Shown: piece after piece, positions 1-46,421 of the stretch
Layout of the letters: each line of letters opens with the position of its first letter
Position numbering within the stretch: the stretch's first letter is position 1
Source of the DNA: a virus
Lineage: Duplodnaviria > Heunggongvirae > Uroviricota > Caudoviricetes
Length of the DNA: 46,421 nucleotides
IMG/VR virus record: IMGVR_UViG_2541047773_000007
Reading direction: 5' to 3' (one strand)
Translations under genes and position numbers: made by a program
Notes under the pieces: generated by a model
The model's database searches: none
What the model saw: only the letters and a program-made list of their open reading frames with translations
Told to the model about the DNA's origin: nothing

Positions 1-1284
1 TTACAGACTTCTGGACGGTTGCGCAGCTCTTACAACATGTGGTTGATCTTCTGCGGCGTCTTGCAGCGCACTTAAATCACGGTCTTTCACTTCTGGCATT
101 TTCAGCGCAGAGATTAAACCAATCACAGAATATGCCATGATCATAATGGCGATCGGATACCAGGATTCCGTCATGGTGCAGAAAATCCCCGCCAGGATAG
201 GACCAAAACCGGAAGCGATAAGACCACCAATTTCTTTAGAAATAGCCATTCGGGTAAAGCGGTTTTTACAGCCGAACATTTCTGCCATGGTAATGTTTTC
301 CAGAGCAAATAATCCAAGCACCGCACAGTTATGAATCACAATCAGTGCAACCATAATGGTGCTCGGGGCATAGCTTTTATCTACGATGATAGAAAGCATT
401 GGCCATGCCAGCACAATCGCAGAGGTATTCATAATAATATACGGGATCCGGCGACCAATTTTATCGGATAACCAACCAAGGAACGGAATGGTCATAAAGC
501 CGAGAATCGAACTGATCATCAATGCATCTGTTGGAATTGCTTTGTTAAACAATAACGTCTGCACTAAATAGCCTGCAAGGAAAGTCTGAATTAAACCTGA
601 GTTACCAGCCTGACCAAAACGCAGCCCTGTTGCCAGCCAGAAGGATTTGCTCTGGAACATGCTACCAGCAGGTGCAGGTTTTGCTGTCGGTTGGTTGCTG
701 TCGTTAACCTTCTCAAAGACCGGGCTTTCTTTCAGATTCATACGCAACCAGATAGCAAAGACCATCACGACAACGCTCGCCAGGAAAGGTATACGCCATC
801 CCCACGCCAGCAGTTCCTCTTTACTGAGAATGAAGAACATAAAGGCCCAGATTGCCGTTGCGCTCAAGGTTCCGCAGTTAGTTCCCATAGCCACAAATGA
901 GGAGATAATTCCGCGCTTACCTTTTGGCGCATATTCCGCCAGCATCGTACCGGCACCGGAAATTTCCGCACCTGCACCCAACCCCTGAATAATACGCAGC
1001 GTCACCAGCAAGATGGGGGCAAAAACACCAATTTGTGCATAAGTCGGTAACACACCAATTAAGGTGGTACAGATCCCCATCATGGTGATGGTAATAAAGA
1101 GCACTTTTTTACGCCCTATTCTGTCGCCCATTTTGCCGAAAATAAATGCTCCGACAATACGTGCCACATAACCTGCACCATAGGTTCCCATTGCCAGAAT
1201 TAACGCCATTGCCGTTGATGATTCAGGAAAAAATATTTCATGAAACACTAACGCTGCGCCGAGCGAATATAACTGGAAATCCAT
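1..1284 (-). CDS. ydfJ: MFS metabolite:H+ symporter, apparently N-terminally truncated (YdfJ-like)
   Basis: 427-aa polytopic protein with sugar-transporter-like motifs (GKMGDRIGRK, WGWRIPF); N-terminus begins inside the first TM region compared with ShiA/KgtP-type relatives; lies directly next to a Qin-type prophage end. Confidence 0.6.
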   Translation of the reverse strand: MDFQLYSLGAALVFHEIFFPESSTAMALILAMGTYGAGYVARIVGAFIFGKMGDRIGRKKVLFITITMMGICTTLIGVLPTYAQIGVFAPILLVTLRIIQGLGAGAEISGAGTMLAEYAPKGKRGIISSFVAMGTNCGTLSATAIWAFMFFILSKEELLAWGWRIPFLASVVVMVFAIWLRMNLKESPVFEKVNDSNQPTAKPAPAGSMFQSKSFWLATGLRFGQAGNSGLIQTFLAGYLVQTLLFNKAIPTDALMISSILGFMTIPFLGWLSDKIGRRIPYIIMNTSAIVLAWPMLSIIVDKSYAPSTIMVALIVIHNCAVLGLFALENITMAEMFGCKNRFTRMAISKEIGGLIASGFGPILAGIFCTMTESWYPIAIMIMAYSVIGLISALKMPEVKDRDLSALQDAAEDQPHVVRAAQPSRSL

Positions 1285-2069
1285 AATTCACAGGTGTTTT
1301 TTCCCATCCTGTGGTTTCCTTGGCGTTTTCTAGGTTTTTTCAGATAGTTGCATTTTTTAAAAAGCATCCTAAGTTCGATCTCAGTGTCTATCTGGGGCCT
1401 ATTTCTGTCCCATATATGCCCCAAAAAAACTCCTCAACAGATAAGTAGTTTTTTCATGGAGTTACGCGTAAAATCAATAACGGCTGGAAATCATTCAATA
1501 CTCGCACTATCGAAAAATTTACCAGCCAACCGCAGCACGTTCTTGCATAAGGCGTGTCTGCGGTTTTTCAACTATTCAGATACATCACTCCCATCACATT
1601 CATTCCTCCGCATCAAAGGCATATAGGCTATATCACCTTGATATTTTTCTTCTTCAGATAAAAACTGTTATCTATGTATACTTTTAAACCCAATCCGTGT
1701 AGAGTCTCTGCATAAGATAGTTTGCAGTTGCCACTTCAGCTTGCGCCATAAACCGCCTGATTTTTGCCGCCATCTGTTAGCATTCCTGTATACCTGAAAC
1801 GACAATGTTTATCTACGAACTTTAAGAACACCCAGGATAAAAATTGTCAACTATATCATATATAACACATTACTAATTCGAGGCTATATGAACAGCATAC
1901 TGATAATCACTTCGCTCCTTATCATATTCAGCATTTTTAGTCATGCTCTAATAAAATTAGGGATTGGCATATCCAATAACCCAGACAAAACCGATGTATA
2001 AGTCAACATATCCTGAATCAGACATACAATATCGCAATGAAAATCAATAATATTTTAAGGAATATATTC

Positions 2070-2303
2070 ATGAAATCAAAAGACACCCTAAAGTGGTTCC
2101 CTGCGCAGCTTCCTGAAGTCAGAATTATCCTAGGGGATGCTGTAGTGGAAGTAGCAAAACAGGGAAGACCTATCAATACCAGAACATTGCTTGATTACAT
2201 TGAAGGAAACATAAAGAAAAAATCATGGCTGGATAACAAAGAATTATTACAAACAGCGATATCAGTTCTTAAAGACAACCAAAATTTAAATGGTAAAATG
2301 TAA
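2070..2303 (+). CDS. ydfK: YdfK/YnaE-family cold-shock-induced prophage protein
   Basis: 77-aa product MKSKDTLKWFPAQLPEVRIILGDAVVEVAKQGRPINTRTLL... starting at the internal ATG of the 88-aa track ORF; matches recalled K-12 YdfK. Confidence 0.7.
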   Translation: MKSKDTLKWFPAQLPEVRIILGDAVVEVAKQGRPINTRTLLDYIEGNIKKKSWLDNKELLQTAISVLKDNQNLNGKM

Positions 2304-2619
2304 TATAATAAACTTACTTCTTTATCATTTTTCCACTTTAACAACATTTTGCTCCACTTTTCCACGACCAAACAACTTGAAATCTGGTTAAAATAACACG
2401 CAACACTATTCTTCTTCCTTGAGTCCGCCCGGAACTCGAAAAACAAACCGAGTTAAAGCTATTTTTCACAAAATCGATTTTGGGTCTCACCAAAATTACG
2501 GGGTTGCATACGCATTCGTTTATTTTCGAACGTGTACATACAAACATGCACAAAAATAATCAAAATTATTTTCTGAGATGCATTATGATATGAACACCAA
2601 TTTCGTATAGAGTCTCACT

Positions 2620-3210
2620 ATGTCTCGAATTTTTGCTTACTGTCGGATATCAACGCTGGATCAGACCACCGAAAATCAACGCCGGGAAATCGAAAGTGCA
2701 GGTTTTAAAATCAAACCTCAGCAAATAATCGAAGAACACATTAGCGGCTCAGCAGCAACCAGTGAGCGTCCTGGTTTTAACCGGTTGCTTGCTCGCCTGA
2801 AATGTGGTGATCAATTGATTGTGACAAAACTGGATCGCCTTGGTTGTAATGCAATGGATATCAGGAAAACAGTGGAACAACTGACCGAAACAGGTATCAG
2901 AGTGCATTGCTTAGCATTGGGGGGCATTGACCTGACCAGTCCAACAGGAAAAATGATGATGCAAGTAATTTCAGCAGTCGCTGAATTTGAACGAGACCTT
3001 TTACTTGAACGCACTCATTCCGGGATAGTAAGAGCCCGGGGCGCAGGGAAACGTTTTGGTCGACCACCTGTGTTAAATGAAGAACAGAAACAGGTGGTAT
3101 TCGAACGGATTAAGTCAGGTGTAAGTATAAGTGCCATTGCCCGGGAATTCAAAACCTCGCGGCAAACCATTTTAAGAGCCAAAGCAAAACTTCAGACACC
3201 TGACATATAA
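2620..3210 (+). CDS. pin: Serine recombinase, Pin/Gin/Hin-family DNA invertase
   Basis: 196 aa; N-terminal catalytic region [14 protein letters not shown] (Ser nucleophile), resolvase core, C-terminal HTH; Pin-like size. Confidence 0.9.
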
Positions 3211-3437
3211 AAAATAATCTCGGTGTGAGATGCCTTACGTCTTCCAAGCCCCCTTCCTTGCCGTAAATGGAAAGATACATCTAATTATAGAATTTATATG
3301 TTTTACCCTACGGCAGTGCTGGCCATTCAATATCCTGTGCAGTTGACGTATCAACACGGTTCAGCAACACCCGATACTTCTTCCAGGCTTCCCGCAACGA
3401 GGTTTCTTCCTCCGTTGCATATACAGCTCACCTTTTT

Positions 3438-3746
3438 TCACCCACGATTAACCAACAGCCAGACCAGCAGACACGCCACCACCGGCACAGCAAAATCCAT
3501 CAGGCTTGCCACATCCCACGCGCGCGGATCAAAACCGCCCCACCACGGCATATTCATTCGCTTGCCATGCCCGAACATTTCAATCCAGCGATATTCTGCC
3601 TGGGTGTGTTCACGCGCAATGAAGAACGTACAACCGGCTATCGCCCCGTAAGCCCAGTTCCCGGTAAAAAGACCAATCAGTAGCTGCGCAGCCACAGCAC
3701 AAAGCGCATGAAGGAAAGGTGTTATATCCATTTTCATCCTACCCAA
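3438..3746 (-). CDS. Small hydrophobic protein of unknown function
   Basis: 102-aa ORF with two strongly hydrophobic segments between the tail-fibre genes and pin; no recognised domain. Confidence 0.4.
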   Translation of the reverse strand: MGRMKMDITPFLHALCAVAAQLLIGLFTGNWAYGAIAGCTFFIAREHTQAEYRWIEMFGHGKRMNMPWWGGFDPRAWDVASLMDFAVPVVACLLVWLLVNRG

Positions 3747-3773
3747 TAAAACGGGGCGCTCGGCCCCTTAATA

Positions 3774-4814
3774 TTATTTAGACGCAAGCGCCGCCTCAAT
3801 TGCAGATAATCTTTGTCTTAATTCTGCGTTTTCTTCTTCCAGTGCTGTTATTCTGTCGTCTGACTCTCTGGCTACCTGAACAAGCAAGCCAGTAACACCA
3901 GAATAATCTACTGTGTAATAACGTTCACCTTCTTCACCTTCCGATCCGCTTGCACCGTCCTGATATTTCATTGCGGAACCTACAACTTCTGGGATTGCTT
4001 CCAGAGCTTCCTGTGCAATGACACCAGCATAGGGCATACCGTTTTCTTTAAGCGTGTATGTATAGCCGTTCATTTTACGGATGCGGTCGGTTGCATTATC
4101 GATCACCTGAATGTTGTCTTTCAGATCCCGGTCGGAATGCTGGTTAAATGCGGTGGCATGACATGCACCATTAACGCTTAACATATAGGTGTTATCGGTA
4201 TTTTTCTGCGCATAGAACATATAAGCGCCACCATCAACACCGACTTCATAAACAACAGGACGGCTGGTGTTGCCCCACAATTGAGCAGTAACACCAGCAT
4301 AAGCGGTTCCCTGTGTGTTTAATGTCATGGTTGACCCATGATTGGCATATTTGATCTGTAATGTGTCGGTGTAATCAAATTTAATAAGCGCGTTACTTCC
4401 ACGCTTGCTGTATGACATAAGGCAGTTACCCATTTTGAGGTATCCGCTGTCACCGGGAAAAATCATCGTACCGCCATAAAGGTTGGTAAAGTCCCAGCAA
4501 ATGTTTGTCCCGTTATCGTTCAGGTTAAGGCGCGCCATTGCGTTACCTGGACTGTCTATCCATTTTTTGAGGTATAGTTCGCAATACGCATCCTCAACAC
4601 CTGCCGTCCTGTGAGTTGAGCGGAGTTTTCTCCCAAATATAGCTCCGCTAGTTGGCAATACCTGCTGATACCATGAAGCAGACCAGTCACCAACGATTTC
4701 ATCTTTGCTGTCTACATATAATTTTGTTGCGTAGCTTCCTTGATCGTTTTTTAATTTGCTAACGTCGGATTTTAGCGTTTTGATGTCATCAGGAATTACT
4801 GTCGATGTAGCCAT
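3774..4814 (-). CDS. Tail-fibre/tailspike-like protein with C-terminal intramolecular chaperone (peptidase S74-like) domain
   Basis: 346 aa; C-terminus DRDLKDNIQVIDNATDRIRKMNGYTYTLKENGMPYAGVIAQEALEAIPEVV...RITALEEENAELRQRL is typical of auto-cleaving chaperone domains of phage fibres and endosialidases. Confidence 0.7.
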   Translation of the reverse strand: MATSTVIPDDIKTLKSDVSKLKNDQGSYATKLYVDSKDEIVGDWSASWYQQVLPTSGAIFGRKLRSTHRTAGVEDAYCELYLKKWIDSPGNAMARLNLNDNGTNICWDFTNLYGGTMIFPGDSGYLKMGNCLMSYSKRGSNALIKFDYTDTLQIKYANHGSTMTLNTQGTAYAGVTAQLWGNTSRPVVYEVGVDGGAYMFYAQKNTDNTYMLSVNGACHATAFNQHSDRDLKDNIQVIDNATDRIRKMNGYTYTLKENGMPYAGVIAQEALEAIPEVVGSAMKYQDGASGSEGEEGERYYTVDYSGVTGLLVQVARESDDRITALEEENAELRQRLSAIEAALASK

Positions 4815-4823
4815 TTTTCTTCC

Positions 4824-5105
4824 TCACATCCAGCCACGAAGTTGATGCTCAACAGCAACCACGTATTCATCGAATAATGACGATATTTGCGAATCATTAA
4901 TGATGCGCACGTTTACAAAATATCCGTCTTCCTTAACACATACCGGTTCGCCATCTTCAGTCAGTTCTCCGGTTTCTTTGTACACGTTACCTATCACGTC
5001 AATAAGAATATCATCCTGCATCGACTCGTCATCATAATAGCCAGTGCTATCCATAAAGGCCGAAAAGTCGGCCCTGTCGGCAAATTTGAGTGTTAAATCT
5101 TTCAT
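4824..5105 (-). CDS. Hypothetical acidic protein in tail-fibre operon
   Basis: 93-aa ORF translationally coupled (ATGA overlap) to the stf stop; acidic; no recognised motif. Confidence 0.45.
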   Translation of the reverse strand: MKDLTLKFADRADFSAFMDSTGYYDDESMQDDILIDVIGNVYKETGELTEDGEPVCVKEDGYFVNVRIINDSQISSLFDEYVVAVEHQLRGWM

Positions 5106-7483
5106 TAGATTGACTCCCCCACCTGAGCATCAGTCAATGCCTTGTGCCATATTCTGAAATTCCTGACATGACCAAATAAATGACGTAACCCGGCTGTAGT
5201 CTGGCCTCCAATACGGATAATTGCGGTGTTCTGAATACAGGACCATGTGGTTTTTGTTTCGCTGGATATATGCCCGTTACTTACTGAGCACGTAGACTGC
5301 TCTGACTTTACACGCATCCCCATAACCATTTTTTCAAGCGATGCGTTTTCGTTTACCCGTCTGTTAGCTCCTCCAATATCGCAATAAGGAAATCCGTCGT
5401 AATCTGTTGAACGACCGAAGCCAAGAATAATAGCCGCTCCGGTTTGATGACCGCCGGTATCAAAAACACGTGGCGCTGCATTTGGCGTTTTATACCAGTT
5501 CTTATGTACCTCACAAAGAACCGTAAAAGGAAGATTATAAAGATTATTCTTAATTGGAACTGTAACTATATCGCTTGCGCGGGTCGCCGCCGTCGCTCCT
5601 GATATAATAAAAGATGATACACAAGGCCCATCTTCTACTTGTGGGGTGGCCAGATAAATATAGTCACCAGATACGGTTGCCCCGCTCTGCTTAGGAGAAT
5701 ACTGTATCTGAGAGCCTATTTTTAACTCCCCATCAATTGCCTGAATTGTTGCCTCTGCAAAAATCCATCCGGTAGCTTCGTCCTTTCTGACTCTCGCTGT
5801 AATCCTTGAGGCAGCACCGCCTGTCATATTAATTTCAAGCGTTTGTGTATCAATATACGCATCACCAAGAAAAGTTGTTGCGCTACCGTCATATTTATCA
5901 AACCGGATACGCAACCTTACCTGCAGTTCTGTTTTAAAACGACATGAGGTTGTCACGTGTTTATTATCGCCTGAGACATCAACTGACTTTGTTGCAGCAA
6001 TTGATGCCATATTAATGGCTGAGGTTTGCCCAATCAGAGAATCGTTGCAGACAAACTTTCCATAGGTAAAACCAAAATTATCCGTCCCTGTTTCGGGCAC
6101 ATCCATATTTGACGATCGCCCCCAACTGGCAGGGCTTTCCGAATTGAGCATGTAGTTTGTTCTTTGCCCCTCAATAAGCAGGCCATCACGTTCAAATCGT
6201 GGCTCGTCAATGGCAGCCTCTGTCAGCACACCAGATTTGTTAATATAGGTTGCTTTCGATGCACGTTTAAACTTAACAATCTTGTCGCCAGGCATCGTTA
6301 TTTCATCGTCACCAATAACAATTTTTTTATATGACGGCGAAAAGCCCGTAATCATATCCAGCGAATCGTTAAATGGTATCCACACATCAGGCAGCGGCTG
6401 TAAGACATATTTATACGGCTCCGCAGCCTGGCTTGCGTACTCTCTGGCTGCATCTTCGCTTGCTTTAGCTGCCGTCTGGCTTGCTGCCGATGCTTTCGCT
6501 GAGTTCGCAGCCGCTGTTTCGCTCACCTTTGCGTTGGTTTCACTGGTTTTTGCTGCTTTTTGACTGTTAGCTGATGCAGTGGCAGAAGCAGCCGCCGCGC
6601 TTGCAGAACTGGCTGCGGCACTCTCGCTTTGAGCCGCTGCATCCTGACTGCTTTTCGCCGCAGTTTCACTGGCTTTGGCATTCGTTTCGCTGGTCTTCGC
6701 TGCCGTCTGGCTGGACTTTGCGTTAGTTTCACTCGTCTTCGCAGCTTTCTGGCTGTTAGCCGTAGCAGTTGCTGATCCAGCTGCTGAAGTCGCAGAACCG
6801 GCTGCCGCGCTCTCGCTTTGGGCTGCTGCAACCTGGCTGTTTTTTGCCGCAGTTTCACTGGCTTTAGCATTCGTTTCGCTGGTCTTCGCTGCCGTCTGGC
6901 TGGACTTTGCGTTGGTTTCGCTCGTCTTTGCGGCTGTCTCGCTATTTTTCGCGTTGGTTTCTGATTTTTTAGCTGCTGTTGCGGAGTTTGCCGATGCAGT
7001 CTGCGAGGCCGCTGCCGCCTGTGCGCTGTTAGCTGCATTCGTTTCTGAGGTTTTCGCCGCGTTCTTCGATGATGCCGCTGCAGTTTCGGATTTCTTTGCC
7101 GCCGCTGCGCTCTGAGAGGCGGCTTCAGCGTTGCGTGCCGCTTCTTCCACCATTTCCTCAAAACGACGCAATGCCTCCGGCATGACATCATCTTCCGTCA
7201 TGGCACCGAGAAAATCATTCAGCGTACCTGGTCTGGAACCTTCATAGACGGTAATGGTTCCGGCATGTGAAGGCGGAAAACCTTCAACAAGCAGGATAAC
7301 GCTGTACTGGCCATACTCAACATCCATGCTGTAACGCCCGGCTTCATCCGGATTTTCAGAGGCCACCGTGTTCACCAGTACCGTGGTGCTGTTACGCTTT
7401 GCCTTCAGTTGAATAGTGCAGTTCTGTATTGGTTTTCCCGCACCATCTTTCAGCACACCTGAAATCTGTACTGCCATACTCAC
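5105..7483 (-). CDS. stf: Side tail fibre protein (Stf) with distinct C-terminal receptor-binding region
   Basis: 792 aa; N-terminus MSMAVQISGVLKDGAGKPIQNCTIQLKAKRNSTTV... is lambda Stf-like; long SETNAK/AAKTSETNAK repeat tract; C-terminal roughly 430 aa unrelated to lambda Stf. Confidence 0.85.
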   Translation of the reverse strand: MSMAVQISGVLKDGAGKPIQNCTIQLKAKRNSTTVLVNTVASENPDEAGRYSMDVEYGQYSVILLVEGFPPSHAGTITVYEGSRPGTLNDFLGAMTEDDVMPEALRRFEEMVEEAARNAEAASQSAAAAKKSETAAASSKNAAKTSETNAANSAQAAAASQTASANSATAAKKSETNAKNSETAAKTSETNAKSSQTAAKTSETNAKASETAAKNSQVAAAQSESAAAGSATSAAGSATATANSQKAAKTSETNAKSSQTAAKTSETNAKASETAAKSSQDAAAQSESAAASSASAAAASATASANSQKAAKTSETNAKVSETAAANSAKASAASQTAAKASEDAAREYASQAAEPYKYVLQPLPDVWIPFNDSLDMITGFSPSYKKIVIGDDEITMPGDKIVKFKRASKATYINKSGVLTEAAIDEPRFERDGLLIEGQRTNYMLNSESPASWGRSSNMDVPETGTDNFGFTYGKFVCNDSLIGQTSAINMASIAATKSVDVSGDNKHVTTSCRFKTELQVRLRIRFDKYDGSATTFLGDAYIDTQTLEINMTGGAASRITARVRKDEATGWIFAEATIQAIDGELKIGSQIQYSPKQSGATVSGDYIYLATPQVEDGPCVSSFIISGATAATRASDIVTVPIKNNLYNLPFTVLCEVHKNWYKTPNAAPRVFDTGGHQTGAAIILGFGRSTDYDGFPYCDIGGANRRVNENASLEKMVMGMRVKSEQSTCSVSNGHISSETKTTWSCIQNTAIIRIGGQTTAGLRHLFGHVRNFRIWHKALTDAQVGESI

Positions 7484-7537
7484 TCCACAAATAAAAAAGG
7501 CGCCATTTCTGGCGCCCGTATTGGGGTTATAAATATT

Positions 7538-10500
7538 TCAACGGATACTGATACCGGAAGCAGCTTTTTTGGTCACAATCACCGTACAGTCTGTGATGTT
7601 ACCTGCGCCCTGATTGCCTTTCTGGAAAATCTTAAACTCCAGAGTGACGTTACCACCACCACTCGGCATATCAATAACCGCACTGTAACTACCGGGAATG
7701 GCTCCTTTAGTTTCTCTGGATGCGATTAATACGCCATTTTTGCGAACTTCAAAACCATAACCCGTGTATCGCGTACCTCCCGGGTTATTACCGCTCCCCG
7801 GATCGTCATACGCCACACCGTTAAAAATAATGGGCGGAATAATGATTTGGCGGTCAAAGTTATGATCATCGTAAATGGTGACTGTAACCGTCCCGTTTGG
7901 TGTTTCCGTGTTACCCCACGTACCAGCCTTTTTCGGGAATGATTTGGATACAGTTTTAACGAAGTCACCTCTGACCTGGTTCGCCTCCAGCATGCCCTTA
8001 ATCGTACAGTTTTCATTTACCGTGACATTATTGAGCGTCCCGGAGTTCGCATTCACGTTACCGCTGATATCGGCATTTTTCGCCGTCAGCCGCCCGTCCG
8101 GTGTCAGGGAAAATACCGGAGGATTGCCGCCACTGGTAATGGTGGGAGCCGTCAGATACTTCAGGAACACTTCGTTCATGAATATCTGGTTGCCCTGCGC
8201 CACAAACATCGGCGTTTCATTCCCGTTTGCCGGGTCAATAAACGCGATACGGTTAGCGGCAACCAGGAACTGGCTCAGTTTGCCTTCCTCCGTATCCTCC
8301 ATGCTGAGGCCAAGCCCCGCGACATAATGTTTGCCGTCTTTGGTCTGCTCAATTTTGACGCCCCACATGGCATTCCATTTATCGTTGGCGTCCTTCCACT
8401 CTTTCGAAAACTCCTCCAGTCTGCTGGCGTTATCCTCCGTCAGCTCGACTTTTTCCAGCAGCTCCTTGCCGAGATGGGATTCGGTTATCTTGCCTTTGAA
8501 AAAATCCAGGTAACCTTCCGCATCATCGCTCGCCCGACCGACGGCCTCCACGAATGCCGATTTGCCAACGGTGTTCACACTGCGGATGTAAAAATAATAA
8601 TCATGGCCCGGTTTGATATTGATACTGGCGGCTATCCAGTACAGCGCCGTACCAAGATAGCGGGCTGTGGTTTCAACCTGCCTGATATCGGTAATCCGCT
8701 TTTCCGAGAACCAGAACTCAAACTGTACCGTCGGATCATAAACCGCAAGATGCGGCGTGGCGGTTATCTGAAAATAGCCCGGCGTCAGCTCAATCCGCGA
8801 TGGTGCTGCCGGTGCGGCAATCCGGAACGATACCGACGCCGGATCGCCCTGCTGCCCCCACGCATTTACCGCCCGGACTGTCAGACTGTAATTTCCCAGA
8901 GCCAGCTGCCTGAAGCGGTATGTGGTTTCCGTCGTCCGGGCCGTGCTGACCAGCCGCTCACTGCCGTCATCCGCTGCCACGGTCAGGCGAAGCATAAAGC
9001 TCACGCCCTTCACCACCTTCGGCGTATCCCAGCGCGCCAGCACCTGGTATTCCCCGCTGTCTGCGGTGACTTCGGCGGTCAGGTGCTGCACCGCTGGCGG
9101 CGTGACACCATTCACCGTGCCGCTCTGGTCGCCGTCAAAGTGCGCCCCGTTATCCACGATGGCTTCTTTTTCCGGTACATGCTGCACGGCAGTGATGGCA
9201 TACGTGCCGTCATCGTTCTCACGGATACTCACACAGCGGAACAGGCGCTGACGCAACGTCGGCAACTTCAGCCCCCACACACTGTATTCTGCAACGCCGT
9301 CAGGAACCCGATTCACTTTCACCTTAAGTCCGTCGGTGACGGACTGAACCTCCACGCTGACCGGATTACCACTTCCGTCAACCAGGCTTATCAGCGTGGT
9401 ACCGGAGGATGGCAGCGTGATTTCACGGTCGAGCGTCAGCGTCCGGGTCTGGCTGTTCACCGCCAGCACGCGACCACCGGTGCTGATACCGGCATAGTCA
9501 TCATCGCAGATTTCAATGACATCGCCCGGTACATGGCGAAGCCCTTCAGCACCCACGCTGAAATCCACGGTCTGCGTCTCCAGCAGTTCCGTTTTAATCA
9601 GCCACAGCCCGGCGCGGTGTGCCTGCCCCCGGCTGGTACAGCCAAAGGCATCCATCTTCGTGACATTACGACCGTAACGGGCAATGGCCTGCGTATCTTC
9701 AACAAGCTCTGTCGCCGTCTCCCAGCCGTTGTTCGGGTCAATCCAGTTCACCTCAACGGCATTATGGCGGTCCTTCAGGGCGCTGAAGCTGTAGCGGAAC
9801 GGCGCGCCATCATCCGGCATCACCACATTACTGCGGTTATAGGTCCACACCTTATCTGATGGTCGGTCCTGCACGAACGTCAGCGTCTGCCCGTTCCATA
9901 CCGGCATACAGCGCATCGCCGAGCAGAAATCACTGAGCACATCCCACGCCTTACGCTGCGTGGTCAGCCAGGCATTACAGGTGATGCGCGGCTCCGTGCC
10001 GCCAAAGCCGTCCGGCACCGACTGGTCGCAGTACTGGCCGATGACATACAGCGCCCATTTATCCACATCCGACGCACCAAGACGTTTTCCCATGCCGTAG
10101 CGCGGATGGGTCAGCATATCCCACAGACACCAGGCCATGTTGTTGCTGTATGCTGGCTTAAACGTTCCGTCCCAGATACCGCTGTATTGTCGCGTCTGCG
10201 GGTTATAGTTCGACGGCACCTGCAGAATGCGCCCGCGAAGATGATAATTACGACTCACCTGCTGGCTGCCGAACTGTTCCGAGTCCACCTGCACGCCAAC
10301 CAGTGCCGTGTTCGGGTAGCACTGTTTCACATCGATGATTTCGGTGTATGACGACCAGAGCGTTTTGTTCTGCAGCTGGTCTGTGGTGCTGTCCGGTGTC
10401 ATCCTGCGCATCCGGATATTAAACGGGCGCGGCGGCAGGTTACCCACCACCACCGATGCCAGATACTGTGAGGTGGTTTTGCCTTTAATGGTGATGTCTT

Positions 10501-10951
10501 TTTCCGTCACCCAGCCACCGTTACGCTGTATCTGAACCAGCAGGCGGACTTCCGACGGATTCCGGTCCCCCTTTGAGGTGGTTTCCACCAGTGCCTGCAC
10601 ACCGAAGGTAAAGCGCAGACGGTCGATGTTTGCAGACGTGATGGTCCGGGTAATCGGCGTGTCGTACTTCACTTCCGTACCCAGCACCGTCTCGGAGCCG
10701 GAGGATTCAAATCCCTCCGGCGGTGTCTGCTCCTGCTCACCTGCCCGGAAAACCACCGTGACACCGGAGATATTGGTATTCCCCTCACTGTCCAGCACTG
10801 GCGTACTGTTCAGCAGCACACTTTTTAATCCGTCCACCGGACCTTCAACCGGCCCTTCACTGATGGCGTCTATCACGCTCAGCATCTGCGTGGACTTCAG
10901 GTTGTCCTTCGCTTCGCGCGGGGTATGCCCCTTACTGCTGCCTTTACCCAT
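7538..10951 (-). CDS. J: Host specificity protein J (central tail fibre)
   Basis: 1137 aa, lambda gpJ-like throughout, located after tail assembly protein I. Confidence 0.95.
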
Positions 10952-11011
10952 TCCTCACGCTCCAGAAACGACAAAACCGCCCTGAGGCGGTTTCACATAA
11001 AACGTTTTTCA

Positions 11012-11659
11012 TCAACGACCAATCACCACAACCTGACCACCGTCCCCCTCGTCTGCCGTGCTGATCTCCTGAGAAGCCACCCGCGACCCCACGCGCATTT
11101 CACCGTACAGAACAGGCAGAACATTGCCCTGGGCAACCATGTTATCCAGTGATGAGAAATAGGTGTTCTGCTTACCGTTATCCGTGCTGGTCGCTGTGGG
11201 CGTCCGGGCTTTCGGTGCCAGCATCTGAGCCACACCACCCAGGATCATACTGGCCCCTGCCGCATACATGCCCGATACAGCCGCGGCACCCAGCCAGCCC
11301 ACAGGGTTCCACCATGCCACCGCAATCAGCGCCGCCCCCAGCACCACCTGAAACACACCGCCACTTTTAGCTCCCGCCAGACGCGGCACGATGTGGATCA
11401 CGGCACCATTTGCCAGCGGCTCATTAAGACGGGCAGATAATTCGGTTTCACCTGCATCACGCCCGGCAATGCGCACCTGATACCAGCCGTCATTCAGTTT
11501 CTGACGAAACGCCGGGAGCTGTGTGGACAACGCCCGGATGGCTTCAGCCCCCGTTTTTACACGAAGGTCGATGCGGCGGCCAAATCGTTGTAAATCCCCG
11601 TAAAGGCAGATGCGTGCCATGCCCGGTGACGCCAGAGGGAGTGTGTGCGTCGCTGCCAT
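11012..11659 (-). CDS. I: Tail assembly protein I
   Basis: 215 aa, lambda gpI-like, follows K and overlaps its 3' end as in lambda. Confidence 0.9.
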   Translation of the reverse strand: MAATHTLPLASPGMARICLYGDLQRFGRRIDLRVKTGAEAIRALSTQLPAFRQKLNDGWYQVRIAGRDAGETELSARLNEPLANGAVIHIVPRLAGAKSGGVFQVVLGAALIAVAWWNPVGWLGAAAVSGMYAAGASMILGGVAQMLAPKARTPTATSTDNGKQNTYFSSLDNMVAQGNVLPVLYGEMRVGSRVASQEISTADEGDGGQVVVIGR

Positions 11660-12300
11660 TTGTCGGTATACCTCTCTCGTTTGCTCAGTTGTTCAGGAAT
11701 ATGGTGCAACAGCTCACCGTCGCCGCAGTAAATGGCGGCATGATTCGGCACCGATGAACCAAAACAGCACAGCAGCACATCGCCCGGCTGCGCCGCTGAC
11801 AACGGCACCTGATACAGCCCTGTGGCCTCCAGATTATCCAGATAGAGATTCTGGCCGTTACACCACCAGTCATCCTCACGATGAAAGTCCGGCATCTCAA
11901 TCCCCGCCAGATGATAAGCATCCCGGAACAGCGTGTAACAGTCCGTCACCCCGTGCTCAAAGCGCCGCCCGGTAAGATGCGGCACACAGCGGAACTTATG
12001 AATCTCACCCCGGCAGACCAGCCACCAAGGCAAATCGCTCTGCACCTGCAGCCGCCTGTCAGCCTCACTCAGCCAGGGCAGACCACCGGGGTGGCTGTGG
12101 ACCAGCGCCACAATCTCACCCTGCATCTCTGCCCGCAGCCAGTCCTCCGGCGACATCCGGAAATACGCCTCCGGCTCACCGGAGATATTCACGCAGGGAA
12201 AATATCTTTCCCCTTCCGGCGTTCTCACCACGAAGCCGCACGACTCCGCTGGCGCACATCGCCGGGCGTGCGCCAGAATCGCTGATTCTGTCTGTGTCAT
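11557..12300 (-). CDS. K: Tail assembly protein K (JAB/MPN plus NlpC/P60-like)
   Basis: Lambda gpK-like from internal start MTQTESAILAHARRCAPAESCGFV... with HSHP metal motif; the track ORF's 25-codon N-terminal extension is disregarded. Confidence 0.9.
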   Translation of the reverse strand: MTQTESAILAHARRCAPAESCGFVVRTPEGERYFPCVNISGEPEAYFRMSPEDWLRAEMQGEIVALVHSHPGGLPWLSEADRRLQVQSDLPWWLVCRGEIHKFRCVPHLTGRRFEHGVTDCYTLFRDAYHLAGIEMPDFHREDDWWCNGQNLYLDNLEATGLYQVPLSAAQPGDVLLCCFGSSVPNHAAIYCGDGELLHHIPEQLSKRERYTDKWQRRTHSLWRHRAWHASAFTGIYNDLAAASTFV

Positions 12301-12304
12301 GGGA

Positions 12305-13003
12305 TTACTGCGAAAGTTTGTTAATGGAAAGGAAGCCGCCAAAGTTGCCGACGTTATTGCGGAACTTACAGCCACTCAGGCATTTGCTGCATTTATCCTT
12401 CGTGATATCGGACGTCGGCTGGTCATATTCATCCGCGACAGCCGGACCGCTATAACCGCACTCGTCACCGCGATAGGTCCAGGTGCAGGTGTTGGCCAGC
12501 ATGATACGTCCCGGAAAAACAGCGCCATCCGTTTCCGTCGGCGTGGACAGTACAAAGGAGGCACTCACCGCGCTCAGTTCGCTGCACTGCTCGATGCGCC
12601 AGCGGCTGATCACCTCCTGCTCCGGATCGGCGTCGCTGTTTCCGTTGACGAAGTTCACCGCATCCAGAAAACGGGCGTAAACCTTACGCCTGACCACCGT
12701 TCCGCCGACCAGACTCTGCAGGTCTTCCGCCATCCCGGTGACCATGCCGTGCAGGTTAGAGACCGTCAGTGTCGGACGGGCAGCACTGCCCTTACCGTTC
12801 AGTTCAAATCCCGTCCCCTGAATGGGGTATGCCTGATACTGCCGCCCCTGCCAGGTGACCGGCTCACCTTTTTCGTTCTGCTCATTACAGAAAAAATAAC
12901 GTTCACCACCGACCTCTGTCAGATCGATTTCCCAGAGCACCACCAGGGCTGACTGAGTAAGGCGTGTCGTCTCATGATGTGTTTCCTGTGGAATATCCTG
13001 CAT
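12305..13003 (-). CDS. L: Minor tail protein L
   Basis: 232 aa, lambda gpL-like (MQDIPQETHHETTRLTQSALVVLWEIDL...). Confidence 0.95.
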   Translation of the reverse strand: MQDIPQETHHETTRLTQSALVVLWEIDLTEVGGERYFFCNEQNEKGEPVTWQGRQYQAYPIQGTGFELNGKGSAARPTLTVSNLHGMVTGMAEDLQSLVGGTVVRRKVYARFLDAVNFVNGNSDADPEQEVISRWRIEQCSELSAVSASFVLSTPTETDGAVFPGRIMLANTCTWTYRGDECGYSGPAVADEYDQPTSDITKDKCSKCLSGCKFRNNVGNFGGFLSINKLSQ

Positions 13004-13012
13004 CAGGGCCTC

Positions 13013-13342
13013 CTATGCCACGACCTGTTCAAAATCTGCCGTTATGGTTACCCACAGCGCCCCCACGCTTGCCGACCATTTACGACAAACCACCCTGATC
13101 GGCCTCCAGTCATAAGGTGGCGTCCACTGAAATGCGCGGACGCCACCGTGCCGTTCCAGAAAGGCTTTTAAAGATGGGTGTTCACATTTACGAACACGTA
13201 TCGTCACGCTGTAAGTCGACAACTGGTTATTCAGTCCCGCCGCACGACGCTGTTCATAACCATCGCCCAGCTTCACTGTCACCACTTTCGGCTCTGATAC
13301 CACATTCATATCCGGGCGCACTTTCCAGTGAAACGTCTCCAT
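13013..13342 (-). CDS. M: Minor tail protein M
   Basis: 109 aa, lambda gpM-like (METFHWKVRPDMNVVSEPKVVTVKLGDGYEQRR...). Confidence 0.95.
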   Translation of the reverse strand: METFHWKVRPDMNVVSEPKVVTVKLGDGYEQRRAAGLNNQLSTYSVTIRVRKCEHPSLKAFLERHGGVRAFQWTPPYDWRPIRVVCRKWSASVGALWVTITADFEQVVA

Positions 13343-16300
13343 TACCGATATGCTCCACTTAACCGACCACCATCACGGGCCTGCTGTTGCATAAAGTCCG
13401 CTGCCGCTTTTTTCCCAAGGTCATAAACCACCTTCAGGGCAGCCGGACCTATCTGCCCGTTCGTGCCATCGTTATTGATCTCGATGTTGTACTGCGGGGA
13501 AAACATCGCCATACCTGAACCCCCAATATCCGCCACAACCCCCAGCTTACCGTCAGCACCACGACGCAATGGCAGAATGGCTTCAGGTCCCGCTTCCCCC
13601 ATCACACCCGCGCCTTTTGCAAAAGCAAAAAACGTCGGACGGTTAACCACCGTGCCACTGTAACGACTCAAATCAGCAGACTGATAAATCCCCCCATTGG
13701 CATTCAGGGAAAGGCTGCTGAGATCAAATCCCAGTACACTGCCAATCCCTTTTATCGATTTCATCATGGTTGCCTGCGCCAGGATTTTCGCCATATCTGA
13801 CAGCACAGAAGAGGTGAAGGATTTGAAATTGAGTTTGCCGGTAGTGACAAAAGTTGCCAGGCCATTTCCCATGTTGCTGAAGGCTGACGAGAACACCTGT
13901 TCTGCTGTTTCTGCCGTATTATCTGCATCCACGGTAAAATCCTGAAATGCACGCAGGACTCCGTTTTTCCAGTTACCCTGCACAACTTCAAGCTGTTGCC
14001 AGTAACGGCGATTCTCATTCAGTTGTCGGTTCAGGCTCTCCGTCAGCGCCTGCTCGGCCTTTCTGTAGTCATCCGTGTTATATGTCCCTTTCTGCTCACT
14101 ATCCCGCCTCAACTGCTCCAGCTGTTGCTGGTATTTCTGGCGAAGACTCAGTTGTACCTGATATCGCTGTCGCTGCTGATCACCCATACCCACCGTGGCG
14201 ATATCCAGGTCATGTTGCTGACGCTGAGCGCGCTCTTCTTCAGCCAGTTGACTGGTCAGCTGAATTGTTTTTTTCTTCAGCTCGTTGAGTGCCGTCTGTT
14301 TCTGAAGCTCCTGCTGTTTTACATCCAGCAGCGTCAGTGCCTGAATCAGTTCATCTTTACGGGCCAGCACACTCTTTTCATCTGCCGTCAGTTTTTTCCC
14401 GTCCAGGTCGCTGATGCGCTGCTGCAGAGCCAGGAGCTGTTTATGCGCTTCTGTCATCCTTTCCGTGGCAATGCCTGCTGACTGTCTGGCAGCAGCAATC
14501 TGTCCTTCCACCTGTGCCTGTTGCTGACTGTACTGCAGCAATAACCGGGTGGCCTCATCATTACGGGTTTCGCGTGTTTTTTTCTTACCGGATGCCAGGG
14601 CTTTCTCGTAACGTTCATTTTCACGTTGTATCGCCGCATCCCTGACAGTCTGATCGGCGTACTGCATGGCATTAATACGCGCAATTTCACGCTGATGTCG
14701 TGCAGCTTCCGTTTCATTCATCCGGTTCAGTGCAGCATTTTCAGCATTACGGCGTTTCTGTTGCTCCTGATAATTCCGCTCTGCCTGCTCTTTTGCATCC
14801 TGCAAATCCTTCTGGCGTTTTTTCTCCTGAAGATCGTTAAGACGCTGCTGATCGTATTCAACCTGAGAAGATGATGCCGTCCAGGGGAGTCTTTTCGCCC
14901 GCGACACTTTCTCCTGCAAAGTGGCAATCTGCGCATCCAGCGAATCTTCACGACCAATATTCATGGCCGCATCCCAGAACTGCTTCCACCAGTCAGACAA
15001 AGTTTGCAGCGTACTGCCCAGCGCATTGAGGTTATTATCAATATCCGCAGTACGCCGACCGGTTTCCTCTGCCAGTGCAGACATGGCTATCCGTGCCGCA
15101 TCACTGGACCGCCCCTGCTCTCCAAGGACGCGTATCTGCTCAAGCTGAGTGGCAGTAAGAAAATGCAGCTCATTGTCCAGAGACTTCGCGGCATTTACAG
15201 GATCATCCTTCAGCCGCTTAAACTGATTTATGGTATCGCTGACCGACTGGCCAACCGATCGCTCCATCTGTGCGGCAGCTCTCGCCACCATACCGATATC
15301 GTTTCCACGAAATGCACCACTCCCCACCACCTGAGCCAGCGCACCGGCTGCAGCATGTTGCGTGATACCATTCCCGGAAATAGCACGACTGAGCGTCCAC
15401 AGCTGCCCGGCAGTGACTCCGGCATAATGCCCCGTCAGCGACAGCTGGCGGTTAAATTCTTCCCCCTCCTTCTGACCGTCATACCAGGCTTTACCCAGAC
15501 CATAGACGGCCGCGGTAATACCGCCAATAACCCCGCCCAGCATCATGCCTTTCGGTGACATCAGTGTGTCTATCCATCCGGCACGGTTAGCCAGCGTTAT
15601 CCCGGATCCCCTTAGCGCCCCTAAATTGCCGCGGGCCAGTTCACCTATCAGAACGCCTATCTCCTGGCGGGCCGCTGCACTTTTCAGACCCAGCGAATGC
15701 GTGGCTTTTCCTGCCCGCTCCATTTTGCGGATATACACTTCTGCAGCACTGCTTACCCCCAGCTGGGCAGCCCTGGCACGAAGCAACTCAGAAGAAGAAA
15801 GATTCTGGCGGGTTGCCTGCTCTTTAAGCTGACGGATAAACGCCACTTTCTGTCGGGTAGCCTCTGCCTCAGCCTGCGTAAGAACACGGGTTTTCGCCGT
15901 AACCTCAGAAATCAGCGCCAGATAATCCTGCTGACCAATCCCGCCACTGTTTCTGGCCTGTCGGATCTGCTGCTGAATACGCTGTAATTCCTGCAGCCCC
16001 GCACTGGCCTGTTTCACACTGTCAATCTGACGATAAAACGCAGCAGCCGCTTTATCCTGAGCCTCCGCCAGAGCCATGGCCTGCGCCTGTTCCTCGCGCA
16101 TTTTCTGGCTCAGTGCCTCCATGCGCTGGCGGGTTTTCTCCACCTCGCGGGCCATGCGTTCATGAGCCTGTGCGTTCTTCTCCACCGTCTGCGCATGGAC
16201 GGATGCGGCTGTTGCAGCCGAAGAAGCTGCCTGCGTTGTCTGCCGGGCGGCCTGAGTCTGACGCTCCATAAAACGCTGCATACGGGCAGAAGACCGTTCT

Positions 16301-16407
16301 GCATCGCTGGCTGCACCATTCAGAAGGTTTTTGATACGGGGAATTTCATTTTTAAACTCTGCCGCATCAATCCCCAAATCAATGACCAGGTTGGCTATCT
16401 GGTCCAT
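13342..16407 (-). CDS. H: Tail tape measure protein H
   Basis: About 1021 aa from internal start MDQIANLVIDLGIDAAEF (aligns with lambda H N-terminus); coiled-coil-rich; C-terminal ...NNDGTNGQIGPAALK... matches lambda H. Confidence 0.9.
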   Translation of the reverse strand: MDQIANLVIDLGIDAAEFKNEIPRIKNLLNGAASDAERSSARMQRFMERQTQAARQTTQAASSAATAASVHAQTVEKNAQAHERMAREVEKTRQRMEALSQKMREEQAQAMALAEAQDKAAAAFYRQIDSVKQASAGLQELQRIQQQIRQARNSGGIGQQDYLALISEVTAKTRVLTQAEAEATRQKVAFIRQLKEQATRQNLSSSELLRARAAQLGVSSAAEVYIRKMERAGKATHSLGLKSAAARQEIGVLIGELARGNLGALRGSGITLANRAGWIDTLMSPKGMMLGGVIGGITAAVYGLGKAWYDGQKEGEEFNRQLSLTGHYAGVTAGQLWTLSRAISGNGITQHAAAGALAQVVGSGAFRGNDIGMVARAAAQMERSVGQSVSDTINQFKRLKDDPVNAAKSLDNELHFLTATQLEQIRVLGEQGRSSDAARIAMSALAEETGRRTADIDNNLNALGSTLQTLSDWWKQFWDAAMNIGREDSLDAQIATLQEKVSRAKRLPWTASSSQVEYDQQRLNDLQEKKRQKDLQDAKEQAERNYQEQQKRRNAENAALNRMNETEAARHQREIARINAMQYADQTVRDAAIQRENERYEKALASGKKKTRETRNDEATRLLLQYSQQQAQVEGQIAAARQSAGIATERMTEAHKQLLALQQRISDLDGKKLTADEKSVLARKDELIQALTLLDVKQQELQKQTALNELKKKTIQLTSQLAEEERAQRQQHDLDIATVGMGDQQRQRYQVQLSLRQKYQQQLEQLRRDSEQKGTYNTDDYRKAEQALTESLNRQLNENRRYWQQLEVVQGNWKNGVLRAFQDFTVDADNTAETAEQVFSSAFSNMGNGLATFVTTGKLNFKSFTSSVLSDMAKILAQATMMKSIKGIGSVLGFDLSSLSLNANGGIYQSADLSRYSGTVVNRPTFFAFAKGAGVMGEAGPEAILPLRRGADGKLGVVADIGGSGMAMFSPQYNIEINNDGTNGQIGPAALKVVYDLGKKAAADFMQQQARDGGRLSGAYR

Positions 16408-16708
16408 AACGCACACCTCCGGAAATACCTTCCCCAAGATGCATCAGTTCTTCGTCCGTTCGCTCCGGTATCCCGTTCTCTTCCGGTAAAAGGCTGAAAT
16501 CAGCCACCGCAGCATCACTGCTGCCGGACACCATTCTCACGATCAATGCCTTCAGCGAGGCAAACTGCGCATCCATCCACACATCACTGAAGCTCTGCAT
16601 CCGGAAATAATCGCCCCACTCACCAAGCTCAGTGGCCGACATTTCCGACAGCATCCGCCGCCAGTCTGCCCGCCGGAACTCCCGGGCAAGCCGCATGACA
16701 AACTGCAT
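16379..16708 (-). CDS. T: T segment of tail assembly chaperone G-T (reached by -1 frameshift from G)
   Basis: ORF in -1 frame relative to G; the frame is open across the G stop; GGAAAAG slippery-like heptamer at about 16723-16729. Confidence 0.7.
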   Translation of the reverse strand: MQFVMRLAREFRRADWRRMLSEMSATELGEWGDYFRMQSFSDVWMDAQFASLKALIVRMVSGSSDAAVADFSLLPEENGIPERTDEELMHLGEGISGGVRYGPDSQPGH

Positions 16709-16716
16709 TTCCCGCG

Positions 16717-17106
16717 TCAGGACTTTTCCGGCGTCAGCGCCTCATGCTCATCATCCACGGCATTATCAATGGCCCCCATACCGCTCAGCGACAGAACCAT
16801 CTCCGCCCCCGCACCCAGGGCATCATACGACCATGTTGTAATAACGGATGTGCAAAGCGTCTCTACATCCTTAGACTGATCCGCATTCCACAGTGAGCGG
16901 GAAACCAGCCAGGCATTGATATCCATCCCCATCCGCAGAAAAGCAATCTGTCGTTCAGCCTCCGGCAGTTCTCCCTCCACGGCATCAAACTTTGCCGTTC
17001 GCTGCTGAACAAACGTCAGATATTCAATTCTCTGCAGCCCGGACAGCTCACTGAGCACCACGGACTGTTTTTCATAATTAAACGTGTCCTGTTTCAGAAA
17101 CATCAT
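16717..17106 (-). CDS. G: Tail assembly chaperone G
   Basis: Lambda gpG-like from MMFLKQDTF...; immediately downstream of V, upstream of T/H. Confidence 0.8.
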   Translation of the reverse strand: MMFLKQDTFNYEKQSVVLSELSGLQRIEYLTFVQQRTAKFDAVEGELPEAERQIAFLRMGMDINAWLVSRSLWNADQSKDVETLCTSVITTWSYDALGAGAEMVLSLSGMGAIDNAVDDEHEALTPEKS

Positions 17107-17163
17107 GTTCTCCACCTGCAAAAAAGCCCCGCATAACCGGGGCAAATGATGAGTATCGTCCTG

Positions 17164-17907
17164 TTAACCTGCTGCGCTGACAGTCACCGCAGTCACAGCC
17201 ACAAAATTCCCGTCAGCGGTCATGCCCACAATGCTGACACTGCCCTGCTTCACGCCTTTTACCGTGGCCACAAGTCCGTTCAGGGTAACCGTGGCAGTCT
17301 GTGGATCTGACGAATGCACACTGATCGCTTTGTCACTGGCTCCGTCAGGTTTTACTGTAAAGGTCAGCGTGGTGGTTGCTCCCACTTTTACACTGGCAGA
17401 CGCCGGTGATACTGTCAGCCCGGTAACGCTCACGGTTTCAGTGCCTTCCTCTGCCAGATACGGACGCCCCACACCGCTGATTTTCACAGTGCGGGTCATC
17501 ACGTCTTTTGAGGCAATGGTTTTACCCAGTGAGCTCAGCCAGCCACGGAAAACATCAACAGTGCCGTTGGGATATTTGATACGAAACGCGCAGACTTCAC
17601 CGGAGTCGAACAACTGAACCAGTTTTTTCTGCCCGCTGTCACCCGGACGCCAGGCCAGCGTCGCCGAAGTATCACCAACGGATTTCTGCCCCTGGGTTGT
17701 CGTTTTCCAGTCTGCATCTTCATCATCGAGATAAGTGTCATCTTCTGCATCAGCGGTCATTTCGCCAGGTTGCAGATCCTTCACCATCGCAAGACGCAGC
17801 CAGTCAGTGTCCGACAAAGGGTTCGCAAACGCATCGCCGTTGCCGGTATACATCCAGAACGTCGTCCCCGCACCTTTCGTCTTTGCCAGTGGATTTGGTG
17901 TGGTCAT
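17164..17907 (-). CDS. V: Major tail protein V with C-terminal Ig-like domain
   Basis: Internal start MTTPNPLAKTKGAGTTFWMY... aligns with lambda gpV; Shine-Dalgarno-like GGAGGTGG upstream; track ORF's 25-codon N-terminal extension disregarded. Confidence 0.9.
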   Translation of the reverse strand: MTTPNPLAKTKGAGTTFWMYTGNGDAFANPLSDTDWLRLAMVKDLQPGEMTADAEDDTYLDDEDADWKTTTQGQKSVGDTSATLAWRPGDSGQKKLVQLFDSGEVCAFRIKYPNGTVDVFRGWLSSLGKTIASKDVMTRTVKISGVGRPYLAEEGTETVSVTGLTVSPASASVKVGATTTLTFTVKPDGASDKAISVHSSDPQTATVTLNGLVATVKGVKQGSVSIVGMTADGNFVAVTAVTVSAAG

Positions 17908-17917
17908 TACCACCTCC

Positions 17918-18331
17918 TTAATTCGTGTACGTGATCTGGTACGTGATTTCCGCCATCGCCCAGGTGGCCATCTCATTATCACGTTGATAGTTAAAACCGA
18001 GTGGGTTCAGGGTGTCGATGAGTCCGGAAAGTGCCGGTACATCATTCAGGGCCGGGAAAATGGTGCTCTCCATCCACATATCCAGCTCTGAATCCGGTGC
18101 CTGTGCCCGGATGAAGACGGCAATATGCAGAACAGCCTGCCAGTCATCTTCATCCGTCATTTTTCCGGTGTACTGAGCATCACTCAGCCACACCGCCACG
18201 GCAGGCAGTTCCTGCGCATCAATAAATGCCGGAAGCCCGTCAAAAAACGTGGCGCTGTCTCCACACTGTTCCCGAAGGCGTGCCAGTACGACCTGGCGGA
18301 TTTGTGTATGTCGGTTCATCGGGTCAGCCAT
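17918..18331 (-). CDS. U: Tail tube terminator protein U
   Basis: 137 aa, lambda gpU-like (...TFFDGLPAFIDAQELPAVAVWL...). Confidence 0.9.
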   Translation of the reverse strand: MADPMNRHTQIRQVVLARLREQCGDSATFFDGLPAFIDAQELPAVAVWLSDAQYTGKMTDEDDWQAVLHIAVFIRAQAPDSELDMWMESTIFPALNDVPALSGLIDTLNPLGFNYQRDNEMATWAMAEITYQITYTN

Positions 18332-18906
18332 AACCTCAGTTGTTGTTTCAGTGCATACCCCAGCTGTTTCGGCATTTCCGCAGCAATGATGTGGTCGCGG
18401 GCATCTTCAAATGCCTGTGTCAGCGGTCCGGACAGCGGGATTTTCACTACCTCCACAGGAAGACGATTTTTTCTTGGCCTGCCCTGATGGTCATGCCCTG
18501 TTGCAAAACGCGCTTCAGGAAGACGCCTCAGAACATGCCAGCGGCCATTCGCCAGTTGCTGAACAAATGCCCCCCGGAAAAAGTATTTTCCCACTCTCAG
18601 TCCTTCACCAGCACGCCGCCGTGTTGTGTTCAGTTTGATGGCGGGCAGATTGCCCCGGTTAACGCGGATCCTGGCCGTCATTTTTCCTGACGGACTGGCT
18701 TTAAACACCCGGACACGCTGACGTACCAGTTTCAGGGGGATCCCTTTCACCTGGTTATCTCCCGCAACGGTATTCCCGGCAACCTGCCGGGTGGCAACCG
18801 AGACCGCTTTCTGTGCCACACGGTTTATCGCCCATGCGCTGGCCTGTGGCACCATACGGGTATCAAGGCTGTTCAGATTGCGGATGGCATTCTCAAGCCC
18901 CTTCAT
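18316..18906 (-). CDS. Z: Tail completion protein Z
   Basis: 196 aa, lambda gpZ-like (MKGLENAIRNLNSL...NRGNLPAIKLNT...VVKIPLSGPLTQAF). Confidence 0.9.
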   Translation of the reverse strand: MKGLENAIRNLNSLDTRMVPQASAWAINRVAQKAVSVATRQVAGNTVAGDNQVKGIPLKLVRQRVRVFKASPSGKMTARIRVNRGNLPAIKLNTTRRRAGEGLRVGKYFFRGAFVQQLANGRWHVLRRLPEARFATGHDHQGRPRKNRLPVEVVKIPLSGPLTQAFEDARDHIIAAEMPKQLGYALKQQLRLWLTR

Positions 18907-18917
18907 CCCACACCTCT

Positions 18918-19193
18918 TTACTCAATAAAGATCATTGGCTTACCGTTAAAGCGTTCATGCCGTGTGACCGTCCATTGTTGTCCGTCATAAACAACGCGAT
19001 CCCCGCGCCGTGGGCGGTATCCCGAAGAAAACACCACCAGAGAGACCGCAGGTCCGGACAGAGCATTCAGCTCTGCCAGTGTTTCTCCCGGGATCACAGT
19101 CATATCGACATCATTAATCGAGGCTGTCTTTCCCATCTTTCTGACCGTGATCGCATCCATACGCGCTGCCAGCCGGGAAAAGGGATCAGACAT
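18918..19193 (-). CDS. Head-tail joining protein (gpFII-like position)
   Basis: 91-aa ORF between a head-associated gene and Z; size and position fit a head-tail attachment protein. Confidence 0.55.
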   Translation of the reverse strand: MSDPFSRLAARMDAITVRKMGKTASINDVDMTVIPGETLAELNALSGPAVSLVVFSSGYRPRRGDRVVYDGQQWTVTRHERFNGKPMIFIE

Positions 19194-19509
19194 TGAGTTT
19201 TACCGGCACTTCTTCTGCACTGGTTCCGGCATCTGCCCAGACAACCCCGACCAGCGGATCAGAGCCGCTGTTAGTCAGCTGAACTTTTCCGGACTTCAGA
19301 TAAACCTTCTTACCCGTTTTCATGTCATCCGTTTTCAGCTTAGGCAGCATAAACACACCTTCGGTCATGCCGTCGCCTGTTTCACCCTGTGGAATATCGG
19401 TCAGCGCCACCGCAAAAACATCACCCACCTGCACCAGCTCTCCGCTGCTGATGGCTGCACTGGCAACAATCGCCACCGTTTTTCCTTCTTCTACAAAATT
19501 CTTTGCCAT
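19186..19509 (-). CDS. Head-associated small protein (DUF2190-like)
   Basis: Internal start MAKNFVEEGKTVAIVASAAISSGELVQVGDVF... preceded by GGAG; lies directly after the capsid gene. Confidence 0.5.
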   Translation of the reverse strand: MAKNFVEEGKTVAIVASAAISSGELVQVGDVFAVALTDIPQGETGDGMTEGVFMLPKLKTDDMKTGKKVYLKSGKVQLTNSGSDPLVGVVWADAGTSAEEVPVKLNV

Positions 19510-19595
19510 AACTGTCTCCGCACAGCCCCGTTCAGGGGCTGATTTCAGGTACAAAAAAAGCCCTTACGGGCCATCAGAGTTGTTGTCTGCGACGT

Positions 19596-21554
19596 TTACG
19601 CCGTACATTTCACCAGACCGCGGTGATCAACTGGCGCGACACCGGCGTCAATACGCACTTTCGTTGTCACGCCATCCACACTGAAGCCCTCCATCTGATC
19701 AATATATGGCGTATCCACACCGTTGAGATAAGCCACTTCAATCGTATCGGAGCCTTTTGACGCAGCCAGGTAGAAGGTGGTCTGGCTGTTATCATCAAGA
19801 CGAGGCTCTGCAATAACGGTCGCAAAATCTTTCACCGGGTTAATAATACCGGCGTTAATGTCAGCCCCCTTGACACTTGAGGAGCGAATGACCTGGTTAG
19901 CAACAGACTCCATCGCCGTCGGTACCAGTACGAACGCAGGACGAATATTCAGATGACGCTCCCCCTCTTTCTGAACGCGCATCAACTGGCGGGCTTTATC
20001 CAGCGATGCCACGTCCATTGCAGCGCTCTCCAGTACGTTTGCATGTTTCGCTTTATCGAACAGACTTACATTATCTGTGGAGATTTTCGGGTTAGACGTC
20101 AGAATGGCATAAACCAGATCGGCAATAGTGGATTTCGCCGCACGGCCCAGTTTCATCGGGACATCGGTCAGCATATTCAGATCATCATTGATAATGGCCT
20201 GACGGGTGATACTGAACAGCTCGCCATAGGTCGCCAGTGCAATAGTGGCCTGTTTATCTCCGGTGGTGACGTATTTATATTCCGCCCCTTCACGCACCTG
20301 ACGCAGAGCACTGAAGCCCCCCATACCCACACGATGGGCAATTTTAAAATCAGACAACTGACCTTTCCGCGTCCATTGTTCATAGGTTTCAGGAGCATCT
20401 TCCCAGCCCTGCAGAATGGCTTTGTTCGCAACATCCAGCAGAATATTACCGAAGTCAGACGTACTGTGGGTGAACGCCGCACCGACCATCTGCATCGGGT
20501 TATAACCGGAAACCCCAATACCCCGTTCAGTCAGTGACATACGGGCATATTCACGCAGGGTCATCCCGTTGTAGACATTATCACGTTCGGTTTTTTCAAA
20601 TCCGGCACGCGCCATCAGCGCCTGGCGGATCCCGTCCCCCACAAAATTACCGTTACCAGCATAAATATGAGCCGGTGTATTTTTATTGGATGGCGTGGAC
20701 TCGCGCCCCATCTCGTTCAACAGCTTTTCGCGGGCCTGCTCCAGCGAACACTCAGGATCGGCAAGACACTGAGCCTGCAGCGTCTGATAACGCCCGCCAA
20801 ACATGGCAAACAGATCATTAATACCGTTTACACGCGCTTTTTGCTCTGCCAGTACCTGCGCACGGATACTGTTTTCATCCACCACGGGTGCTGCTGCCTG
20901 CACTGGCGTCCGGGAGGCTGCAGGTTCATCATCCTGTACGCGTGGAGCACTGTTGCGTGGCGGAGTAATCATGTTTCGAATGGATTCCGGCATCTTTTTA
21001 AATTCCTCTGTACGTTTTGACTGAATACATGCCATTGCCTTAACGGCTGGCGTCACCTGATCAGCAAATCCATGTGCCAGACATTCGGCACCGGACATCC
21101 AGGTCTCATCCGCCAGCATGGCAGCAATTTCATCGGTGGTTTTCCCGGTTTTCTGTGCATAAGCGGGTAACAGAACCGCCTCAACCTTATCGAGCAGGTC
21201 GGCATAGGTGCGCATGTCCTCCGCATCACCGCCCGTAAAGCCAAATGGTTTATGAATCATCATGAAGGTGTTTTCCGGCATAATGACCGGGTTTCCCACC
21301 ATCGCAATGACCGACGCCATTGACGCCGCCACACCGTCGACATAAACGGTAATGGACGCACCATGTGTTTTCAGCGCATTAAAAATGGCGATGCCTTCAA
21401 AGACATCGCCACCCGGTGAATTGATATGGAGATTAATGTGGGTGATATCGCCCAGTGCATTCAGATCACTGATAAACTGCTTCGCTGTAACACCCCAGAA
21501 ACCAATCTCGTCATAAATATAAATATCCGCGTCACTCTGGTGACCAGCCTGCAT
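19596..21554 (-). CDS. Fused ClpP-like prohead protease / major capsid protein
   Basis: N-terminal region DIYIYDEIGFWGV...HINSPGGDVFEGIAIFNALK...ASMASVIAMVG is ClpP/S14-like; C-terminal half is HK97-fold capsid-like; start taken at MQAGHQ just after the portal stop (track start overlaps portal). Confidence 0.8.
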   Translation of the reverse strand: MQAGHQSDADIYIYDEIGFWGVTAKQFISDLNALGDITHINLHINSPGGDVFEGIAIFNALKTHGASITVYVDGVAASMASVIAMVGNPVIMPENTFMMIHKPFGFTGGDAEDMRTYADLLDKVEAVLLPAYAQKTGKTTDEIAAMLADETWMSGAECLAHGFADQVTPAVKAMACIQSKRTEEFKKMPESIRNMITPPRNSAPRVQDDEPAASRTPVQAAAPVVDENSIRAQVLAEQKARVNGINDLFAMFGGRYQTLQAQCLADPECSLEQAREKLLNEMGRESTPSNKNTPAHIYAGNGNFVGDGIRQALMARAGFEKTERDNVYNGMTLREYARMSLTERGIGVSGYNPMQMVGAAFTHSTSDFGNILLDVANKAILQGWEDAPETYEQWTRKGQLSDFKIAHRVGMGGFSALRQVREGAEYKYVTTGDKQATIALATYGELFSITRQAIINDDLNMLTDVPMKLGRAAKSTIADLVYAILTSNPKISTDNVSLFDKAKHANVLESAAMDVASLDKARQLMRVQKEGERHLNIRPAFVLVPTAMESVANQVIRSSSVKGADINAGIINPVKDFATVIAEPRLDDNSQTTFYLAASKGSDTIEVAYLNGVDTPYIDQMEGFSVDGVTTKVRIDAGVAPVDHRGLVKCTA

Positions 21555-21567
21555 CCTGAACCAGGAA

Positions 21568-23076
21568 TTATTCTTCGGACTGGTCGTCGGTGTGCTGCGG
21601 CTCCTGTCGTTTCGTTGCGGCACTGCTGCCTCCTTTATCACTGGCCGGATCGGTATCAAATACCAGATCCAGCTTGCGGTTTTCATCAATTTCTGCCTTG
21701 CGCCGACGTTTGACATCATCCGGATTACGACCACCTGCACGTACCCAGTCTGATTCTGTCGCCGCTCCACCACGAATCTGAATTTTCCAGGCCTCAGCCT
21801 CCTTAACAGGGTCAATCCACGGCATCACCGGTCCGGAATACACCGCGGTATACAGTGAAGAACGGTCAAGATCGCGGGGTAGCCTGATAACACCGGATGC
21901 CACAGCCTGTTTCAGCCAGGCACGATACATCGGGCGGGTGACGGCACCAATAAACCAGTCCTGCAGGATCAGGTAGCCATCAGTGGATTCAACCAGCTCC
22001 TGACGCTGGGCGCTGTAAGTGCCGTTATAGTTGCGCGCTGTACTGGAAAAACTCAGACGACTGCCCGCCGCCACGGCACGCAACTGACCATTACGAAAAG
22101 TTTCAAGGTTAGGATTGGGGCGATCCGACTTCACCATTCCGATTTCTTCGCCGGGTTTCAGATCGTCGTAAATAATGCCTGGCTGAATGGTAAGCTCGCG
22201 TTCATTCTCCTTGCTGTCATTACCATCCGTTTCATAGCTCTGTCCGTCGCCTTTGCGGATGTACATCCCCAGAGCAGCAGCGATCCTTGCTGCAGTCAGC
22301 TCAGAATCTTCATATTCTTTCAGGGCACTGAGGCGGATCAGCACACCGGACAATAAAGACGTCCCGCGCATCTGGTGCAGACGGCGAACAAATTTAAGAT
22401 GCAGCATTCGCTCTGCATCCACTTCTTTGGTTTCCATCTGCCGTCCGGATACAGGACGACTTTTATACACCAGATATTTTTCGGGACGCCCCCAGTCATC
22501 AACAAACACGCCCTGATTCAGCCTGTTGCTCTCATCACTGGTCATGGGAATAAAGTCTGGCTCGAGTGCCTCCAGCCAGAAATGAACACCGGCAGAAGGC
22601 GTCAGGCTGTTTATGCGCCCGGAAACCATCTGGGCAAACACCTCACCATCGCGCAGCCAGGTACGCAGCATCAGACGTTCCAGCATCGGACGGGTAAACT
22701 GCCCGGTAACTTCCGGACTGACAGACCATTCACTCCATCGGGTGCGTATCTCCGCTGCCAGATCACGGGCAATGGCCCCATTGCGTAATACCGGATGTGG
22801 CTCGACAATAATCCCGTTTTTCCCCACCACCCGTTCTTCCAGCTTGTCAAATACACCAATGACCAGATCGTGGTTGTTATCAAGGTAACGGGCCTGCTCA
22901 CGTAACGACACGGCCCCGTAGAGGCTTAACTGGTCGGCAGTTCGGTTTTCCCGCCGGGCTTTGTGTGTCCGCGTCGTTTTTACGGCCTCATAAGCCTGGA
23001 TCACCGCCCGGGAACGCAGCCTTGCCGCTTTCCATCCTGGTGAAAAAACGCCAATCACATCATCAAGAATTGCCAT
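21568..23076 (-). CDS. Portal protein
   Basis: About 500 aa between gpW-like gene and capsid gene; start assumed at MAILDDVIGVF (ATGA overlap with the upstream stop). Confidence 0.85.
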   Translation of the reverse strand: MAILDDVIGVFSPGWKAARLRSRAVIQAYEAVKTTRTHKARRENRTADQLSLYGAVSLREQARYLDNNHDLVIGVFDKLEERVVGKNGIIVEPHPVLRNGAIARDLAAEIRTRWSEWSVSPEVTGQFTRPMLERLMLRTWLRDGEVFAQMVSGRINSLTPSAGVHFWLEALEPDFIPMTSDESNRLNQGVFVDDWGRPEKYLVYKSRPVSGRQMETKEVDAERMLHLKFVRRLHQMRGTSLLSGVLIRLSALKEYEDSELTAARIAAALGMYIRKGDGQSYETDGNDSKENERELTIQPGIIYDDLKPGEEIGMVKSDRPNPNLETFRNGQLRAVAAGSRLSFSSTARNYNGTYSAQRQELVESTDGYLILQDWFIGAVTRPMYRAWLKQAVASGVIRLPRDLDRSSLYTAVYSGPVMPWIDPVKEAEAWKIQIRGGAATESDWVRAGGRNPDDVKRRRKAEIDENRKLDLVFDTDPASDKGGSSAATKRQEPQHTDDQSEE

Positions 23077-23294
23077 CAGAACCTCGCCAGCCGGTACCCG
23101 GGATGCCCCCGTCGTCGTGTAATCAGAGCCGCAAGGCGGCGCTCCCACTCCTGCCGTCCCTGCCGGATCTCAGATAAGTTTTCCATGGTCATCTGCTGAC
23201 CATTAAAGGTGACGGATTTTCCGTCCAGCACCGCCATTTCAGCTTCCGTATAACGCTGAATCATGGCTTCGATATCATTCTGGTTCATAACCAT
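23076..23294 (-). CDS. gpW-like head-tail connector protein
   Basis: 72 aa between terminase large subunit and portal, the lambda W position; similar size. Confidence 0.6.
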   Translation of the reverse strand: MVMNQNDIEAMIQRYTEAEMAVLDGKSVTFNGQQMTMENLSEIRQGRQEWERRLAALITRRRGHPGYRLARF

Positions 23295-25384
23295 CCTCCG
23301 GAAGTCAGCCAGGGGTTAACATCGTCAGTTACTGTTTTCTTCCGTTTTTGTTTTTTAACAGGCGTGGATACCGGTTCCGGTGAGGGTGACGGTTCGGTAC
23401 TGTCCGGGACACACTCCAGCCAGGTTTCCCGGCTCGCCCACTCCGGTGCATCCGGCCAGCGGATCTTTTCGTATCCATGCAGAATGACCAGAGCCTCGGC
23501 ATACACCATCAGGTCAAAAGCTTCGTTGGCACCGCGACCCGGCTTACTCCATTTCCCGTCACTGCTCCGCTCTTCATACGTCAGTTCGTCGTAAAACCAG
23601 CTCCCCAGCCAGTCAGGGAAATGCACATAGCCGGGACCTGGCGAGTCACGCCATAACGCGTTATTCACCCGGTCTTTCAGTGCATCCGTCTGAAGAAGCC
23701 AGAGCGGCACATCACCTGCGGCCTGCGCCCGTCGGCCCGTTCGTCCGGTGTTATCAGGGAATGTACGGGTGATCAGTTTTGCGCGCCGGATGCTGTCGCC
23801 CTTAAACAGGTAAATACGTTTACCAAGGCCATCACGACGGCAACGACGCCAGAATTTATAGGCATTATCAGTGACCCCGTCTTCACCGCCGGAGTCCACC
23901 GCCATTGCCATCAGTCGCATTTGTTGAGAAGGATCGGAGGCCAGCGGCCAGCTTTTATGAAAAACATCCGTCAGCAGGACATCCCAGTCTTCCGGATAGC
24001 TGGCCGGATCAATTCGCTGGCTCTCCCCGTCGCAGTCACTGCGCAATGACTGCGTGATATTGTAACGATCAATAATCCAGCGTTCGCCACGACTGCCATA
24101 GCCCGTTACCTGAACCACAAAACGGCGATGACGTCCCGCCTGCACATCCACTGTCGCCACAAGGAAATTAACGCCATCCGGCACACTGCAGGAAGGAACT
24201 GGCTCTGCCCGCTGCTCAAGCAGTTCACTTTTTCGTTGCTCCATGCTGGCACGAGGAAGATAAGGCAATCCCCAGTCGGTGTTGATAACCGCCCTGAGTG
24301 TTTCTTCGCTTCCTGTCGCTTCATACTCCTGTTCTGCAGTCAGTAATTTGTAAACCAGTTGCGCCCAGGTCTGATACGCAGCAGCTGGCCCTTCCATCCA
24401 GAAACTGGCGATACGGGAGCGGCGCGGTTCACCGGAAACGTTGCCGTTACGATCAATGACCTGACCTTCACGCAACCAGACTCCTGCACTATTGAGCTCA
24501 CGCTTTTTCTCCGCAGTGATAATGCCGCTGCAGTGCGGGCAAAGTAGATACGCCGCCTCACTGGCTTTAAAGGGATCCGGTTCATTACGGTAGCCGGTCA
24601 TGGCATCCATAGCTGGCTGAAAATATTCACCGCAGTGCGGACATGGCCAGTACCAGCGGCGGCGGTCACCACGATTGTAAAGGGAAAGAATACCAGTCGT
24701 CGGTGGCGCTTCATGAGGCGACTTACGTCGCCATTTGCTGTCGCAGATGTCACGTCCCGGCGAGCTCTCCACCAGAGTCATCCCGGCGGACATAAATGTG
24801 GTGGTACGTTTTGAGGCCAGGGAGAAACCATCACCCTCGCTGTCGATATTCTCCGGAAAACGGTCGTAATCGGTTAAGGCGACAAACCGGTAATCCGACG
24901 ACGACATAATGTTGACCGAGGGCCAACCAATTTTAAGGAACGAGCCATCCCTGAACGTCTTATCATGGACATTATTGTCGTTACGACGTGGACTCATTCT
25001 TTTCTTTACCGCCGCACTGCTTCTGAACGTTCTGTCGAGGCGCTTTTTAGAATGCTCGCGGGCCTTATCTTCGGTCATCTGCACAACGAGCATGTCCGAA
25101 GGATCGCAAACGATGGTATAGACAATCCATCCATCGATCAGACCAATGGTCTTCCCTGTTCGCGCAGGACCAACAAAAATCACCGCATCGTATTCACGCG
25201 ATGCCAGGCAGTTCAAGGGCTCAATGATGTAGGGTGTCAGTTCAGGATCCCATGGCACCGAGTTACCAGCCCCCTTGGGAACACGCATGAATTTTTTAAC
25301 AGCCTCCGAAATCGGCATGCGACGTGGTGGGGAAAATCCTGCCGATATGTCCCTTCCCAAATTTCGGGCTGATGAAAAACCCAT
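23285..25384 (-). CDS. Terminase large subunit
   Basis: 699 aa; Walker A-like VIFVGPARTGKT; zinc-ribbon-like CPHCGEYF...CPHCSG; position after terS. Confidence 0.9.
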   Translation of the reverse strand: MGFSSARNLGRDISAGFSPPRRMPISEAVKKFMRVPKGAGNSVPWDPELTPYIIEPLNCLASREYDAVIFVGPARTGKTIGLIDGWIVYTIVCDPSDMLVVQMTEDKAREHSKKRLDRTFRSSAAVKKRMSPRRNDNNVHDKTFRDGSFLKIGWPSVNIMSSSDYRFVALTDYDRFPENIDSEGDGFSLASKRTTTFMSAGMTLVESSPGRDICDSKWRRKSPHEAPPTTGILSLYNRGDRRRWYWPCPHCGEYFQPAMDAMTGYRNEPDPFKASEAAYLLCPHCSGIITAEKKRELNSAGVWLREGQVIDRNGNVSGEPRRSRIASFWMEGPAAAYQTWAQLVYKLLTAEQEYEATGSEETLRAVINTDWGLPYLPRASMEQRKSELLEQRAEPVPSCSVPDGVNFLVATVDVQAGRHRRFVVQVTGYGSRGERWIIDRYNITQSLRSDCDGESQRIDPASYPEDWDVLLTDVFHKSWPLASDPSQQMRLMAMAVDSGGEDGVTDNAYKFWRRCRRDGLGKRIYLFKGDSIRRAKLITRTFPDNTGRTGRRAQAAGDVPLWLLQTDALKDRVNNALWRDSPGPGYVHFPDWLGSWFYDELTYEERSSDGKWSKPGRGANEAFDLMVYAEALVILHGYEKIRWPDAPEWASRETWLECVPDSTEPSPSPEPVSTPVKKQKRKKTVTDDVNPWLTSGGWL

Positions 25385-25392
25385 TATTCCTC

Positions 25393-25932
25393 CTAGAGAC
25401 TCTCTCCTTCCTCATCAGGAATTAATTCAGCAGCACAAGCCTCGTAGGATTTTTCCTGAAGAGTGTATCGCAGGTCATCAATGGCCTGCTGTACAACGCC
25501 GACGGCCTGAGGAGTCAGAGCGCAATCGCGTTCAAGAACATCCGGAATTGTCTCCAGAACCTGGACGACAGCCTTTCTCATGGACGAATAGACGATGACT
25601 ACTTCATCAACTGGGATGAGTTTTCGCTGCTCCTTTTCCAGCTTGATCCTTTCATTTTCAGACTGGTACCAGTCCTTTCTCTCTTTCGGCTCCATACGGG
25701 ATGGATCATGAACAGAGTCTGCTGCCTCATGCTTCACACTAAACAGGGCGGGCCCGACATGCTGCAGGGCGTAAACGGGGTTCCCCCTGACAGTCGCAGC
25801 CACAGGAGTGTTGGCCGCGAGGAGCCGTTTTTTTACTGTGTCCCGGTGAAGCCCAAAGGCCTCGGCGATTTTAAAAACACTCCAGTAATAAGCATCACCG
25901 ATCCCGCTCACATTTGACATAAGCAACTCCAT
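25393..25932 (-). CDS. Terminase small subunit
   Basis: 179 aa immediately upstream of terL with HTH-like N-terminus, about 170 bp from the cos-like site. Confidence 0.7.
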   Translation of the reverse strand: MELLMSNVSGIGDAYYWSVFKIAEAFGLHRDTVKKRLLAANTPVAATVRGNPVYALQHVGPALFSVKHEAADSVHDPSRMEPKERKDWYQSENERIKLEKEQRKLIPVDEVVIVYSSMRKAVVQVLETIPDVLERDCALTPQAVGVVQQAIDDLRYTLQEKSYEACAAELIPDEEGESL

Positions 25933-26039
25933 CTGGCAGGTGAAAATCAGGTTTATTTATATATTTCAATTAATTGCAAACTGGTCTAATGACAGGAAGA
26001 AAAAAATATTGTACAGGTGAAAAGAGAAATAACTTTTAA

Positions 26040-26125
26040 TTATCAATAAATTACCAAACATGCTGCCGCCGCCATGGAAATGCAAAAACTAGCCTTTTTC
26101 CGCGACGCTCCCGCCCCGTGGCAGG
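26040..26125. other. Putative cos site (cosN-like GGGCGGGAGCGT on minus strand plus cosB-like spacer to terS)
   Basis: Minus-strand ...CACGGGGCGGGAGCGTCGCGG... resembles lambda cosN ...ACGGGGCGGCGACCTCGCGGG...; spacing to terS start is lambda-like. Confidence 0.4.
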
Positions 26126-26476
26126 GGCCCCCACCGGGAGGACCCGACAGCCTGACAGCCGTGACGAGCATCTGATACAGCGCTTTACATAATGGCATAG
26201 GAATAATTCAGAAGGACATCACAGCATGCCCACACAAATTAGTGTGAGTGTCCTGTTTCTTCCTACGCACAGGACTGACGAGCATGAGGGGAAAATACGC
26301 GAACCATAAATGCCTCATCTTCAGCAATGCAGCCGAACAGGACGATATTGTAAATTCACCTAATTACGAGGACATTGCAGTAGTTGAATTGCAGCTCTGT
26401 ATTAGCCTGCAGTGACAGAATGCGATATTGACTCTGTCACAGGTGAAATAGTTTGAATGATTAGCAGTTATGGTGC

Positions 26477-26683
26477 TCAGTCAACCACCAGGGAATAATC
26501 CTTCGAATTCTTATCGTGCTTCACCAACGCTGCCTCAATTGCCCTGAATGCTTCCAGAGACACCTGATGTTCTATACATGCAATTACAACATCCGGGTAA
26601 CTCATAGAAATGGTGCTATTAAGCATATTTTTTACACGAATCAGATCCAACGAGAGTTCATCAGCAGATTGTTCTTTATTCAT
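26477..26683 (-). CDS. Hypothetical small protein (moron between cos and lysis genes)
   Basis: 68-aa ORF; no recognised motif. Confidence 0.35.
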
Positions 26684-26983
26684 TTTGTCGCTCCATGCGT
26701 TTGCTCGTCATCTAGCGGTTAAAATATTACTTCAAATCTTTCTGCATAAAAGAGGAAAAGTATGAAAGTTTGAGTACATCGACCTTACATACATCTGTCG
26801 GTTGCATATCCCTCCTGGATGCCAGCAAGGCTCAACTTTGTTACGCAACCAACACTATTTATTGAAAACAGGCTTAATATTTGACATAAATCATCAACAA
26901 AACACAAAGAGGTCAGACCAGATTGAAACAATAAACACGATAATGCAAACTACGCGTCATCGTATCACATGGAAGGTTTACCA

Positions 26984-27394
26984 ATGGCTCAGGCTGCCAT
27001 TTTTAAAGAAATATTCGATCAAGTGCGTAAAGATTTAAACTGTGAATTATTTTATTCTGAGCTAAAACGTCACAATGTCTCACTTTATATTTACTATTTA
27101 GCCACAGATAATATTCACATTGTGTTAGAAAACGACAACATAGTGTTAGTAAAAGGACTCAAAAAGGTTGTAAATGTTAAATTCTCCAGAAACAAACATC
27201 TTATAGAGACCTCCTATAATAAGTTGAAATCAAAAGAAATCACATTTCAACAATACAGGGAAAATCTTGCTAAAGCAGGAGTTTTCCGATGGGTTACAAA
27301 TATCCATGAACACCAAAGATATTACTATACCTTTGATAACTCATTACTATTTACTGAAAGCATCCAGAAAACTACACAAATCTTACCACGCTAA
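26984..27394 (+). CDS. ydfO: DUF1398-family protein (YdfO/YbcV-like)
   Basis: [33 protein letters not shown]...; matches recalled YdfO/YbcV family; Qin moron position. Confidence 0.55.
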
Positions 27395-27545
27395 ACCATA
27401 ACGTCCGGCTTCTCTCACTCCTGAGCCGGACTGCATTGGTTTAATAAAAACCATCAACAATTGTGATTTAGATATTCGGAACCATTCAAATATAACAAAA
27501 CCCCGTAAAAACGAGGTTTATGGATAAATTTTATTATTGAATACA

Positions 27546-27719
27546 TCAGATTAAATTAATCTTGACATCATAGCTTTCAAGACCCGTCATTTTTTCCCGT
27601 GCGGTAAACTGAATACTGGTAACTTCTTTCCCGGTCTTTTTCTTAAGTTCAATAATTTTTTTTGTTATATATTCAGAAATATCTGCTTCTGCTTTTGTTT
27701 TTAAGTCTTCAATATTCAT
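27546..27719 (-). CDS. gnsB: GnsA/GnsB-family small protein
   Basis: 57-codon ORF not in the track (below size cut-off): MNIEDLKTKAEADISEYITKKIIELKKKTGKEVTSIQFTAREKMTGLESYDVKINLI, closely resembling recalled GnsA/GnsB. Confidence 0.65.
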   Translation of the reverse strand: MNIEDLKTKAEADISEYITKKIIELKKKTGKEVTSIQFTAREKMTGLESYDVKINLI

Positions 27720-27891
27720 CATTTCCTCTTTTAGTCTGTTATGACTTTCCAGTTACACTGGTAAGTCGATTATATGGTGCAAACGTGTAAAAGATAAGAT
27801 GAAACATCGCAATAATCAACATACGATAGTCTAAATTTTACACAAACAGACAAAGAGAATTTTCCTGAATTATCAATGCAATAGCATCAAA

Positions 27892-28122
27892 TCAACTCAA
27901 GAGCCTTATTGCTGCTTCCAGAATTTCTTCTGAAGTAACATGCCGATCCGCGGCTACATAAATGACTTTATGATCTCCGGTCAGAGATGGAAACCCTGCG
28001 GCCATTACAGTAAGGTGTGTTTTTTCGCCATTTGGATATTCACGCATGATGGTGTTAACTCCAGTCATCGCTGGCACTACCACTGCTGGTTCAGAGTTAA
28101 AAAAAACTATGATTTTTTTCAT
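27892..28122 (-). CDS. Hypothetical protein
   Basis: 76 aa from ATG (MKKIIVFFNSE...); the track ORF starts at an upstream TTG. Confidence 0.4.
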   Translation of the reverse strand: MKKIIVFFNSEPAVVVPAMTGVNTIMREYPNGEKTHLTVMAAGFPSLTGDHKVIYVAADRHVTSEEILEAAIRLLS

Positions 28123-28393
28123 GATGTTACCGTAGTATGTGAGTATCCATCGAATAGACACCAAGCAAAAAAGCTCCCGAAGGAGCCTTCATTTTCACTT
28201 TTTTAAATCCAACGACAGACGGCTGGCATTTAAGTATTGTGAAATATTATCAAATGTAATCATCATTGATTTACAAAAGATACATTTTGCCCCGAAAGGA
28301 TTCATGTCAGAAACATCAAAAGATGATGTTCTATACTGGGAACCATGACAACACGGGCATCTAAAGTGAATATGGTTTGTAATATTGTCTACC

Positions 28394-28606
28394 TCAAAGC
28401 GCCACTACATGAACAGCGGCAGGACCTTTAGGTCCGTTCTCAATACCAAATTCAACTTCCTGATTCTCAGTTAATGTTTTGAAATCGTTGCTCTGAATTG
28501 CTGAGAAATGGACAAACACATCTTTGCTGCCATCTTTCGGCGTGATGAAACCAAAACCTTTTTCAGGGTTAAACCATTTCACTAAACCAGTCATTTTGTT
28601 AGACAT
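28394..28606 (-). CDS. cspI: Cold shock protein, CspA family
   Basis: 70 aa [38 protein letters not shown]...; RNP1/RNP2 motifs; Qin position equals cspI. Confidence 0.85.
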
Positions 28607-28974
28607 AATTATTACCTTTTGAAGAAATTAGCCCTTGGGCAGAATGGTCCGAAAAAAAATATCAGAGAGAAAAACCAACAAGGAAATCTCAAGAGGTACA
28701 AATAATAAAATTATAACAATGACTGCTTCAGATAAATTTGTAACAAACCAGAACACCATTAACGCATGATTAACCACCCATAGCAAGGATTACTTTTGTA
28801 AAGAAAAACACAGCAATGAAAGAATAGCTTTATTTATTAATAAAACGTGTCATTCTGATTAAGACCTTTTATCTTACCCTTAAGATTTCAGGAATTTTGA
28901 CTGATGGAAGAGTCCTTTTTATTTAAATTTTACATTCAGCGATGTAAATGTTCCGATTTAATATTACCCTACAT

Positions 28975-29992
<1,018 letters not shown>

Positions 29993-29996
<4 letters not shown>

Positions 29997-30304
29997 ATAT
30001 ATTTATGATGAGGACGCTCGTGCTTATTGGCAGGATTTTCAATCTTAAAGGAGTACTGATGCTGCAGATAAGACTCAACTTTTTCTGACAATTTTTCTGC
30101 TACTTCCAGGAAGACTTGCCGGACGCTCCTTCTGGCTGCTGCCTCATAAAACTCCAGCGCAGCTCCTTCAACACGGTCCATGGCGACATCCAGGCCAAAA
30201 ATTTCACCGTCAAAGCGTTCTTTGTCCTGTAAGGCTACAGTTACCGTAACTTTATTCTCAAAATTACGGACTCCTTTCACAACCAGTTCATAGTCTTGAG
30301 TCAT
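29993..30304 (-). CDS. Hypothetical protein between holin and endolysin (YdfR-like position)
   Basis: 103-aa ORF coupled to flanking lysis genes; function unknown. Confidence 0.5.
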
Positions 30305-30308
30305 TGGA

Positions 30309-30524
30309 TTACTCTCCTCTCGCAGCCTTACGCCTGTCTTCTTTAATCTTGAAATAAAGATTTGTCAGATACGTCAGCAGGCCAAAAACCAGGCTACCCA
30401 GCACACCGATTGCAGCCCACTGTGACGGAGTTACTTTATCGAGTAACTGCAATGCCCAGAAACCAGCATTACCCGCCGATGTGCCATAGGCAACACCTGT
30501 TGTTAACTTATCCATTGATTTCAT
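30309..30524 (-). CDS. Class II holin (pinholin, S21-like) with dual-start motif
   Basis: [71 protein letters not shown] closely resembles phage 21 S21; track ORF has an upstream extension. Confidence 0.85.
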
Positions 30525-30743
30525 ATCCTCACCCCGATGAACACGGATGGTGCAATATGTTTGAAAAGATCGGAGTCTACGGGGTAGTTTTGACAGCACA
30601 CGCTGTTCTCAACGGCGCTAAAGAAACATACACATTAAAAATGTGAGTAATTATTTTGAAAGAAAGTCATATATAAAATAATAATACGAGAAATGTTTTC
30701 ATATTTAGTGTACTGTATACGGCCATTTATACAGGAAAAGCCT

Positions 30744-30914
30744 ATGTCAGAACGTAAAGACTCAAAATCACGCCGTAATTATCTCGTTAAATGTTCCTGC
30801 CCAAACTGCACCCAAGAGTCAGAACACAGTTTTTCAAGAGTACAAAAAGGTGCCCTTTTGATCTGCCCTCATTGCAACAAAGTATTCCAGACAAATCTTA
30901 AAGCTGTAGCCTGA
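30744..30914 (+). CDS. Small putative zinc-ribbon protein
   Basis: 56 aa from ATG with CxxC...CxxC (CSCPNC...CPHCNK); opposite strand to lysis genes. Confidence 0.35.
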   Translation: MSERKDSKSRRNYLVKCSCPNCTQESEHSFSRVQKGALLICPHCNKVFQTNLKAVA

Positions 30915-30970
30915 TTGATTTTATTAGTAACAAGTATTTTTTATATTTTAATAATATATTTAAAGCAGAT

Positions 30971-30996
30971 AATAAAAAACCCGCCTGAGCGGGTTT
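30971..30996 (-). terminator. Rho-independent terminator downstream of cspB
   Basis: Hairpin AAACCCGC-CTGA-GCGGGTTT followed on the minus strand by a T-run. Confidence 0.55.
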
Positions 30997-31277
30997 GAGA
31001 TTGTGGTGCTTTTTGTGGGAGTCATCCACTTACGCACTTTGTTTTGCCATGCCAGCAGTTAGCTTCTGCTGTAAAACTATTCATGCAGCAAACCTGCACT
31101 TCACCACAATGGTTAGCATACTTTTCCTGATTAAGATTTTGCCAAATATGCTGGCCATTGTTTCATGTATTGGACCTCCTTAAATTTTATTAAAGAAATC
31201 CAATATTCACTACTCTGTCCGTATCTCTACTCAGGCATCAGCCTTCTTCGTTATCGTATACAGACGAGCGATGAATT

Positions 31278-31493
31278 TTAATCAGTAATGATGACATTTG
31301 CTGCTGCAGGACCTTTAGCACCACTCTCTATAGAGAAGGTAACCTTTTGACCTTCAAATAAGGTTCGATAATTATCATTCTGAATCGCAGAAAAATGCAC
31401 AAACACATCTTTACTACCATCAACAGGAGAAATAAAGCCGAAACCTTTATCAGCGTTAAACCATTTTACTAAACCAGTCATTTTATTTGACAT
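31278..31493 (-). CDS. cspB: Cold shock protein, CspA family
   Basis: 71 aa [43 protein letters not shown]...; Qin position equals cspB. Confidence 0.8.
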
Positions 31494-31793
31494 TCTACAT
31501 TCCTTAACTTGAGCCTTTCGGCATAAATGGTTTGCATAACAGAAACGACTTCGTACTTAATTGGAGAGACTCAAAGAAGGAATAAGTGAATAACACCTGA
31601 AATGAGAACTGCTTTAGTAAACTACTTCGTATATCGTCTGTTCTTCAAACCGACGCAATCATTAACGCATAGTTGAACATATGAAGCAATGTTTATTTTA
31701 GACATCCAGCCATCTTCAACCCCATCAAAAAACTATAGCTTTCTTCAGGAACGTGTGTATAGTGCGCCAAGTTATCAGTATTAAGGAATTTTT

Positions 31794-32006
31794 TTGTCCC
31801 GTAAAATGACAGGAATTGTCAAAACCTTTGACGGCAAAAGCGGCAAGGGTCTTATCACCCCATCCGATGGTCGTATCGATGTCCAGCTTCATGTTTCAGC
31901 GCTCAATCTCCGCGATGCAGAAGAAATTACCACCGGATTACGCGTGGAATTTTGCCGGATAAATGGTCTGCGTGGCCCTTCAGCTGCCAATGTTTACCTT
32001 TCATGA
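31794..32006 (+). CDS. cspF: Cold-shock-like protein (CspF/CspH type)
   Basis: 70 aa [41 protein letters not shown]...; apparent TTG start, with an in-frame ATG four codons downstream. Confidence 0.8.
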
Positions 32007-32298
32007 GCTATATTAAAGCTTTAATTTCAGGCCCCATCGGATCACACATGGAGAGTTTTTATGAATAACCCCGTCTGTCTTGATGACTGGTTGATTGGCT
32101 TTAAAAGCTTATGCTGTACTTTGGCCGTAATAGCTCTGCTAATAATATAATAAGCAGACTCATTGTGTTTAGGGACATTGTACTGGAAGAAAACATTTTA
32201 AACATCAGGCAAATAACCAAGTCACCAGCTAAATAATAAGTTAACAGACATGAGTCCCGGGATGAGATTCAACATTACCATTGCCCCATTTAAAGCAC

Positions 32299-32330
32299 AA
32301 AACCCGCTCATCAGCGGGTTTTCTACTTTT
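32299..32330 (+). terminator. Rho-independent terminator (after cspF; possibly also tR'-like for the late leader)
   Basis: Hairpin AAAACCCGCT-CATCA-GCGGGTTTT followed by TCTACTTTTTCTT on the plus strand. Confidence 0.5.
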
Positions 32331-32427
32331 TCTTAACGTCGGGTATACAAAGCCCATCATTGAAAAAATTTTATCCATATTTTTTGAAAAATGCAAACAT
32401 CATGTCGCCATCTTCAGCAAAAATCAT

Positions 32428-33180
32428 TTATCTCGTCACCTTCCTCAATTGCGCTTCCGCGTATGCTTCTTCCTGCCAGCACTTTGTTACCAGTTTACCA
32501 ATGACGTCCGCATACCCCTTATACCACTGATAATCGGTCAGGTCTGGTACCAGCTTCTGGACATGACGTCGTGCCAGCGTGGTCGGTAAACGACTAAACC
32601 GGTTTCCATTACAACGCCCACAAATCTTATATACCGGTACGCCATGAAACCGGGTTCTTTTTTCATCCAGAACAATCCCTTTACCCTTACACCCTCTGCA
32701 CGCTGTGCTGACTTCGCCCTTACCATGGCAATGCTGACATAGTTCCTTCACCCATTCTTCCTTGATTACAGATTCCCCGCGTCTGTAGTGTTTCACCACT
32801 TCGCGCAATACATTATAAAATCCCGTACCTGAACAATGCTCACAGCGAGCCTTACTTGCCGCAGACCTGGAGTAATCAGCAAAGGCAAAACTCACGAGGT
32901 AAGGAATAATCTGTAACCGGATTTCTTCACTCAATTTGTTCAATGTCGGGTTATCCAGTGCCATCGCGTAATTGAGCAGACCTTCAATCGCAAACTGAGG
33001 ATCCTGAACACCAACTTTTGCCAGGAATAAGGCAAAACCAAGCGGAGCTTTCGACTGCACCATCCCCTGCGCAGCCATCACATCTGTTATTGTTAAACCA
33101 CCCGAGCCTGTCGCCGGTGCGTCATCACTCAATTTTGGAGATTTTGGGGAGTAATATTTTGGTAAAGCTTCAAGGTTCAT
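32428..33180 (-). CDS. quuQ: Late-gene antiterminator Q (phage 82/21 type, zinc-binding)
   Basis: 250 aa with Cys clusters CEHCSGTG...CQHCHGKG...CRGCKGKG...CGRCNG; located immediately upstream of the lysis/late region. Confidence 0.8.
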   Translation of the reverse strand: MNLEALPKYYSPKSPKLSDDAPATGSGGLTITDVMAAQGMVQSKAPLGFALFLAKVGVQDPQFAIEGLLNYAMALDNPTLNKLSEEIRLQIIPYLVSFAFADYSRSAASKARCEHCSGTGFYNVLREVVKHYRRGESVIKEEWVKELCQHCHGKGEVSTACRGCKGKGIVLDEKRTRFHGVPVYKICGRCNGNRFSRLPTTLARRHVQKLVPDLTDYQWYKGYADVIGKLVTKCWQEEAYAEAQLRKVTR

Positions 33181-33193
33181 GCTCGTTCTCCAC

Positions 33194-34243
33194 TTACGCC
33201 AGTACGCCTATTGCCAGCGCACGATCGATAAAACGAAATATCAGCTCCAGCTGGGAGCCATACTTCTCTTCAAATGCCACGGTATTCGCATGCAGCTCGT
33301 CGTGATGCTTTCTGCACAAAGGCAACACAAAGAGATCATGTGCTTTGGTTCCCATTCCACCCTGCCCGTGACCAATCAGATGATGCGGATCGTCGGCTGG
33401 CATACCGCAGCAAGCACACGGCTGTGTCTTAACCCAGCGTGTGTATTTCTCCTTAACCCAACGGTGACGTTTAGGCAGCTTCATGAAAGATTCCGGAGAC
33501 TCTGGATCAACGGTGATGCTTACCACCGTCTTTTCCTGTGATGGGTTTTGTTGCTGGTGGGCGTGAGGCAACGGTGCAAGATTTTTTGTGCGCTGTTTCA
33601 ATATGCTGGTGGCGGTCTGCTCTCCCGGTACGATGTCGCTTTCGCGGTACACCGAGCAGTTTTTTTCCGCTGGTAATCCCAGCGAGCGACGTAATACCGC
33701 TTCCGGTAGCGCGTCCGCCACCTGATTGCGGACCGCCCACCAGGATAATTCAGCCAGAGATAATTCACGCTCCTGCGTACCGCTTATTGCGTGACCGATG
33801 ACGTCAATCATCCATGCTGACAGGTTTTGATGAGCAAGTTGCTCGAGTGATTCGGATGTCTGGTCACGCAGCTGGTTGTCGCAGTGCCAGCACAACACCA
33901 TTGCGCCGGTACCATAACGGTGAATAACGGTTTCGCTGTGATGATAATCGCCGTGTGGCCACTGGCAGGATTTAATATTGCGCAACAGCCAGTCAGACAA
34001 TGCACCAGCACCACCAGCAGCACGAATTACCCGTGCGTTACTGAAAAACGGCAGCAATGTTTTGTCTTCCACCAGCGGCTGGCGAACGGTAGGAACGACC
34101 CCGGACGGCAGATTACGCATGCTTTTCGGTTCCGGCTCCACTAGTACCCGGGTATTGTGGAATACCGGCATGGATTCACGGCCCGGCTTAACGACCACCA
34201 GCCCGAGTTCCGGTACCAGAACAGGTCGAAGTAATACCCGCAC
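33194..34243 (-). CDS. ydfU: DUF968/HNH-like prophage protein (YdfU-like)
   Basis: 349 aa; C-terminal CACCGMPADDPHHLIGHGQGGMGTKAHDLFVLPLCRKHH resembles an HNH-like zinc motif; Qin position. Confidence 0.6.
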   Translation of the reverse strand: MRVLLRPVLVPELGLVVVKPGRESMPVFHNTRVLVEPEPKSMRNLPSGVVPTVRQPLVEDKTLLPFFSNARVIRAAGGAGALSDWLLRNIKSCQWPHGDYHHSETVIHRYGTGAMVLCWHCDNQLRDQTSESLEQLAHQNLSAWMIDVIGHAISGTQERELSLAELSWWAVRNQVADALPEAVLRRSLGLPAEKNCSVYRESDIVPGEQTATSILKQRTKNLAPLPHAHQQQNPSQEKTVVSITVDPESPESFMKLPKRHRWVKEKYTRWVKTQPCACCGMPADDPHHLIGHGQGGMGTKAHDLFVLPLCRKHHDELHANTVAFEEKYGSQLELIFRFIDRALAIGVLA

Positions 34244-34244
34244 G

Positions 34245-34523
34245 TTACCTCCAGATGCGTTGCTGGAATGTACGGGACGGACGCGGTGGGCGTTCGGAGT
34301 AAGGCAATCTGACTGAGATTATCCAGTGACGGTAGTCGAGACTAAGGGCTTTCTTAACCTCGTATCCGCGCCTGCGGTAACACTGAATTATCCATTCAGC
34401 CTGCTCTTCAGTGCATGGAGGGTGTTGGAACCATTCAGACTTGAATGCGTAAGAATACCGCTCGTGCGTGCAGACAAGAACGGGCGAATTATCAGAATTG
34501 TAATATTTTACGTTGCGTGCCAT
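34245..34523 (-). CDS. rem: Small prophage protein (Rem-like position)
   Basis: 92-aa ORF coupled downstream of ydfU; identity as Rem is positional only. Confidence 0.4.
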   Translation of the reverse strand: MARNVKYYNSDNSPVLVCTHERYSYAFKSEWFQHPPCTEEQAEWIIQCYRRRGYEVKKALSLDYRHWIISVRLPYSERPPRPSRTFQQRIWR

Positions 34524-34589
34524 CGGTTTTCTCCGGTGGCACGGTGTTACTCAGCGGGAGTTCAGCCCCGCGCAAGATTGTAGATGAGT

Positions 34590-34841
34590 TTATTCTTCTG
34601 CAAAAGCTGAAAAGCCTGCTTTTATTCCGATCTCTTTCAGTGCCTGTAATGAAGTGACAAACTCACCTTCGCGCAAGATAAATCCGTCTGTCACTCGACC
34701 ATCCACAAAATTAATTAACGCAGCCCCATTCTTTCGCAAACACATAATGCGGTAATGACTAACAAGATTTCCATTTTCAACGCACACAGCATAGAGGCCA
34801 TCTTCACAAAAAATTTTACGCAGTTCTTCGATGTTCATCAT
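34590..34841 (-). CDS. Hypothetical protein
   Basis: 83-aa ORF between rem-like gene and hokD; no recognised motif. Confidence 0.4.
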   Translation of the reverse strand: MMNIEELRKIFCEDGLYAVCVENGNLVSHYRIMCLRKNGAALINFVDGRVTDGFILREGEFVTSLQALKEIGIKAGFSAFAEE

Positions 34842-34957
34842 CAGAATCCTTCCGGATAATTAGCTCTCCCCTTTAAGGGACCATCCCTCTTATCCCTGCG
34901 CGCTACTTAAGTATTTTTGATTCTATTCCGGCACCGTCCAGAACTTCAAACGCGTTG

Positions 34958-34990
34958 AAAATAAAAACAAAAACCCGCCGAAGCGGGTTA
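34958..34990 (-). terminator. Rho-independent terminator downstream of hokD
   Basis: Hairpin AACCCGC-CGAA-GCGGGTT followed on the minus strand by TTTTTGTTTTTATTTT. Confidence 0.5.
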
Positions 34991-35057
34991 AGTGCGGGTG
35001 CGTTGAGGATGCCTGCCACATCAGAGGTGGCGAGGGATTTCTCCCTCGCCGGGTCTC

Positions 35058-35213
35058 TTACTCCTCAGGTTCGTAAGCTGTGAAGACAGCGACCTCCGTC
35101 TGGCCGGTTCGGATTCGTACCTCGCAGAGGTCTTTCCTCGTTACCAGTGCCGTCACTATGACGGTTAAACAGATGACGATCAGGGCGATTAACATCGCCT
35201 TTTGCTGCTTCAT
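35058..35213 (-). CDS. hokD: Hok-family membrane toxin (HokD/RelF)
   Basis: 51 aa MKQQKAMLIALIVICLTVIVTALVTRKDLCEVRIRTGQTEVAVFTAYEPEE; the track ORF is this plus an in-frame upstream extension. Confidence 0.9.
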   Translation of the reverse strand: MKQQKAMLIALIVICLTVIVTALVTRKDLCEVRIRTGQTEVAVFTAYEPEE

Positions 35214-35716
35214 AGCCTGCTTCTCCTTGCCTTCCGGCACGTAAGAGGCTAACCTACATGTGTCTAGCATGAAATTGGCCTCAGATTAATGTTAAGCGTC
35301 TTGCAGGACGCGTAATGTTAACTGGGGCTTTTCTCTATCTGCCTTTGGTGTTCATGCCCGAGGCAGATAGCCTCAAGCACCCGCAGCCATTCTACTTAAC
35401 TACCTTTACCTCGCCAATATGAAATCAGTCAGAAAGGCGATCCATAAGAACAATAGCAAGACAATAAATTGCCATTACAGCCGCAATAGCCAGCGCACAC
35501 TTGAGAACCAGCACGACAACCTCCTGTATTGGACGTACACCAGTCCTGATAAATATGAGGCGGCCTCTTAAGTGATTCAATACAACTATTAGGTATAATT
35601 AGTCAGATTTTTTCTGTGGAAATGGGACATTACAACCTATCGCCACCAACAATTGAGACGCTAATCGCCCCATCTCGTAACCTTATCCAAAACGAGGCCT
35701 AAATCATGGCAATTGA

Positions 35717-35938
35717 CTAACGTTTCTGAGTAGATAATGCCCTGAAGTAAGCGTTGCTAATCGATTGATAAATCTCAATATCTTCAGAACCTGCAAGTTC
35801 GACATACTCACTCTCACATGTAGACGGTTGAGCAGTGTGTTGGACACTTCTCGTGTTCGAGTGGATTGTTCCTATACTAACTTCTGTTAATATAGGTAGT
35901 TCCAACTGGTTTCTGTCGTTTTTTTTCATATAAATCAC
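35717..35938 (-). CDS. Small hypothetical protein translationally coupled to deaminase gene
   Basis: 73-aa ORF (GTG start, or ATG three codons in) overlapping the deaminase stop; no recognised motif. Confidence 0.4.
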   Translation of the reverse strand: MIYMKKNDRNQLELPILTEVSIGTIHSNTRSVQHTAQPSTCESEYVELAGSEDIEIYQSISNAYFRALSTQKR

Positions 35939-37035
35939 TCAAGCCTCAACAAGTTAAGTTTATTACTATCAACTTCAGCAATAACTACCTGTTCTAATTT
36001 AGGAATCGCTTTGAGACTAACGCTATCCACAGGCATAGCCGCACCCTCTGTCGCTAACTCTAGCACCCCAGCTTTAGATTTTCGAGATCCAGATTCAAAA
36101 AGCTCAAGAAACCTAGTTGGAGCTACTCCATCAAATTGTATCAATTTCACTTTTTCATCAGTCTCGATTACTGATTCGGTCATCGCATCCGAATGAAGTT
36201 TAAGAGCTAAGCTTTTTCTATACGGCTCAATAAAATATACTTCAGAGATACCAGAAGCGATAATATGCCTTGCGCAGGAATGACATGGATAGGTTGTTAC
36301 AAATATTTTTCCGCCTAAAATTCTTTCTCCTGCCACACGAGATGCGCCAAGAATCGCGTGCATTTCTGCATGAACCGCTCTTGAAAACTCTATTAAATCT
36401 TTTAATCGTGAGTTTTTTATAATAGTTTGAATCGCCGCTTCTCTTTTTTTTACAGGGATTATTTTTTCCTGTACAAGGCTATCAATGACAACTTCAGCCA
36501 ATATTCTCTTTTCCGCATCATTCGAGCAATTTCTATTTTGTAATGTATAACAACGATGATCAGGATCAATAACTTTTAAGCGGATAGATTGTTTACCATA
36601 GAGACCACCACCATTACGAGGCACATCATTCCAACCGGTAGAAAGAAGTTCTCCAGATGAAGATGTTACTGCAGCACCAACTTGTCTTGATAGACATGCA
36701 GAATTACGAGCCGCTGAGGTGGCTGCATACATTGCATTTTCCTCTTCAGTCGGTGATATAACTGAACTCCTAAAAATTAGCTTAAAGAAACGTTCCAGTT
36801 TAGATAGAATTTGGCCTTTAGCATCGGCATTTCCTGGCTCTGCCAACCCACTGTCAACCCGCAAAAAGTAATCACACTTCGGGAAAGTGTCTCTAACTGA
36901 TTGCCCATGATCGAACTCTTCACCAGAATCAGTATTGATTAGTTCAGCAATATCTTCAACGCTTAGTCTATTAATTTTTGAAAGATTTTCACGCCTTGCC
37001 TCTAAAGGGGAAAATACACCTATAGAGAAAATCAT
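35935..37035 (-). CDS. Cytidine/dCMP-deaminase-family protein (CDA-fold zinc deaminase); candidate nucleotide-depleting defence/toxin effector
   Basis: HAEMHAI then 25 aa then PCHSCARHI is the canonical H-A-E / P-C-x-x-C zinc-binding signature; first ATG at 37035; track ORF (TTG start at 37206) has a low-complexity N-terminal extension overlapping the upstream ORF. Confidence 0.8.
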   Translation of the reverse strand: MIFSIGVFSPLEARRENLSKINRLSVEDIAELINTDSGEEFDHGQSVRDTFPKCDYFLRVDSGLAEPGNADAKGQILSKLERFFKLIFRSSVISPTEEENAMYAATSAARNSACLSRQVGAAVTSSSGELLSTGWNDVPRNGGGLYGKQSIRLKVIDPDHRCYTLQNRNCSNDAEKRILAEVVIDSLVQEKIIPVKKREAAIQTIIKNSRLKDLIEFSRAVHAEMHAILGASRVAGERILGGKIFVTTYPCHSCARHIIASGISEVYFIEPYRKSLALKLHSDAMTESVIETDEKVKLIQFDGVAPTRFLELFESGSRKSKAGVLELATEGAAMPVDSVSLKAIPKLEQVVIAEVDSNKLNLLRLE

Positions 37036-37573
37036 TTTTCCATAGATTGATTTCAACAATCTCAAGCTCAGAAGAGTTTTTAACTGAGTCAATAATATGA
37101 CAAATTTTTTGATTTTTAATCTTACTCGCTTCCCCTTTGCTGGATTCATTAACAATATCATCAAATTCACCAAAGTTTTTTTTACGCTCGGCGCTAATTT
37201 TAGCAATAGCTAATTTTGCAAGAATATCACTACCATAAATTTCACGAAGTTTATCACCCACAGTTATAAGTGACTTGAATTTCTTTAGATTAGTGCTTTC
37301 ATCAATATTAATTGATGTATATTTTGAATTAATCCGGATTAGATCACTCAAGCGTATGTCGTATGTTTTATAGCCATATTTTTTAAGCGAGAATGATATC
37401 TGCTCAGCAGTCTCATGTAGCGGTGAACCAATTGGCCCACAAAGTGCGATTATAATCTCTGGAGTAACACTGTCTTTTATTTCTTGAGTTGCATTAATTG
37501 TTGACAGCTCGGCAACATCATCATTCCCAACAAGTTGAAACTCTTGACTTTTATCTAAGGCTGTGCCTTGCAT
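36989..37573 (-). CDS. N-terminal NTPase/kinase-like ORF overlapping the deaminase ORF (separate protein or frameshifted N-terminal domain)
   Basis: 194-aa ORF with degenerate P-loop-like IIIALCGPIGSPLHE; 3' end overlaps the deaminase frame. Confidence 0.55.
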   Translation of the reverse strand: MQGTALDKSQEFQLVGNDDVAELSTINATQEIKDSVTPEIIIALCGPIGSPLHETAEQISFSLKKYGYKTYDIRLSDLIRINSKYTSINIDESTNLKKFKSLITVGDKLREIYGSDILAKLAIAKISAERKKNFGEFDDIVNESSKGEASKIKNQKICHIIDSVKNSSELEIVEINLWKNDFLYRCIFPFRGKA

Positions 37574-37864
37574 GCCCTTATCCTAATTAATAGTATTTTT
37601 CCCTCTTTATAGCTAATTAAGATAAATGTTGCAAAGTAATATTGCACATGAAACTTGAGTTAGTAATCCTTTTGACTAGATGGTTTGACCTGCGCCCTAT
37701 AGATAAACACACTACGCTGTTAGCAACGTTCGCTTCTGGCACAAAGCAGGCACCACACTAGTTCTTCCCTGTACCATAAAAATGTCAATTCACATATGAA
37801 CAAATGCTATTTAATCTAAAAATGTCTATAAATACCGTGTAATTCACTGATAAAATGCCAATAT

Positions 37865-38242
37865 TCACTGAATAACTTCACTCCTCCGGTACTCGCGACA
37901 GATTATGTTTAGGTGACTGTCGTAGCGACGTATTTCTCCGTCAGGTAATGACCAGATAAGGTCCGGATCAACCACAGCGGGTTTCTTCACCTTCGCCCTA
38001 GAGAGTTTTTTGCGGGCATTTTGCCAGTCCTTTCGTGCCTGTTGAGACGGGAATAACGCGTAGCCGGAGTTGTATACATAACAACTGGCAACCAGCTCTC
38101 TGGCAAGAATGCTCATCAGATATCTTGTCGCACCTGTCTTGGCTTCCAGTTGCCGTAACGTCTCACGACCGCTCTGGCGCACGAGTTCCACCACCTGCCC
38201 TTTAATTTTTTCCCGCTCTTCTTGTGTAAAAACTTTTGCCAC
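37865..38242 (-). CDS. Hypothetical protein downstream of replication gene
   Basis: 125-aa basic ORF; function unknown. Confidence 0.4.
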   Translation of the reverse strand: MAKVFTQEEREKIKGQVVELVRQSGRETLRQLEAKTGATRYLMSILARELVASCYVYNSGYALFPSQQARKDWQNARKKLSRAKVKKPAVVDPDLIWSLPDGEIRRYDSHLNIICREYRRSEVIQ

Positions 38243-38282
38243 AAGTCCCCCTTAAAATTACCTCATGACCTGAAATCAACAC

Positions 38283-39248
38283 TTATCCCCTGAAACCAGG
38301 CGGAATTTCGGTATCCGGTTCAGAAATATGATTCACACAACGCTTTATTGGCGAACGCCCCAGGCGAATAACCAGCTCATCCCATTTTTCGCGAAGCTTT
38401 GACGGACTCATGATGTTTTTGACCCAGAATGGATCTCGCTGTACCCGACCAAACATTTCGCAAATTTGTCTGTGGCTTCTGCCATCCAGCATCCGCATTG
38501 TGCGCACGTCATTGGCCCAGGCAGTCCAGTTAGGCTCTTTTGGTCGCATGATCTCGCCATCATCACTGGCGGCCTGTTCGTAGAGACCCACGATCCGCCC
38601 CCAGATCCACTGCGCACACGCCAAATCCTCCTGGCTACCCCACTGCCGTTTTTTCGCACTAAACACAACTGCGTCAGGGTGCCGGATTAAAAAATCCTGT
38701 TCAGCCGTCTGCTGGTCCGGTTGCAAAGCTTCCGGACGAAAAGTGTTTTTATTCTCTGTAGTAATCTCTGTTGTATTCTCTGTAGGATCATCGGGCCATT
38801 TTGACCCGATGACATTGGGTCGTTTTGAACCAATGGAGCGTTTCATTTTGACCTCTTCCATCATGTCATTTTGACCTGATGGAGCGACGCATTTTGAACT
38901 GATGGATTCGCTCAATTTGCCACCATCTAAAAGATCGCTCCCGTAGTTGATCGTGTAGAAATTGGTCATGTCGCGCTTTGATTTATTGAGCTTTTCGCAA
39001 CGCAAAAGCCCCAGCGTTTTCAGACTTGCAAACGCGCGCTTTAACGTTGACTCTGACCAGAATGGGAACTGCGCCAGCCATTGTTCCGTTGTGTTGTAAA
39101 TCCAGCGAACACCATCGCATTCCATGCCGGAATTGGTATCTCTCAACCAGTAATGCAGTTGCTGCAACACAATGGCTTCGTTTAAGCCAATCTTCATCGC
39201 AAGCTGTGTGTTTATAACCAGTGGGCGTTCAGCAAAAAGAAGGCTCAT
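38283..39248 (-). CDS. Phage replication initiation / replisome-organiser protein (O-like)
   Basis: N-terminal winged-helix-like LNEAIVLQQLHYWL...GVRWIYNTTEQWLAQFPFWSESTLKRAFASLKTLGLLR; position downstream of the cro-like gene; start ambiguous. Confidence 0.6.
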   Translation of the reverse strand: MSLLFAERPLVINTQLAMKIGLNEAIVLQQLHYWLRDTNSGMECDGVRWIYNTTEQWLAQFPFWSESTLKRAFASLKTLGLLRCEKLNKSKRDMTNFYTINYGSDLLDGGKLSESISSKCVAPSGQNDMMEEVKMKRSIGSKRPNVIGSKWPDDPTENTTEITTENKNTFRPEALQPDQQTAEQDFLIRHPDAVVFSAKKRQWGSQEDLACAQWIWGRIVGLYEQAASDDGEIMRPKEPNWTAWANDVRTMRMLDGRSHRQICEMFGRVQRDPFWVKNIMSPSKLREKWDELVIRLGRSPIKRCVNHISEPDTEIPPGFRG

Positions 39249-39750
39249 AATTCCATCCAGCTTTTTGTTGGTATTGCTGTCGATACGCAAGCTTGAAAGC
39301 AATTGCTTTTTCTATAAGTTCGTCAGTTTCACGATCTACAACGGCAGGATCTGCAAAAAGCAGTCCGGACTCCACCACATCGCCATATTCTTTATTTAAC
39401 CCAGCGATCATGTACGTAATACTCTTTCCGTCACTAATTTCACGATACAACCTGAAATCACTAATCCGGATAGCCTCCATAATTGCAGGCACTAGCGCTG
39501 TGAACTTTTCACGCTTATCCCTGGTGTCGATAGCCTTCCAGCGTTCGAATATCTTCACTCGATTAACGCTAAGCGCTCGCTGATCAACCGCGCCACCTTC
39601 ATATGTGACACGCTGAACATCGATGTTCGGGCGCTCTTTCAAAGCCCAGAATGCTTCAGTGATTAATATCGTCGCCTGCTCCTGTGTCATTCCTGGTCGA
39701 CATATCCAGGCATCCAGAGCCTCACGAGCCTGTTCAGGAGTGATTTTCAT
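39229..39750 (-). CDS. Hypothetical protein in cII/YdaT-like position
   Basis: 173-aa ORF directly downstream of dicC, overlapping the replication gene start. Confidence 0.4.
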   Translation of the reverse strand: MKITPEQAREALDAWICRPGMTQEQATILITEAFWALKERPNIDVQRVTYEGGAVDQRALSVNRVKIFERWKAIDTRDKREKFTALVPAIMEAIRISDFRLYREISDGKSITYMIAGLNKEYGDVVESGLLFADPAVVDRETDELIEKAIAFKLAYRQQYQQKAGWNYEPSFC

Positions 39751-39964
39751 TGTTCAACCCCCCCGCCCGCTTCGTCTTACGATATTCGTCATAAACTTTG
39801 GGATCATACTGAAGCTCCCCGCCAGATGCCTCCTGTAGACGCATCGCGCGACCTTCGGGAACTAAATCCCCTTTCCAGCTATAAAGCGAAGCCAAACGAA
39901 TACCTGCTGCTTGTGCAAGTTTTGTTTTTGAACCGAAATACAAAAGAGCGTCAGTTTTAAGCAT
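39734..39964 (-). CDS. dicC: Cro-like repressor DicC
   Basis: 76 aa MLKTDALLYFGSKTKLAQAAGIRLASLYSWKGDLVPEGRAMRLQEASGG..., divergent from dicA. Confidence 0.8.
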   Translation of the reverse strand: MLKTDALLYFGSKTKLAQAAGIRLASLYSWKGDLVPEGRAMRLQEASGGELQYDPKVYDEYRKTKRAGGLNNENHS

Positions 39965-39979
39965 TTAAAACACCTTGCT

Positions 39980-39997
39980 TGTTAGTCATGACTAACA
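39980..39997. promoter_or_regulatory. Perfect 18-bp palindrome TGTTAGTCATGACTAACA in dicC-dicA intergenic region (putative operator)
   Basis: Read directly in the divergent promoter region between dicC and dicA. Confidence 0.55.
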
Positions 39998-40047
39998 AAA
40001 TAGATGTTAACAAAAACATAGTCAATACGATTTAGCATTAGCTAACT

Positions 40048-40455
40048 ATGGATACAAAAAATTTAACCATCGGCGAACGCATTAGGTATCGTCGGAAAAA
40101 CCTCAAACACACCCAAAGGTCTCTTGCTAAAGCCCTGAAAATCTCCCATGTGTCTGTATCACAATGGGAACGGGATGATAGTGAACCTACAGGGAAGAAC
40201 CTTTTTGCCCTCAGCAAAGTATTGCAATGCTCACCAACATGGATTCTATTTGGCGATGAAGACAAGCAACCAACACCACCCGTTGAGAAGCCGGTTGCCT
40301 TAGCCCCCAAAGAACTAGAGCTCCTTGAGCTGTTTAATGCACTGCCAGAATCAGAACAGGATACCCAGCTCGCCGAAATGCGAGCTCGAGTAAAAAATTT
40401 CAATAAACTCTTTGAAGAATTACTAAAAGCCCGTCAGCGGACAAATAAAAGATAA
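40048..40455 (+). CDS. dicA: CI-like repressor DicA (HTH_XRE)
   Basis: 135 aa MDTKNLTIGERIRYRRKNLKHTQRSLAKALKISHVSVSQWER...; matches recalled DicA. Confidence 0.9.
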   Translation: MDTKNLTIGERIRYRRKNLKHTQRSLAKALKISHVSVSQWERDDSEPTGKNLFALSKVLQCSPTWILFGDEDKQPTPPVEKPVALAPKELELLELFNALPESEQDTQLAEMRARVKNFNKLFEELLKARQRTNKR

Positions 40456-40490
40456 CATCATCAATGAGTTATCTTTTATTATATCAATTA

Positions 40491-40541
40491 TGTTAGCCAT
40501 AACATACAAAACCACTTGACCAATATGTTAGCCATGACTAA
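40491..40541. promoter_or_regulatory. Two operator-like half-palindromes (TGTTAGCCATAACA and TGTTAGCCATGACTAA) downstream of dicA
   Basis: Repeat of the TGTTAG...CTAACA motif seen in the dicC-dicA operator, upstream of ydfA. Confidence 0.45.
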
Positions 40542-40621
40542 TCTTGTTTACATCAACACACCGCACGGTGTTCTCAGCAAACAGTTCCGCCACCCCGGCG
40601 TTAAGGGGAAATGAGGTCAGC

Positions 40622-40777
40622 ATGGATACTATCGATCTTGGCAACAACGAATCTCTGGTATGTGGCGTGTTCCCCAACCAGGACGGCACGTTCACCGCGA
40701 TGACGTATACCAAAAGCAAAACGTTTAAAACCGAAAATGGTGCCCGTCGCTGGCTGGAAAGAAACTCAGGTGAGTGA
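40622..40777 (+). CDS. ydfA: Small protein YdfA
   Basis: 51 aa MDTIDLGNNESLVCGVFPNQDGTFTAMTYTKSKTFKTENGARRWLERNSGE from the internal ATG of the track ORF. Confidence 0.75.
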   Translation: MDTIDLGNNESLVCGVFPNQDGTFTAMTYTKSKTFKTENGARRWLERNSGE

Positions 40778-40778
40778 T

Positions 40779-41354
40779 ATGGATTTCGACACAATCATGG
40801 AAAAGGCTTACGAAGAATACTTCGAAGGCCTTGCCGAAGGCGAAGAAGCTCTCAGCTTCAGTGAGTTTAAACAGGCACTCAGAATAAGAATGTGCTCTCA
40901 CAATGACGCGGAACACAAATATGAGAAGCAAAATCAGACCGCAGAAAATTTTGTTCTGGAACCCGGAGAAACGCTTTTCAAAATTCCCGTTACGTGCCCC
41001 ATTTGCGGTTTTACATCAGAAGAACTTGACGACTCCTGTAACAATCAGGAAACAACCAAGTATGTCGAAGATGATACCGAGTGCGCACGAAGAACGATTA
41101 TAGCCACGAGTCCAAACTCCAGGACCAATAAATCTCACTTTGAGAGGGTGATTAATCCACTCCCCCAAACCAATAAAAAAGATGCCGGAGGACAAAAAAC
41201 CCAATGGAACAACGGGATATCTGTCAAAAAAAGACGTTCCATTAAAGACAAACAACGCAGCGCCAACAACTGTAAGCGCTTTATACCAGTAATCAATTTT
41301 CATGTTCTTAAGCGGATTTATTGGTGGTTGCGACATTGCTTAATGAATCCTTAA
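40779..41354 (+). CDS. YdfB/YdfC-region protein, here one continuous 191-aa ORF with CxxC motif
   Basis: Starts MDFDTIMEKAYEEYFEGLAEGEE... (YdfB-like N-terminus as recalled) and continues through CPICGF. Confidence 0.5.
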   Translation: MDFDTIMEKAYEEYFEGLAEGEEALSFSEFKQALRIRMCSHNDAEHKYEKQNQTAENFVLEPGETLFKIPVTCPICGFTSEELDDSCNNQETTKYVEDDTECARRTIIATSPNSRTNKSHFERVINPLPQTNKKDAGGQKTQWNNGISVKKRRSIKDKQRSANNCKRFIPVINFHVLKRIYWWLRHCLMNP

Positions 41355-41613
41355 AACTGTGGTGATTTTAAGGATACCACCTCGCCTGACGTGGTTAAAA
41401 GCAGGCACACAACACGAAAGCGCACGGCGAAGTTCGTCTCACTGTACGGTGTCGTTAAATTTAATTCGACCGTGCGCTTCCGGTTGTGGCAACCCGCGAA
41501 ATGGCGCGGCGGTAAGTATGGCGGGGTTATTCCTTCCCCGTAGAGGACACCGAGTTGTCAGGTTGACCATACGCTTAAGTGACAACCCCGCTGCAACGCC
41601 CTCTGTTATCAAT

Positions 41614-41670
41614 TTTCTGGTGACGTTTGGCGGTATCAGTTTTACTCCGTGACTGCTCTGCCGCCGTTTT
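41614..41670 (+). ncRNA. dicF: DicF small RNA
   Basis: TTTCTGGTGACGTTTGGCGGTATCAGTTTTACTCCGTGACTGCTCTGCCGCC followed by T-run matches the DicF sequence as I recall it; lies between ydfB/C and dicB. Confidence 0.8.
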
Positions 41671-41840
41671 TAAAGTGAGTTTTGTGATGCGGTGAATGCG
41701 GCTAAGCGCACGCGGAACAGTTAAAACCAAAAACAGTGTTATGGGTGGATTCTCTGTATCCGGCGTTAATTGTTAACTGGTTAACGTCACCTGGAGGCAC
41801 CAGGCACTGCATCACAAAATTCATTGTTGAGGACGCGATA

Positions 41841-42029
41841 ATGAAAACGTTATTACCAAACGTTAATACGTCTGAAGGTTGTTTTGAAATTGGTGTCACT
41901 ATCAGTAACCCTGTATTTACTGAAGATGCCATTAACAAGAGAAAACAAGAACGGGAGCTATTAAATAAAATATGCATTGTTTCAATGCTGGCTCGTTTAC
42001 GTCTGATGCCAAAAGGATGTGCACAATGA
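41841..42029 (+). CDS. dicB: Cell division inhibitor DicB
   Basis: 62 aa MKTLLPNVNTSEGCFEIGVTISNPVFTEDAINKRKQERELLNKICIVSMLARLRLMPKGCAQ. Confidence 0.9.
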   Translation: MKTLLPNVNTSEGCFEIGVTISNPVFTEDAINKRKQERELLNKICIVSMLARLRLMPKGCAQ

Positions 42030-42217
42030 ATTCAGCATTTGCGCTTGTTCTGACAGTTTTTCTTGTTTCCGGAGAGCCAGTTGATATTGCAGTCAGTGTT
42101 CACAGGACAATGCAGGAGTGTATGACTGCAGCAACCGAACAGAAAATTCCCGGTAACTGTTACCCGGTCGATAAAGTTATTCACCAGGATAATATCGAAA
42201 TCCCGGCAGGTCTTTAA
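42026..42217 (+). CDS. ydfD: YdfD (small membrane lysis-type protein)
   Basis: 63 aa MNSAFALVLTVFLVSGEPVDIAVSVHRTMQ...; start overlaps dicB stop. Confidence 0.8.
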   Translation: MNSAFALVLTVFLVSGEPVDIAVSVHRTMQECMTAATEQKIPGNCYPVDKVIHQDNIEIPAGL

Positions 42218-42310
42218 AACAGTTCCGTAATAAATATCCGGTTTCATTCTTATATGCCAGCAATGGCAGGGATTTGTTCATCCTTAAATCTGTCATGAGG
42301 TTAAAACAAA

Positions 42311-44782
42311 ATGAGTAAAGTCTTTATTTGCGCCGCTATTCCTGACGAACTGGCAACAAGGGAAGAAGGCGCTGTGGCTGTAGCCACAGCCATTGAAGCT
42401 GGCGACGAACGCCGTGCTCGAGCAAAATTTCAATGGCAGTTCCTGGAACATTATCCGGCTGCTCAGGACTGCGCTTATAAATTTATTGTCTGCGAGGATA
42501 AACCTGGCATACCCCGCCCTGCCCTCGATTCATGGGATGCTGAATATATGCAGGAAAACCGCTGGGATGAGGAGTCTGCTTCTTTTGTCCCGGTTGAGAC
42601 TGAATCCGATCCGATGAACGTCACTTTTGACAAGCTGGCCCCTGAAGTACAGAACGCTGTCATGGTTAAGTTCGACACATGTGAAAACATCACCGTTGAT
42701 ATGGTTATTAGCGCACAGGAATTGTTGCAGGAAGACATGGCAACATTCGACGGACATATCGTTGAAGCGTTGATGAAAATGCCAGAAGTTAACGCCATGT
42801 ATCCGGAGCTTAAGTTGCACGCCATTGGGTGGGTTAAGCATAAATGTATTCCTGGTGCTAAATGGCCCGAAATTCAGGCAGAGATGCGCATCTGGAAAAA
42901 ACGTCGCGAAGGTGAACGCAAGGAAACCGGAAAATACACGTCTGTTGTTGATCTCGCCCGCGCCAGAGCCAATCAACAGTACACTGAAAATTCAACAGGA
43001 AAAATCAGCCCGGTCATTGCTGCCATTCATCGCGAATACAAGCAGACATGGAAAACACTGGATGACGAACTGGCCTACGCTCTCTGGCCTGGTGATGTGG
43101 ATGCCGGAAACATTGACGGCAGCATCCATCGCTGGGCAAAAAAAGAAGTTATCGACAACGACCGCGAAGACTGGAAGCGTATCTCGGCATCAATGCGCAA
43201 ACAGCCTGATGCCCTTCGCTACGACCGCCAGACTATTTTTGGCCTTGTCCGTGAGCGTCCGATCGACATTCACAAAGATCCCATAGCACTGAACAAATAT
43301 ATCTGCGAATACCTGACGACAAAGGGCGTGTTTGAGAATGAAGAAACAGACCTGGGCACTGTTGATGTTCTCCAGTCATCAGAAACACAAACTGATGCAG
43401 TGGAAACTGAGGTATCTGATATCCCAAAAAATGAAACCGCGCCGGAAGCTGAACCATCTGTAGAGCGTGAGGGGCCGTTCTATTTCCTCTTCGCAGATAA
43501 GGACGGAGAAAAATACGGTCGCGCAAACAAACTTTCTGGTCTGGATAAGGCACTGGCTGCTGGCGCCACTGAAATCACAAAAGAAGAATATTTTGCCCGA
43601 AAAAATGGCACATACACGGGCTTACCGCAAAATGTAGATACCGCTGAAGATTCAGAACAACCAGAGCCGATAAAAGTTACCGCTGACGAAGTAAACAAAA
43701 TTATGCAGGCAGCCAATATCAGCCAGCCTGACGCCGATAAGTTGCTTGCTGCATCACGTGGTGAATTTGTTGAAGGGATTAGTGACCCGAATGATCCGAA
43801 ATGGGTTAAGGGGATCCAGACCCGCGATTCTGTGAACCAGAACCAGCATGAATCGGAACGGAACTACCAAAAAGCGGAACAAAACAGCACAAATGCGTTA
43901 CAAAACGAGCCAGAAACGAAACAGCCTGAACCAGTGGCGCAACAGGAAGTGGAAAAAGTCTGCACCGCCTGCGGTCAGACCGGCGGCGGCAACTGCCCTG
44001 ATTGTGGCGCGGTGATGGGCGACGCAACATACCAAGAAACATTCGATGAAGAGTATCAGGTTGAAGTTCAGGAAGATGATCCGGAGGAAATGGAAGGCGC
44101 TGAACATCCACACAAGGAGAACACTGGCGGCAATCAGCATCACAATAGCGATAATGAAACTGGCGAGACGGCAGATCACTCAATTAAGGTGAACGGTCAT
44201 CACGAAATCACATCCACCAGCAGGACGTGTGACCATCTAATGATCGACCTTGAAACCATGGGAAAAAATCCTGATGCCCCGATCATCTCAATAGGTGCAA
44301 TATTTTTCGATCCGCAAACCGGAGATATGGGACCGGAATTTAGTAAGACTATCGATCTGGAAACTGCTGGCGGAGTCATTGATCGGGACACCATTAAATG
44401 GTGGCTTAAGCAATCACGCGAAGCGCAATCTGCCATTATGACCGATGAAATCCCGTTAGATGATGCACTGTTACAATTGCGGGAATTTATCGACGAAAAC
44501 TCCGGTGAATTTTTTGTTCAGGTTTGGGGAAATGGAGCCAACTTCGACAACACGATTTTGCGCCGTTCATACGAACGGCAGGGGATCCCCTGCCCGTGGC
44601 GTTACTACAACGATCGCGATGTACGCACAATCGTTGAGCTGGGGAAAGCCATAGACTTCGATGCCAGAACGGCTATTCCATTCGAAGGTGAGCGCCATAA
44701 TGCACTTGATGACGCCCGTTACCAGGCAAAATACGTTTCAGTTATCTGGCAAAAACTGATCCCGAGTCAGGCTGATTCTTAA
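42311..44782 (+). CDS. Large prophage exonuclease with C-terminal DEDDh (DnaQ-like) 3'-5' exonuclease domain
   Basis: 823 aa; C-terminus MIDLETMG...NGANFDNTIL...HNALDDARYQ carries Exo I/II/III-like motifs; central CTACGQTGGGNCPDCG zinc ribbon. Confidence 0.7.
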   Translation: MSKVFICAAIPDELATREEGAVAVATAIEAGDERRARAKFQWQFLEHYPAAQDCAYKFIVCEDKPGIPRPALDSWDAEYMQENRWDEESASFVPVETESDPMNVTFDKLAPEVQNAVMVKFDTCENITVDMVISAQELLQEDMATFDGHIVEALMKMPEVNAMYPELKLHAIGWVKHKCIPGAKWPEIQAEMRIWKKRREGERKETGKYTSVVDLARARANQQYTENSTGKISPVIAAIHREYKQTWKTLDDELAYALWPGDVDAGNIDGSIHRWAKKEVIDNDREDWKRISASMRKQPDALRYDRQTIFGLVRERPIDIHKDPIALNKYICEYLTTKGVFENEETDLGTVDVLQSSETQTDAVETEVSDIPKNETAPEAEPSVEREGPFYFLFADKDGEKYGRANKLSGLDKALAAGATEITKEEYFARKNGTYTGLPQNVDTAEDSEQPEPIKVTADEVNKIMQAANISQPDADKLLAASRGEFVEGISDPNDPKWVKGIQTRDSVNQNQHESERNYQKAEQNSTNALQNEPETKQPEPVAQQEVEKVCTACGQTGGGNCPDCGAVMGDATYQETFDEEYQVEVQEDDPEEMEGAEHPHKENTGGNQHHNSDNETGETADHSIKVNGHHEITSTSRTCDHLMIDLETMGKNPDAPIISIGAIFFDPQTGDMGPEFSKTIDLETAGGVIDRDTIKWWLKQSREAQSAIMTDEIPLDDALLQLREFIDENSGEFFVQVWGNGANFDNTILRRSYERQGIPCPWRYYNDRDVRTIVELGKAIDFDARTAIPFEGERHNALDDARYQAKYVSVIWQKLIPSQADS

Positions 44783-44854
44783 TGTTCAACTGTCGCCGGT
44801 TGTGACTGGTATTCTGCAACCGGCGCTCGTCTGATGTAAGAGATAAAGAAATCG

Positions 44855-45106
44855 ATGAGCGAAGTAATCATGATTGTCTCTCCCGGCAAATGGGTATCCG
44901 AAGAGCAGTTAATTGCGCTGAAAGGAATAAAAAAAGGTACGTTAAAAAAGGCCCGGGAAAAATCGTTTATGGAAGGAAGGGAATATAAGCATGTCGCTCA
45001 TGACGGTATGCCATGGGATAACAGTCCATGCTTTTACAACCTGGAAGAAATTGATCGCTGGATTGAGCGCCAGGCATCAGCGAGACCAAGACGTCATCTT
45101 ACTTGA
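44855..45106 (+). CDS. xis: Excisionase-like protein
   Basis: 83-aa ORF immediately upstream of int. Confidence 0.55.
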   Translation: MSEVIMIVSPGKWVSEEQLIALKGIKKGTLKKAREKSFMEGREYKHVAHDGMPWDNSPCFYNLEEIDRWIERQASARPRRHLT

Positions 45107-45125
45107 CTAAAAGCCACACTAACTA

Positions 45126-46421
45126 ATGAGAGAAGTTGAAATGAAATATCCGACAGGCGTGGAAAACCATGGAGGGAAATTACGTATCTGGTTTGTTTAT
45201 AAAGGCGTAAGAGTCAGGGAAAATCTGGGGGTTCCTGACACAGCAAAAAACAGGCGCGTTGCAGGTGAACTACGCTCCTCTGTTTGTTACGCAATAAAAA
45301 CTGGTGTTTTCGACTATGCAAAACAGTTTCCCTCCTCACGCAATCTGGAAAAATTTGGTGAGGCCCGACAAGATTTAACCATAAAAGAACTGGCTGAAAA
45401 ATTTCTGGCACTGAAAGAAACTGAAGTCGCCAAAACATCACTCAACACATACCGTGCCGTCATCAAAAATATCCTGAGCATAATCGGTGAAAAAAATCTT
45501 GCCTCATCGATTAATAAAGAAAAATTACTGGAGGTTCGTAAAGAGCTACTGACTGGATACCAGATCCCCAAAAGTAACTATATTGTTACACAACCAGGGA
45601 GATCGGCTGTAACTGTAAATAATTACATGACAAATCTTAACGCCGTGTTCCAGTTTGGTGTTGATAACGGTTACCTGGCAGATAATCCGTTTAAGGGGAT
45701 CTCGCCATTAAAGGAATCAAGAACCATTCCGGATCCTCTTTCGCGGGAGGAATTTATCCGTCTTATCGATGCGTGCAGAAATCAGCAAGCAAAAAATTTA
45801 TGGTGTGTTTCTGTTTATACTGGCGTTCGCCCTGGTGAGCTGTGTGCACTTGGATGGGAGGACATAGATCTGAAAAATGGAACAATGATGATCAGGAGAA
45901 ATTTAGCAAAAGACCGTTTCACGGTACCAAAAACACAGGCGGGAACCAATCGGGTCATTCATCTTATTAAGCCAGCAATCGACGCTCTCCGGAGTCAGAT
46001 GACATTAACGAGACTGAGCAAAGAGCATATCATTGATGTTCACCTCAGAGAGTATGGCAGAACAGAAAAACAAAAATGCACCTTTGTTTTTCAACCTGAA
46101 GTGTCAGCGAGAGTAAAAAATTATGGTGACCATTTTACCGTTGACTCAATAAGGCAGATGTGGGACGCAGCGATAAAACGTGCCGGACTCCGCCATCGAA
46201 AATCATATCAGTCGAGACATACTTATGCCTGCTGGTCGCTGACAGCTGGTGCTAACCCGGCATTTATAGCAAACCAGATGGGCCATGCAGATGCGCAAAT
46301 GGTATTTCAGGTATACGGAAAATGGATGTCTGAAAACAATAATGCACAGGTAGCTTTGTTAAATACACAGTTAAGCGAGTTTGCCCCAACCATGCCCCAT
46401 AACGAAGCAATGAAAAATTAA
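45126..46421 (+). CDS. int: Tyrosine integrase
   Basis: 431 aa with C-terminal catalytic region (...RHTYACWSL...HADAQMVFQVYGKW...); ends at the window edge. Confidence 0.9.
   Translation: MREVEMKYPTGVENHGGKLRIWFVYKGVRVRENLGVPDTAKNRRVAGELRSSVCYAIKTGVFDYAKQFPSSRNLEKFGEARQDLTIKELAEKFLALKETEVAKTSLNTYRAVIKNILSIIGEKNLASSINKEKLLEVRKELLTGYQIPKSNYIVTQPGRSAVTVNNYMTNLNAVFQFGVDNGYLADNPFKGISPLKESRTIPDPLSREEFIRLIDACRNQQAKNLWCVSVYTGVRPGELCALGWEDIDLKNGTMMIRRNLAKDRFTVPKTQAGTNRVIHLIKPAIDALRSQMTLTRLSKEHIIDVHLREYGRTEKQKCTFVFQPEVSARVKNYGDHFTVDSIRQMWDAAIKRAGLRHRKSYQSRHTYACWSLTAGANPAFIANQMGHADAQMVFQVYGKWMSENNNAQVALLNTQLSEFAPTMPHNEAMKN

Follow-up and report, generated by a model that had tools for sequence, protein, structure and literature searches.

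A pin gene of Tn3-family resolvase descent beside the tail-fibre module of a lambdoid prophage

Organization of the pin Locus

The stretch of DNA analysed here (the window, 46,421 nucleotides) begins with a 3' fragment of ydfJ on the minus strand (1-1284) and continues into a lambdoid prophage that, like Qin, is inserted in ydfJ. The right-end module of this prophage contains ynfT (1888-2001) and ydfK (2037-2303), both on the plus strand, and, after an intergenic gap of 316 bp, the plus-strand pin gene (PinR/PinQ; 2620-3210). The latter is a complete open reading frame for a small serine recombinase of 196 aa, in which the Pfam domains Resolvase (PF00239, 2.5e-36) and HTH_7 (PF02796, 3.8e-11) were detected. 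As the right-end module of lambdoid prophages, ynfT and ydfK always accompany pin, and the order ynfT-ydfK-pin is common to Qin, Rac, LF82, CFT073, RM13322, and phage 2H10; the counterpart module of K-12 (ynfT/ynaM-ydfK/ynaE-pin) is convergent with tfa.

Downstream of pin, the minus strand carries a 3' remnant, 36 codons long (3308-3418), of a tail-fibre assembly gene of the tfaQ/tfaR type; its translation corresponds to the C-terminus of TfaQ, and the remnant is marked as a partial tfa in LF82. The window is 98.3% identical to K-12 Qin over 1-3419, and this homology ends inside tfaQ, at the same position as the homology to Rac; thus, we regard the tfa fragment as the scar of a fibre-module replacement. 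The fragment was also considered as the remains of an inverted cassette of the U' type, which we rejected because the fragment keeps the usual orientation of tfaQ/tfaR, of which it is the 3' end, and lies at the break in Qin and Rac homology. To the right of 3419 the window differs from the PinR and PinQ loci, in that tfa is cut to its last 36 codons and another cassette, with an S74-chaperone fibre, takes over. This intact tail-fibre module (3438-7483) is encoded entirely on the minus strand and comprises a membrane ORF of 102 aa (3438-3746), a fibre protein of 346 aa with a Peptidase_S74 chaperone domain (3774-4814), a 93-aa ORF (4824-5105), and the 792-aa side tail fibre Stf with a phage_tail_N domain (5105-7483); J lies at 7538-10951. 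The region 1285-5105 is shared, with 99.9-100% identity, by Escherichia coli LF82 and a number of other genomes; there the recombinase ORF carries the annotation pinQ. A preliminary description of this DNA, made from the sequence alone, had reported a complete recombinase gene next to fibre ORFs that are intact in one orientation, and both observations were confirmed.

Search for an Invertible Segment

Din-family invertase genes contain a Fis-dependent recombinational enhancer in their 5' part; the Fis consensus is highly degenerate. In Din systems, two inverted sites of ~26 bp with an AAACC-NN-GGTTT core flank the invertase-adjacent segment, which carries alternative versions of the fibre C-terminus and of tfa, oriented oppositely. 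No such pair was found above chance level in the window. The best inverted-repeat pairs within 1300-8000 were 18-31 nt long and 70-94% complementary, lay within coding regions, and were unrelated to pin, and an inverted-repeat search of the whole 46-kb window returned nothing better. With up to two mismatches, the Din-type core AAACCNNGGTTT was matched 16 times in the whole window, compared with 25 matches expected by chance, and none of these fell within 2300-7500; nor did the 16-mer of the e14 pix sites match the window above chance. A scan of 2300-7500 for crossover sites had been recommended in the preliminary description, which had found no convincing pair of ~26-bp inverted sites by inspection, and the scan led to the same result. 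By contrast, the weak candidate that had been singled out near 2425-2450 did not survive. This octamer, AAACCGAG (2445-2452, plus strand), is not a crossover site: its best inverted 26-mer partner within 1300-8000 matched at 16/26 positions, compared with 16-19/26 in shuffled sequence, and its position is at the left limit of the cassette homology described below. The suggestion that cis sites had been overlooked, for example in the 3' region of stf, is likewise extremely improbable, as no repeats, cores, or dimer sites exceeded chance.

Two further elements near the end of pin were set aside. The sequence CTCGGTGT at 3219, a near-match to AAACCGAG directly downstream of the pin stop codon, might have been a flanking half-site; when extended to 26-mers, however, the two sequences matched no better than shuffled ones. 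A Tn3-type terminal repeat (GGGG...ACGTAAG, minus strand, ~3230-3252) was seen by eye only and is too short to claim.

The gene arrangement also differs from that of Din systems. The pin gene is convergent with the minus-strand fibre genes, whereas gin, cin, and pinE read away from the invertible segment, and the fibre genes of the window form a single set, without an alternative C-terminus or an inverted second tfa.

Protein Identity and Resolvase Ancestry

The pin product is identical to K-12 PinR of Rac (196/196) and is only two residues away from PinQ of Qin (194/196). The same protein is encoded by the viable phages 2H10, mEp460, and Tritos, and in 2H10 pin is located between tfa and attP/int. 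The preliminary description had assigned the gene to the Pin/Gin family of invertases, an assignment that our comparisons do not uphold. Known Din-family invertases are roughly 60% or more identical to one another, whereas the pin product shares only 38% identity with PinE of e14 and has a different DNA-binding helix. In contrast, it is 84% identical to "resolvase" proteins of IncF plasmids and 75% identical to the Tn2502-associated TnpR of Yersinia pYV, which is encoded next to arsCBRH. Its nearest non-identical relatives (75-84%), which carry the annotation "resolvase" or "recombinase", are encoded on plasmids, of IncF and other types, in Escherichia, Salmonella, Klebsiella, Providencia, Morganella, and Yersinia; close homologues also occur on chromosomes, among them those of Shewanella, Erwinia, and Photorhabdus. 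With the TnpR proteins of the Tn2501/Tn2502/Tn2503 group, the pin product shares, in addition to this identity, an equal length, the order of the Resolvase and HTH_7 domains, and a nearly identical DNA-binding domain (GRPP arm and recognition helix), which is unlike that of PinE. What it has in common with Gin, Cin, Hin, and PinE is the small serine recombinase fold and a phage location beside tail-fibre genes. By score, the best match among solved structures was Gin (105 bits, compared with 83 bits for gamma-delta resolvase), and NCBIfam gave only sub-threshold matches (for Mpi invertase, 85 bits where the cut-off is 272) that were of no help in classification.

In the Shewanella, Yersinia, Photorhabdus, and Oxalobacteraceae loci, relatives of pin have a divergent DDE_Tnp_Tn3 transposase gene or its remnants upstream. 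The Shewanella locus, with a homologue of 77% identity, encodes an intact Tn3-family transposase of 1033 aa (DDE_Tnp_Tn3 and DUF4158 domains) in the divergent direction. Internally deleted transposase remnants lie upstream of the Yersinia pYV homologue, in agreement with the published description of Tn2502 as "tnpAR, degenerate" with a res site; Tn2502 and Tn2503 are class II transposons with tnpRA and res (PMC3316555). Transposase remnants were also present upstream of the homologues in Photorhabdus and on an Oxalobacteraceae contig. Whereas Tn3-family systems have an associated transposase and terminal inverted repeats, a tblastn search with TnpA as the query detected no transposase homology in the window or in the other prophage loci. 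Taken together, we conclude that the pin gene of the window is PinR/PinQ and is descended from a TnpR resolvase of the Tn3 family (Tn2501/Tn2502-like). That pin is an orphaned resolvase derivative, and not a Din-family invertase, accounts for the failure to find an invertible segment.

The Upstream Region Retains a Decayed res

We aligned the upstream 200 bp of nine relatives, with positions counted from the start codon. Site I of the relatives is a 26-bp palindrome, TGT(C/A)CGAAA-N8-TTTCG(G/T)ACA, which lies at -115 to -90; site II spans 32 bp (-75 to -44), its half-sites being those of site I and its spacer 14 bp; and further half-sites at -34 and -21 surround a TATAAT -10 element, all at fixed distances (n = 9). 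The half-site of Tn3/gamma-delta res is TGTCYNNTA. Judged by its position and half-site sequence, this conserved array is res, and by analogy with Tn3 its distal 26-bp element would be the crossover site.

The equivalent array upstream of pin is eroded. Scores were taken from a weight matrix of 36 half-sites of the relatives, which may not represent the binding preference of PinQ/R itself. The equivalent of site I (2507-2532, plus strand, 26 bp) scored 4.0 bits as a dimer, compared with 24.8-31.8 bits in the nine relatives, with 5/9 matches kept in its left half, and the equivalent of site II (2547-2578, plus strand, 32 bp) scored 9.5 bits, compared with 15.5-31.4 bits. Because the best dimer scores in shuffled windows had a mean of 10.7 bits and a maximum of 16.4 bits, both sites are at chance level, unlike the multiple dimer subsites that lie directly upstream of tnpR in Tn3-family systems. 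The half-sites of the third, promoter-proximal element (2588-2609, plus strand) scored -3.0 and 12.4 bits, the latter being TTTCGTATA (2601-2609), the only half-site preserved upstream of pin; a -10-like TATGAT (2584-2589) is also preserved. Across the whole 46 kb, no res-like dimer exceeded the shuffled maximum, and the idea that another res-like site in the prophage pairs with the upstream remnant was accordingly rejected.

In spite of this erosion, the upstream region is homologous to that of TnpR loci, with which it shares the -10 element and the proximal half-site. The res-tnpR cassette homology with plasmid and transposon loci covers ~2431-3250 (plus strand): blastn matches to plasmids extended over 2563-3249 with 70-85% identity, and global alignment with the IncF locus revealed recognisable homology leftward to ~2431. 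The IncF homologue has its own res at ~69,430-69,545 of NZ_CP026494.1.

Replacement of Catalytic and Regulatory-Interface Residues

The position of the catalytic arginine in the KLDRLGR motif (R71 of Tn3/gamma-delta) is occupied in pin by codon 76, TGT, encoding cysteine (2845-2847, plus strand). Arginine is found at this position in Gin, gamma-delta resolvase, PinE, and all 11 aligned relatives, and the IncF allele has CGT at the corresponding codon. Among the 120 closest protein clusters, 114 have arginine and five have cysteine, all five being of the prophage type; K-12 PinQ also carries Cys76. The pin product thus departs from the full catalytic set of Tn3 resolvase (Y6, R8, S10, D36, R68, and R71): Y7, R9, S11, and R73 are present, and the equivalent of D36 is E39 throughout the clade of pin. 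Substitution of R71 by alanine or lysine in Tn3 resolvase abolished resolution in vivo and recombination in vitro and reduced single-strand cleavage ~1000-fold, although these mutants were described as "not inert" (PMC2794168). By analogy with R71A and R71K, we infer a loss of catalysis in the Cys76 protein; since the Tn3 mutants were not inert, weak catalysis may persist. Inactivating substitutions in pin had been named in the preliminary description as a finding that would refute its observation, and the replacement of an invariant arginine by Cys76 would, on the Tn3 analogy, be one.

Two of the four residues of the regulatory R (2-3') interface of TnpR (R2, R32, K54, and E56) are also replaced. 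These interface residues have been named in published work, in which R2A/E56K mutants block resolution (PMC9943657). In pin, codon 35 is CAA (Gln; 2722-2724, plus strand) at the position of gamma-delta R32, where the relatives have arginine, and codon 61 is AAA (Lys; 2800-2802, plus strand) at the position of E56, where they have glutamate; R3 and R59, the equivalents of R2 and K54, are kept. Both Gln35 and Lys61 are present in the two prophage alleles, and Gln35 is a shared-derived change.

Evolutionary Rate and Distribution of pin

At positions conserved in the outgroups, the prophage lineage has accumulated 18-25 derived replacements, compared with two in its IncF sister (binomial p = 4e-4, 6e-6), a roughly ten-fold excess. 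The dN/dS ratio between the two Cys76 alleles, 0.37, also exceeds the values of 0.05-0.10 that separate the resolvase relatives from one another (Fisher p = 5e-4 to 5e-5). Constraint on the prophage pin lineage is therefore relaxed but present. One of these alleles is diverged, with 85% aa identity and 374 member sequences; it occurs in strain RM13322 with the same prophage surroundings, is intact, and has kept Cys76. An intact pin ORF that is 99-100% identical occurs in >2,000 E. coli genomes. Given the intact diverged allele with Cys76 and a dN/dS ratio below 1, some function has probably been retained. Shigella flexneri and a single E. coli genome contain disrupted copies, and in one prophage copy the core of pin has been swapped for the plasmid allele by recombination.

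In complete E. coli genomes, pin-like DNA was detected in 2993/5426, with coverage of at least 80% in 2752 and with up to six copies per genome. The 1.47-kb segment from ydfK through pin to the 3' end of tfa is collinear in 2681 genomes, compared with the 2752 that have full-length pin, so that the pin flanks show no inversion polymorphism at the population level; a larger block that includes the fibre module of the window is collinear in 168 genomes. Consistent with this, Kirigo et al. 2025 (PMC12529663) found inversions in e14 only, and the Qin and Rac prophages showed none.

Proposed Origin of pin and Its Possible Functions

Based on these results, we propose that pin probably has no substrate in cis and little or no catalytic activity, and that any residual role lies in DNA binding or regulation. 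A res-tnpR cassette of ~0.8 kb was probably captured into the accessory region that separates the attachment site of lambdoid phages from their tail-fibre genes; pin would never have had an invertible fibre segment at the prophage locus. The ancestral multi-subsite res directly upstream has decayed, the transposase is gone, and in the Pin protein Cys76 stands in place of the catalytic arginine, with Gln35 and Lys61 replacing two residues of the regulatory interface by which resolvases assemble on res. With these elements lost, pin most likely catalyses no rearrangement of the prophage; because its DNA-binding domain is unchanged, whatever activity PinQ/R still has probably consists in binding DNA or in regulation, or else in very weak recombination. 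The preliminary description had offered three options, namely unseen sites, action in trans, and a relic. The last has the most support from the sequence.

A related possibility, to which we give limited credence, is that the PinQ/R lineage has been domesticated as a non-catalytic or barely catalytic DNA-binding factor that modulates other recombinases or gene expression. Such a factor might bias the PinE-catalysed inversion of Din-type segments during phage attack without carrying out strand exchange itself, and the published inversion of e14 by PinQ would then be an indirect effect.

The option of action in trans has been advanced in print: PinQ/PinR would be an active invertase of Din-type sites, acting on the P segment of e14 and thereby yielding an anti-phage chimeric tail-fibre-like protein. 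Overproduction of PinQ raised the inverted fraction of the 1797-bp P segment from ~30% to 88%, which gave protection against phage T2; deletion of pinQ sensitised K-12 to phage T2, with lower survival; T2 survivors carried the 1797-bp inversion; and the effect was abolished by deleting stfP, stfE, or e14 (PMC12529663). The protein of the window differs from K-12 PinQ at only two residues. However, according to the same study, the P segment is locked once pinE by itself is deleted, with pinQ and pinR still in place (PMC12529663); PinQ/R at native levels therefore cannot invert it, and PinE may have been the catalyst in all of the assays. K-12 PinQ shares Cys76, the DNA-binding domain of PinQ/R matches the TnpR relatives rather than PinE, and the pix sites score -18.5 and -16.2 bits under the half-site model derived from the relatives of the clade. 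The distribution of the proposed substrate also argues against this role: a full-length K-12-type P segment together with pinE occurs in only 170/5426 genomes, compared with ~2750 that have pin, and LF82, which matches the locus of the window at 99.9% identity, carries a lambdoid prophage and not e14 at the icd site. Thus, although action in trans has a published claim in its favour, PinQ is doubtful as the catalyst, and we consider direct trans inversion by PinQ/PinR unlikely.

It is quite improbable that pin is a working resolvase that acts on a co-evolved, diverged res, for example between prophage copies or on replicating phage DNA. The region 2304-2590 is nearly invariant among Qin, Rac, and RM13322 despite a difference of ~10% in the coding sequence, and genomes carry as many as six pin copies; however, the invariance is equally well explained by recent spread and mosaic recombination. 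Moreover, the recognition helix and GRPP arm are as in relatives with canonical sites, so the binding specificity should not have moved, whereas the left half of site I retains 5/9 matches, the dimer scores are at chance level, and the catalytic arginine and two R-interface residues have been replaced.

Finally, a cis-acting invertase with overlooked sites, perhaps in tfa or towards the 3' end of stf, might be suspected from the proximity of pin to the tail-fibre genes and from the adjoining tfa fragment, but this explanation is extremely improbable and already largely refuted by inverted repeats, Din-type cores, and clade-specific dimer sites that do not rise above chance, by the convergence of pin with the fibre genes (unlike gin or pinE), by a fibre set with neither an alternative C-terminus nor an inverted second tfa, by the collinearity of the fibre-module region and the pin flanks across genomes, and by the nature of the tfa fragment as a recombination scar at 3419.

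Implications for PinQ and PinR

The pin element itself is ordinary and already known, and about half of complete E. coli genomes carry it. Its resolvase ancestry and the change from arginine to cysteine are useful additions, which, as far as we found, are not discussed in the searchable literature. Annotation pipelines and papers name pin a "DNA invertase" by analogy with PinE, whereas the sequence evidence points to descent from a resolvase. Because that resolvase derivative has a decayed site and a partly decayed active site, hunting for an invertible segment beside pin is pointless. The anti-phage mechanism proposed in a recent paper rests on PinQ as the catalyst of e14 inversion (PMC12529663); the arginine-to-cysteine change, the mismatch between the pix sites and the sites of the clade, and the pinE deletion in that same paper make this claim directly testable.

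Evidence of Mosaic Structure at pin Loci

A prophage-context pin gene with an exchanged core was observed in E. coli GCA_910593615.1 (602025-610615). In this locus, the pin core, equivalent to ~2555-3175 of the window, was the IncF plasmid allele in place of the prophage sequence, with Arg76 and intact proximal res elements, and prophage-type flanks were kept on both sides. This mosaic is evidence that plasmid and prophage copies of pin have undergone gene conversion with each other. Between ydfK and pin, the intergenic stretch of the window (2304-2590), which includes a perfect 14-bp palindrome (CAAAATCGATTTTG, ~2471-2484), shared ~99% identity with that of RM13322, and the pin coding sequences of the two loci differed by ~10%. 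Such intergenic identity reflects either mosaic recombination, its breakpoint lying close to the start codon, or constraint on the non-coding stretch. In addition, two divergent resolvase genes were found in Erwinia oleae (contig83, 1268-2652), and the region between them carried added TGTACGAAA half-sites at -191, -160, and -137, beyond the standard set.

The tfa Junction and the Fibre Module

The homology to Qin and Rac of K-12 ended exactly at 3419, within tfa, of which a remnant comprising the last 36 codons (3308-3419) was joined to an unrelated fibre module. The same tfa junction was present in CFT073, where the insertion site differed (ssrA). The conserved C-terminus of Tfa seems to be a recombination junction for the exchange of fibre cassettes. 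A 102-aa ORF of predicted membrane character (3438-3746, minus strand), located between the tfa remnant and the S74-chaperone fibre gene, showed no Pfam or NCBIfam match and was labelled hypothetical in LF82 and CFT073; it may function in lysogenic conversion or in exclusion. Within the 792-aa stf, the fibre shaft contained a long Ala/Ser/Thr/Lys-rich repeat stretch (…AAKTSETNAKSSQTAAKTSETNAKASETAAK…; 6400-7100, minus strand), which was the source of long spurious ORFs on both strands. The icd site was occupied by e14 in K-12 and by a full lambdoid prophage in LF82 (1173160-1214000), with the large serine recombinase gene ybcK, emrE, iss, and a gene for an ompC-like porin among its cargo.

PinR Matches in Metagenome Bins

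Proteins 99-100% identical to PinR were encoded on three short contigs (L006, L009, and L010) in unrelated MAGs, labelled Alistipes, Draconibacterium, and Caldithrix. Contamination of the bins by E. coli or phage DNA almost certainly accounts for these contigs, which calls for caution regarding the published statement "widespread, even in trematodes" (Kirigo et al. 2025; PMC12529663).

Follow-up and report, generated by a model that had tools for sequence, protein, structure and literature searches.

A probable two-part side tail fibre encoded by a three-gene locus of the lambdoid phage Tritos

The range of strains to which a temperate phage can adsorb is decided by its side tail fibres. In the window analysed here, the whole 46,421-nucleotide stretch of IMG/VR record IMGVR_UViG_2541047773_000007, the side tail fibre gene stf is followed by a small acidic ORF and by a separate gene for a protein with a chaperone-type C-terminus, which raises the question of what these three genes build together. 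The original prediction framed the answer as an alternative: either a second, separately encoded receptor-binding protein or a modular replacement of the usual pair of stf and the tail-fibre assembly gene tfa. This framing proved too narrow, as the evidence fits a distal fibre that is mounted on Stf. The window matches phage Tritos and a prophage of E. coli LF82 at 100% identity; Tritos forms a propagable plaque on MG1655 hsdR- and its particles are those of a siphovirus by TEM (PMC9928086). Taken together, the three genes probably encode a two-part side tail fibre of this functional lambdoid phage.

The three-gene locus was confirmed on the minus strand, and its features are as follows:

7498 to 7517, minus strand: terminator-like hairpin that separates J from stf; phage 21 likewise has an annotated terminator here
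5105 to 7477, minus strand: stf, proximal side tail fibre, 790 aa from the ATG at 7477 (ORF; PGAP and ENA annotation; full-length match to phrog_1419)
7085 to 7477, minus strand: N-terminal tail-attachment domain PF08400 of Stf, residues 3-133 (Pfam, E=1.8e-67)
6527 to 6961, minus strand: Ala/Ser/Thr-rich repeat shaft with a 189-bp period, 2.2 copies, and 42- and 21-bp sub-repeats (Tandem Repeats Finder)
5108 to 6439, minus strand: C-terminal 444 aa of Stf, predicted ConA/LamG-like jelly-roll lectin unit with the motif RHLFGHVRNFRIWHKALTD at its end
5576 to 6178, minus strand: sub-domain at residues 436-636 of Stf, homologous to the head-spike fibre of RcGTA (NCBIfam NF048003, 50.5 bits, cutoff 36)
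4824 to 5105, minus strand: 93-aa acidic protein, conserved partner of LamG-ended fibres (ORF; full-length match to phrog_1361)
3774 to 4814, minus strand: 346-aa distal fibre or receptor-binding protein with a C-terminal intramolecular chaperone (ORF; full-length match to phrog_4563)
4749 to 4814, minus strand: conserved N-terminal motif MATSTVIPDDIKTLKSDVSKLK of the 346-aa protein, a putative docking segment that continues into a helix predicted for residues 9-28 (alignment and predicted structure)
3777 to 4136, minus strand: Peptidase_S74 intramolecular chaperone with predicted self-cleavage between S227 and D228, K232 as dyad partner, and a long C-terminal helix at residues 305-344 (Pfam; family alignment; predicted structure)
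3753 to 3767, minus strand: terminator-like hairpin (GGGGCCGAGCGCCCC, then a T-run) directly 3' of the 346-aa gene (sequence)
about 3308 to 3418, minus strand: C-terminal tfa remnant left from the replaced stf-tfa arrangement (PGAP pseudogene; translation)

The fibre cassette is a host-recognition module that is real, functional, common, and largely described already. Its supposed unusualness was not borne out: 372 of 5,426 complete E. coli genomes contain at least 80% of the 4.2-kb stretch, homologues of the 93-aa protein occur in 181 phage records, gp22-24 of the BASEL phage IrisVonRoten are homologous to the three genes, and each of the three proteins matches its PHROG family over the full length.

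Stf and its lectin-like end

The Stf ORF (5105-7483) comprises 792 aa when started at the GTG at 7483, but the ATG at 7477 is the likely start, because it is used by PGAP and because the same methionine is the first residue of the lambda Stf chain in PDB 9E7M. This chain matches Stf residues 3-96 (E=1.7e-49) and PF08400 scores 225.9 bits against a cutoff of 26.6 in the Pfam search, which, together with the 189-bp repeat (2.2 copies, 6527-6943), confirms the lambda-like N-terminus and repeat shaft that had been predicted. The length of the shaft is variable among alleles, which range from 727 to 803 aa.

The C-terminus of Stf, which ends in HLFGHVRNFRIWHKALTDAQVGESI, had been described as both novel and lectin-like, and only the latter part of this description stands. 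The predicted structure of the C-terminal 444 aa consists of concanavalin-A/LamG-like jelly rolls, the β-sandwich known from carbohydrate-binding modules, pentraxins, and laminin-G domains, and the unit is predicted with confidence to be a self-contained globular domain. Novelty is contradicted by 2,038 cluster representatives of homologues (E<=1e-3) and by the existence of NCBIfam NF048003. The A2 profile of the Stf C-terminal family matches Rcc01080 (6TB9), the head fibre of the gene transfer agent RcGTA, at E=2e-31; this fibre consists of one flexible subunit and binds capsular polysaccharide (PMC7296036, PMC10218006). By this homology, glycan binding by the lectin unit of Stf may be expected. 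The two proteins differ in their setting: The RcGTA fibre sits on capsid vertices, where it is anchored by an N-terminal Leu-Gly repeat, and is not the end of a trimeric tail fibre, while the Stf family has an additional C-terminal pentraxin/LamG-like region.

Gene order and the small acidic protein

A first set of 80 IMG/VR loci was examined for gene order, and every counted locus, meaning one with enough downstream sequence, has the same arrangement of the fibre gene, the 93-aa gene, a 9-nt spacer, and a gene whose product starts with MATSTVIP. The last gene comes with three types of distal tip: the 346-aa form with the chaperone, a 234-aa form, and a 303-aa gp37-like form that is followed by a Caudo_TAP Tfa. 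The succession of a LamG-ended fibre, a protein of about 92 aa, and a distal fibre with the N-terminus M-x-T-x-T-x-I-P-x-D-I is also found in T5-like sequences, P2-like prophages, and lambdoid contigs; two further contigs with a J-like gene and phage IrisVonRoten (gp22-24) likewise carry this module order. As the module-bearing phages differ in their virion anchors and share only the LamG end and the small protein, the docking partner of the distal fibre must lie within the module. The distal fibre itself appears, from these sequence comparisons, to be an optional and exchangeable add-on.

The 93-aa protein is acidic as predicted (21 Asp and Glu versus 7 Lys and Arg; pI 4.05). Its start overlaps the stop of stf by 1 nt (TAATG), a GGGGGAG Shine–Dalgarno sequence lies upstream, and its dN/dS is 0.08-0.74. 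Homologues stand directly behind LamG-ended fibres in Escherichia, Leclercia, and Aeromonas, and the preceding fibres of Aeromonas and Leclercia are only 26-30% identical. Pfam and PDB searches yielded no family and no similar sequence for this protein.

The claim that Stf lacks a Tfa partner holds insofar as the locus contains no intact Tfa and neither the 93-aa ORF nor the 97/102-aa ORFs match Caudo_TAP in Pfam. However, a C-terminal tfa remnant is present downstream, and the 93-aa protein is itself a conserved partner of this fibre class. The remnant adjoins the pin invertase, which is intact (196 aa, 2620-3210), and the persistence of both supports the predicted modular replacement of the stf-tfa pair: The cassette has taken the place of the usual Stf tip and Tfa. 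A search for the elements of a Pin/Gin-type switch gave neither a gix-like site, with up to 3 mismatches allowed, nor convincing inverted repeats on the flanks of the module.

Most likely, the 93-aa protein, whose translation is probably coupled to that of stf, would stay at the junction of shaft and lectin as an assembly or joint factor that helps to form the docking site. Going further, we tentatively propose that the proteins of about 93 aa constitute an unrecognised, widespread family of joints or adaptors of LamG-ended fibres, which remain on the tip of the proximal fibre and form a standard socket there together with the M-x-T-x-T-x-I-P-x-D-I N-terminus. A rather unlikely alternative is that the small protein assists LamG-ended Stf only transiently, as a non-structural chaperone analogous in function to Tfa, and that the distal fibre binds straight to residues of Stf. 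The 93-aa gene does hold the usual position of tfa behind the fibre gene and is probably coupled to stf, and its homologues accompany LamG-ended fibres also where a distal fibre is absent, namely in phage 21-type loci, in E. ruysiae L087, and in Aeromonas. For the latter reason, the primary role of the protein could be unrelated to docking. On the other hand, the comparison of the small-protein family with a Tfa gives an hhalign probability of 0.2%, which adds to the missing Caudo_TAP, Pfam, and PDB similarity, and neither the self-contained model of the LamG unit nor the single-subunit RcGTA homologue suggests that a trimerisation chaperone is needed. Moreover, the identity of the small protein covaries with the distal N-terminus and not with the C-terminal LamG domain of Stf, although this could also reflect joint inheritance of adjacent DNA. 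The transient-chaperone reading leaves the two-part fibre model unaffected, as it changes nothing but the part assigned to the small protein.

The 346-aa protein as a distal fibre

The predicted peptidase-S74-type chaperone at the C-terminus of the 346-aa protein was corroborated by the domain search: PF13884 matches residues 227-278 (3981-4136) with 52.8 bits against a cutoff of 22. The cleavage region reads HS227-D-R-D-L-K232, with S227, D228, and K232 at least 90% conserved in the family alignment, and the Ser/Lys dyad has the +5 spacing known for the S74 domain (PMC3742443). The C-terminal half of the protein matches the ends of long fibres in PHROG, and the distal subunit of a long tail fibre (6F45) matches at the sequence level with E=0.0014. 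The monomer AF2 model is poor (pLDDT 61.7, with only 36-51 for residues 231-310), and a fold search with this weak model returned nothing significant, including its sole T4 match, gp34. At the N-terminus, M1, T5, I7, D10, I11, and L14 are invariant in an alignment of 15 sequences, and the motif is common to distal proteins with unrelated tips from P2-like, T5-like, and other contigs.

The suggestion of a second receptor-binding protein thus stands insofar as the 346-aa protein is genuine and separately encoded; what the evidence does not fit is an independent second fibre. A fibre or spike attached elsewhere on the tail, for example at J or the tail tip, would agree with a separate gene that has its own ribosome-binding site (GAGGAAG), and phages with two independent receptor-binding proteins are known (PMC11990801). 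Yet we consider such an arrangement improbable: Proteins with this N-terminal motif are found only behind a LamG-ended fibre and the small protein, the phages that carry them include lambda-like and T5-like siphoviruses as well as P2-like myoviruses with unrelated tips and baseplates, and the N-terminus of the 346-aa protein consists of a short motif and a helix with no recognisable anchor domain. That the ORF is merely the detached C-terminus of a degraded fibre gene, a pseudogene remnant, can practically be dismissed: Residues 132-342 do align with the last ~210 residues of the 1,210-aa family phrog_6578, whose N-terminal part matches Stf, and shortened or partial copies (254, 194, and other lengths) occur in databases, but thousands of sequences preserve the full-length form, with identities down to 71%, its start, Shine–Dalgarno sequence, and 9-nt spacing are all conserved, its N-terminal motif recurs with unrelated tips, its dN/dS of 0.13-0.46 over a dS of up to 1.46 indicates purifying selection, and the gene resides in a phage that gives a propagable plaque.

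A two-part fibre and its known relatives

In the two-part fibre that we favour, Stf would join the tail tip in the manner of lambda Stf and its lectin unit would bind a surface glycan. The 346-aa protein would trimerise with the aid of its chaperone domain, which would then cleave itself off between S227 and D228, thereby leaving a distal receptor-binding fibre of ~227 aa whose conserved N-terminal ~22 residues may dock onto the distal end of Stf. A requirement for either binding domain is only putative, because Tritos plates on a rough K-12 strain (PMC9928086).

The closest parallel is IrisVonRoten (Bas32, Tequintavirus), in which bas32_0022, bas32_0023, and bas32_0024 are all homologous to the Tritos cassette in the same order. 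The LamG-type end of gp22 (796 aa), a galectin-like domain according to its authors (PMC11990801), is 62.6% identical to that of Tritos Stf over 444 aa; gp23 (92 aa) is 37.6-38% identical to the 93-aa protein; and gp24 follows after a 9-nt spacer, starts with MVTKTVIPTDITKLK, and ends in a chaperone domain as in Tritos. In contrast to temperate Tritos with its lambda-type PF08400 anchor, IrisVonRoten has a T5-type anchor (LtfC and an LtfA-like N-terminus), and its gp24 is T-shaped and longer (574 aa) owing to an extra Gp12-like binding domain that is absent from the 346-aa protein. A proximal fibre that carries a distal fibre was proposed for this phage, and its lectin domain was put forward as possibly an additional domain for binding; as gp22 and gp24 were predicted separately, with gp23 outside modelling and discussion (S7 Table, PMC11990801), the attachment is likewise inferred there.

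Fibre-on-fibre attachment is supported by genetics for the branched lateral tail fibres of the T5-like phages DT57C and DT571/2, where LtfB is attached to the virion only via LtfA (PMC4728585, PMC10713586). Each of these two proteins recognises its own O-antigen type, which gives two specificities per appendage; the likeness to Tritos is one of description only, and the papers describe no small intervening protein comparable to the 93-aa protein.

Among lambdoid phages, lambda Stf has a nearly identical PF08400 N-terminus and its gene likewise lies behind J and a terminator. The tip of lambda Stf is gp37-like and needs Tfa as its chaperone, whereas Tritos combines a lectin-type end with an extra distal fibre and with a 93-aa partner that is not related to Tfa. 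Phage 21 represents a two-gene form of the module, with a LamG-ended Stf and a 92-aa protein that is 54% identical to that of Tritos, but no distal fibre. The S74 chaperones of K1F endosialidase, the T5 L-shaped fibre pb1, and the S16 distal fibre gp37 share the Pfam match and the +5 Ser/Lys spacing; in Tritos, however, the domain ends a short separate protein rather than a long fibre or spike. The long tail fibre of T4 (gp34-gp35-gp36-gp37) is a jointed fibre whose genes encode first a proximal fibre, then a small joint protein, and last the distal part that binds the receptor; its resemblance to Tritos is an analogy only, with no homology detected.

An arrangement of proximal and distal fibre was thus already proposed for IrisVonRoten (PMC11990801). 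The role of the ~93-aa protein, whose conservation extends from Escherichia to Aeromonas, is the sole point that the literature found does not cover: Our search, which included the BASEL paper, turned up no publication that addresses it. LF82 is a Crohn's-disease-associated E. coli whose prophages are under active study, and a lectin-ended fibre with an exchangeable distal fibre would be predicted to give Tritos two separate binding specificities on a single appendage. For host-range engineering, it offers break points behind the LamG end of Stf and, in the distal protein, behind about residue 22. If the proposed ~93-aa socket is true, it would let lambda-, T5-, T1-, rV5-, and P2-like phages swap distal receptor-binding fibres.

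Layout of the fibre locus in prophage Tritos

Over a 4.2-kb stretch, this DNA matches Escherichia phage Tritos (OV696610) and the chromosome of E. coli LF82 at 100% identity; in LF82, the Tritos prophage interrupts ydfJ. Tritos virions are released spontaneously, a plaque on MG1655 hsdR- was obtained and propagated, and the particles are those of a siphovirus by TEM (PMC9928086): The locus is therefore part of a working phage. Its three fibre genes are closely packed, with the following neighbors.

Features of the fibre locus and its downstream flank
7538-10951: J (tail tip), preceding the fibre genes
7498-7517: terminator-like hairpin between J and stf
5105 to 7477/7483, minus: stf, 790 aa from the ATG (PGAP), 792 aa from an upstream GTG
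4824-5105, minus: 93-aa ORF; its ATG overlaps the stf stop (TAATG), GGGGGAG Shine-Dalgarno upstream
3774-4814, minus: 346-aa ORF, 9 nt after the 93-aa ORF; GAGGAAG Shine-Dalgarno
3753-3767: GC-rich hairpin with T-run, ending the three-gene unit
3438-3731, minus: 97-aa protein (phrog_1443), immediately beyond the fibre module, with a terminator-like hairpin in between
~3308-3418: C-terminal stump of tfa (pseudogene), just downstream of the module
2620-3210: intact pinQ-like serine invertase, 196 aa, adjoining the tfa stump

The stf ATG used by PGAP is the point at which the lambda Stf chain in PDB 9E7M starts. The original prediction described the locus accurately: Stf combines a lambda-type N-terminal domain (PF08400, E=1.8e-67, its only Pfam match) with a repeat shaft, the 93-aa protein is acidic (21 D+E vs 7 K+R; pI 4.05), and the 346-aa protein has a Peptidase_S74 match at residues 227-278 (Pfam). 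The shaft is a 189-bp repeat. Its overall length differs among Stf alleles, which are 727-803 aa long, and this suggests repeat expansion and contraction. Two long alternative-frame or antisense ORFs within it (222 aa, 6523-7191, minus; 146 aa, 6675-7115, plus) are by-products of this Ala/Ser/Thr-rich repeat and not genes.

At the window start, ydfJ (1-1284, minus) is marked by PGAP as truncated through prophage insertion, and the cold-shock-type genes ydfK and ynfT (2037-2303, plus) separate ydfJ from pin. A Tritos 'DNA binding transcriptional regulator' that the LF82 paper lists at ~8-fold over background in the lysogen is presumably the same gene as in this region.

The lectin-type end of Stf and the distal protein

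We modeled the C-terminal 444 residues of Stf with AF2 from an alignment of 24 diverse members of the family (A2), which gave an all-beta model (pLDDT 88.8, pTM 0.87).

Structures tabled with the AF2 model of the Stf C-terminus, with their values
AbnA carbohydrate-binding domain 4: 20.1
Phage Pa193 baseplate protein gp46: 17.4
Botulinum toxin Hc-N domains: 15-18
CBM40 and sialidase lectin domains: 15-16
Pentraxins and laminin-G domains: 12-14.5

NCBIfam NF048003 ("head spike fiber domain") matches Stf residues 436-636, the last ~140 residues weakly match pentraxins and BoNT Hc-N, and the family profile hits Rcc01080, the head-spike fibre of RcGTA (E=2e-31). Rcc01080 consists of one flexible subunit and binds to the capsule of R. 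capsulatus (PMC7296036, PMC10218006). Because of these matches and the capsule binding of Rcc01080, the "lectin/LamG-like feel" first ascribed to this region was right, and the most economical inference is that the Stf end may itself be a glycan-binding unit.

For the 346-aa ORF, the possibility of a degraded fibre remnant had been raised. This pseudogene scenario was ruled out by conservation (relatives of the same length reach down to 71% identity, those of 307-348 aa to 38%), by a dN/dS of 0.13-0.46 at dS up to 1.46 relative to the window allele, and by gene signals such as the Shine-Dalgarno sequence. Members of the family agree in their first ~22 residues and in the S74 region and diverge in the middle. 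S227, D228 and K232 are conserved as well, and since S227 and K232 have the +5 spacing of the Ser/Lys catalytic dyad of S74 domains (PMC3742443), self-cleavage after S227 is predicted. Long fibres have ends similar to residues 132-342, and one such family, phrog_6578, resembles Stf in its N-terminal part; the same tip can thus be either fused to a fibre or encoded apart. The AF2 monomer model is poor (pLDDT 61.7), as expected for a trimeric fibre, and a Foldseek search of the PDB with it returned nothing at E<0.1, the TM-score of ~0.16 to T4 gp34 not being meaningful.

Distribution, gene order and the small acidic protein

The locus had been called unusual, and it proved to be common: At least 80% of the 4.2-kb stretch is found in 372 of 5,426 complete E. 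coli genomes, all three proteins have full-length PHROG matches (phrog_1419, phrog_1361, phrog_4563), and homologues of the 93-aa protein occur in 181 phage records, among them classical phage 21, several lambda-like gut phages, Dhillonvirus, T5-like phages (100-118 kb) and 135-140-kb phages. At E<=1e-3, the C-terminal 444 residues of Stf have 2,038 cluster representatives, and those inspected carry the domain at the C-terminus, behind very different N-terminal anchors including those of lambda Stf and P2 H type. GenBank records named 'Campylobacter phage' or 'Listeria phage' (MG065692, MG065676, MG065635, OR848352 and others) also carry an E. coli-type small gene, at 38-39% identity as in T5-like and rV5-like coliphages, and may be mislabelled or contaminant.

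In a first scan of 80 IMG/VR loci, every locus with enough downstream sequence has the order fibre, 93-aa gene, 9-nt spacer and distal gene, with the fibre ending in ...RHLFGH-RN-RIWHK-LTD and the distal gene starting with MATSTVIP-DI--LK. The distal gene is of at least three types: the 346-aa chaperone-domain protein, a 234-aa protein and a 303-aa gp37-like tip, which occurs in P2-like prophages and has an ordinary Caudo_TAP Tfa behind it. Distant relatives of the 346-aa protein stand in the same arrangement in T5-like contigs (pb4, LtfC, 784-aa fibre, 92 aa, 326 aa); two further contigs with this arrangement have a J-like gene as well. The virion anchors of these phages differ and only the LamG end and the small protein are common to all, which speaks for attachment of the distal protein to the module itself rather than to another part of the tail.

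A species-diverse genome scan gave 14 loci and under-sampled the range beyond Enterobacteriaceae and Aeromonas. Its Aeromonas and Leclercia fibres are only 26-30% identical to the Tritos Stf C-terminus and are followed by an overlapping acidic protein of ~99-104 aa that aligns end to end with the 93-aa protein; the small proteins share a D-L-x-L start, a GY-x-VNVR core and a P-x-R-x-W end. A distal fibre is missing from several of these loci, from phage 21 and from most prophages of the phage 21 type, and in a second scan the small gene is directly followed by a membrane-protein gene in about three quarters of 43 loci with enough downstream sequence. The small protein is therefore a companion of the LamG-ended fibre, with the distal fibre as an optional addition. 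Small-protein alleles differ between two-gene and three-gene loci. Moreover, in seven loci the identity of the small protein tracks the distal N-terminus and not the Stf C-terminus: The P2-like locus L003 is 92% identical in the latter, 47% in the small protein and 44% in the distal N-terminal 25 residues, locus L086 52%, 91% and 76%, respectively. This co-variation could reflect function or genetic linkage alone. The 93-aa protein matched nothing in Pfam, NCBIfam or the PDB, as single sequence or profile; it is unrelated to Tfa by sequence, no likeness to any characterised family was detected, and the PHROG families it matches carry no assigned function.

Three Aeromonas prophage loci have an extra small ORF between the LamG-ended fibre and the small partner gene (L089, 6218-6496; L091, 6185-6415; L094, 6191-6490). 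It is 76 aa in L091, with longer ORF calls in the other two, and has a CC-x2-HD-x-DY motif that recalls the active site of phospholipases A2. In a Leclercia adecarboxylata locus (L095, 6539-7539), two consecutive ORFs of 243 and 85 aa occupy the distal-fibre position, the second resembling an S74 chaperone end; the distal gene is possibly frameshifted, and its N-terminus (MANRIDTAELS...) differs from the MATxTxIP motif.

Locus history and relation to known fibres

The hypothesis of an invertible segment was rejected: A search for gix-like crossover sites, allowing up to 3 mismatches, found none, and the module lacks convincing flanking inverted repeats. Together with the tfa stump and the intact pin-type invertase downstream, this fits replacement of an older, possibly invertible stf-tfa arrangement by the present cassette, a modular exchange that had been proposed; the invertase appears orphaned by loss of an invertible fibre-tip segment. 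The 97-aa protein, which bears the annotation of a two-TM membrane protein in phage 21, has homologues after the module in lambdoid and P2-type (L148) prophages, with or without a distal fibre, and none in the T5-like loci and L100/L103 contigs examined. Possibly this protein has a function in exclusion, or one expressed in the lysogen, that is tied to the fibre genes.

The T5-like BASEL phage IrisVonRoten (Bas32) has a homologous trio (bas32_0022/0023/0024). According to the authors, gp22 is a proximal fibre whose protruding "galectin-like" C-terminal domain may be an extra binding domain, and gp24, which attaches to gp22, is a T-shaped distal fibre ending in a chaperone domain (PMC11990801); both were modelled singly and gp23 was left out (S7 Table, PMC11990801). 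In contrast, Tritos is temperate and has a lambda-type anchor, and its distal fibre is shorter and carries only one binding domain. LtfA/LtfB of DT57C provide a genetic precedent for a second fibre attaching via the first. Publications consulted on the engineering of lambda Stf and on phage Hf4s do not deal with this module.

The locus is a cassette for a side tail fibre in two parts, for which we infer the attachment geometry, the receptors and what the 93-aa protein does. A lectin-ended proximal fibre would be joined by a small partner that is conserved and by a distal fibre that is exchangeable and matured by its own chaperone domain. The separate fibre protein and the stf-tfa replacement of the original prediction thus stand, its rarity does not: The cassette is widespread and homologous to the published IrisVonRoten example.

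Follow-up and report, generated by a model that had tools for sequence, protein, structure and literature searches.

A hotspot for defence and accessory cassettes between the replication genes and hok/sok-rem of Qin-like prophages

The DNA analyzed here (the window, a stretch of 46,421 nucleotides taken at its full length) is a Qin-like lambdoid E. coli prophage. Comparison with its relatives makes it likely that Qin-like prophages gather accessory and defence genes in a hotspot flanked by the replication module (dicC, ydaT-like, O-like and DUF977 genes) and by hok/sok-rem, that its cassettes are framed by two related palindromic sites, A and B, and that the window carries there the remnant of a frameshifted deaminase gene. 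Judged by sequence alignment, A and B are the boundary of the cassettes in most relatives. The window cassette is atypical: its site A is decayed, and its other end is formed by a terminator-like hairpin at a Chi-like sequence instead of B.

Gene content between hokD and the replication genes was tabulated for 71 loci whose Rem, hok/sok and DUF977 anchors are nearly identical. This revealed 30 unrelated cargo types of 0.9-6.2 kb each, and the junctions seen against other cargo types are concentrated at 35625-35648 and at 37720-37737. The first-pass annotation had proposed a swapping hotspot at this position, which the census confirms. As the deaminase cargo was found in 2 of the 71 loci and in 7 of 5426 complete E. 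coli genomes, every time in the Qin-like slot, a conserved core with the same deaminase module in most related prophages is excluded. Strong PADLOC matches to known or candidate defence systems were obtained for 16 of the 30 types and 41 of the 71 loci (raw count), with PD-T7-1, PDC-S06, S15, S33, S39, an AbiU-like protein, NsnA-like, Kiwa (KwaB), retron I-C (RT-Toprim) and dCTPase among the matches, and the predicted function of the slot cargo is largely defence. Non-defence cargo (flxA and QueH-like genes) is also present, and K-12-like loci carry relBE. The proposed exchange of toxin or defence cargo between related prophages thus holds, but it is too narrow, because unrelated backbones also exchange the same cassettes.

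The conserved backbone consists of Rem and hokD/sok on one side and of DUF977 and an O-like gene on the other (Table 1). Two ORFs of 83 aa and 125 aa, initially listed as unannotated cargo, turned out to be rem and the DUF977 family gene, both of which belong to the backbone and are annotated in RefSeq; the identical Rem protein was found alongside at least 10 other cargos. The interval 34958-38242 does contain the variable slot, but the variable part is narrower (35646-37742). The gene order assumed for K-12, rem-hokD-relE-relB-ydfV-flxA...dicC, was correct, and so was the retention of hokD in the window, where the Hok peptide, the overlapping mok frame and the antisense sok RNA are all present according to Pfam, ORF and Rfam analysis. 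An AT-rich deaminase block in the place of relBE was likewise recovered, with a GC content of 0.30-0.42 versus 0.46-0.55 in the flanks. Depending on the genome, PGAP names the gene at the O-like position 'phage O protein family', 'phage replication protein O' or 'hypothetical protein'. The hok-side flank is about 60 nt longer in most relatives, in which it starts with site B and a perfect Chi comes next; this site B is absent in the window. A 29-codon ORF inside this flank is intact in 12 of 13 sequence variants, and a Pfam search with it gave no match. On the DUF977 side, the spacing between TTGACA and a -10-like hexamer ranges from 15 to 23 nt across variants, as read from the aligned flanks, which makes a promoter function of this A-side block doubtful.

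Table 1. Features of the slot and its surroundings, in coordinates of the window
Feature	Position	Strand	Evidence and remarks
rem, 83 aa	34590..34841	-	Late-gene side of slot, backbone; PGAP 'protein Rem', WP_000980999.1; Pfam PF27490
hokD toxin CDS	35058-35213	-	Backbone; Pfam HOK_GEF 3e-23; PGAP hokD
mok-like ORF, 70 codons	35058..35270	-	Backbone; encloses hokD CDS
sok antitoxin RNA region	35208..35382	-	Rfam RF01794, 117 bits (gathering score 59); model positions 1-157 of 157, full length
hok-side flank, conserved	35383..35645	-	93-98% identity to loci with other cargo
Hydrophobic ORF, 29 codons	35425-35514		Inside hok-side flank; AGGAGG ribosome-binding site
Chi-like octamer GTTGGTGG	35643..35650	-	Exactly at hok-side junction of cassette
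Variable cargo: dCTP-deaminase cassette (leader, gene, 3' region, terminator-like end)	35646..37742	-	Span set by same cassette in another backbone
Terminator-like hairpin, 3' end of cassette	35654..35672	-	Terminator scan; occupies place of site B in other cassettes
73-aa ORF downstream of deaminase	35717..35938	-	
AvcD-type anti-phage dCTP deaminase gene, disrupted	35935..37573	-	PADLOC dCTPase 1e-30 and 1e-134
C-terminal deaminase fragment, 366 aa	35935-37035	-	
N-terminal deaminase fragment, 194 aa	36989-37573	-	
One-base insertion, A on coding strand (GAG-A-TTG)	37060	-	Aligned to intact allele; outside homopolymer
Cassette leader, starts GTTGCTAAC	37574..37728	-	About 155 nt; conserved in L353
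Degenerate boundary site A, CCTGCT TT GTGCCA GA AGCGAA	37729..37750	-	
DUF977-side flank, conserved	37751..37864	-	Common to loci with other cargo; TTGACA block at 37761-37788
DUF977 family gene, 125 aa	37865..38242	-	Replication-side backbone; Pfam PF06163 6e-20; in 71 loci collected
O-like replication gene	38283..39248	-	Backbone; 93-95% identity across cargo types

The extent of the deaminase cassette follows from a second copy in an unrelated lambdoid backbone (L353), which is 96.7% identical at the DNA level with homology confined exactly to 35646-37742; this interval is replaced by different DNA in the 29 other cargo types, and comparison with loci carrying other cargo gave a variable span of about 35649-37719. 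On the DUF977 side the homology to L353 begins inside the core of site A, and L353 has at the same place the intact site TCCGCT GA GTGCCA GA AGCGGA. On the hok side both copies share the same 3' end with the hairpin. The position of the Chi-like octamer is occupied by a perfect Chi, GCTGGTGG, in other backbones; in most of them it lies about 55 nt from B, and the window junction sits at that Chi position. A terminator scan of the window flagged only the 3' hairpin of the cassette and, immediately beyond A, a short downstream stem; the degenerate A was not flagged. The fold of the leader is not unusual (z = +0.76), and a search of 37574-37728 against Rfam matched no family. The 73-aa ORF matched nothing in Pfam, PADLOC or NCBIfam, differs from its L353 counterpart by four amino-acid substitutions (sequences compared by eye) and is probably not a gene.

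The deaminase gene in the window is split by a +1 frameshift, apart from which only 2 substitutions in 1.6 kb separate it from the intact reference allele of strain KK19-02 (545 aa). Due to this insertion the two fragments reach 80 and 354 bits with NCBIfam NF041025 and neither passes the equivalog cut-off of 400 bits, compared with 463 bits for the KK19-02 allele. In profile positions, the break lies at 122-132 and separates the P-loop region from the remainder, and the N-terminal fragment matches positions 137-255 of the PADLOC dCTPase profile. The motifs of a zinc-dependent deaminase are intact in the C-terminal fragment (HAEMH at 36358-36372, PCHSC at 36271-36288; Pfam dCMP_cyt_deam_1 1e-15). 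Upstream, a P-loop-like motif, GPIGS, is found at 37421-37438; we infer by position only that its serine, residue 50, is equivalent to S49 of the V. parahaemolyticus protein. The AvcD family has been reported to deplete dCTP and dCMP once phage infection shuts off host transcription. As the frameshift separates the two parts, the gene is probably inactive, and we assume that the window deaminase is most likely a non-functional remnant. It seems improbable that the two polypeptides still interact, or that translational frameshifting joins them, so that the window would carry an active defence: the exact window fragments do occur on 283 and 293 contigs (720 contigs have the intact allele), the sequence is otherwise almost unmutated, and HAE, PCxxC and the P-loop-like serine are all kept, but the insertion is located at neither a slippery sequence nor a homopolymer, a recent clonal mutation would be just as close to the intact allele, and AvcD (DcdV) activity is reported to require features of the kinase-like as well as of the deaminase domain (10.1101/2021.03.31.437871), which this break pulls apart.

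The boundaries of the cassettes are two 22-nt palindromic sites with the same arms (about 6-8 nt) and different 6-nt cores. Site A, on the DUF977 side, reads TCCGCT-TT-GTGCCA-NN-AGCGGA, and site B, on the hok side, TCCGCT-NN-TCGCTC-AA-AGCGGA. Linkage switches at the core, in that the outer half-site goes with the backbone and the inner half-site with the cassette. The left dinucleotide of site A is TT in 24 of 24 types, against 7 variants of the right dinucleotide and 10 of the 3' arm; site B mirrors this, with AA as right dinucleotide in 17 of 17. The cassette-linked half-sites are conserved although the adjoining 10 nt are unrelated. Since the cores are nearly invariant across sites, a crossover inside the core and one at either core edge are not distinguished. 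Qin-like loci contain 58 A sites and 40 B sites in the usual orientation, a few inverted ones in K-12-like cargo and none outside the slot. Multi-cassette cargo contains internal B-linker-A junctions; 6 of the 30 cargo types have no A-like site and 13 no B. The arms are conserved in sequence and covary only weakly, which gives no specific support to a folded structure of RNA or single-stranded DNA. Palindrome A is followed by GTTGC..., and B by TAGAAGG... or CTTCAG..., and because a downstream U-tract is missing we rejected an identity as intrinsic terminators. REP/BIME elements were rejected as well, as the B-linker-A composite is found only in 2316 of 5426 E. coli genomes with 1-5 copies each, where such elements would number hundreds per genome across core intergenic regions; in the region examined, K-12 matches it only at the flxA cassette, and among the matches listed for E. 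coli genomes the composite is intergenic throughout.

The same cassettes, with junctions at A and B, were found in Qin-like, other lambdoid and P2-like backbones. The junctions of the PD-T7-1 cassette lie at the same bases in each of at least four backbones, and the flxA cassette of K-12 (1018 bp) is present with 99% identity in two non-Qin backbones, where the homology starts in A and stops at the end of B. In phage P2 itself the Z/fun region is bounded by A and B, in one P2-like prophage the interval between G and FI contains an A..B-A..B array, and Qin and P2 share an additional block of about 45 nt in the A-side flank. The A/B repeats of P2-like phages may already have been described (Nilsson et al. 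2004, Mol Biol Evol 21:1). The B pattern was detected in at least 120 IMG/VR contigs and at least 120 Enterobacterales species genomes, with arrays in Rahnella and Ewingella containing GNAT acetyltransferases, toxin-antitoxin pairs and small unknown ORFs. The commonest neighbours of arrays in 120 species-genome loci are LysR, SDR, ADH, AraC and MFS genes, and no recombinase family recurs beside the arrays at these chromosomal loci.

Replacement of a cassette would consist of one crossover in A and one in B, made either by a site-specific recombinase or by hairpin-guided recombination at short homology. It is quite possible in our view, if short of probable, that the common arms are bound by a recombinase, either dedicated or of the host, which exchanges strands within the 6-nt core. 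In this case A would recombine only with A and B only with B, and cassettes would thus be swapped but never deleted, which is in line with the complete lack of empty slots in the 5426 E. coli genomes. Inverted arms of 6-8 nt around a 6-nt core correspond to the core-site architecture of tyrosine recombinases, the linkage of backbone and cassette changes at the core in every multi-backbone case, the arms are conserved in sequence rather than by covariation, and the sites are conserved across Enterobacterales and unrelated phage families. On the other hand, the arrays are not accompanied by a recombinase gene, one of the two sites is missing from many cassettes, and neither tandem arrays nor first insertions are explained. 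To our knowledge, A and B also do not resemble dif, attC or phage att cores, which counts against such a recombinase. A 200-aa integrase fragment in one cargo type is the only recombinase in the Qin-like slot, and a search for an excised circle, an empty site or a hybrid site found none.

Alternatively, A and B could be regulatory or structural stem-loops present on every such moron, which serve as portable homology patches of 22-70 nt, or whose hairpin loops are template-switch points, for RecA, Red or RecET-type recombination, similar to the linker sequences known from lambdoid phages and to the PeSL motifs of T4-type phages. Qin-like prophages encode a YdfE-type exonuclease, and the absence of a recombinase beside the arrays, the position of Chi and the block shared by Qin and P2 would also fit. 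But the crossovers appear to be confined to the core instead of being spread over the arms, the covariation expected for a structure is weak, and the U-tract of intrinsic terminators is missing. Furthermore, 22 nt with four variable positions do not exceed the length usually needed as a minimum for efficient homologous recombination. We regard short homology as possible, if short of probable.

Ordinary homologous recombination in the long rem/hok and DUF977/O flanks, 93-98% identical over more than 2 kb per side, is the classical explanation of lambdoid phage mosaicism and alone suffices for cargo swaps between related prophages, and the cargo types lacking A or B are in line with palindromes that are incidental flank ends; as a complete account it is very unlikely and already contradicted by the same cassettes in P2-like and other backbones without flank homology, where their junctions are at the sites. 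Half-sites also stay with their cassettes beside unrelated DNA, and B-linker-A junctions lie inside multi-cassette cargo.

Only tentatively do we propose that Enterobacterales possess a natural cassette-exchange system, in which the heterospecific sites A (GTGCCA) and B (TCGCTC) with common 7-nt arms flank defence and accessory cassettes in lambdoid prophages, the Z/fun region of P2-like phages and chromosomal or plasmid arrays, and a putative site-specific recombinase swaps them from one unrelated backbone to another by a crossover A x A paired with a crossover B x B.

The slot is comparable to the defence hotspots known from P2-like phages and from P4-like satellites (Rousset et al. 2022, PMC9122126; Vassallo et al. 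2022, 10.1101/2022.05.12.491691), which likewise are short, variable intervals between conserved phage genes and rich in anti-phage systems, and P2 Z/fun, between G and FI, shares both A and B sites and the PD-T7-1 cassette with it. In contrast to these hotspots, the Qin-like slot is lambdoid, lies between DUF977 and hok/sok and has cargo beyond defence (flxA, QueH-like). Rousset et al. 2022 (PMC9122126) leave the exchange mechanism open, and a term search of their paper gave no match to hairpins, palindromes, stem-loops or terminators.

Lambdoid morons and accessory genes of the nin region, the equivalent interval of lambda, occupy the same map position between replication and late-regulation genes. 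A moron consists of a promoter, a gene and a terminator, whereas the slot boundaries are two related palindromes without U-tracts, which are also found in non-lambdoid phages and chromosomal arrays. PeSL (promoter-early stem-loop) motifs, as Arbiol et al. 2010 are said to have reported, flank novel ORFs in the hyperplastic regions of T4-type phages and were proposed to mediate modular shuffling. T4-type phages, however, are virulent and belong to another group, the motif is a different one, and a promoter is doubtful in our case.

The deaminase itself resembles AvcID (Hsueh et al. 2022; 10.1101/2021.03.31.437871; PMC10511110) in its P-loop kinase-like N-terminus and dCMP-deaminase C-terminus, and the intact allele passes the NCBIfam equivalog. 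AvcID is a type III toxin-antitoxin, whose small antitoxin RNA, AvcI, is encoded directly 5' of the deaminase on the same strand. In contrast, the window allele is frameshifted, and no AvcI-like RNA was recognised in the leader, where one would be expected; the AvcI RNAs of reported homologues have no mutual sequence similarity (10.1101/2021.03.31.437871). Other E. coli anti-phage dCTP deaminase genes are matched by the window allele with only about 71% identity over 130 nt.

K-12 Qin has the same slot with relBE beside hokD, an insertion already reported to truncate the mok/hok region (PMC6379469). The homology with K-12 ends at 35227, the point at which K-12 continues with relBE. K-12 Qin has lost sok, while the window keeps intact hok/mok/sok and the replication genes lost in K-12. 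In addition, K-12 has the flxA cassette in inverted orientation, bounded by A and B.

Integrons are similar in having arrays of promoterless or single-gene cassettes parted by imperfect palindromes, with an own site half per cassette, and the array content of the Rahnella and Ewingella loci resembles that of chromosomal integrons. We rejected an identity with integrons, as no IntI-like integrase adjoins the arrays (120 loci) and RYYYAAC...GTTRRRY boxes are missing; the outer boxes read GTTAGCAA...TTGCTAAC and do not fit attC boxes. Instead of one attC per cassette there are two alternating site types with different cores, of 22 nt each and about 64-85 nt as a composite. Engineered recombinase-mediated cassette exchange is man-made and has a known recombinase, whereas that of the A/B system is putative; A and B have the same sequence relationship as the heterospecific lox or FRT sites used there, in which identical arms surround incompatible spacers and render a cassette exchangeable, but not excisable.

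The slot between the hok/sok-rem side and the DUF977/O-like gene side of this prophage is filled by cassettes, discrete units whose ends coincide with two 22-nt palindromes, site A on the DUF977 side and site B on the hok side, in several unrelated backbones. With Rem as bait (exact-protein contexts and IMG/VR) we collected 71 loci in which both anchors, hok/sok and DUF977, are present, a sample skewed to loci with Rem or a perfect B pattern. Clustering sorted the DNA between the anchors into 30 cargo types of 0.9-6.2 kb, and the junctions of the window with loci of other cargo cluster at two positions (see table). Reading of the junctions revealed that most cargo types start directly after one palindrome and stop directly before another. 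Both A, GTCCGCTTTGTGCCAAAAGCGGAC, and B, TCCGCTCCTCGCTCAAAGCGGAC, are laid out as 6+2+6+2+6 nt with the common arms TCCGCT and AGCGGA, and they differ in their cores, which are GTGCCA in A and TCGCTC in B. The Qin-like loci of 16-18 kb contain 58 A and 40 B sites in one orientation within the slot; K-12-like cargo has a few more in inverted orientation, and outside the slot neither A nor B occurs. Furthermore, B-linker-A junctions occur inside multi-gene cargos, which indicates that the slot is an array of cassettes. Some types are without a site, as 6 of the 30 lack A and 13 lack B.

The variation within A is the mirror image of that within B. On the Qin backbone, A has TT as its left dinucleotide in 24 of 24 cargo types, together with seven variants of the right dinucleotide and ten of the 3' arm. 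B has AA as its right dinucleotide in 17 of 17 types and AGCGGA as its 3' arm in 16 of 17, and the variants are found in the left dinucleotide (five) and the 5' arm (six). Therefore, the outer half-site goes with the backbone and the inner half-site with the cassette. The number of double changes in the arms is close to the chance expectation and not above it, which points to conservation of sequence and leaves a purely structural RNA explanation of the sites unsupported. Two further candidates on the A side were rejected: a promoter role for the TTGACA block beside A, as the gap to a -10-like hexamer is 15-23 nt and a consensus scan was negative, and a general upstream motif, CACAGRGTARAG, which occurs only in Qin and P2 contexts (12 of 220) and came from a scan that mixed reverse-complemented B with A.

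The linkage of backbone and cassette changes over at the site core. PD-T7-1, with 99-100% protein identity, occupies the first position of the Qin slot, lies also after an internal A, and was found in a P2-like prophage between the genes G and FI as well as in additional backbones. In every backbone case the cassette starts with GTTGGTATGC after GCGGAC and ends with AGCATAACAAGG before TCCGCT, and the outer half-sites agree with the host backbone. The flxA cassette of K-12 is flanked by A and B, inverted with respect to hokD, and has copies of 99% identity in two non-Qin contigs, with homology from within A to the end of B. The annotated K-12 ydfV ORF spans site A and therefore may be chimeric or spurious. 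The deaminase cassette of the window is also present in L353, a locus with a lambdoid backbone without hok, rem and DUF977, where the A site is intact and homology begins inside its core. Directly before the terminator-like end of this cassette L353 carries an insert of ~730 nt, perhaps a remnant of an insertion sequence or transposase.

We assume that the replacement of a cassette would take two crossovers, one within A and the other within B. The arrangement of the same arms around different cores would account for the absence of an empty slot, as neither an empty slot nor an unsplit target hairpin was found in 5426 E. coli genomes, 3.66 Mb of loci and IMG/VR. Among the neighbour genes examined, no conserved recombinase adjoins the arrays. 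Hairpin-guided short-homology recombination is a serious rival for the exchange of cassettes, because a phage exonuclease is encoded and Chi is nearby. The exchange among related prophages certainly also involves ordinary recombination in the long flanks, but such recombination is unable to explain the transfer between P2-like and lambdoid backbones. As regards crossovers at A and B, the title of a paper by Nilsson et al. from 2004 reportedly proposes site-specific recombination in P2-like phages, which may pre-empt part of our observation of boundary sites. The paired-site cassette architecture common to P2 and chromosomal arrays appears to be new, and no exact-sequence mention of the sites was found in the searchable literature.

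The B pattern is present on at least 120 IMG/VR contigs and in at least 120 species genomes throughout Enterobacterales, plasmids included. Enterobacterales genomes also contain A..B-A..B arrays, and their cassettes carry genes of the GNAT, ASCH, HNH, Abi_2, SDR and TetR families and an autotransporter; Rfam has no family that matches the sites in array-bearing loci. Protein anchors assign 65 of the examined loci (B-pattern contigs plus those with PD-T7-1 or the deaminase) to the Qin-like and 7 to the P2-like group; 63 are other. An 85-nt B-linker-A composite occurs in 2316 of the 5426 E. coli genomes with 1-5 copies and is intergenic in all matches listed. In phage P2, A follows gene G, GTTAGCAATG and then B precede gene FI, and Z/fun lies between; the P2 genome from 19 to 32.5 kb, which includes int and the early genes, contains no A or B site. 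P2-like backbones have a pair of mutual 16-nt inverted repeats, AATCTGACAGTCCGCT outside A and AGCAGACTGTCAGAATT outside B, and the ends on the cassette side, AGCGGACGTTGCTAAC and GTTAGCAATGTCCGCT, likewise form inverted repeats. The P2-like cassettes seem to occupy the loop of one long ancestral hairpin following gene G. Some A/B arrays are located at prophage ends (L196, 5812-6175; L152 and L214, phage HK446): one adjoins ssrA (tmRNA), and another adjoins the tail-fibre/attP "b region", where 76 nt beside B are common to HK446, mEp234 and phi80.

Coordinates of features in the window and in compared loci
Feature	Position	Strand	Remarks
cspA-type thermoregulator leader	28367-28752		Rfam
cspA-type thermoregulator leader	31262-31654		Rfam
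29-codon hydrophobic ORF VLVLKCALAIAAVMAIYCLAIVLMDRLSD	35425-35514	-	conserved flank, sok to cassette; AGGAGG ribosome-binding site
Junction cluster, hok side	35625-35648		
Chi position	35643-35650		octamer GTTGGTGG
Terminator-like hairpin	35654-35672		far end of deaminase cassette
Deaminase C-terminal fragment ORF	35935-37035		366 aa; PADLOC dCTPase model
Deaminase N-terminal fragment ORF	36989-37573		194 aa; PADLOC dCTPase model
Additional base versus KK19-02	37060		GAG-A-TTG, outside homopolymer
Junction cluster, DUF977 side	37720-37737		
Site A, decayed	37729-37750		CCTGCT..AGCGAA
DUF977 gene	37865-38242		
DicF sRNA	41615-41666		Rfam
flxA cassette, MG1655	NC_000913.3 about 1,645,978-1,646,995 (L003 5979-6996)		1018 bp
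Inverted repeats, phage P2 (L351)	900-935, 2500-2545		
Inverted repeats, P2-like locus L336	5285-5320, 8479-8515		
Insert in L353	6893-7619		

The deaminase cassette of the window is without a B site, and its far end, a terminator-like hairpin, meets the flank at a Chi-like octamer. In most Qin-like backbones a perfect Chi, GCTGGTGG, is found directly past B, ~55 nt downstream; the window junction falls exactly at the Chi position. The first-pass annotation did not mention that the deaminase gene is split into two ORFs. In strains KK19-02 and SJC33, DNA 99.8-99.9% identical to the window encodes a single 545-aa "anti-phage dCTP deaminase", and the alignment with KK19-02 revealed a single additional base in the window. 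The intact protein reaches 463 bits with the NCBIfam equivalog NF041025 (cut-off 400), and the two fragments fall below. The frameshift is real: the exact fragments recur in several sources, on 283 and 293 contigs; the intact allele was seen on 720. The motifs GPIGS, HAE and PCxxC are unbroken in the window allele. As the activity of AvcD (DcdV) is reported to depend on features of both domains (10.1101/2021.03.31.437871), the window allele is most likely inactive. The antitoxin RNA AvcI is expected directly 5' of the AvcD gene in the same orientation (10.1101/2021.03.31.437871); the leader of ~155 nt at this position is conserved, its predicted fold is not unusual, and a search for an AvcI-like RNA matched no Rfam family there. 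Deaminase cargo is rare: it was found in the window and one other of the 71 loci and in 7 of 5426 complete E. coli genomes, each time in the Qin-like slot, and the remaining dCTP deaminase genes of E. coli, which lie elsewhere on the chromosome, are distant alleles.

In the flank next to sok, a 29-codon ORF is unbroken in all but one of the 13 sequence variants that 61 loci yielded; it is without PGAP annotation and has no Pfam match. Since its variable sites show no preference for third codon positions, it is uncertain whether the ORF is coding; it may encode a second toxin-like small membrane peptide next to hok.

The region represents a lambdoid, Qin-like E. coli prophage with cspB/cspF, ydfT (Q-type antiterminator), ydfU, rem and hokD, a ydaT-like gene, dicC, dicA, DicF and dicB, and positions 34200-39400 are 100% identical to four RefSeq chromosomes. 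The cspA-type leaders of the prophage cold-shock genes and DicF are usual in Qin-like prophages. The observation of the first-pass annotation, an AT-rich module in place of relBE with hokD kept, was partly confirmed. hokD is present, accompanied by a 70-codon mok-like frame and a sok RNA that Rfam matches over its full length with 117 bits, the block upstream of hokD has a GC content of 0.30-0.42 versus 0.46-0.55 in the flanks, and the K-12 order given there (rem, hokD, relE, relB, ydfV, flxA, ydfW, ydfX, dicC) is correct. The supposedly unannotated ORFs of 83 and 125 aa are Rem and a DUF977 protein, both annotated and both part of the conserved backbone. The DUF977 protein differs in length at its C-terminus by locus (125, 133, 140, 143 or 151 aa); in KK19-02 its gene is annotated as frameshifted, and the 3' end of the gene extends into the conserved block adjoining site A.

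PADLOC matched PD-T7-1 (three cargo types), PDC-S39/DUF4209 (two), PDC-S06 (two), PDC-S15, PDC-S33, an AbiU-like AIPR protein, NsnA/PD-T4-2-like, PD-T7-3-like and PDC-M68B-like proteins, Kiwa KwaB and a type I-C retron, and relBE is cargo in K-12-like loci. Judged from these profile matches only, the cargo would function in defence. The interpretation as a hotspot for toxin and defence cargo is thus supported by the 30 cargo types, the PADLOC matches and the rarity of the deaminase. About 14 of the 30 types have no strong defence-system match and are therefore ready candidates for the discovery of new systems. The insertion of relBE at hokD has already been reported (PMC6379469). Lambdoid prophages are described in the literature as holding accessory genes after the replication genes, a recent survey found that hok overall is not enriched near defence systems, and our literature search found no publication that names the hokD-DUF977 slot. 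Prophage hotspots are a main reservoir of anti-phage systems, and the slot joins this known class as a new, lambdoid member with 30 cargo types. The movement of cassettes between hotspots is explicitly an open question (Rousset et al., 2022, PMC9122126). A and B provide a sequence handle by which cassettes of this kind can be located in any genome or phage of Enterobacterales and a mutable target for probing exchange among P2-like phages, lambdoid phages and chromosomal islands, and they place K-12 flxA and P2 Z/fun together in a single class of cassettes. In their combination of the same arms with different cores, the two sites resemble the heterospecific site pairs of engineered cassette exchange.

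Follow-up and report, generated by a model that had tools for sequence, protein, structure and literature searches.

Anti-phage dCTP deaminases (Tal et al. 2022; NF041025, antiphage_deaminase; PADLOC dCTPase) are encoded in mobile elements or defense islands and combine a kinase-like N-terminus, which carries a nucleotide-binding loop, with a zinc-binding CDA C-terminus. Mutants of the kinase motif and of the zinc site lose both defense and dCTP depletion (bioRxiv 10.1101/2021.04.26.441389), and in DcdV, Walker A/B mutations and zinc or Glu mutations abolish activity (bioRxiv 10.1101/2021.03.31.437871). AvcID (DcdV-DifV), a type III toxin-antitoxin system of V. cholerae VSP-1 (Hsueh et al. 2022, 2023), pairs the deaminase AvcD, in which both domains are needed, with AvcI, a non-coding RNA that is encoded 5' of avcD and binds AvcD; AvcI disappears once transcription is shut off. 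AvcD is activated by rifampicin and not by spectinomycin. The tested relatives, which belong at least in part to lineages other than that of the protein considered here, come from V. cholerae, V. parahaemolyticus, P. mirabilis, ETEC (H10407), and E. coli AW1.7 and U09. The AW1.7 protein tested by Tal et al. (2022) has 576 residues, with zinc ligands C370 and C401 and loop residues G29/C30, a numbering that differs from that of the protein considered here and therefore places it in another lineage. The anti-phage dCTP deaminase family has been described and modelled as a single gene, and a 2026 review counts the trigger of dCTP deaminases as unknown.

Below, we discuss a member of this family found in IMG/VR record IMGVR_UViG_2541047773_000007 (Caudoviricetes), whose entire 46,421-nt sequence is referred to as the window. 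We interpret the locus, with a probability of about 0.85, as a mobile two-gene anti-phage cassette in a Qin-like prophage, in which gene 1 is a broken deaminase of the AvcD/DcdV family and gene 2 is an intact, conserved partner. The locus shares the kinase-like and CDA domains and the mobile setting of the dCTP deaminases of Tal et al. (2022), but its deaminase gene is frameshifted. As in AvcID, a single small genetic element lies next to the deaminase and points in the same direction; unlike AvcI, this one codes for protein, lies 3', and evolves under purifying selection. The features of the locus, in window coordinates, are as follows.

35646–35680, minus strand: 35-bp remnant of a gene that lies 3' of the cassette elsewhere, matching the 3' end of that gene
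35681–37729, minus strand: mobile AT-rich cassette, 2049 bp, 37.4% GC, delimited by homology boundaries
35717–35929, minus strand: intact small partner gene (70 aa), its ATG 5 nt past the deaminase stop codon
35888–35908, minus strand: N-terminal motif QLELPIL, residues 8–14 of the small protein, a near-variant of the clamp-binding hexapeptide
35935–37573, minus strand: dCTP deaminase gene (AvcD family; PADLOC, NF041025), a pseudogene with one extra base
35935–37035, minus strand: C-terminal fragment ORF (366 aa), whose first residue corresponds to M180 of the intact protein
36274–36288, minus strand: PCHSC motif in the deaminase ORF
36352–36372, minus strand: HAEMHAI motif in the deaminase ORF (HAE at 36364–36372)
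36989–37573, minus strand: N-terminal fragment ORF (194 aa), native residues 1–171 followed by 23 out-of-frame residues
37060, minus strand: inserted A causing the frameshift, after codon E171, in helix 167–180 of the kinase-like domain
37421–37444, minus strand: degenerate P-loop CGPIGSP within the N-terminal fragment ORF
37606–37634, minus strand: candidate sigma-70 promoter TTGCAA-N17-TATAAA, read by eye, ~30 nt upstream of the deaminase ATG
37714–37729, minus strand: GC-rich hairpin (terminator-like match) at the upstream cassette edge, coinciding with the homology boundary at 37729

The features described in an initial annotation of this DNA are all confirmed in place, every one on the minus strand. 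The upstream ORF with its degenerate P-loop does overlap the deaminase ORF, the small ORF is closely coupled to the deaminase stop codon, and the segment described as AT-rich has a GC content of 37.4% versus 51.1% and 47.8% in its flanks and 48.2% in the whole window. The zinc signature proposed for the deaminase ORF, HAEMHAI and PCHSCARHI, is also present, although the two halves are separated by 21 residues and not by the 25 originally given.

A deaminase gene disrupted by a one-base insertion

Together, the two large ORFs make up one 545-aa dCTP deaminase gene, interrupted by a single extra base. Alignment to an intact locus (L001) places the change at GAG-TTG-TTG of the intact allele, which reads GAGATTGTTG in the window. 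The insertion lies outside any homopolymer run or repeat and splits the protein at residue 171/172, within a helix placed by the secondary structure of the AlphaFold2 (AF2) model. Only the inserted base and two substitutions distinguish the window from the intact allele (1638 nt, 545 aa), which is present in KK19-02 and SJC33. The C-terminal fragment ORF has an ATG start in a frame that is open already from 37206, and it encodes the final two strands of the kinase-like domain along with the whole deaminase domain. RefSeq annotates the fragments as separate coding sequences, a "hypothetical protein" and a 'deaminase' (WP_001531703.1).

Profile comparisons, which had been suggested as a check on the family assignment, bear it out. 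Pfam dCMP_cyt_deam_1 (PF00383) matches the deaminase ORF (E = 9.7e-16), and PADLOC dCTPase matches both halves (E = 1e-134 and 1e-30), which align to neighboring stretches of its profile. Against NF041025, which has an equivalog cut-off of 400 bits, the two unrepaired fragments of the window reach 80.2 and 353.7 bits, while the protein repaired by removing the base at 37060 scores 463.1 bits and covers profile positions 1–434 of 437. The fragments fall under the cut-off and the repaired protein passes it; therefore, the locus is a disrupted member of this family. The initial impression that it matched nothing characterized does not hold: at 100% identity, the repaired protein matches WP_021516101.1, which bears the RefSeq name "anti-phage dCTP deaminase". 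It also aligns over its full length with V. cholerae AvcD from a VspR-linked locus (34% identity over 514 columns), with which it shares a degenerate Walker A motif and the HAE/PCxxC motifs. In family alignments, C45, G46, and G49 of the nucleotide-binding loop and H401, A402, E403, P429, C430, and C433 of the deaminase domain are invariant.

Structure prediction agrees with the proposed AvcD/DcdV-type architecture of a kinase-like N-terminus and a dCMP-deaminase C-terminus. In the AF2 model of the deaminase (pTM 0.80), the N-domain resembles the adenylate-kinase-related proteins 3lw7 and 3h0k (TM 0.74–0.77 for the pair, 0.77 for 3lw7) as well as UMP/CMP kinases, and Foldseek matches the C-domain to the dCMP deaminases 2w4l, 1vq2, 4p9c, and 7fh4. 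Searches by sequence and by fold found no solved structure of a full-length relative. Owing to the insertion at 37060, the two domains are not on one polypeptide in the window. Judged by its profile matches and sequence identity, the enzyme belongs to the known anti-phage dCTP deaminase (AvcD/DcdV) family, and there is nothing new in the enzyme itself.

Gene 1 in the window is a lineage-specific frameshift pseudogene, and the split reading frames, initially taken as a feature of the architecture, are the product of one inserted base. The intact protein WP_021516101.1 occurs on 720 contigs and the frameshifted fragment ORFs on 283 and 293; because these fragments recur so widely, sequencing error was rejected as the cause of the frameshift. 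Among 5426 complete E. coli genomes, 7 have the locus, each time within a prophage; four of these copies are frameshifted and three intact. Since the insertion cuts the kinase-like domain in two, we infer that the window's deaminase is most probably inactive, by analogy with relatives in which the changes studied were point mutations and not a split of the protein. Counting against loss of function, the C-terminal fragment retains an ATG and a complete deaminase domain. For annotation, the two halves are best treated as one pseudogene whose lesion is common to about 290 E. coli assemblies.

Other readings of gene 1 carry little weight beside that of a recent pseudogene. It is improbable that the two products, of 194 and 366 aa, come together in trans as an enzyme that is active or regulated in another way, as part of a three-gene variant, even though both ORFs are long and annotated by RefSeq as separate coding sequences, the second has an in-frame ATG at 37035, and the allele persists on about 290 contigs. 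The break falls inside a helix of the central α/β kinase-like fold, where there is no domain linker, and the N-terminal fragment ends in a tail of 23 out-of-frame residues. In addition, the deaminase is one long ORF in 80/80 species-level homologues examined, the Shine-Dalgarno sequence ahead of 37035 is weak, and the inserted base and two substitutions are the sole differences from the intact allele, as for a recent mutation. Programmed +1 ribosomal frameshifting or transcriptional slippage, which would give full-length protein at a low, regulated level, is more improbable still. The frames overlap by 218 nt (36989–37206), and rare AGG/AGA codons occur shortly before the upstream frame closes (TAT AGG; TTT AGA), but the insertion is not within a slippery run, and the intact alleles, which form the majority of copies, need no such event. 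Moreover, any shift past 37060 would put the wrong sequence at conserved residues 172–190, where L172, Y177, G185, and V186 are invariant or nearly so in family alignments. Phase variation was rejected together with programmed frameshifting, given that the insertion is not in a repeat. Finally, there is next to no chance that the locus belongs with the ComEB/Dcd-like housekeeping dCMP deaminases or that the frameshift is a sequencing artefact. The CDA motif is common to ComEB (TIGR02571, E = 4e-11), yet the TIGR02571 score of 43 bits is far under the cut-off of 219. The restriction of the locus to a few E. coli genomes, always within prophages, and the foreign composition of the cassette, found in several mobile contexts, also speak for the accessory cargo that had been proposed at the outset. 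The frameshift allele itself is found in 283–293 independent contigs from several sources.

A conserved small gene downstream of the deaminase

The initial annotation had proposed extra partners on both sides of the deaminase ORF. The upstream ORF is the N-terminal third of the same protein, and the downstream small ORF is a genuine partner. Its product is MKKNDRNQLELPILTEV...EDIEIYQSISNAYFRALSTQKR. A homologous small ORF lies 3' of the deaminase in 79/80 species-level homologues, across phyla, and in every locus with a deaminase identity of at least 58%. Homologues counted at species level came to 524 in all. When the short N-terminal motif is also considered, a motif-bearing small ORF is found in 77/80 species-representative loci versus 2.2% of control ORFs, and two further loci of the 80 have a small ORF with a degenerate motif. 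The association holds in the opposite direction, as reverse look-ups from two small proteins both land directly after a deaminase. An HMM of the small family has a sole match at E < 0.05 among 1326 ORF segments of the window, the small partner itself (E = 1.8e-6), and the exact small partner sequence occurs on 676 contigs. A dN/dS of ~0.21 indicates purifying selection. The small partner has no family in Pfam, NCBIfam, PHROG, or PADLOC, no source names the protein, and no paper on it was found in the literature; neither the NF041025 nor the PADLOC model includes a small downstream ORF. On these comparisons of sequence and gene order, the small downstream ORF is a conserved, so far unnamed partner of the deaminase, and it is the new element here. 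AF2 predicts residues 1–47 of the small protein to be disordered and residues 48–68 to form a helix.

Among the loci compared, the 3' small ORF and the AvcI arrangement are mutually exclusive, and loci of Vibrio and of the E. coli 1303 type, which make up the AvcI-RNA clade, are without the 3' small ORF. The 156-nt conserved leader upstream of the deaminase in the window gave no sign of an AvcI-like RNA (fold z −0.14, no Rfam match), a search to be read with the caveat that AvcI is without a conserved sequence model. No AvcI-type ORF was found upstream in the window either. One ORF (37620–37757) was considered (E = 0.76 only) and dismissed because upstream ORFs of this type are not enriched in 87 loci of the window's clade (1 match). 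The Vibrio avcI locus contains a conserved 174-nt ORF whose product ends in KQLGW. Homology between the Vibrio avcI ORFs and the small protein reaches an hhalign probability of only 22.8%, which is a lead and not a result.

These observations can be assembled into a model of the cassette. Gene 1 has the NMP-kinase-like N-domain and the zinc dCMP-deaminase C-domain of the AvcD/DcdV family. In its characterized relatives, shut-off of host transcription by the phage leads to deamination of dCTP and dCMP, which deprives phage DNA synthesis of dC. Gene 2, a 70-aa product probably translationally coupled to gene 1 and predicted to be disordered save for its C-terminal helix, may serve as a regulator or adaptor of the deaminase in the window's clade. 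It would thereby hold the place taken by the upstream AvcI RNA in the Vibrio clade, and it may act via the β sliding clamp. This role for the small protein is one that we infer from its position and short motif. The interest of the locus lies in this neglected gene, which offers a concrete hypothesis for how dCTP deaminases outside the AvcI-RNA clade could be silenced and switched on. It also suggests that constructs and defense-finder models built from the deaminase alone may miss part of the system.

A clamp-binding-like motif in the small protein

The N-terminus of the small family carries the relaxed consensus Q-L-x-L/F-x-F/L. Across 77 loci, the first position is Q in 100% and the second L in 88%; the fourth is L in 70% or F in 23%, and the sixth is F in 60% or L in 19%. 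Published clamp-binding motifs follow Q-phi-x-L-x-L and QL[S/D]LF, with Hda QLSLPL and Pol III alpha QVELEF as examples. Known β-clamp partners such as Hda and the toxin SocB share with the small protein a Q-phi-x-L-x-[L/F] motif in the first 3–18 residues, located in a segment predicted to be disordered and followed by acidic residues; beyond the motif, the small protein has no sequence relationship to either. Strict published patterns fit 44/77 motifs (57%), and the remaining 43% deviate, mainly by F or I at position 4 or by I, V, or M at position 6. One of these is the window's QLELPI, whose I replaces the L or F of the published patterns. The motif resembles a β-clamp-binding motif, and the small protein may be a putative clamp binder.

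A possible alternative to clamp binding, which we hold to be somewhat short of an even chance, is that the small protein is a type-II-like antitoxin that docks on the deaminase through its N-terminal motif as well as its C-terminal helix, with turnover of the small protein after phage shut-off freeing the enzyme. Its small size, disorder, and tight coupling to the deaminase would suit such a role, as would its mutual exclusion with the 5' AvcI arrangement and the fit of strict clamp-binding patterns to only 57% of motifs. The upstream ORFs of the AvcI clade resemble the middle and C-terminal motifs of the small protein and have a hydrophobic N-terminus without the Q, which fits docking on the deaminase rather than on the clamp. 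However, across phyla the Q at position 1 is retained in 100% of loci and the L at position 2 in 88%, whereas the remaining protein drifts freely, a pattern that suits a universally conserved target such as DnaN. The consensus QL[ES]LDF also differs by one residue from sequences with proven clamp binding: QVELEF, QLSLPL, QLDLF, and QLELF. Clamp binding and deaminase inhibition are not mutually exclusive roles. A broader conjecture, tentative and on balance rather unlikely, is that most dCTP deaminase defenses are two-gene systems in which a ~70-aa disordered protein binds the β clamp through an N-terminal Q-L-x-L-x-F and the deaminase through its C-terminal helix. If true, dC-nucleotide depletion would be coupled to the state of the replisome, or a protein switch would replace the AvcI RNA, and dCTP deaminase systems would consist of two genes versus the single gene of present descriptions. 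A corollary would be that the Vibrio avcI locus descends from, or overlaps, a homologue of the small gene moved to the 5' side.

Cassette mobility and prophage setting

In the cassette, a short leader precedes the dCTP deaminase gene, and a 36-bp tail follows the small partner ORF. The cassette boundaries are observed directly: exactly the span 35681–37729 is shared at ~96.7% identity by three unrelated contexts. The first is a small integrase island that also has a 396-aa gene in the opposite orientation (loci L006–L011), the second is a group of Klebsiella/Raoultella lambdoid prophages (L012–L017), and the third is the window's Qin-like prophage. A further copy, 96.1% identical, is found on a 708-kb plasmid of Pantoea dispersa, and copies with 97–99% identity are spread over more than 12 genera of Enterobacterales. 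No sequenced phage in INPHARED carries the cassette. The remnant that adjoins the cassette in the window recurs as 35–37 bp at L006 6662–6696, inside the 396-aa minus-strand gene, and at L012 6620–6656; ~750 bp are deleted next to it in the window. At the other end, TTGCAA-N17-TATAAA is a putative promoter, which the consensus scanner leaves unlisted because the last −10 base is A. The same scan gave no support for a strong promoter, with 7 sites found versus 8.0 expected.

Within the prophage, the cassette occupies the interval that had been equated with the relBE-flxA slot of K-12 Qin, and the homology break agrees with this placement. Homology to K-12 breaks off at window position 35227, immediately before hokD on its upstream side, and picks up again within ydfX at 39471; between these points, K-12 has relE, relB, ydfV, flxA, and ydfW. 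This arrangement suggests that a horizontally mobile cassette landed in a complete Qin-like prophage, at an accessory-gene position flanked by the replication genes and hokD. Both prophages thus have an interval between the replication/dicC side and hokD-rem, with different cargo: the window's prophage holds replication genes, DUF977, the deaminase cassette, and a complete sok/hokD, with sok (35208–35382) as the sole Rfam match.

Disrupted dCTP deaminase gene

Three consecutive ORFs lie on the minus strand at the locus:
36989-37573, minus strand: upstream ORF of 194 aa with CGPIGSP
35935-37035, minus strand: downstream ORF with an ATG start, in a frame open from 37206, carrying HAEMHAI, 21 residues and PCHSCARHI
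35717-35929, minus strand: small ORF of 70 aa, its ATG 5 nt past the preceding stop codon

The ORFs, motifs and AT-richness described in the initial annotation are all present, with 37.4% GC in 35681-37729 against 51.1% and 47.8% in the flanks and 48.2% in the whole window; its CDA signature also holds, except that the spacing is 21 residues and not 25. Both large ORFs match the PADLOC model "dCTPase" on adjoining stretches of a single profile, the upstream ORF at positions 137-255 (E 1.4e-30) and the downstream ORF at positions 235-549 (E 1.2e-134). Among 5426 complete E. coli genomes, the locus is present in seven. In four of them it matches the window at 100% identity and is annotated as "hypothetical protein" plus "deaminase"; in the other three it is one base shorter and annotated as "anti-phage dCTP deaminase". 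Alignment places the extra A at window 37060, outside any homopolymer run, where GAG-TTG-TTG becomes GAGATTGTTG, and removing this base yields a gene for the 545-aa protein WP_021516101.1. The NCBIfam equivalog NF041025, which has a cut-off of 400 bits, scores the repaired protein at 463 bits and the window fragments at 80 and 354 bits.

The two large ORFs, earlier read as split reading frames, are thus a single broken gene. The frameshift is a genuine inherited allele, because the fragment ORFs recur on 283 and 293 contigs; the intact protein is found on 720. The initial annotation named the family correctly but considered that the locus could not be placed, whereas WP_021516101.1 already carries the name "anti-phage dCTP deaminase". 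The locus is a genuine member of a known defence family, probably inactivated by the frameshift.

Predicted structure and consequence of the break

The two computational checks proposed earlier, profile search of both ORFs and structure prediction, agree on the family. The AlphaFold2 model of the intact protein (pLDDT 79.5, pTM 0.80) has an N-terminal alpha/beta domain (strands 40-45, 69-74, 157-162, 181-187 and 235-238) and a deaminase domain from about residue 276. With Foldseek, the former matches the adenylate-kinase-related proteins 3lw7 and 3h0k (TM 0.74-0.77) and the latter the dCMP deaminases 2w4l, 1vq2, 4p9c and 7fh4; neither sequence search nor Foldseek found a solved structure of a full-length relative. 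In the model, the break at residue 171/172 falls inside helix 167-180, directly past a Walker-B-like strand, so neither fragment would contain a complete kinase-like domain. Published relatives need both domains: V. cholerae DcdV (also called AvcD) loses activity in Walker A/B mutants and in zinc or Glu mutants (bioRxiv 10.1101/2021.03.31.437871), and the E. coli AW1.7 enzyme no longer gives defence or dCTP depletion when its kinase loop or zinc site is mutated (bioRxiv 10.1101/2021.04.26.441389). Since both domains are necessary there, the deaminase copy in the window is probably inactive.

E. coli harbours several unrelated anti-phage dCTP deaminase lineages (records H70-H123). The window-type deaminase shares 32% identity with the 1303-type enzyme of E. 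coli, which adjoins a prophage integrase at yjjG; other E. coli deaminases are 64-72% identical at the DNA level, some of them on 4.6-kb plasmids (NZ_CP148280.1, NZ_CP128792.1). At the compared loci L008, L009, L022 and L135-L138, a deaminase of the window clade has as its neighbour Abi_alpha, an Mrr-like nuclease, the R subunit of a type I restriction enzyme or a SacI restriction-modification system, neighbourhoods typical of defence islands.

A conserved small partner gene

The enzyme belongs to a known family; the novelty lies in the small partner gene. It is intact in the window, and its identical sequence is found on 676 contigs. A homologous ORF of 62-75 aa lies behind the deaminase in every locus with at least 58% deaminase identity. 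In a scan with one genome per species, the best 80 of 524 relatives were examined (40-60% identity; Proteobacteria, Bacteroidota, Acidobacteriota, Nitrospirota, Bacillota, Verrucomicrobiota, a CPR genome and one archaeal MAG). In 77 of these 80 loci there is a small ORF (46-86 aa) whose first 32 residues include the motif Q-[LMIF]-x-[LFIM]-x-[FLIMV], and its start lies 3 nt (median) from the stop codon of the deaminase; among control ORF segments from the same loci, the motif occurs in 84 of 3854 (2.2%). Two loci have the small ORF with a degenerate motif, and one has a different gene, of 238 aa, directly behind the deaminase (L117 2499-3212).

The small proteins align in three short conserved stretches with free-running linkers between them. 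The first is the N-terminal motif and the second, in the centre, is K/N-V-[IV]-x-[FL]; the third is a C-terminal helix that reads IYxSISNxYF in enteric and Burkholderiales-type loci and roughly [LI]xRI[LI]xRxxH[FI] elsewhere. The gene has a dN/dS of ~0.21, and AlphaFold2 predicts residues 1-47 as disordered and 48-68 as helix. Reverse look-up from two small proteins finds the gene again directly behind a deaminase on the encoding contigs. Every source annotates the protein as "hypothetical", and no family for it was found in Pfam, NCBIfam, PHROGs or PADLOC; a whole-library HMM search returned only 42 representatives, nearly all standalone proteins of 63-84 aa. A deaminase followed 3' by a small protein with a clamp-binding-like motif is the typical architecture of the window clade, and as far as we found it is undescribed.

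The motif logo gives Q (100%), L (88%), x (E/S), L (70%) or F (23%), x (D/N), and F (60%) or L (19%), with acidic residues next. Published clamp-binding motifs are QL[S/D]LF and Q-phi-x-L-x-L; tight E. coli binders include Hda QLSLPL (N-terminal), Pol IV QLVLGL and Pol III alpha QVELEF, and Bacillus examples include QLDLF, QLNLF, QLSFF and QLELF (PMC12309361; bioRxiv 10.64898/2026.05.27.728225). Strict clamp-binding patterns are matched by 44 of the 77 small proteins, and the version in the window, QLELPI(L), comes close, with I in place of the expected L or F. From this short motif alone, we hypothesize that the small protein binds the clamp; we found no paper linking AvcD or dCTP deaminases with DnaN or clamp binding. 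On an IMG/VR contig (L048 4027-4542), the ORF that follows a distant deaminase (34% identity) encodes 172 aa instead of ~70 aa; it contains RQLELF, an exact match to the clamp-binding pentapeptide reported for B. subtilis Pol I.

Relationship to AvcID of Vibrio

The window-type deaminase shares 34% identity with AvcD of V. cholerae, from a VspR-linked VSP-1-type locus. There, AvcI, an RNA of ~174 nt directly 5' of avcD in the same orientation, keeps AvcD inactive and decays when transcription stops. Only 156 nt upstream travel with the window cassette, and this leader shows no excess folding (z -0.14), no Rfam match and no AvcI-type ORF; the window clade therefore lacks the one feature that defines the AvcID type III system. 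The window clade pairs its deaminase with a 3' small protein, whereas AvcID places the AvcI RNA 5' of the deaminase, and the AvcI-type clade (V. cholerae, V. parahaemolyticus, E. coli 1303 and several viral contigs) has no downstream small ORF.

The ORFs directly upstream of avcD nevertheless resemble the small downstream protein of the other clade, a lead drawn from sequence comparison. In each of seven independent lineages, the upstream ORF is the best match to the small-protein HMM, ranking first among 56-158 ORF segments per locus, with individually marginal E values of 0.07-0.8. These ORFs lie in the avcI/difV region:
L132 2253-2423: V. cholerae
L134 2215-2418: V. parahaemolyticus
L035, L036, L047, L050 and L005: further compared loci

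Common to both sets are the central V-[IV]-x-F and a helix at the C-terminus, which in the upstream ORFs ends in ...KQLGW (also given as ...AKQLGW), ...QKLTW, ...ERLTW or ...SKINW; on a viral contig (L033), a downstream ORF starts with QLDLDF and ends in ...RKLSW. Profile-profile comparison with hhalign is weak (22.8% probability, E 9e-4). The absence of the motif Q from the upstream ORFs points to the deaminase, rather than the clamp, as a possible docking site of the N-terminal element.

The Vibrio upstream ORF is itself the difV/avcI element of 174 nt. In published work, start-to-stop and no-RBS difV constructs still inhibit DcdV, and AvcD is activated by rifampicin but not by spectinomycin, so the conclusion that AvcI acts as RNA stands. 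The study of those constructs also found that difV loses activity when 18 nt are deleted from its 5' end or 4 nt from its 3' end; read as an ORF, it then lacks its first six codons in the one case, and in the other its stop codon together with the last base of the closing Trp codon.

Prophage setting and cassette mobility

The window spans an entire Qin-like lambdoid prophage of 46.4 kb, which lies in reverse orientation, carries genes for terminase, portal, capsid and tail and has the following ends:
45141-46421: integrase
1-1284: ydfJ, truncated

The whole of 1-46421 represents the complete form of an element left only as a remnant in K-12. Homology to K-12 covers 29939-35227 and resumes from 39471; the K-12 interval between carries relE, relB, ydfV, flxA and ydfW, which bears out the relBE-flxA slot named in the initial annotation. 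Only 2049 bp (35681-37729) are common to two further contexts, at ~96.7% identity: a small island with 136-aa and 90-aa genes upstream and, on the other strand, a gene for 396 aa, and Klebsiella/Raoultella lambdoid prophages, with the cassette at the equivalent position past the replication genes. A 35-bp remnant (35646-35680) matches the 3' end of the gene next after the cassette in these contexts, so ~750 bp have been lost in the window. The deaminase protein is 97-99% identical across more than 12 genera of Enterobacterales, and a cassette copy lies on a Pantoea plasmid; none was found in the sequenced phages of INPHARED.

Cargo just past the DUF977 gene differs between lambdoid prophages (window 37865-38242), and E. 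coli SE11 carries a DUF262 protein and a TPR protein at the equivalent position instead (L004 5327-8586). More than 2200 E. coli genomes conserve ~130 bp past DUF977 ahead of the point where cargo starts, which suggests that this position is a cargo hotspot. In E. coli KK19-02, which has an intact deaminase, the neighbouring DUF977 gene is annotated as frameshifted (L001 5672-6036), the reverse of the window. A complete hok/sok module (35058-35382, minus strand) adjoins the cassette:
35058-35213, minus strand: hokD, inside a 70-aa mok-like ORF
35208-35382, minus strand: sok RNA, full-length match, 117 bits against a gathering score of 59

K-12 homology ends 14 nt upstream of hokD, which in K-12 is preceded by relE and relB instead.

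Follow-up and report, generated by a model that had tools for sequence, protein, structure and literature searches.

Two overlapping reading frames in an Escherichia coli prophage are very probably one anti-phage dCTP deaminase gene broken by a single-base insertion

On the minus strand of the prophage DNA analyzed here (46,421 nt in full, hereafter the window), a reading frame for an NTPase-like protein runs into an overlapping frame for a deaminase. This arrangement raises the question of whether the locus holds two genes, one gene whose frames are joined by recoding or phase variation, or one gene that has been broken. The frames in question are:

37573..36989, minus strand: N-terminal open reading frame (ORF), 194 aa (ORF listing and sequence)
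37206..35935, minus strand: deaminase ORF read from a TTG, 423 aa (ORF listing)
37035..35935, minus strand: deaminase ORF read from its first ATG, 366 aa (ORF listing)

A previous sequence-only reading had put the overlap at 47–218 nt, and the ORF listing and the sequence agree, the overlap being 47 nt when measured from the ATG and 218 nt when measured from the TTG. As places where the frame might switch, that reading had singled out an A8 run and GGAAAAATGA near 37035. The A8 run is present, although at exactly 37176–37183 rather than at about 37174–37181, and GGAAAAATGA was correctly placed and contains the ATG at 37035.

Alignment with intact alleles allowed us to locate the frame switch at a different position:

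35935..37573, minus strand: disrupted gene, an anti-phage dCTP deaminase (AvcD-like), 1639 nt (intact allele, 1638 nt)
37060, minus strand: lesion, an inserted A (T on the plus strand) after codon 171, from alignment with L001/L003 and L096–L105

Deleting base 37060 yields a 545-aa protein that is 100% identical to WP_021516101.1 (P0001), which RefSeq names “anti-phage dCTP deaminase”. Besides this base, the window differs from most intact alleles by two synonymous SNPs only, at 36931 and 36160. Of the 194 residues of the N-terminal ORF, the first 171 are native and the last 23, up to the stop, are read out of frame. The minus-strand context of the lesion, GAGCTTGAG[A]TTGTTG, is neither a homopolymer nor a simple repeat, so the shift does not lie at either of the sites proposed earlier; the A8 runs in the window are unchanged in length relative to the intact alleles. 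The comparison with full-length homologues that had been suggested for finding the switch thus places it at 37060. In our assessment, the two ORFs are very probably a single prophage-borne anti-phage dCTP deaminase gene, inactivated by a single-base insertion at 37060. A frameshift-inactivated single gene was among the options already raised, and it is supported by the repair, by collinear profile matches and by single-frame homologues.

The deaminase-frame overlap upstream of 37060 is a chance open stretch. For the part from 37206 to 37060, codon shuffling gave P = 0.06 for an open run this long, and the +1 frame of the gene contains further stop-free runs of 53, 38, and 36 codons. We dropped the extension to TTG 37206 as meaningful coding sequence on the basis of this shuffle.

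Both ORFs match the same defence-gene profiles and are collinear across the junction. In the PADLOC dCTPase model PDLC02373, the N-terminal ORF corresponds to model positions 137–255 and the C-terminal ORF to 235–549. In the NCBIfam profile NF041025 (“anti-phage dCTP deaminase”, cut-off 400 bits), they correspond to positions 1–122 (80 bits) and 132–434 (354 bits), respectively. Each window fragment misses the family cut-off, which the repaired protein passes at 463 bits. A homologue scan with a single genome for each species yielded 80 loci at 35–81% identity, and 76 of these carry both domains in a single continuous frame; three of the remaining four are cut by contig ends and one has its own frameshift. 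Most of the 120 nearest proteins in the database are single chains of 544–560 aa, and the two-ORF form occurs only as nucleotide-identical copies of one allele. The one-polypeptide architecture of kinase-like and deaminase domains is therefore broken in the window allele and present in the ancestral allele and in those 76 homologues. The length of roughly 500–570 aa given for relatives in the sequence-only reading is right, with homologues of 505–560 aa and a repaired gene product of 545 aa. An independent frameshift near residue 373 was observed in Tahibacter sp. UC22_41 (L072, 3001–4561, 55% identity).

The split allele was compared with copies in public assemblies. A megablast search of 5,426 complete E. 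coli genomes identified seven copies, four identical to the window and three one base shorter. The four identical copies are annotated as two CDS, WP_001531704.1 (“hypothetical protein”) and WP_001531703.1 (“deaminase”), for the N and C fragments, respectively, with no pseudogene flag. The three shorter copies each carry a single 545-aa CDS, “anti-phage dCTP deaminase” (WP_021516101.1), and the window differs from them by the extra A at 37060 and the synonymous SNPs at 36931 and 36160. Across NCBI, ENA, and Logan assemblies, the split products of 194 and 366 aa are called on 283 and 293 contigs, respectively, and the split allele is found in 582 index blocks of public assemblies; the intact protein is found on 720 contigs and in 1543 blocks. 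Among the loci fetched, one intact copy, L099 (GCA_025491235.1), carries both window SNPs and differs from the window by three mismatches and one gap over 7.6 kb. Among 17 sequences examined, the insertion is confined to the haplotype that has T at both 36931 and 36160. The same allele in hundreds of assemblies, together with an intact copy on the same haplotype, points to one recent, real insertion. On the evidence of these alignments, the insertion arose on an L099-type haplotype within the same prophage and then spread clonally; such descent explains the abundance of the split allele, since its loci are 100% identical.

Other variation was observed in and around the gene. The entry P0099 (E. 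coli) combines the window allele with a changed A8 run at 37176–37183, which re-joins the frames and leaves 38 wrong residues, and it has a further indel at the A8 run 36444–36451; P0138 (Klebsiella quasipneumoniae) and P0096 show 1-nt shifts at the latter run. These A8 length variants do not occur in this window and probably reflect homopolymer errors of long-read sequencing, or else independent lesions. A split-allele isolate, L006 (GCA_964052135.1), carries a 1.33-kb IS3-family element (1419–2748, with HTH_Tnp_1 and rve ORFs) at about window position 37820–37825, between the DUF977 gene and the mobile block described below and some 247 nt 5′ of the deaminase start. The DUF977 gene (window 37865–38242) is intact in the window and in L099, and frameshifted in several genomes with an intact deaminase, including all three complete ones:

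L001, 2472–2836: frameshifted DUF977 gene
L003, 2472–2836: frameshifted DUF977 gene
L098/L103/L105, 2345–2709: frameshifted DUF977 gene

The break divides the protein into two parts of unequal content:

36989..37573, minus strand: N fragment, with P-loop C45-G-P-I-G-S50 and Walker-B-like CHIID at residues 158–162
35935..37035, minus strand: C fragment, 366 aa from internal Met180, with kinase-like strands 4–5 and the whole deaminase domain

The C-terminal ORF contains a CMP/dCMP zinc deaminase domain (PF00383, E = 1e-15) with the motifs H401-A-E403 and P-C430-H-S-C433, and the HAE and PCxxC motifs fall within the stretch aligned to T4 dCMP deaminase (1vq2). H401, E403, C430, and C433 are invariant in alignment A1, as is the P-loop C45-G46-P47-x-G49-S50-P51, which is carried by the N fragment. 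A search of solved structures matched the deaminase core alone (e.g., T4 dCMP deaminase) and returned no full-length relative. The AlphaFold model of the intact protein has a mean pLDDT of 57 and a low-confidence C-terminal half; residues 40–210 reach block means of 61–87. In this model, strand 1 (residues 40–45) is followed by the P-loop, strand 2 spans residues 69–74, and strand 3 (157–164) includes CHIID; after strand 3 come a helix (167–180), strand 4 (181–187), and strand 5 (235–238). Using Foldseek against the PDB, we identified similarity to adenylate-kinase-like P-loop kinases (3lw7, 3h0k), with TM scores of 0.71–0.75 normalized to the target over about 220 columns. In the model, strands 3 and 4 end up on opposite sides of the break after residue 171, which interrupts the kinase-like core. 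Directly past the break, L172, L173, Y177, and G178 are invariant among 35 aligned homologues (58–99% identical).

Published point mutations indicate what such a break may mean for function. In the E. coli AW1.7 enzyme, G29A/C30A in the kinase P-loop and C370A/C401A in the deaminase domain abolish defence and dCTP depletion (10.1101/2021.04.26.441389), and V. cholerae DcdV/AvcD is inactivated by S52K and by E384A (10.1101/2021.03.31.437871). These mutations show the kinase-like domain to be required for defence, which makes an inactive gene the most likely case. With the break inside the kinase-like fold, a complete kinase-like domain is left in neither fragment, and the locus is most likely a recent pseudogene. 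Loss of the defence function is thus the most likely outcome, given the break position and by analogy with the published mutants. Following the mechanism in the literature, the P-loop kinase-like domain and the C-terminal zinc deaminase domain of the intact 545-aa enzyme would work together, and upon phage infection dCTP/dCMP would be deaminated and phage DNA synthesis starved. On the split allele, ribosomes starting at 37573 would translate 171 native codons and then 23 wrong codons before stopping at 36989; the rest of the protein could come solely from weak internal starts at ATG 37035 or TTG 37059/37056. Clonal inheritance has carried the allele through a widespread E. coli lineage, and RefSeq mis-annotates it as two genes. 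Hardly any secondary decay is seen in the split allele: both fragment ORFs and the small gene downstream are intact. Such near-absence of decay fits a very recent event and would also fit retained function.

The split might be tolerated, with the N fragment (residues 1–171 plus the tail) and the C fragment (172/180–545) reassembling, or with a free C fragment that is newly active or deregulated. Both ORFs are still open, and start codons (TTG 37059/37056 and ATG 37035) lie directly past the lesion. A restart at TTG 37059 would keep every native residue (1–171 and 172–545), and other gene callers give 373–374-aa products from TTG, at residue 172 or 173, in close relatives. The allele is also common, at the 582 index blocks noted above, although clonal descent of 100% identical loci accounts for this. 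Against a tolerated split, the C-fragment starts lie inside the translated N ORF behind a weak Shine-Dalgarno-like sequence (TGGAAAA before the ATG), the break falls within the beta-sheet core of the kinase-like domain, characterized enzymes need both domains, and the organization is absent from diverged homologues. Weak start signals and a cut within the beta-sheet core make fragment complementation improbable, with a slim chance at best. We see a similarly slim chance for a split or re-wired dCTP deaminase that acts with the intact 70-aa downstream protein; if true, a functional split would explain why an undecayed allele persists in hundreds of isolates. A full-length product could alternatively come from recoding (programmed +1 frameshifting or transcriptional slippage), or the site could be phase-variable. 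The region is rich in A/T and contains A8 runs at 37176–37183 and 36444–36451, and length differences at these runs are seen in the database entries P0099, P0138, and P0096. However, a +1 shift is needed, for which a canonical −1 slippery site is no help, and GAG-A-TTG offers no repeat, re-pairing option, or suitable shift codon. A later shift within the 37060–36989 overlap would replace conserved residues 172–188, strand 4 included. If slippage occurred at the upstream A8 run, residues 133–171 would be replaced, the Walker-B strand 3 among them, as in P0099. No diverged homologue conserves the arrangement, and phase variation is further contradicted by the absence of a repeat at the insertion site and by the restriction of the insertion, among the 17 sequences, to the T-36931/T-36160 haplotype. 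We therefore judge recoding or phase variation very improbable.

Two further readings have a practically negligible probability. Single-base indels are the commonest assembly error and some related entries (P0099) resemble homopolymer errors, so the extra base could be an error of sequencing or assembly confined to this record. The site is no homopolymer, however, and the same two proteins are encoded on 283 and 293 contigs and in four complete hybrid-type genomes; the homopolymer sequencing indel considered in the sequence-only reading is refuted by this identical allele in hundreds of independent assemblies. The chance that the locus is a genuine operon of an NTPase-like protein and a separate deaminase is likewise minute. 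RefSeq does give two CDS with no pseudogene flag, but the two-ORF form consists of identical copies of one allele, and neither the last 23 residues of the N ORF nor the deaminase frame upstream of 37060 shows homology. The sequence-only reading had named the two-ORF organization in other genomes as the sign of a bona fide operon; diverged homologues down to 35% identity have one ORF instead, which refutes a two-gene arrangement. A single gene broken by the insertion at 37060 remains our preferred explanation.

The window (1–46421) corresponds to exactly one complete Qin-like lambdoid prophage of 46.4 kb, inserted in ydfJ, and is 99.97% identical to NZ_OZ040973.1 2419856–2466276. Its ends and one landmark near the deaminase are:

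45141–46421: integrase, at one prophage end
1–1284: truncated ydfJ, at the other prophage end
35058–35382: hokD/sok, with sok RNA at 35208–35382 (Rfam, 117 bits)

The deaminase is flanked by replication genes (O-like, DUF977) on one side and by hokD/sok-rem-ydfU-Q on the other. A 2.06-kb block (37742..35681), comprising about 170 nt of upstream sequence, the deaminase gene, and the small gene, recurs at about 96–97% nucleotide identity in unrelated contexts, with identity starting at 37742/37729. These contexts include differently organized prophages (P0072, named in Raoultella; L088–L091) and chromosomal neighbourhoods without recognizable phage genes (P0029, ‘Enterobacterales’; L092–L095). 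A third context, the one match of this cassette in the plasmid collection, is a 708-kb replicon of Pantoea dispersa; the phage collection gave no megablast match. Its recurrence in several settings marks the block as a mobile defence cassette. Elsewhere in the prophage, the tail-fibre gene (window 6527–6946) contains an internal tandem repeat, seen as two overlapping 231-nt stretches offset by 189 nt and 84% identical.

Directly 5′ of the gene lies the following region:

37574..37742, minus strand: upstream non-coding part of the mobile cassette, where the promoter is presumed to lie

An Rfam search for an AvcI-like RNA in 37574–37864, at E <= 1, matched only sok near hokD. The RNA fold of the upstream 172 nt has a z-score of −0.22, no better than shuffles, and neither a Pantoea/Pluralibacter alignment nor an all-against-all blastn of 19 upstream regions revealed a shared upstream block. 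AvcI homologues are reported to lack sequence similarity, so an RNA of this kind may have escaped these searches. Scans for promoters (7 matches versus 7.7 in shuffles) and terminators (5 matches versus 1.8, sd 1.5, in shuffles) gave results not clearly above expectation, and we left these out of the evidence.

Immediately 3′ of the deaminase we identified a conserved small gene:

35717..35929, minus strand: unannotated 70-aa gene, ATG 6 nt past the deaminase stop, intact in the window and within the cassette
L008, 4643–4858: copy of the small gene
L011, 4595–4810: copy of the small gene
L022, 4601–4813: copy of the small gene
L106, 3001–3219: copy of the small gene
L108, 3001–3213: copy of the small gene

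Homologous ORFs of 63–75 aa start between 37 nt before and 8 nt after the deaminase stop, and are present in all fetched loci whose deaminase is at least 56% identical, as well as in one at 49%. Conserved residues are retained through synonymous codon changes, and codon entropy is 1.09 bits at position 3 compared with 0.23 and 0.0 at positions 1 and 2. Such third-position-biased variation indicates selection on the small protein. A profile search collected 89 clusters, mainly of 63–75 aa, with no Pfam domain or informative name, and two distant members also lie directly 3′ of deaminase genes, of 555–557 aa. In the model of the small protein, the N-terminal half is unstructured, and a C-terminal helix (residues 48–67) is predicted with confidence. 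An invariant QLEL, usually followed by P-[IV]-L, occurs in the N-terminal part, and the helix bears the motif D..IY..IS.NYF. The N-terminal QLELP[IV]L resembles the beta-clamp-binding hexapeptide of Hda, QLSLPL (PMC3836487), and constitutes a candidate motif that we offer as a lead only. In the literature and family libraries searched, a small partner protein of dCTP deaminases is not described. The gene may encode an undescribed partner, or missing component, of this dCTP-deaminase clade, and as a by-product of the analysis it is of more interest than the frameshift itself.

The frameshift nevertheless has consequences for annotation and for the host. RefSeq treats as two ordinary genes what is a disrupted copy, and because neither fragment reaches the family cut-off, censuses of defence systems may miss or mis-score the allele. 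A prophage-borne nucleotide-depletion defence has probably been lost in a widespread E. coli lineage, which could alter its susceptibility to phages.

Compared with known systems, the gene is closest to the characterized anti-phage dCTP deaminases of the Tal et al. family: once repaired, it passes NF041025 (463 versus 400 bits) and matches PDLC02373, and it likewise has a kinase-like domain at the N-terminus and a zinc deaminase domain at the C-terminus, and lies in a mobile element. The window copy differs in being split by a frameshift, with both fragments below the cut-off. The E. coli AW1.7 enzyme of 576 aa differs at its N-terminus (MAEQKF...GRTGSGCTT, in a by-eye translation of the supplement DNA) and looks like a member of another clade. 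AvcD/DcdV of the AvcID type III toxin-antitoxin system (Hsueh et al., 10.1101/2021.03.31.437871; PMC10511110) follows the same plan of P-loop kinase and dCMP deaminase in about 530–545 aa. Matched by residue order, its P-loop serine S52/S49 corresponds to S50 here, and its deaminase residues H382/E384/C411/C414 to H401/E403/C430/C433. AvcD is restrained by the sRNA AvcI, whose gene lies directly 5′ and has the same orientation, whereas the window clade carries the conserved gene for a protein of about 70 aa immediately 3′, and the searches above revealed no AvcI-like RNA. Genes with programmed ribosomal frameshifts (prfB/dnaX type) keep their shift organization across diverged homologues, unlike this locus, and phase-variable contingency genes have a simple repeat or homopolymer at the switch site, which GAG[A]TTG lacks. 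With ordinary frameshift pseudogenes of prophage defence genes, in contrast, the window gene shares the single-base indel, the premature stop, clonal inheritance, and annotation as two CDS, and we find no material difference. The frameshift in itself adds nothing new about biology, and the locus is most likely an ordinary pseudogene of this kind, derived from a known defence gene.
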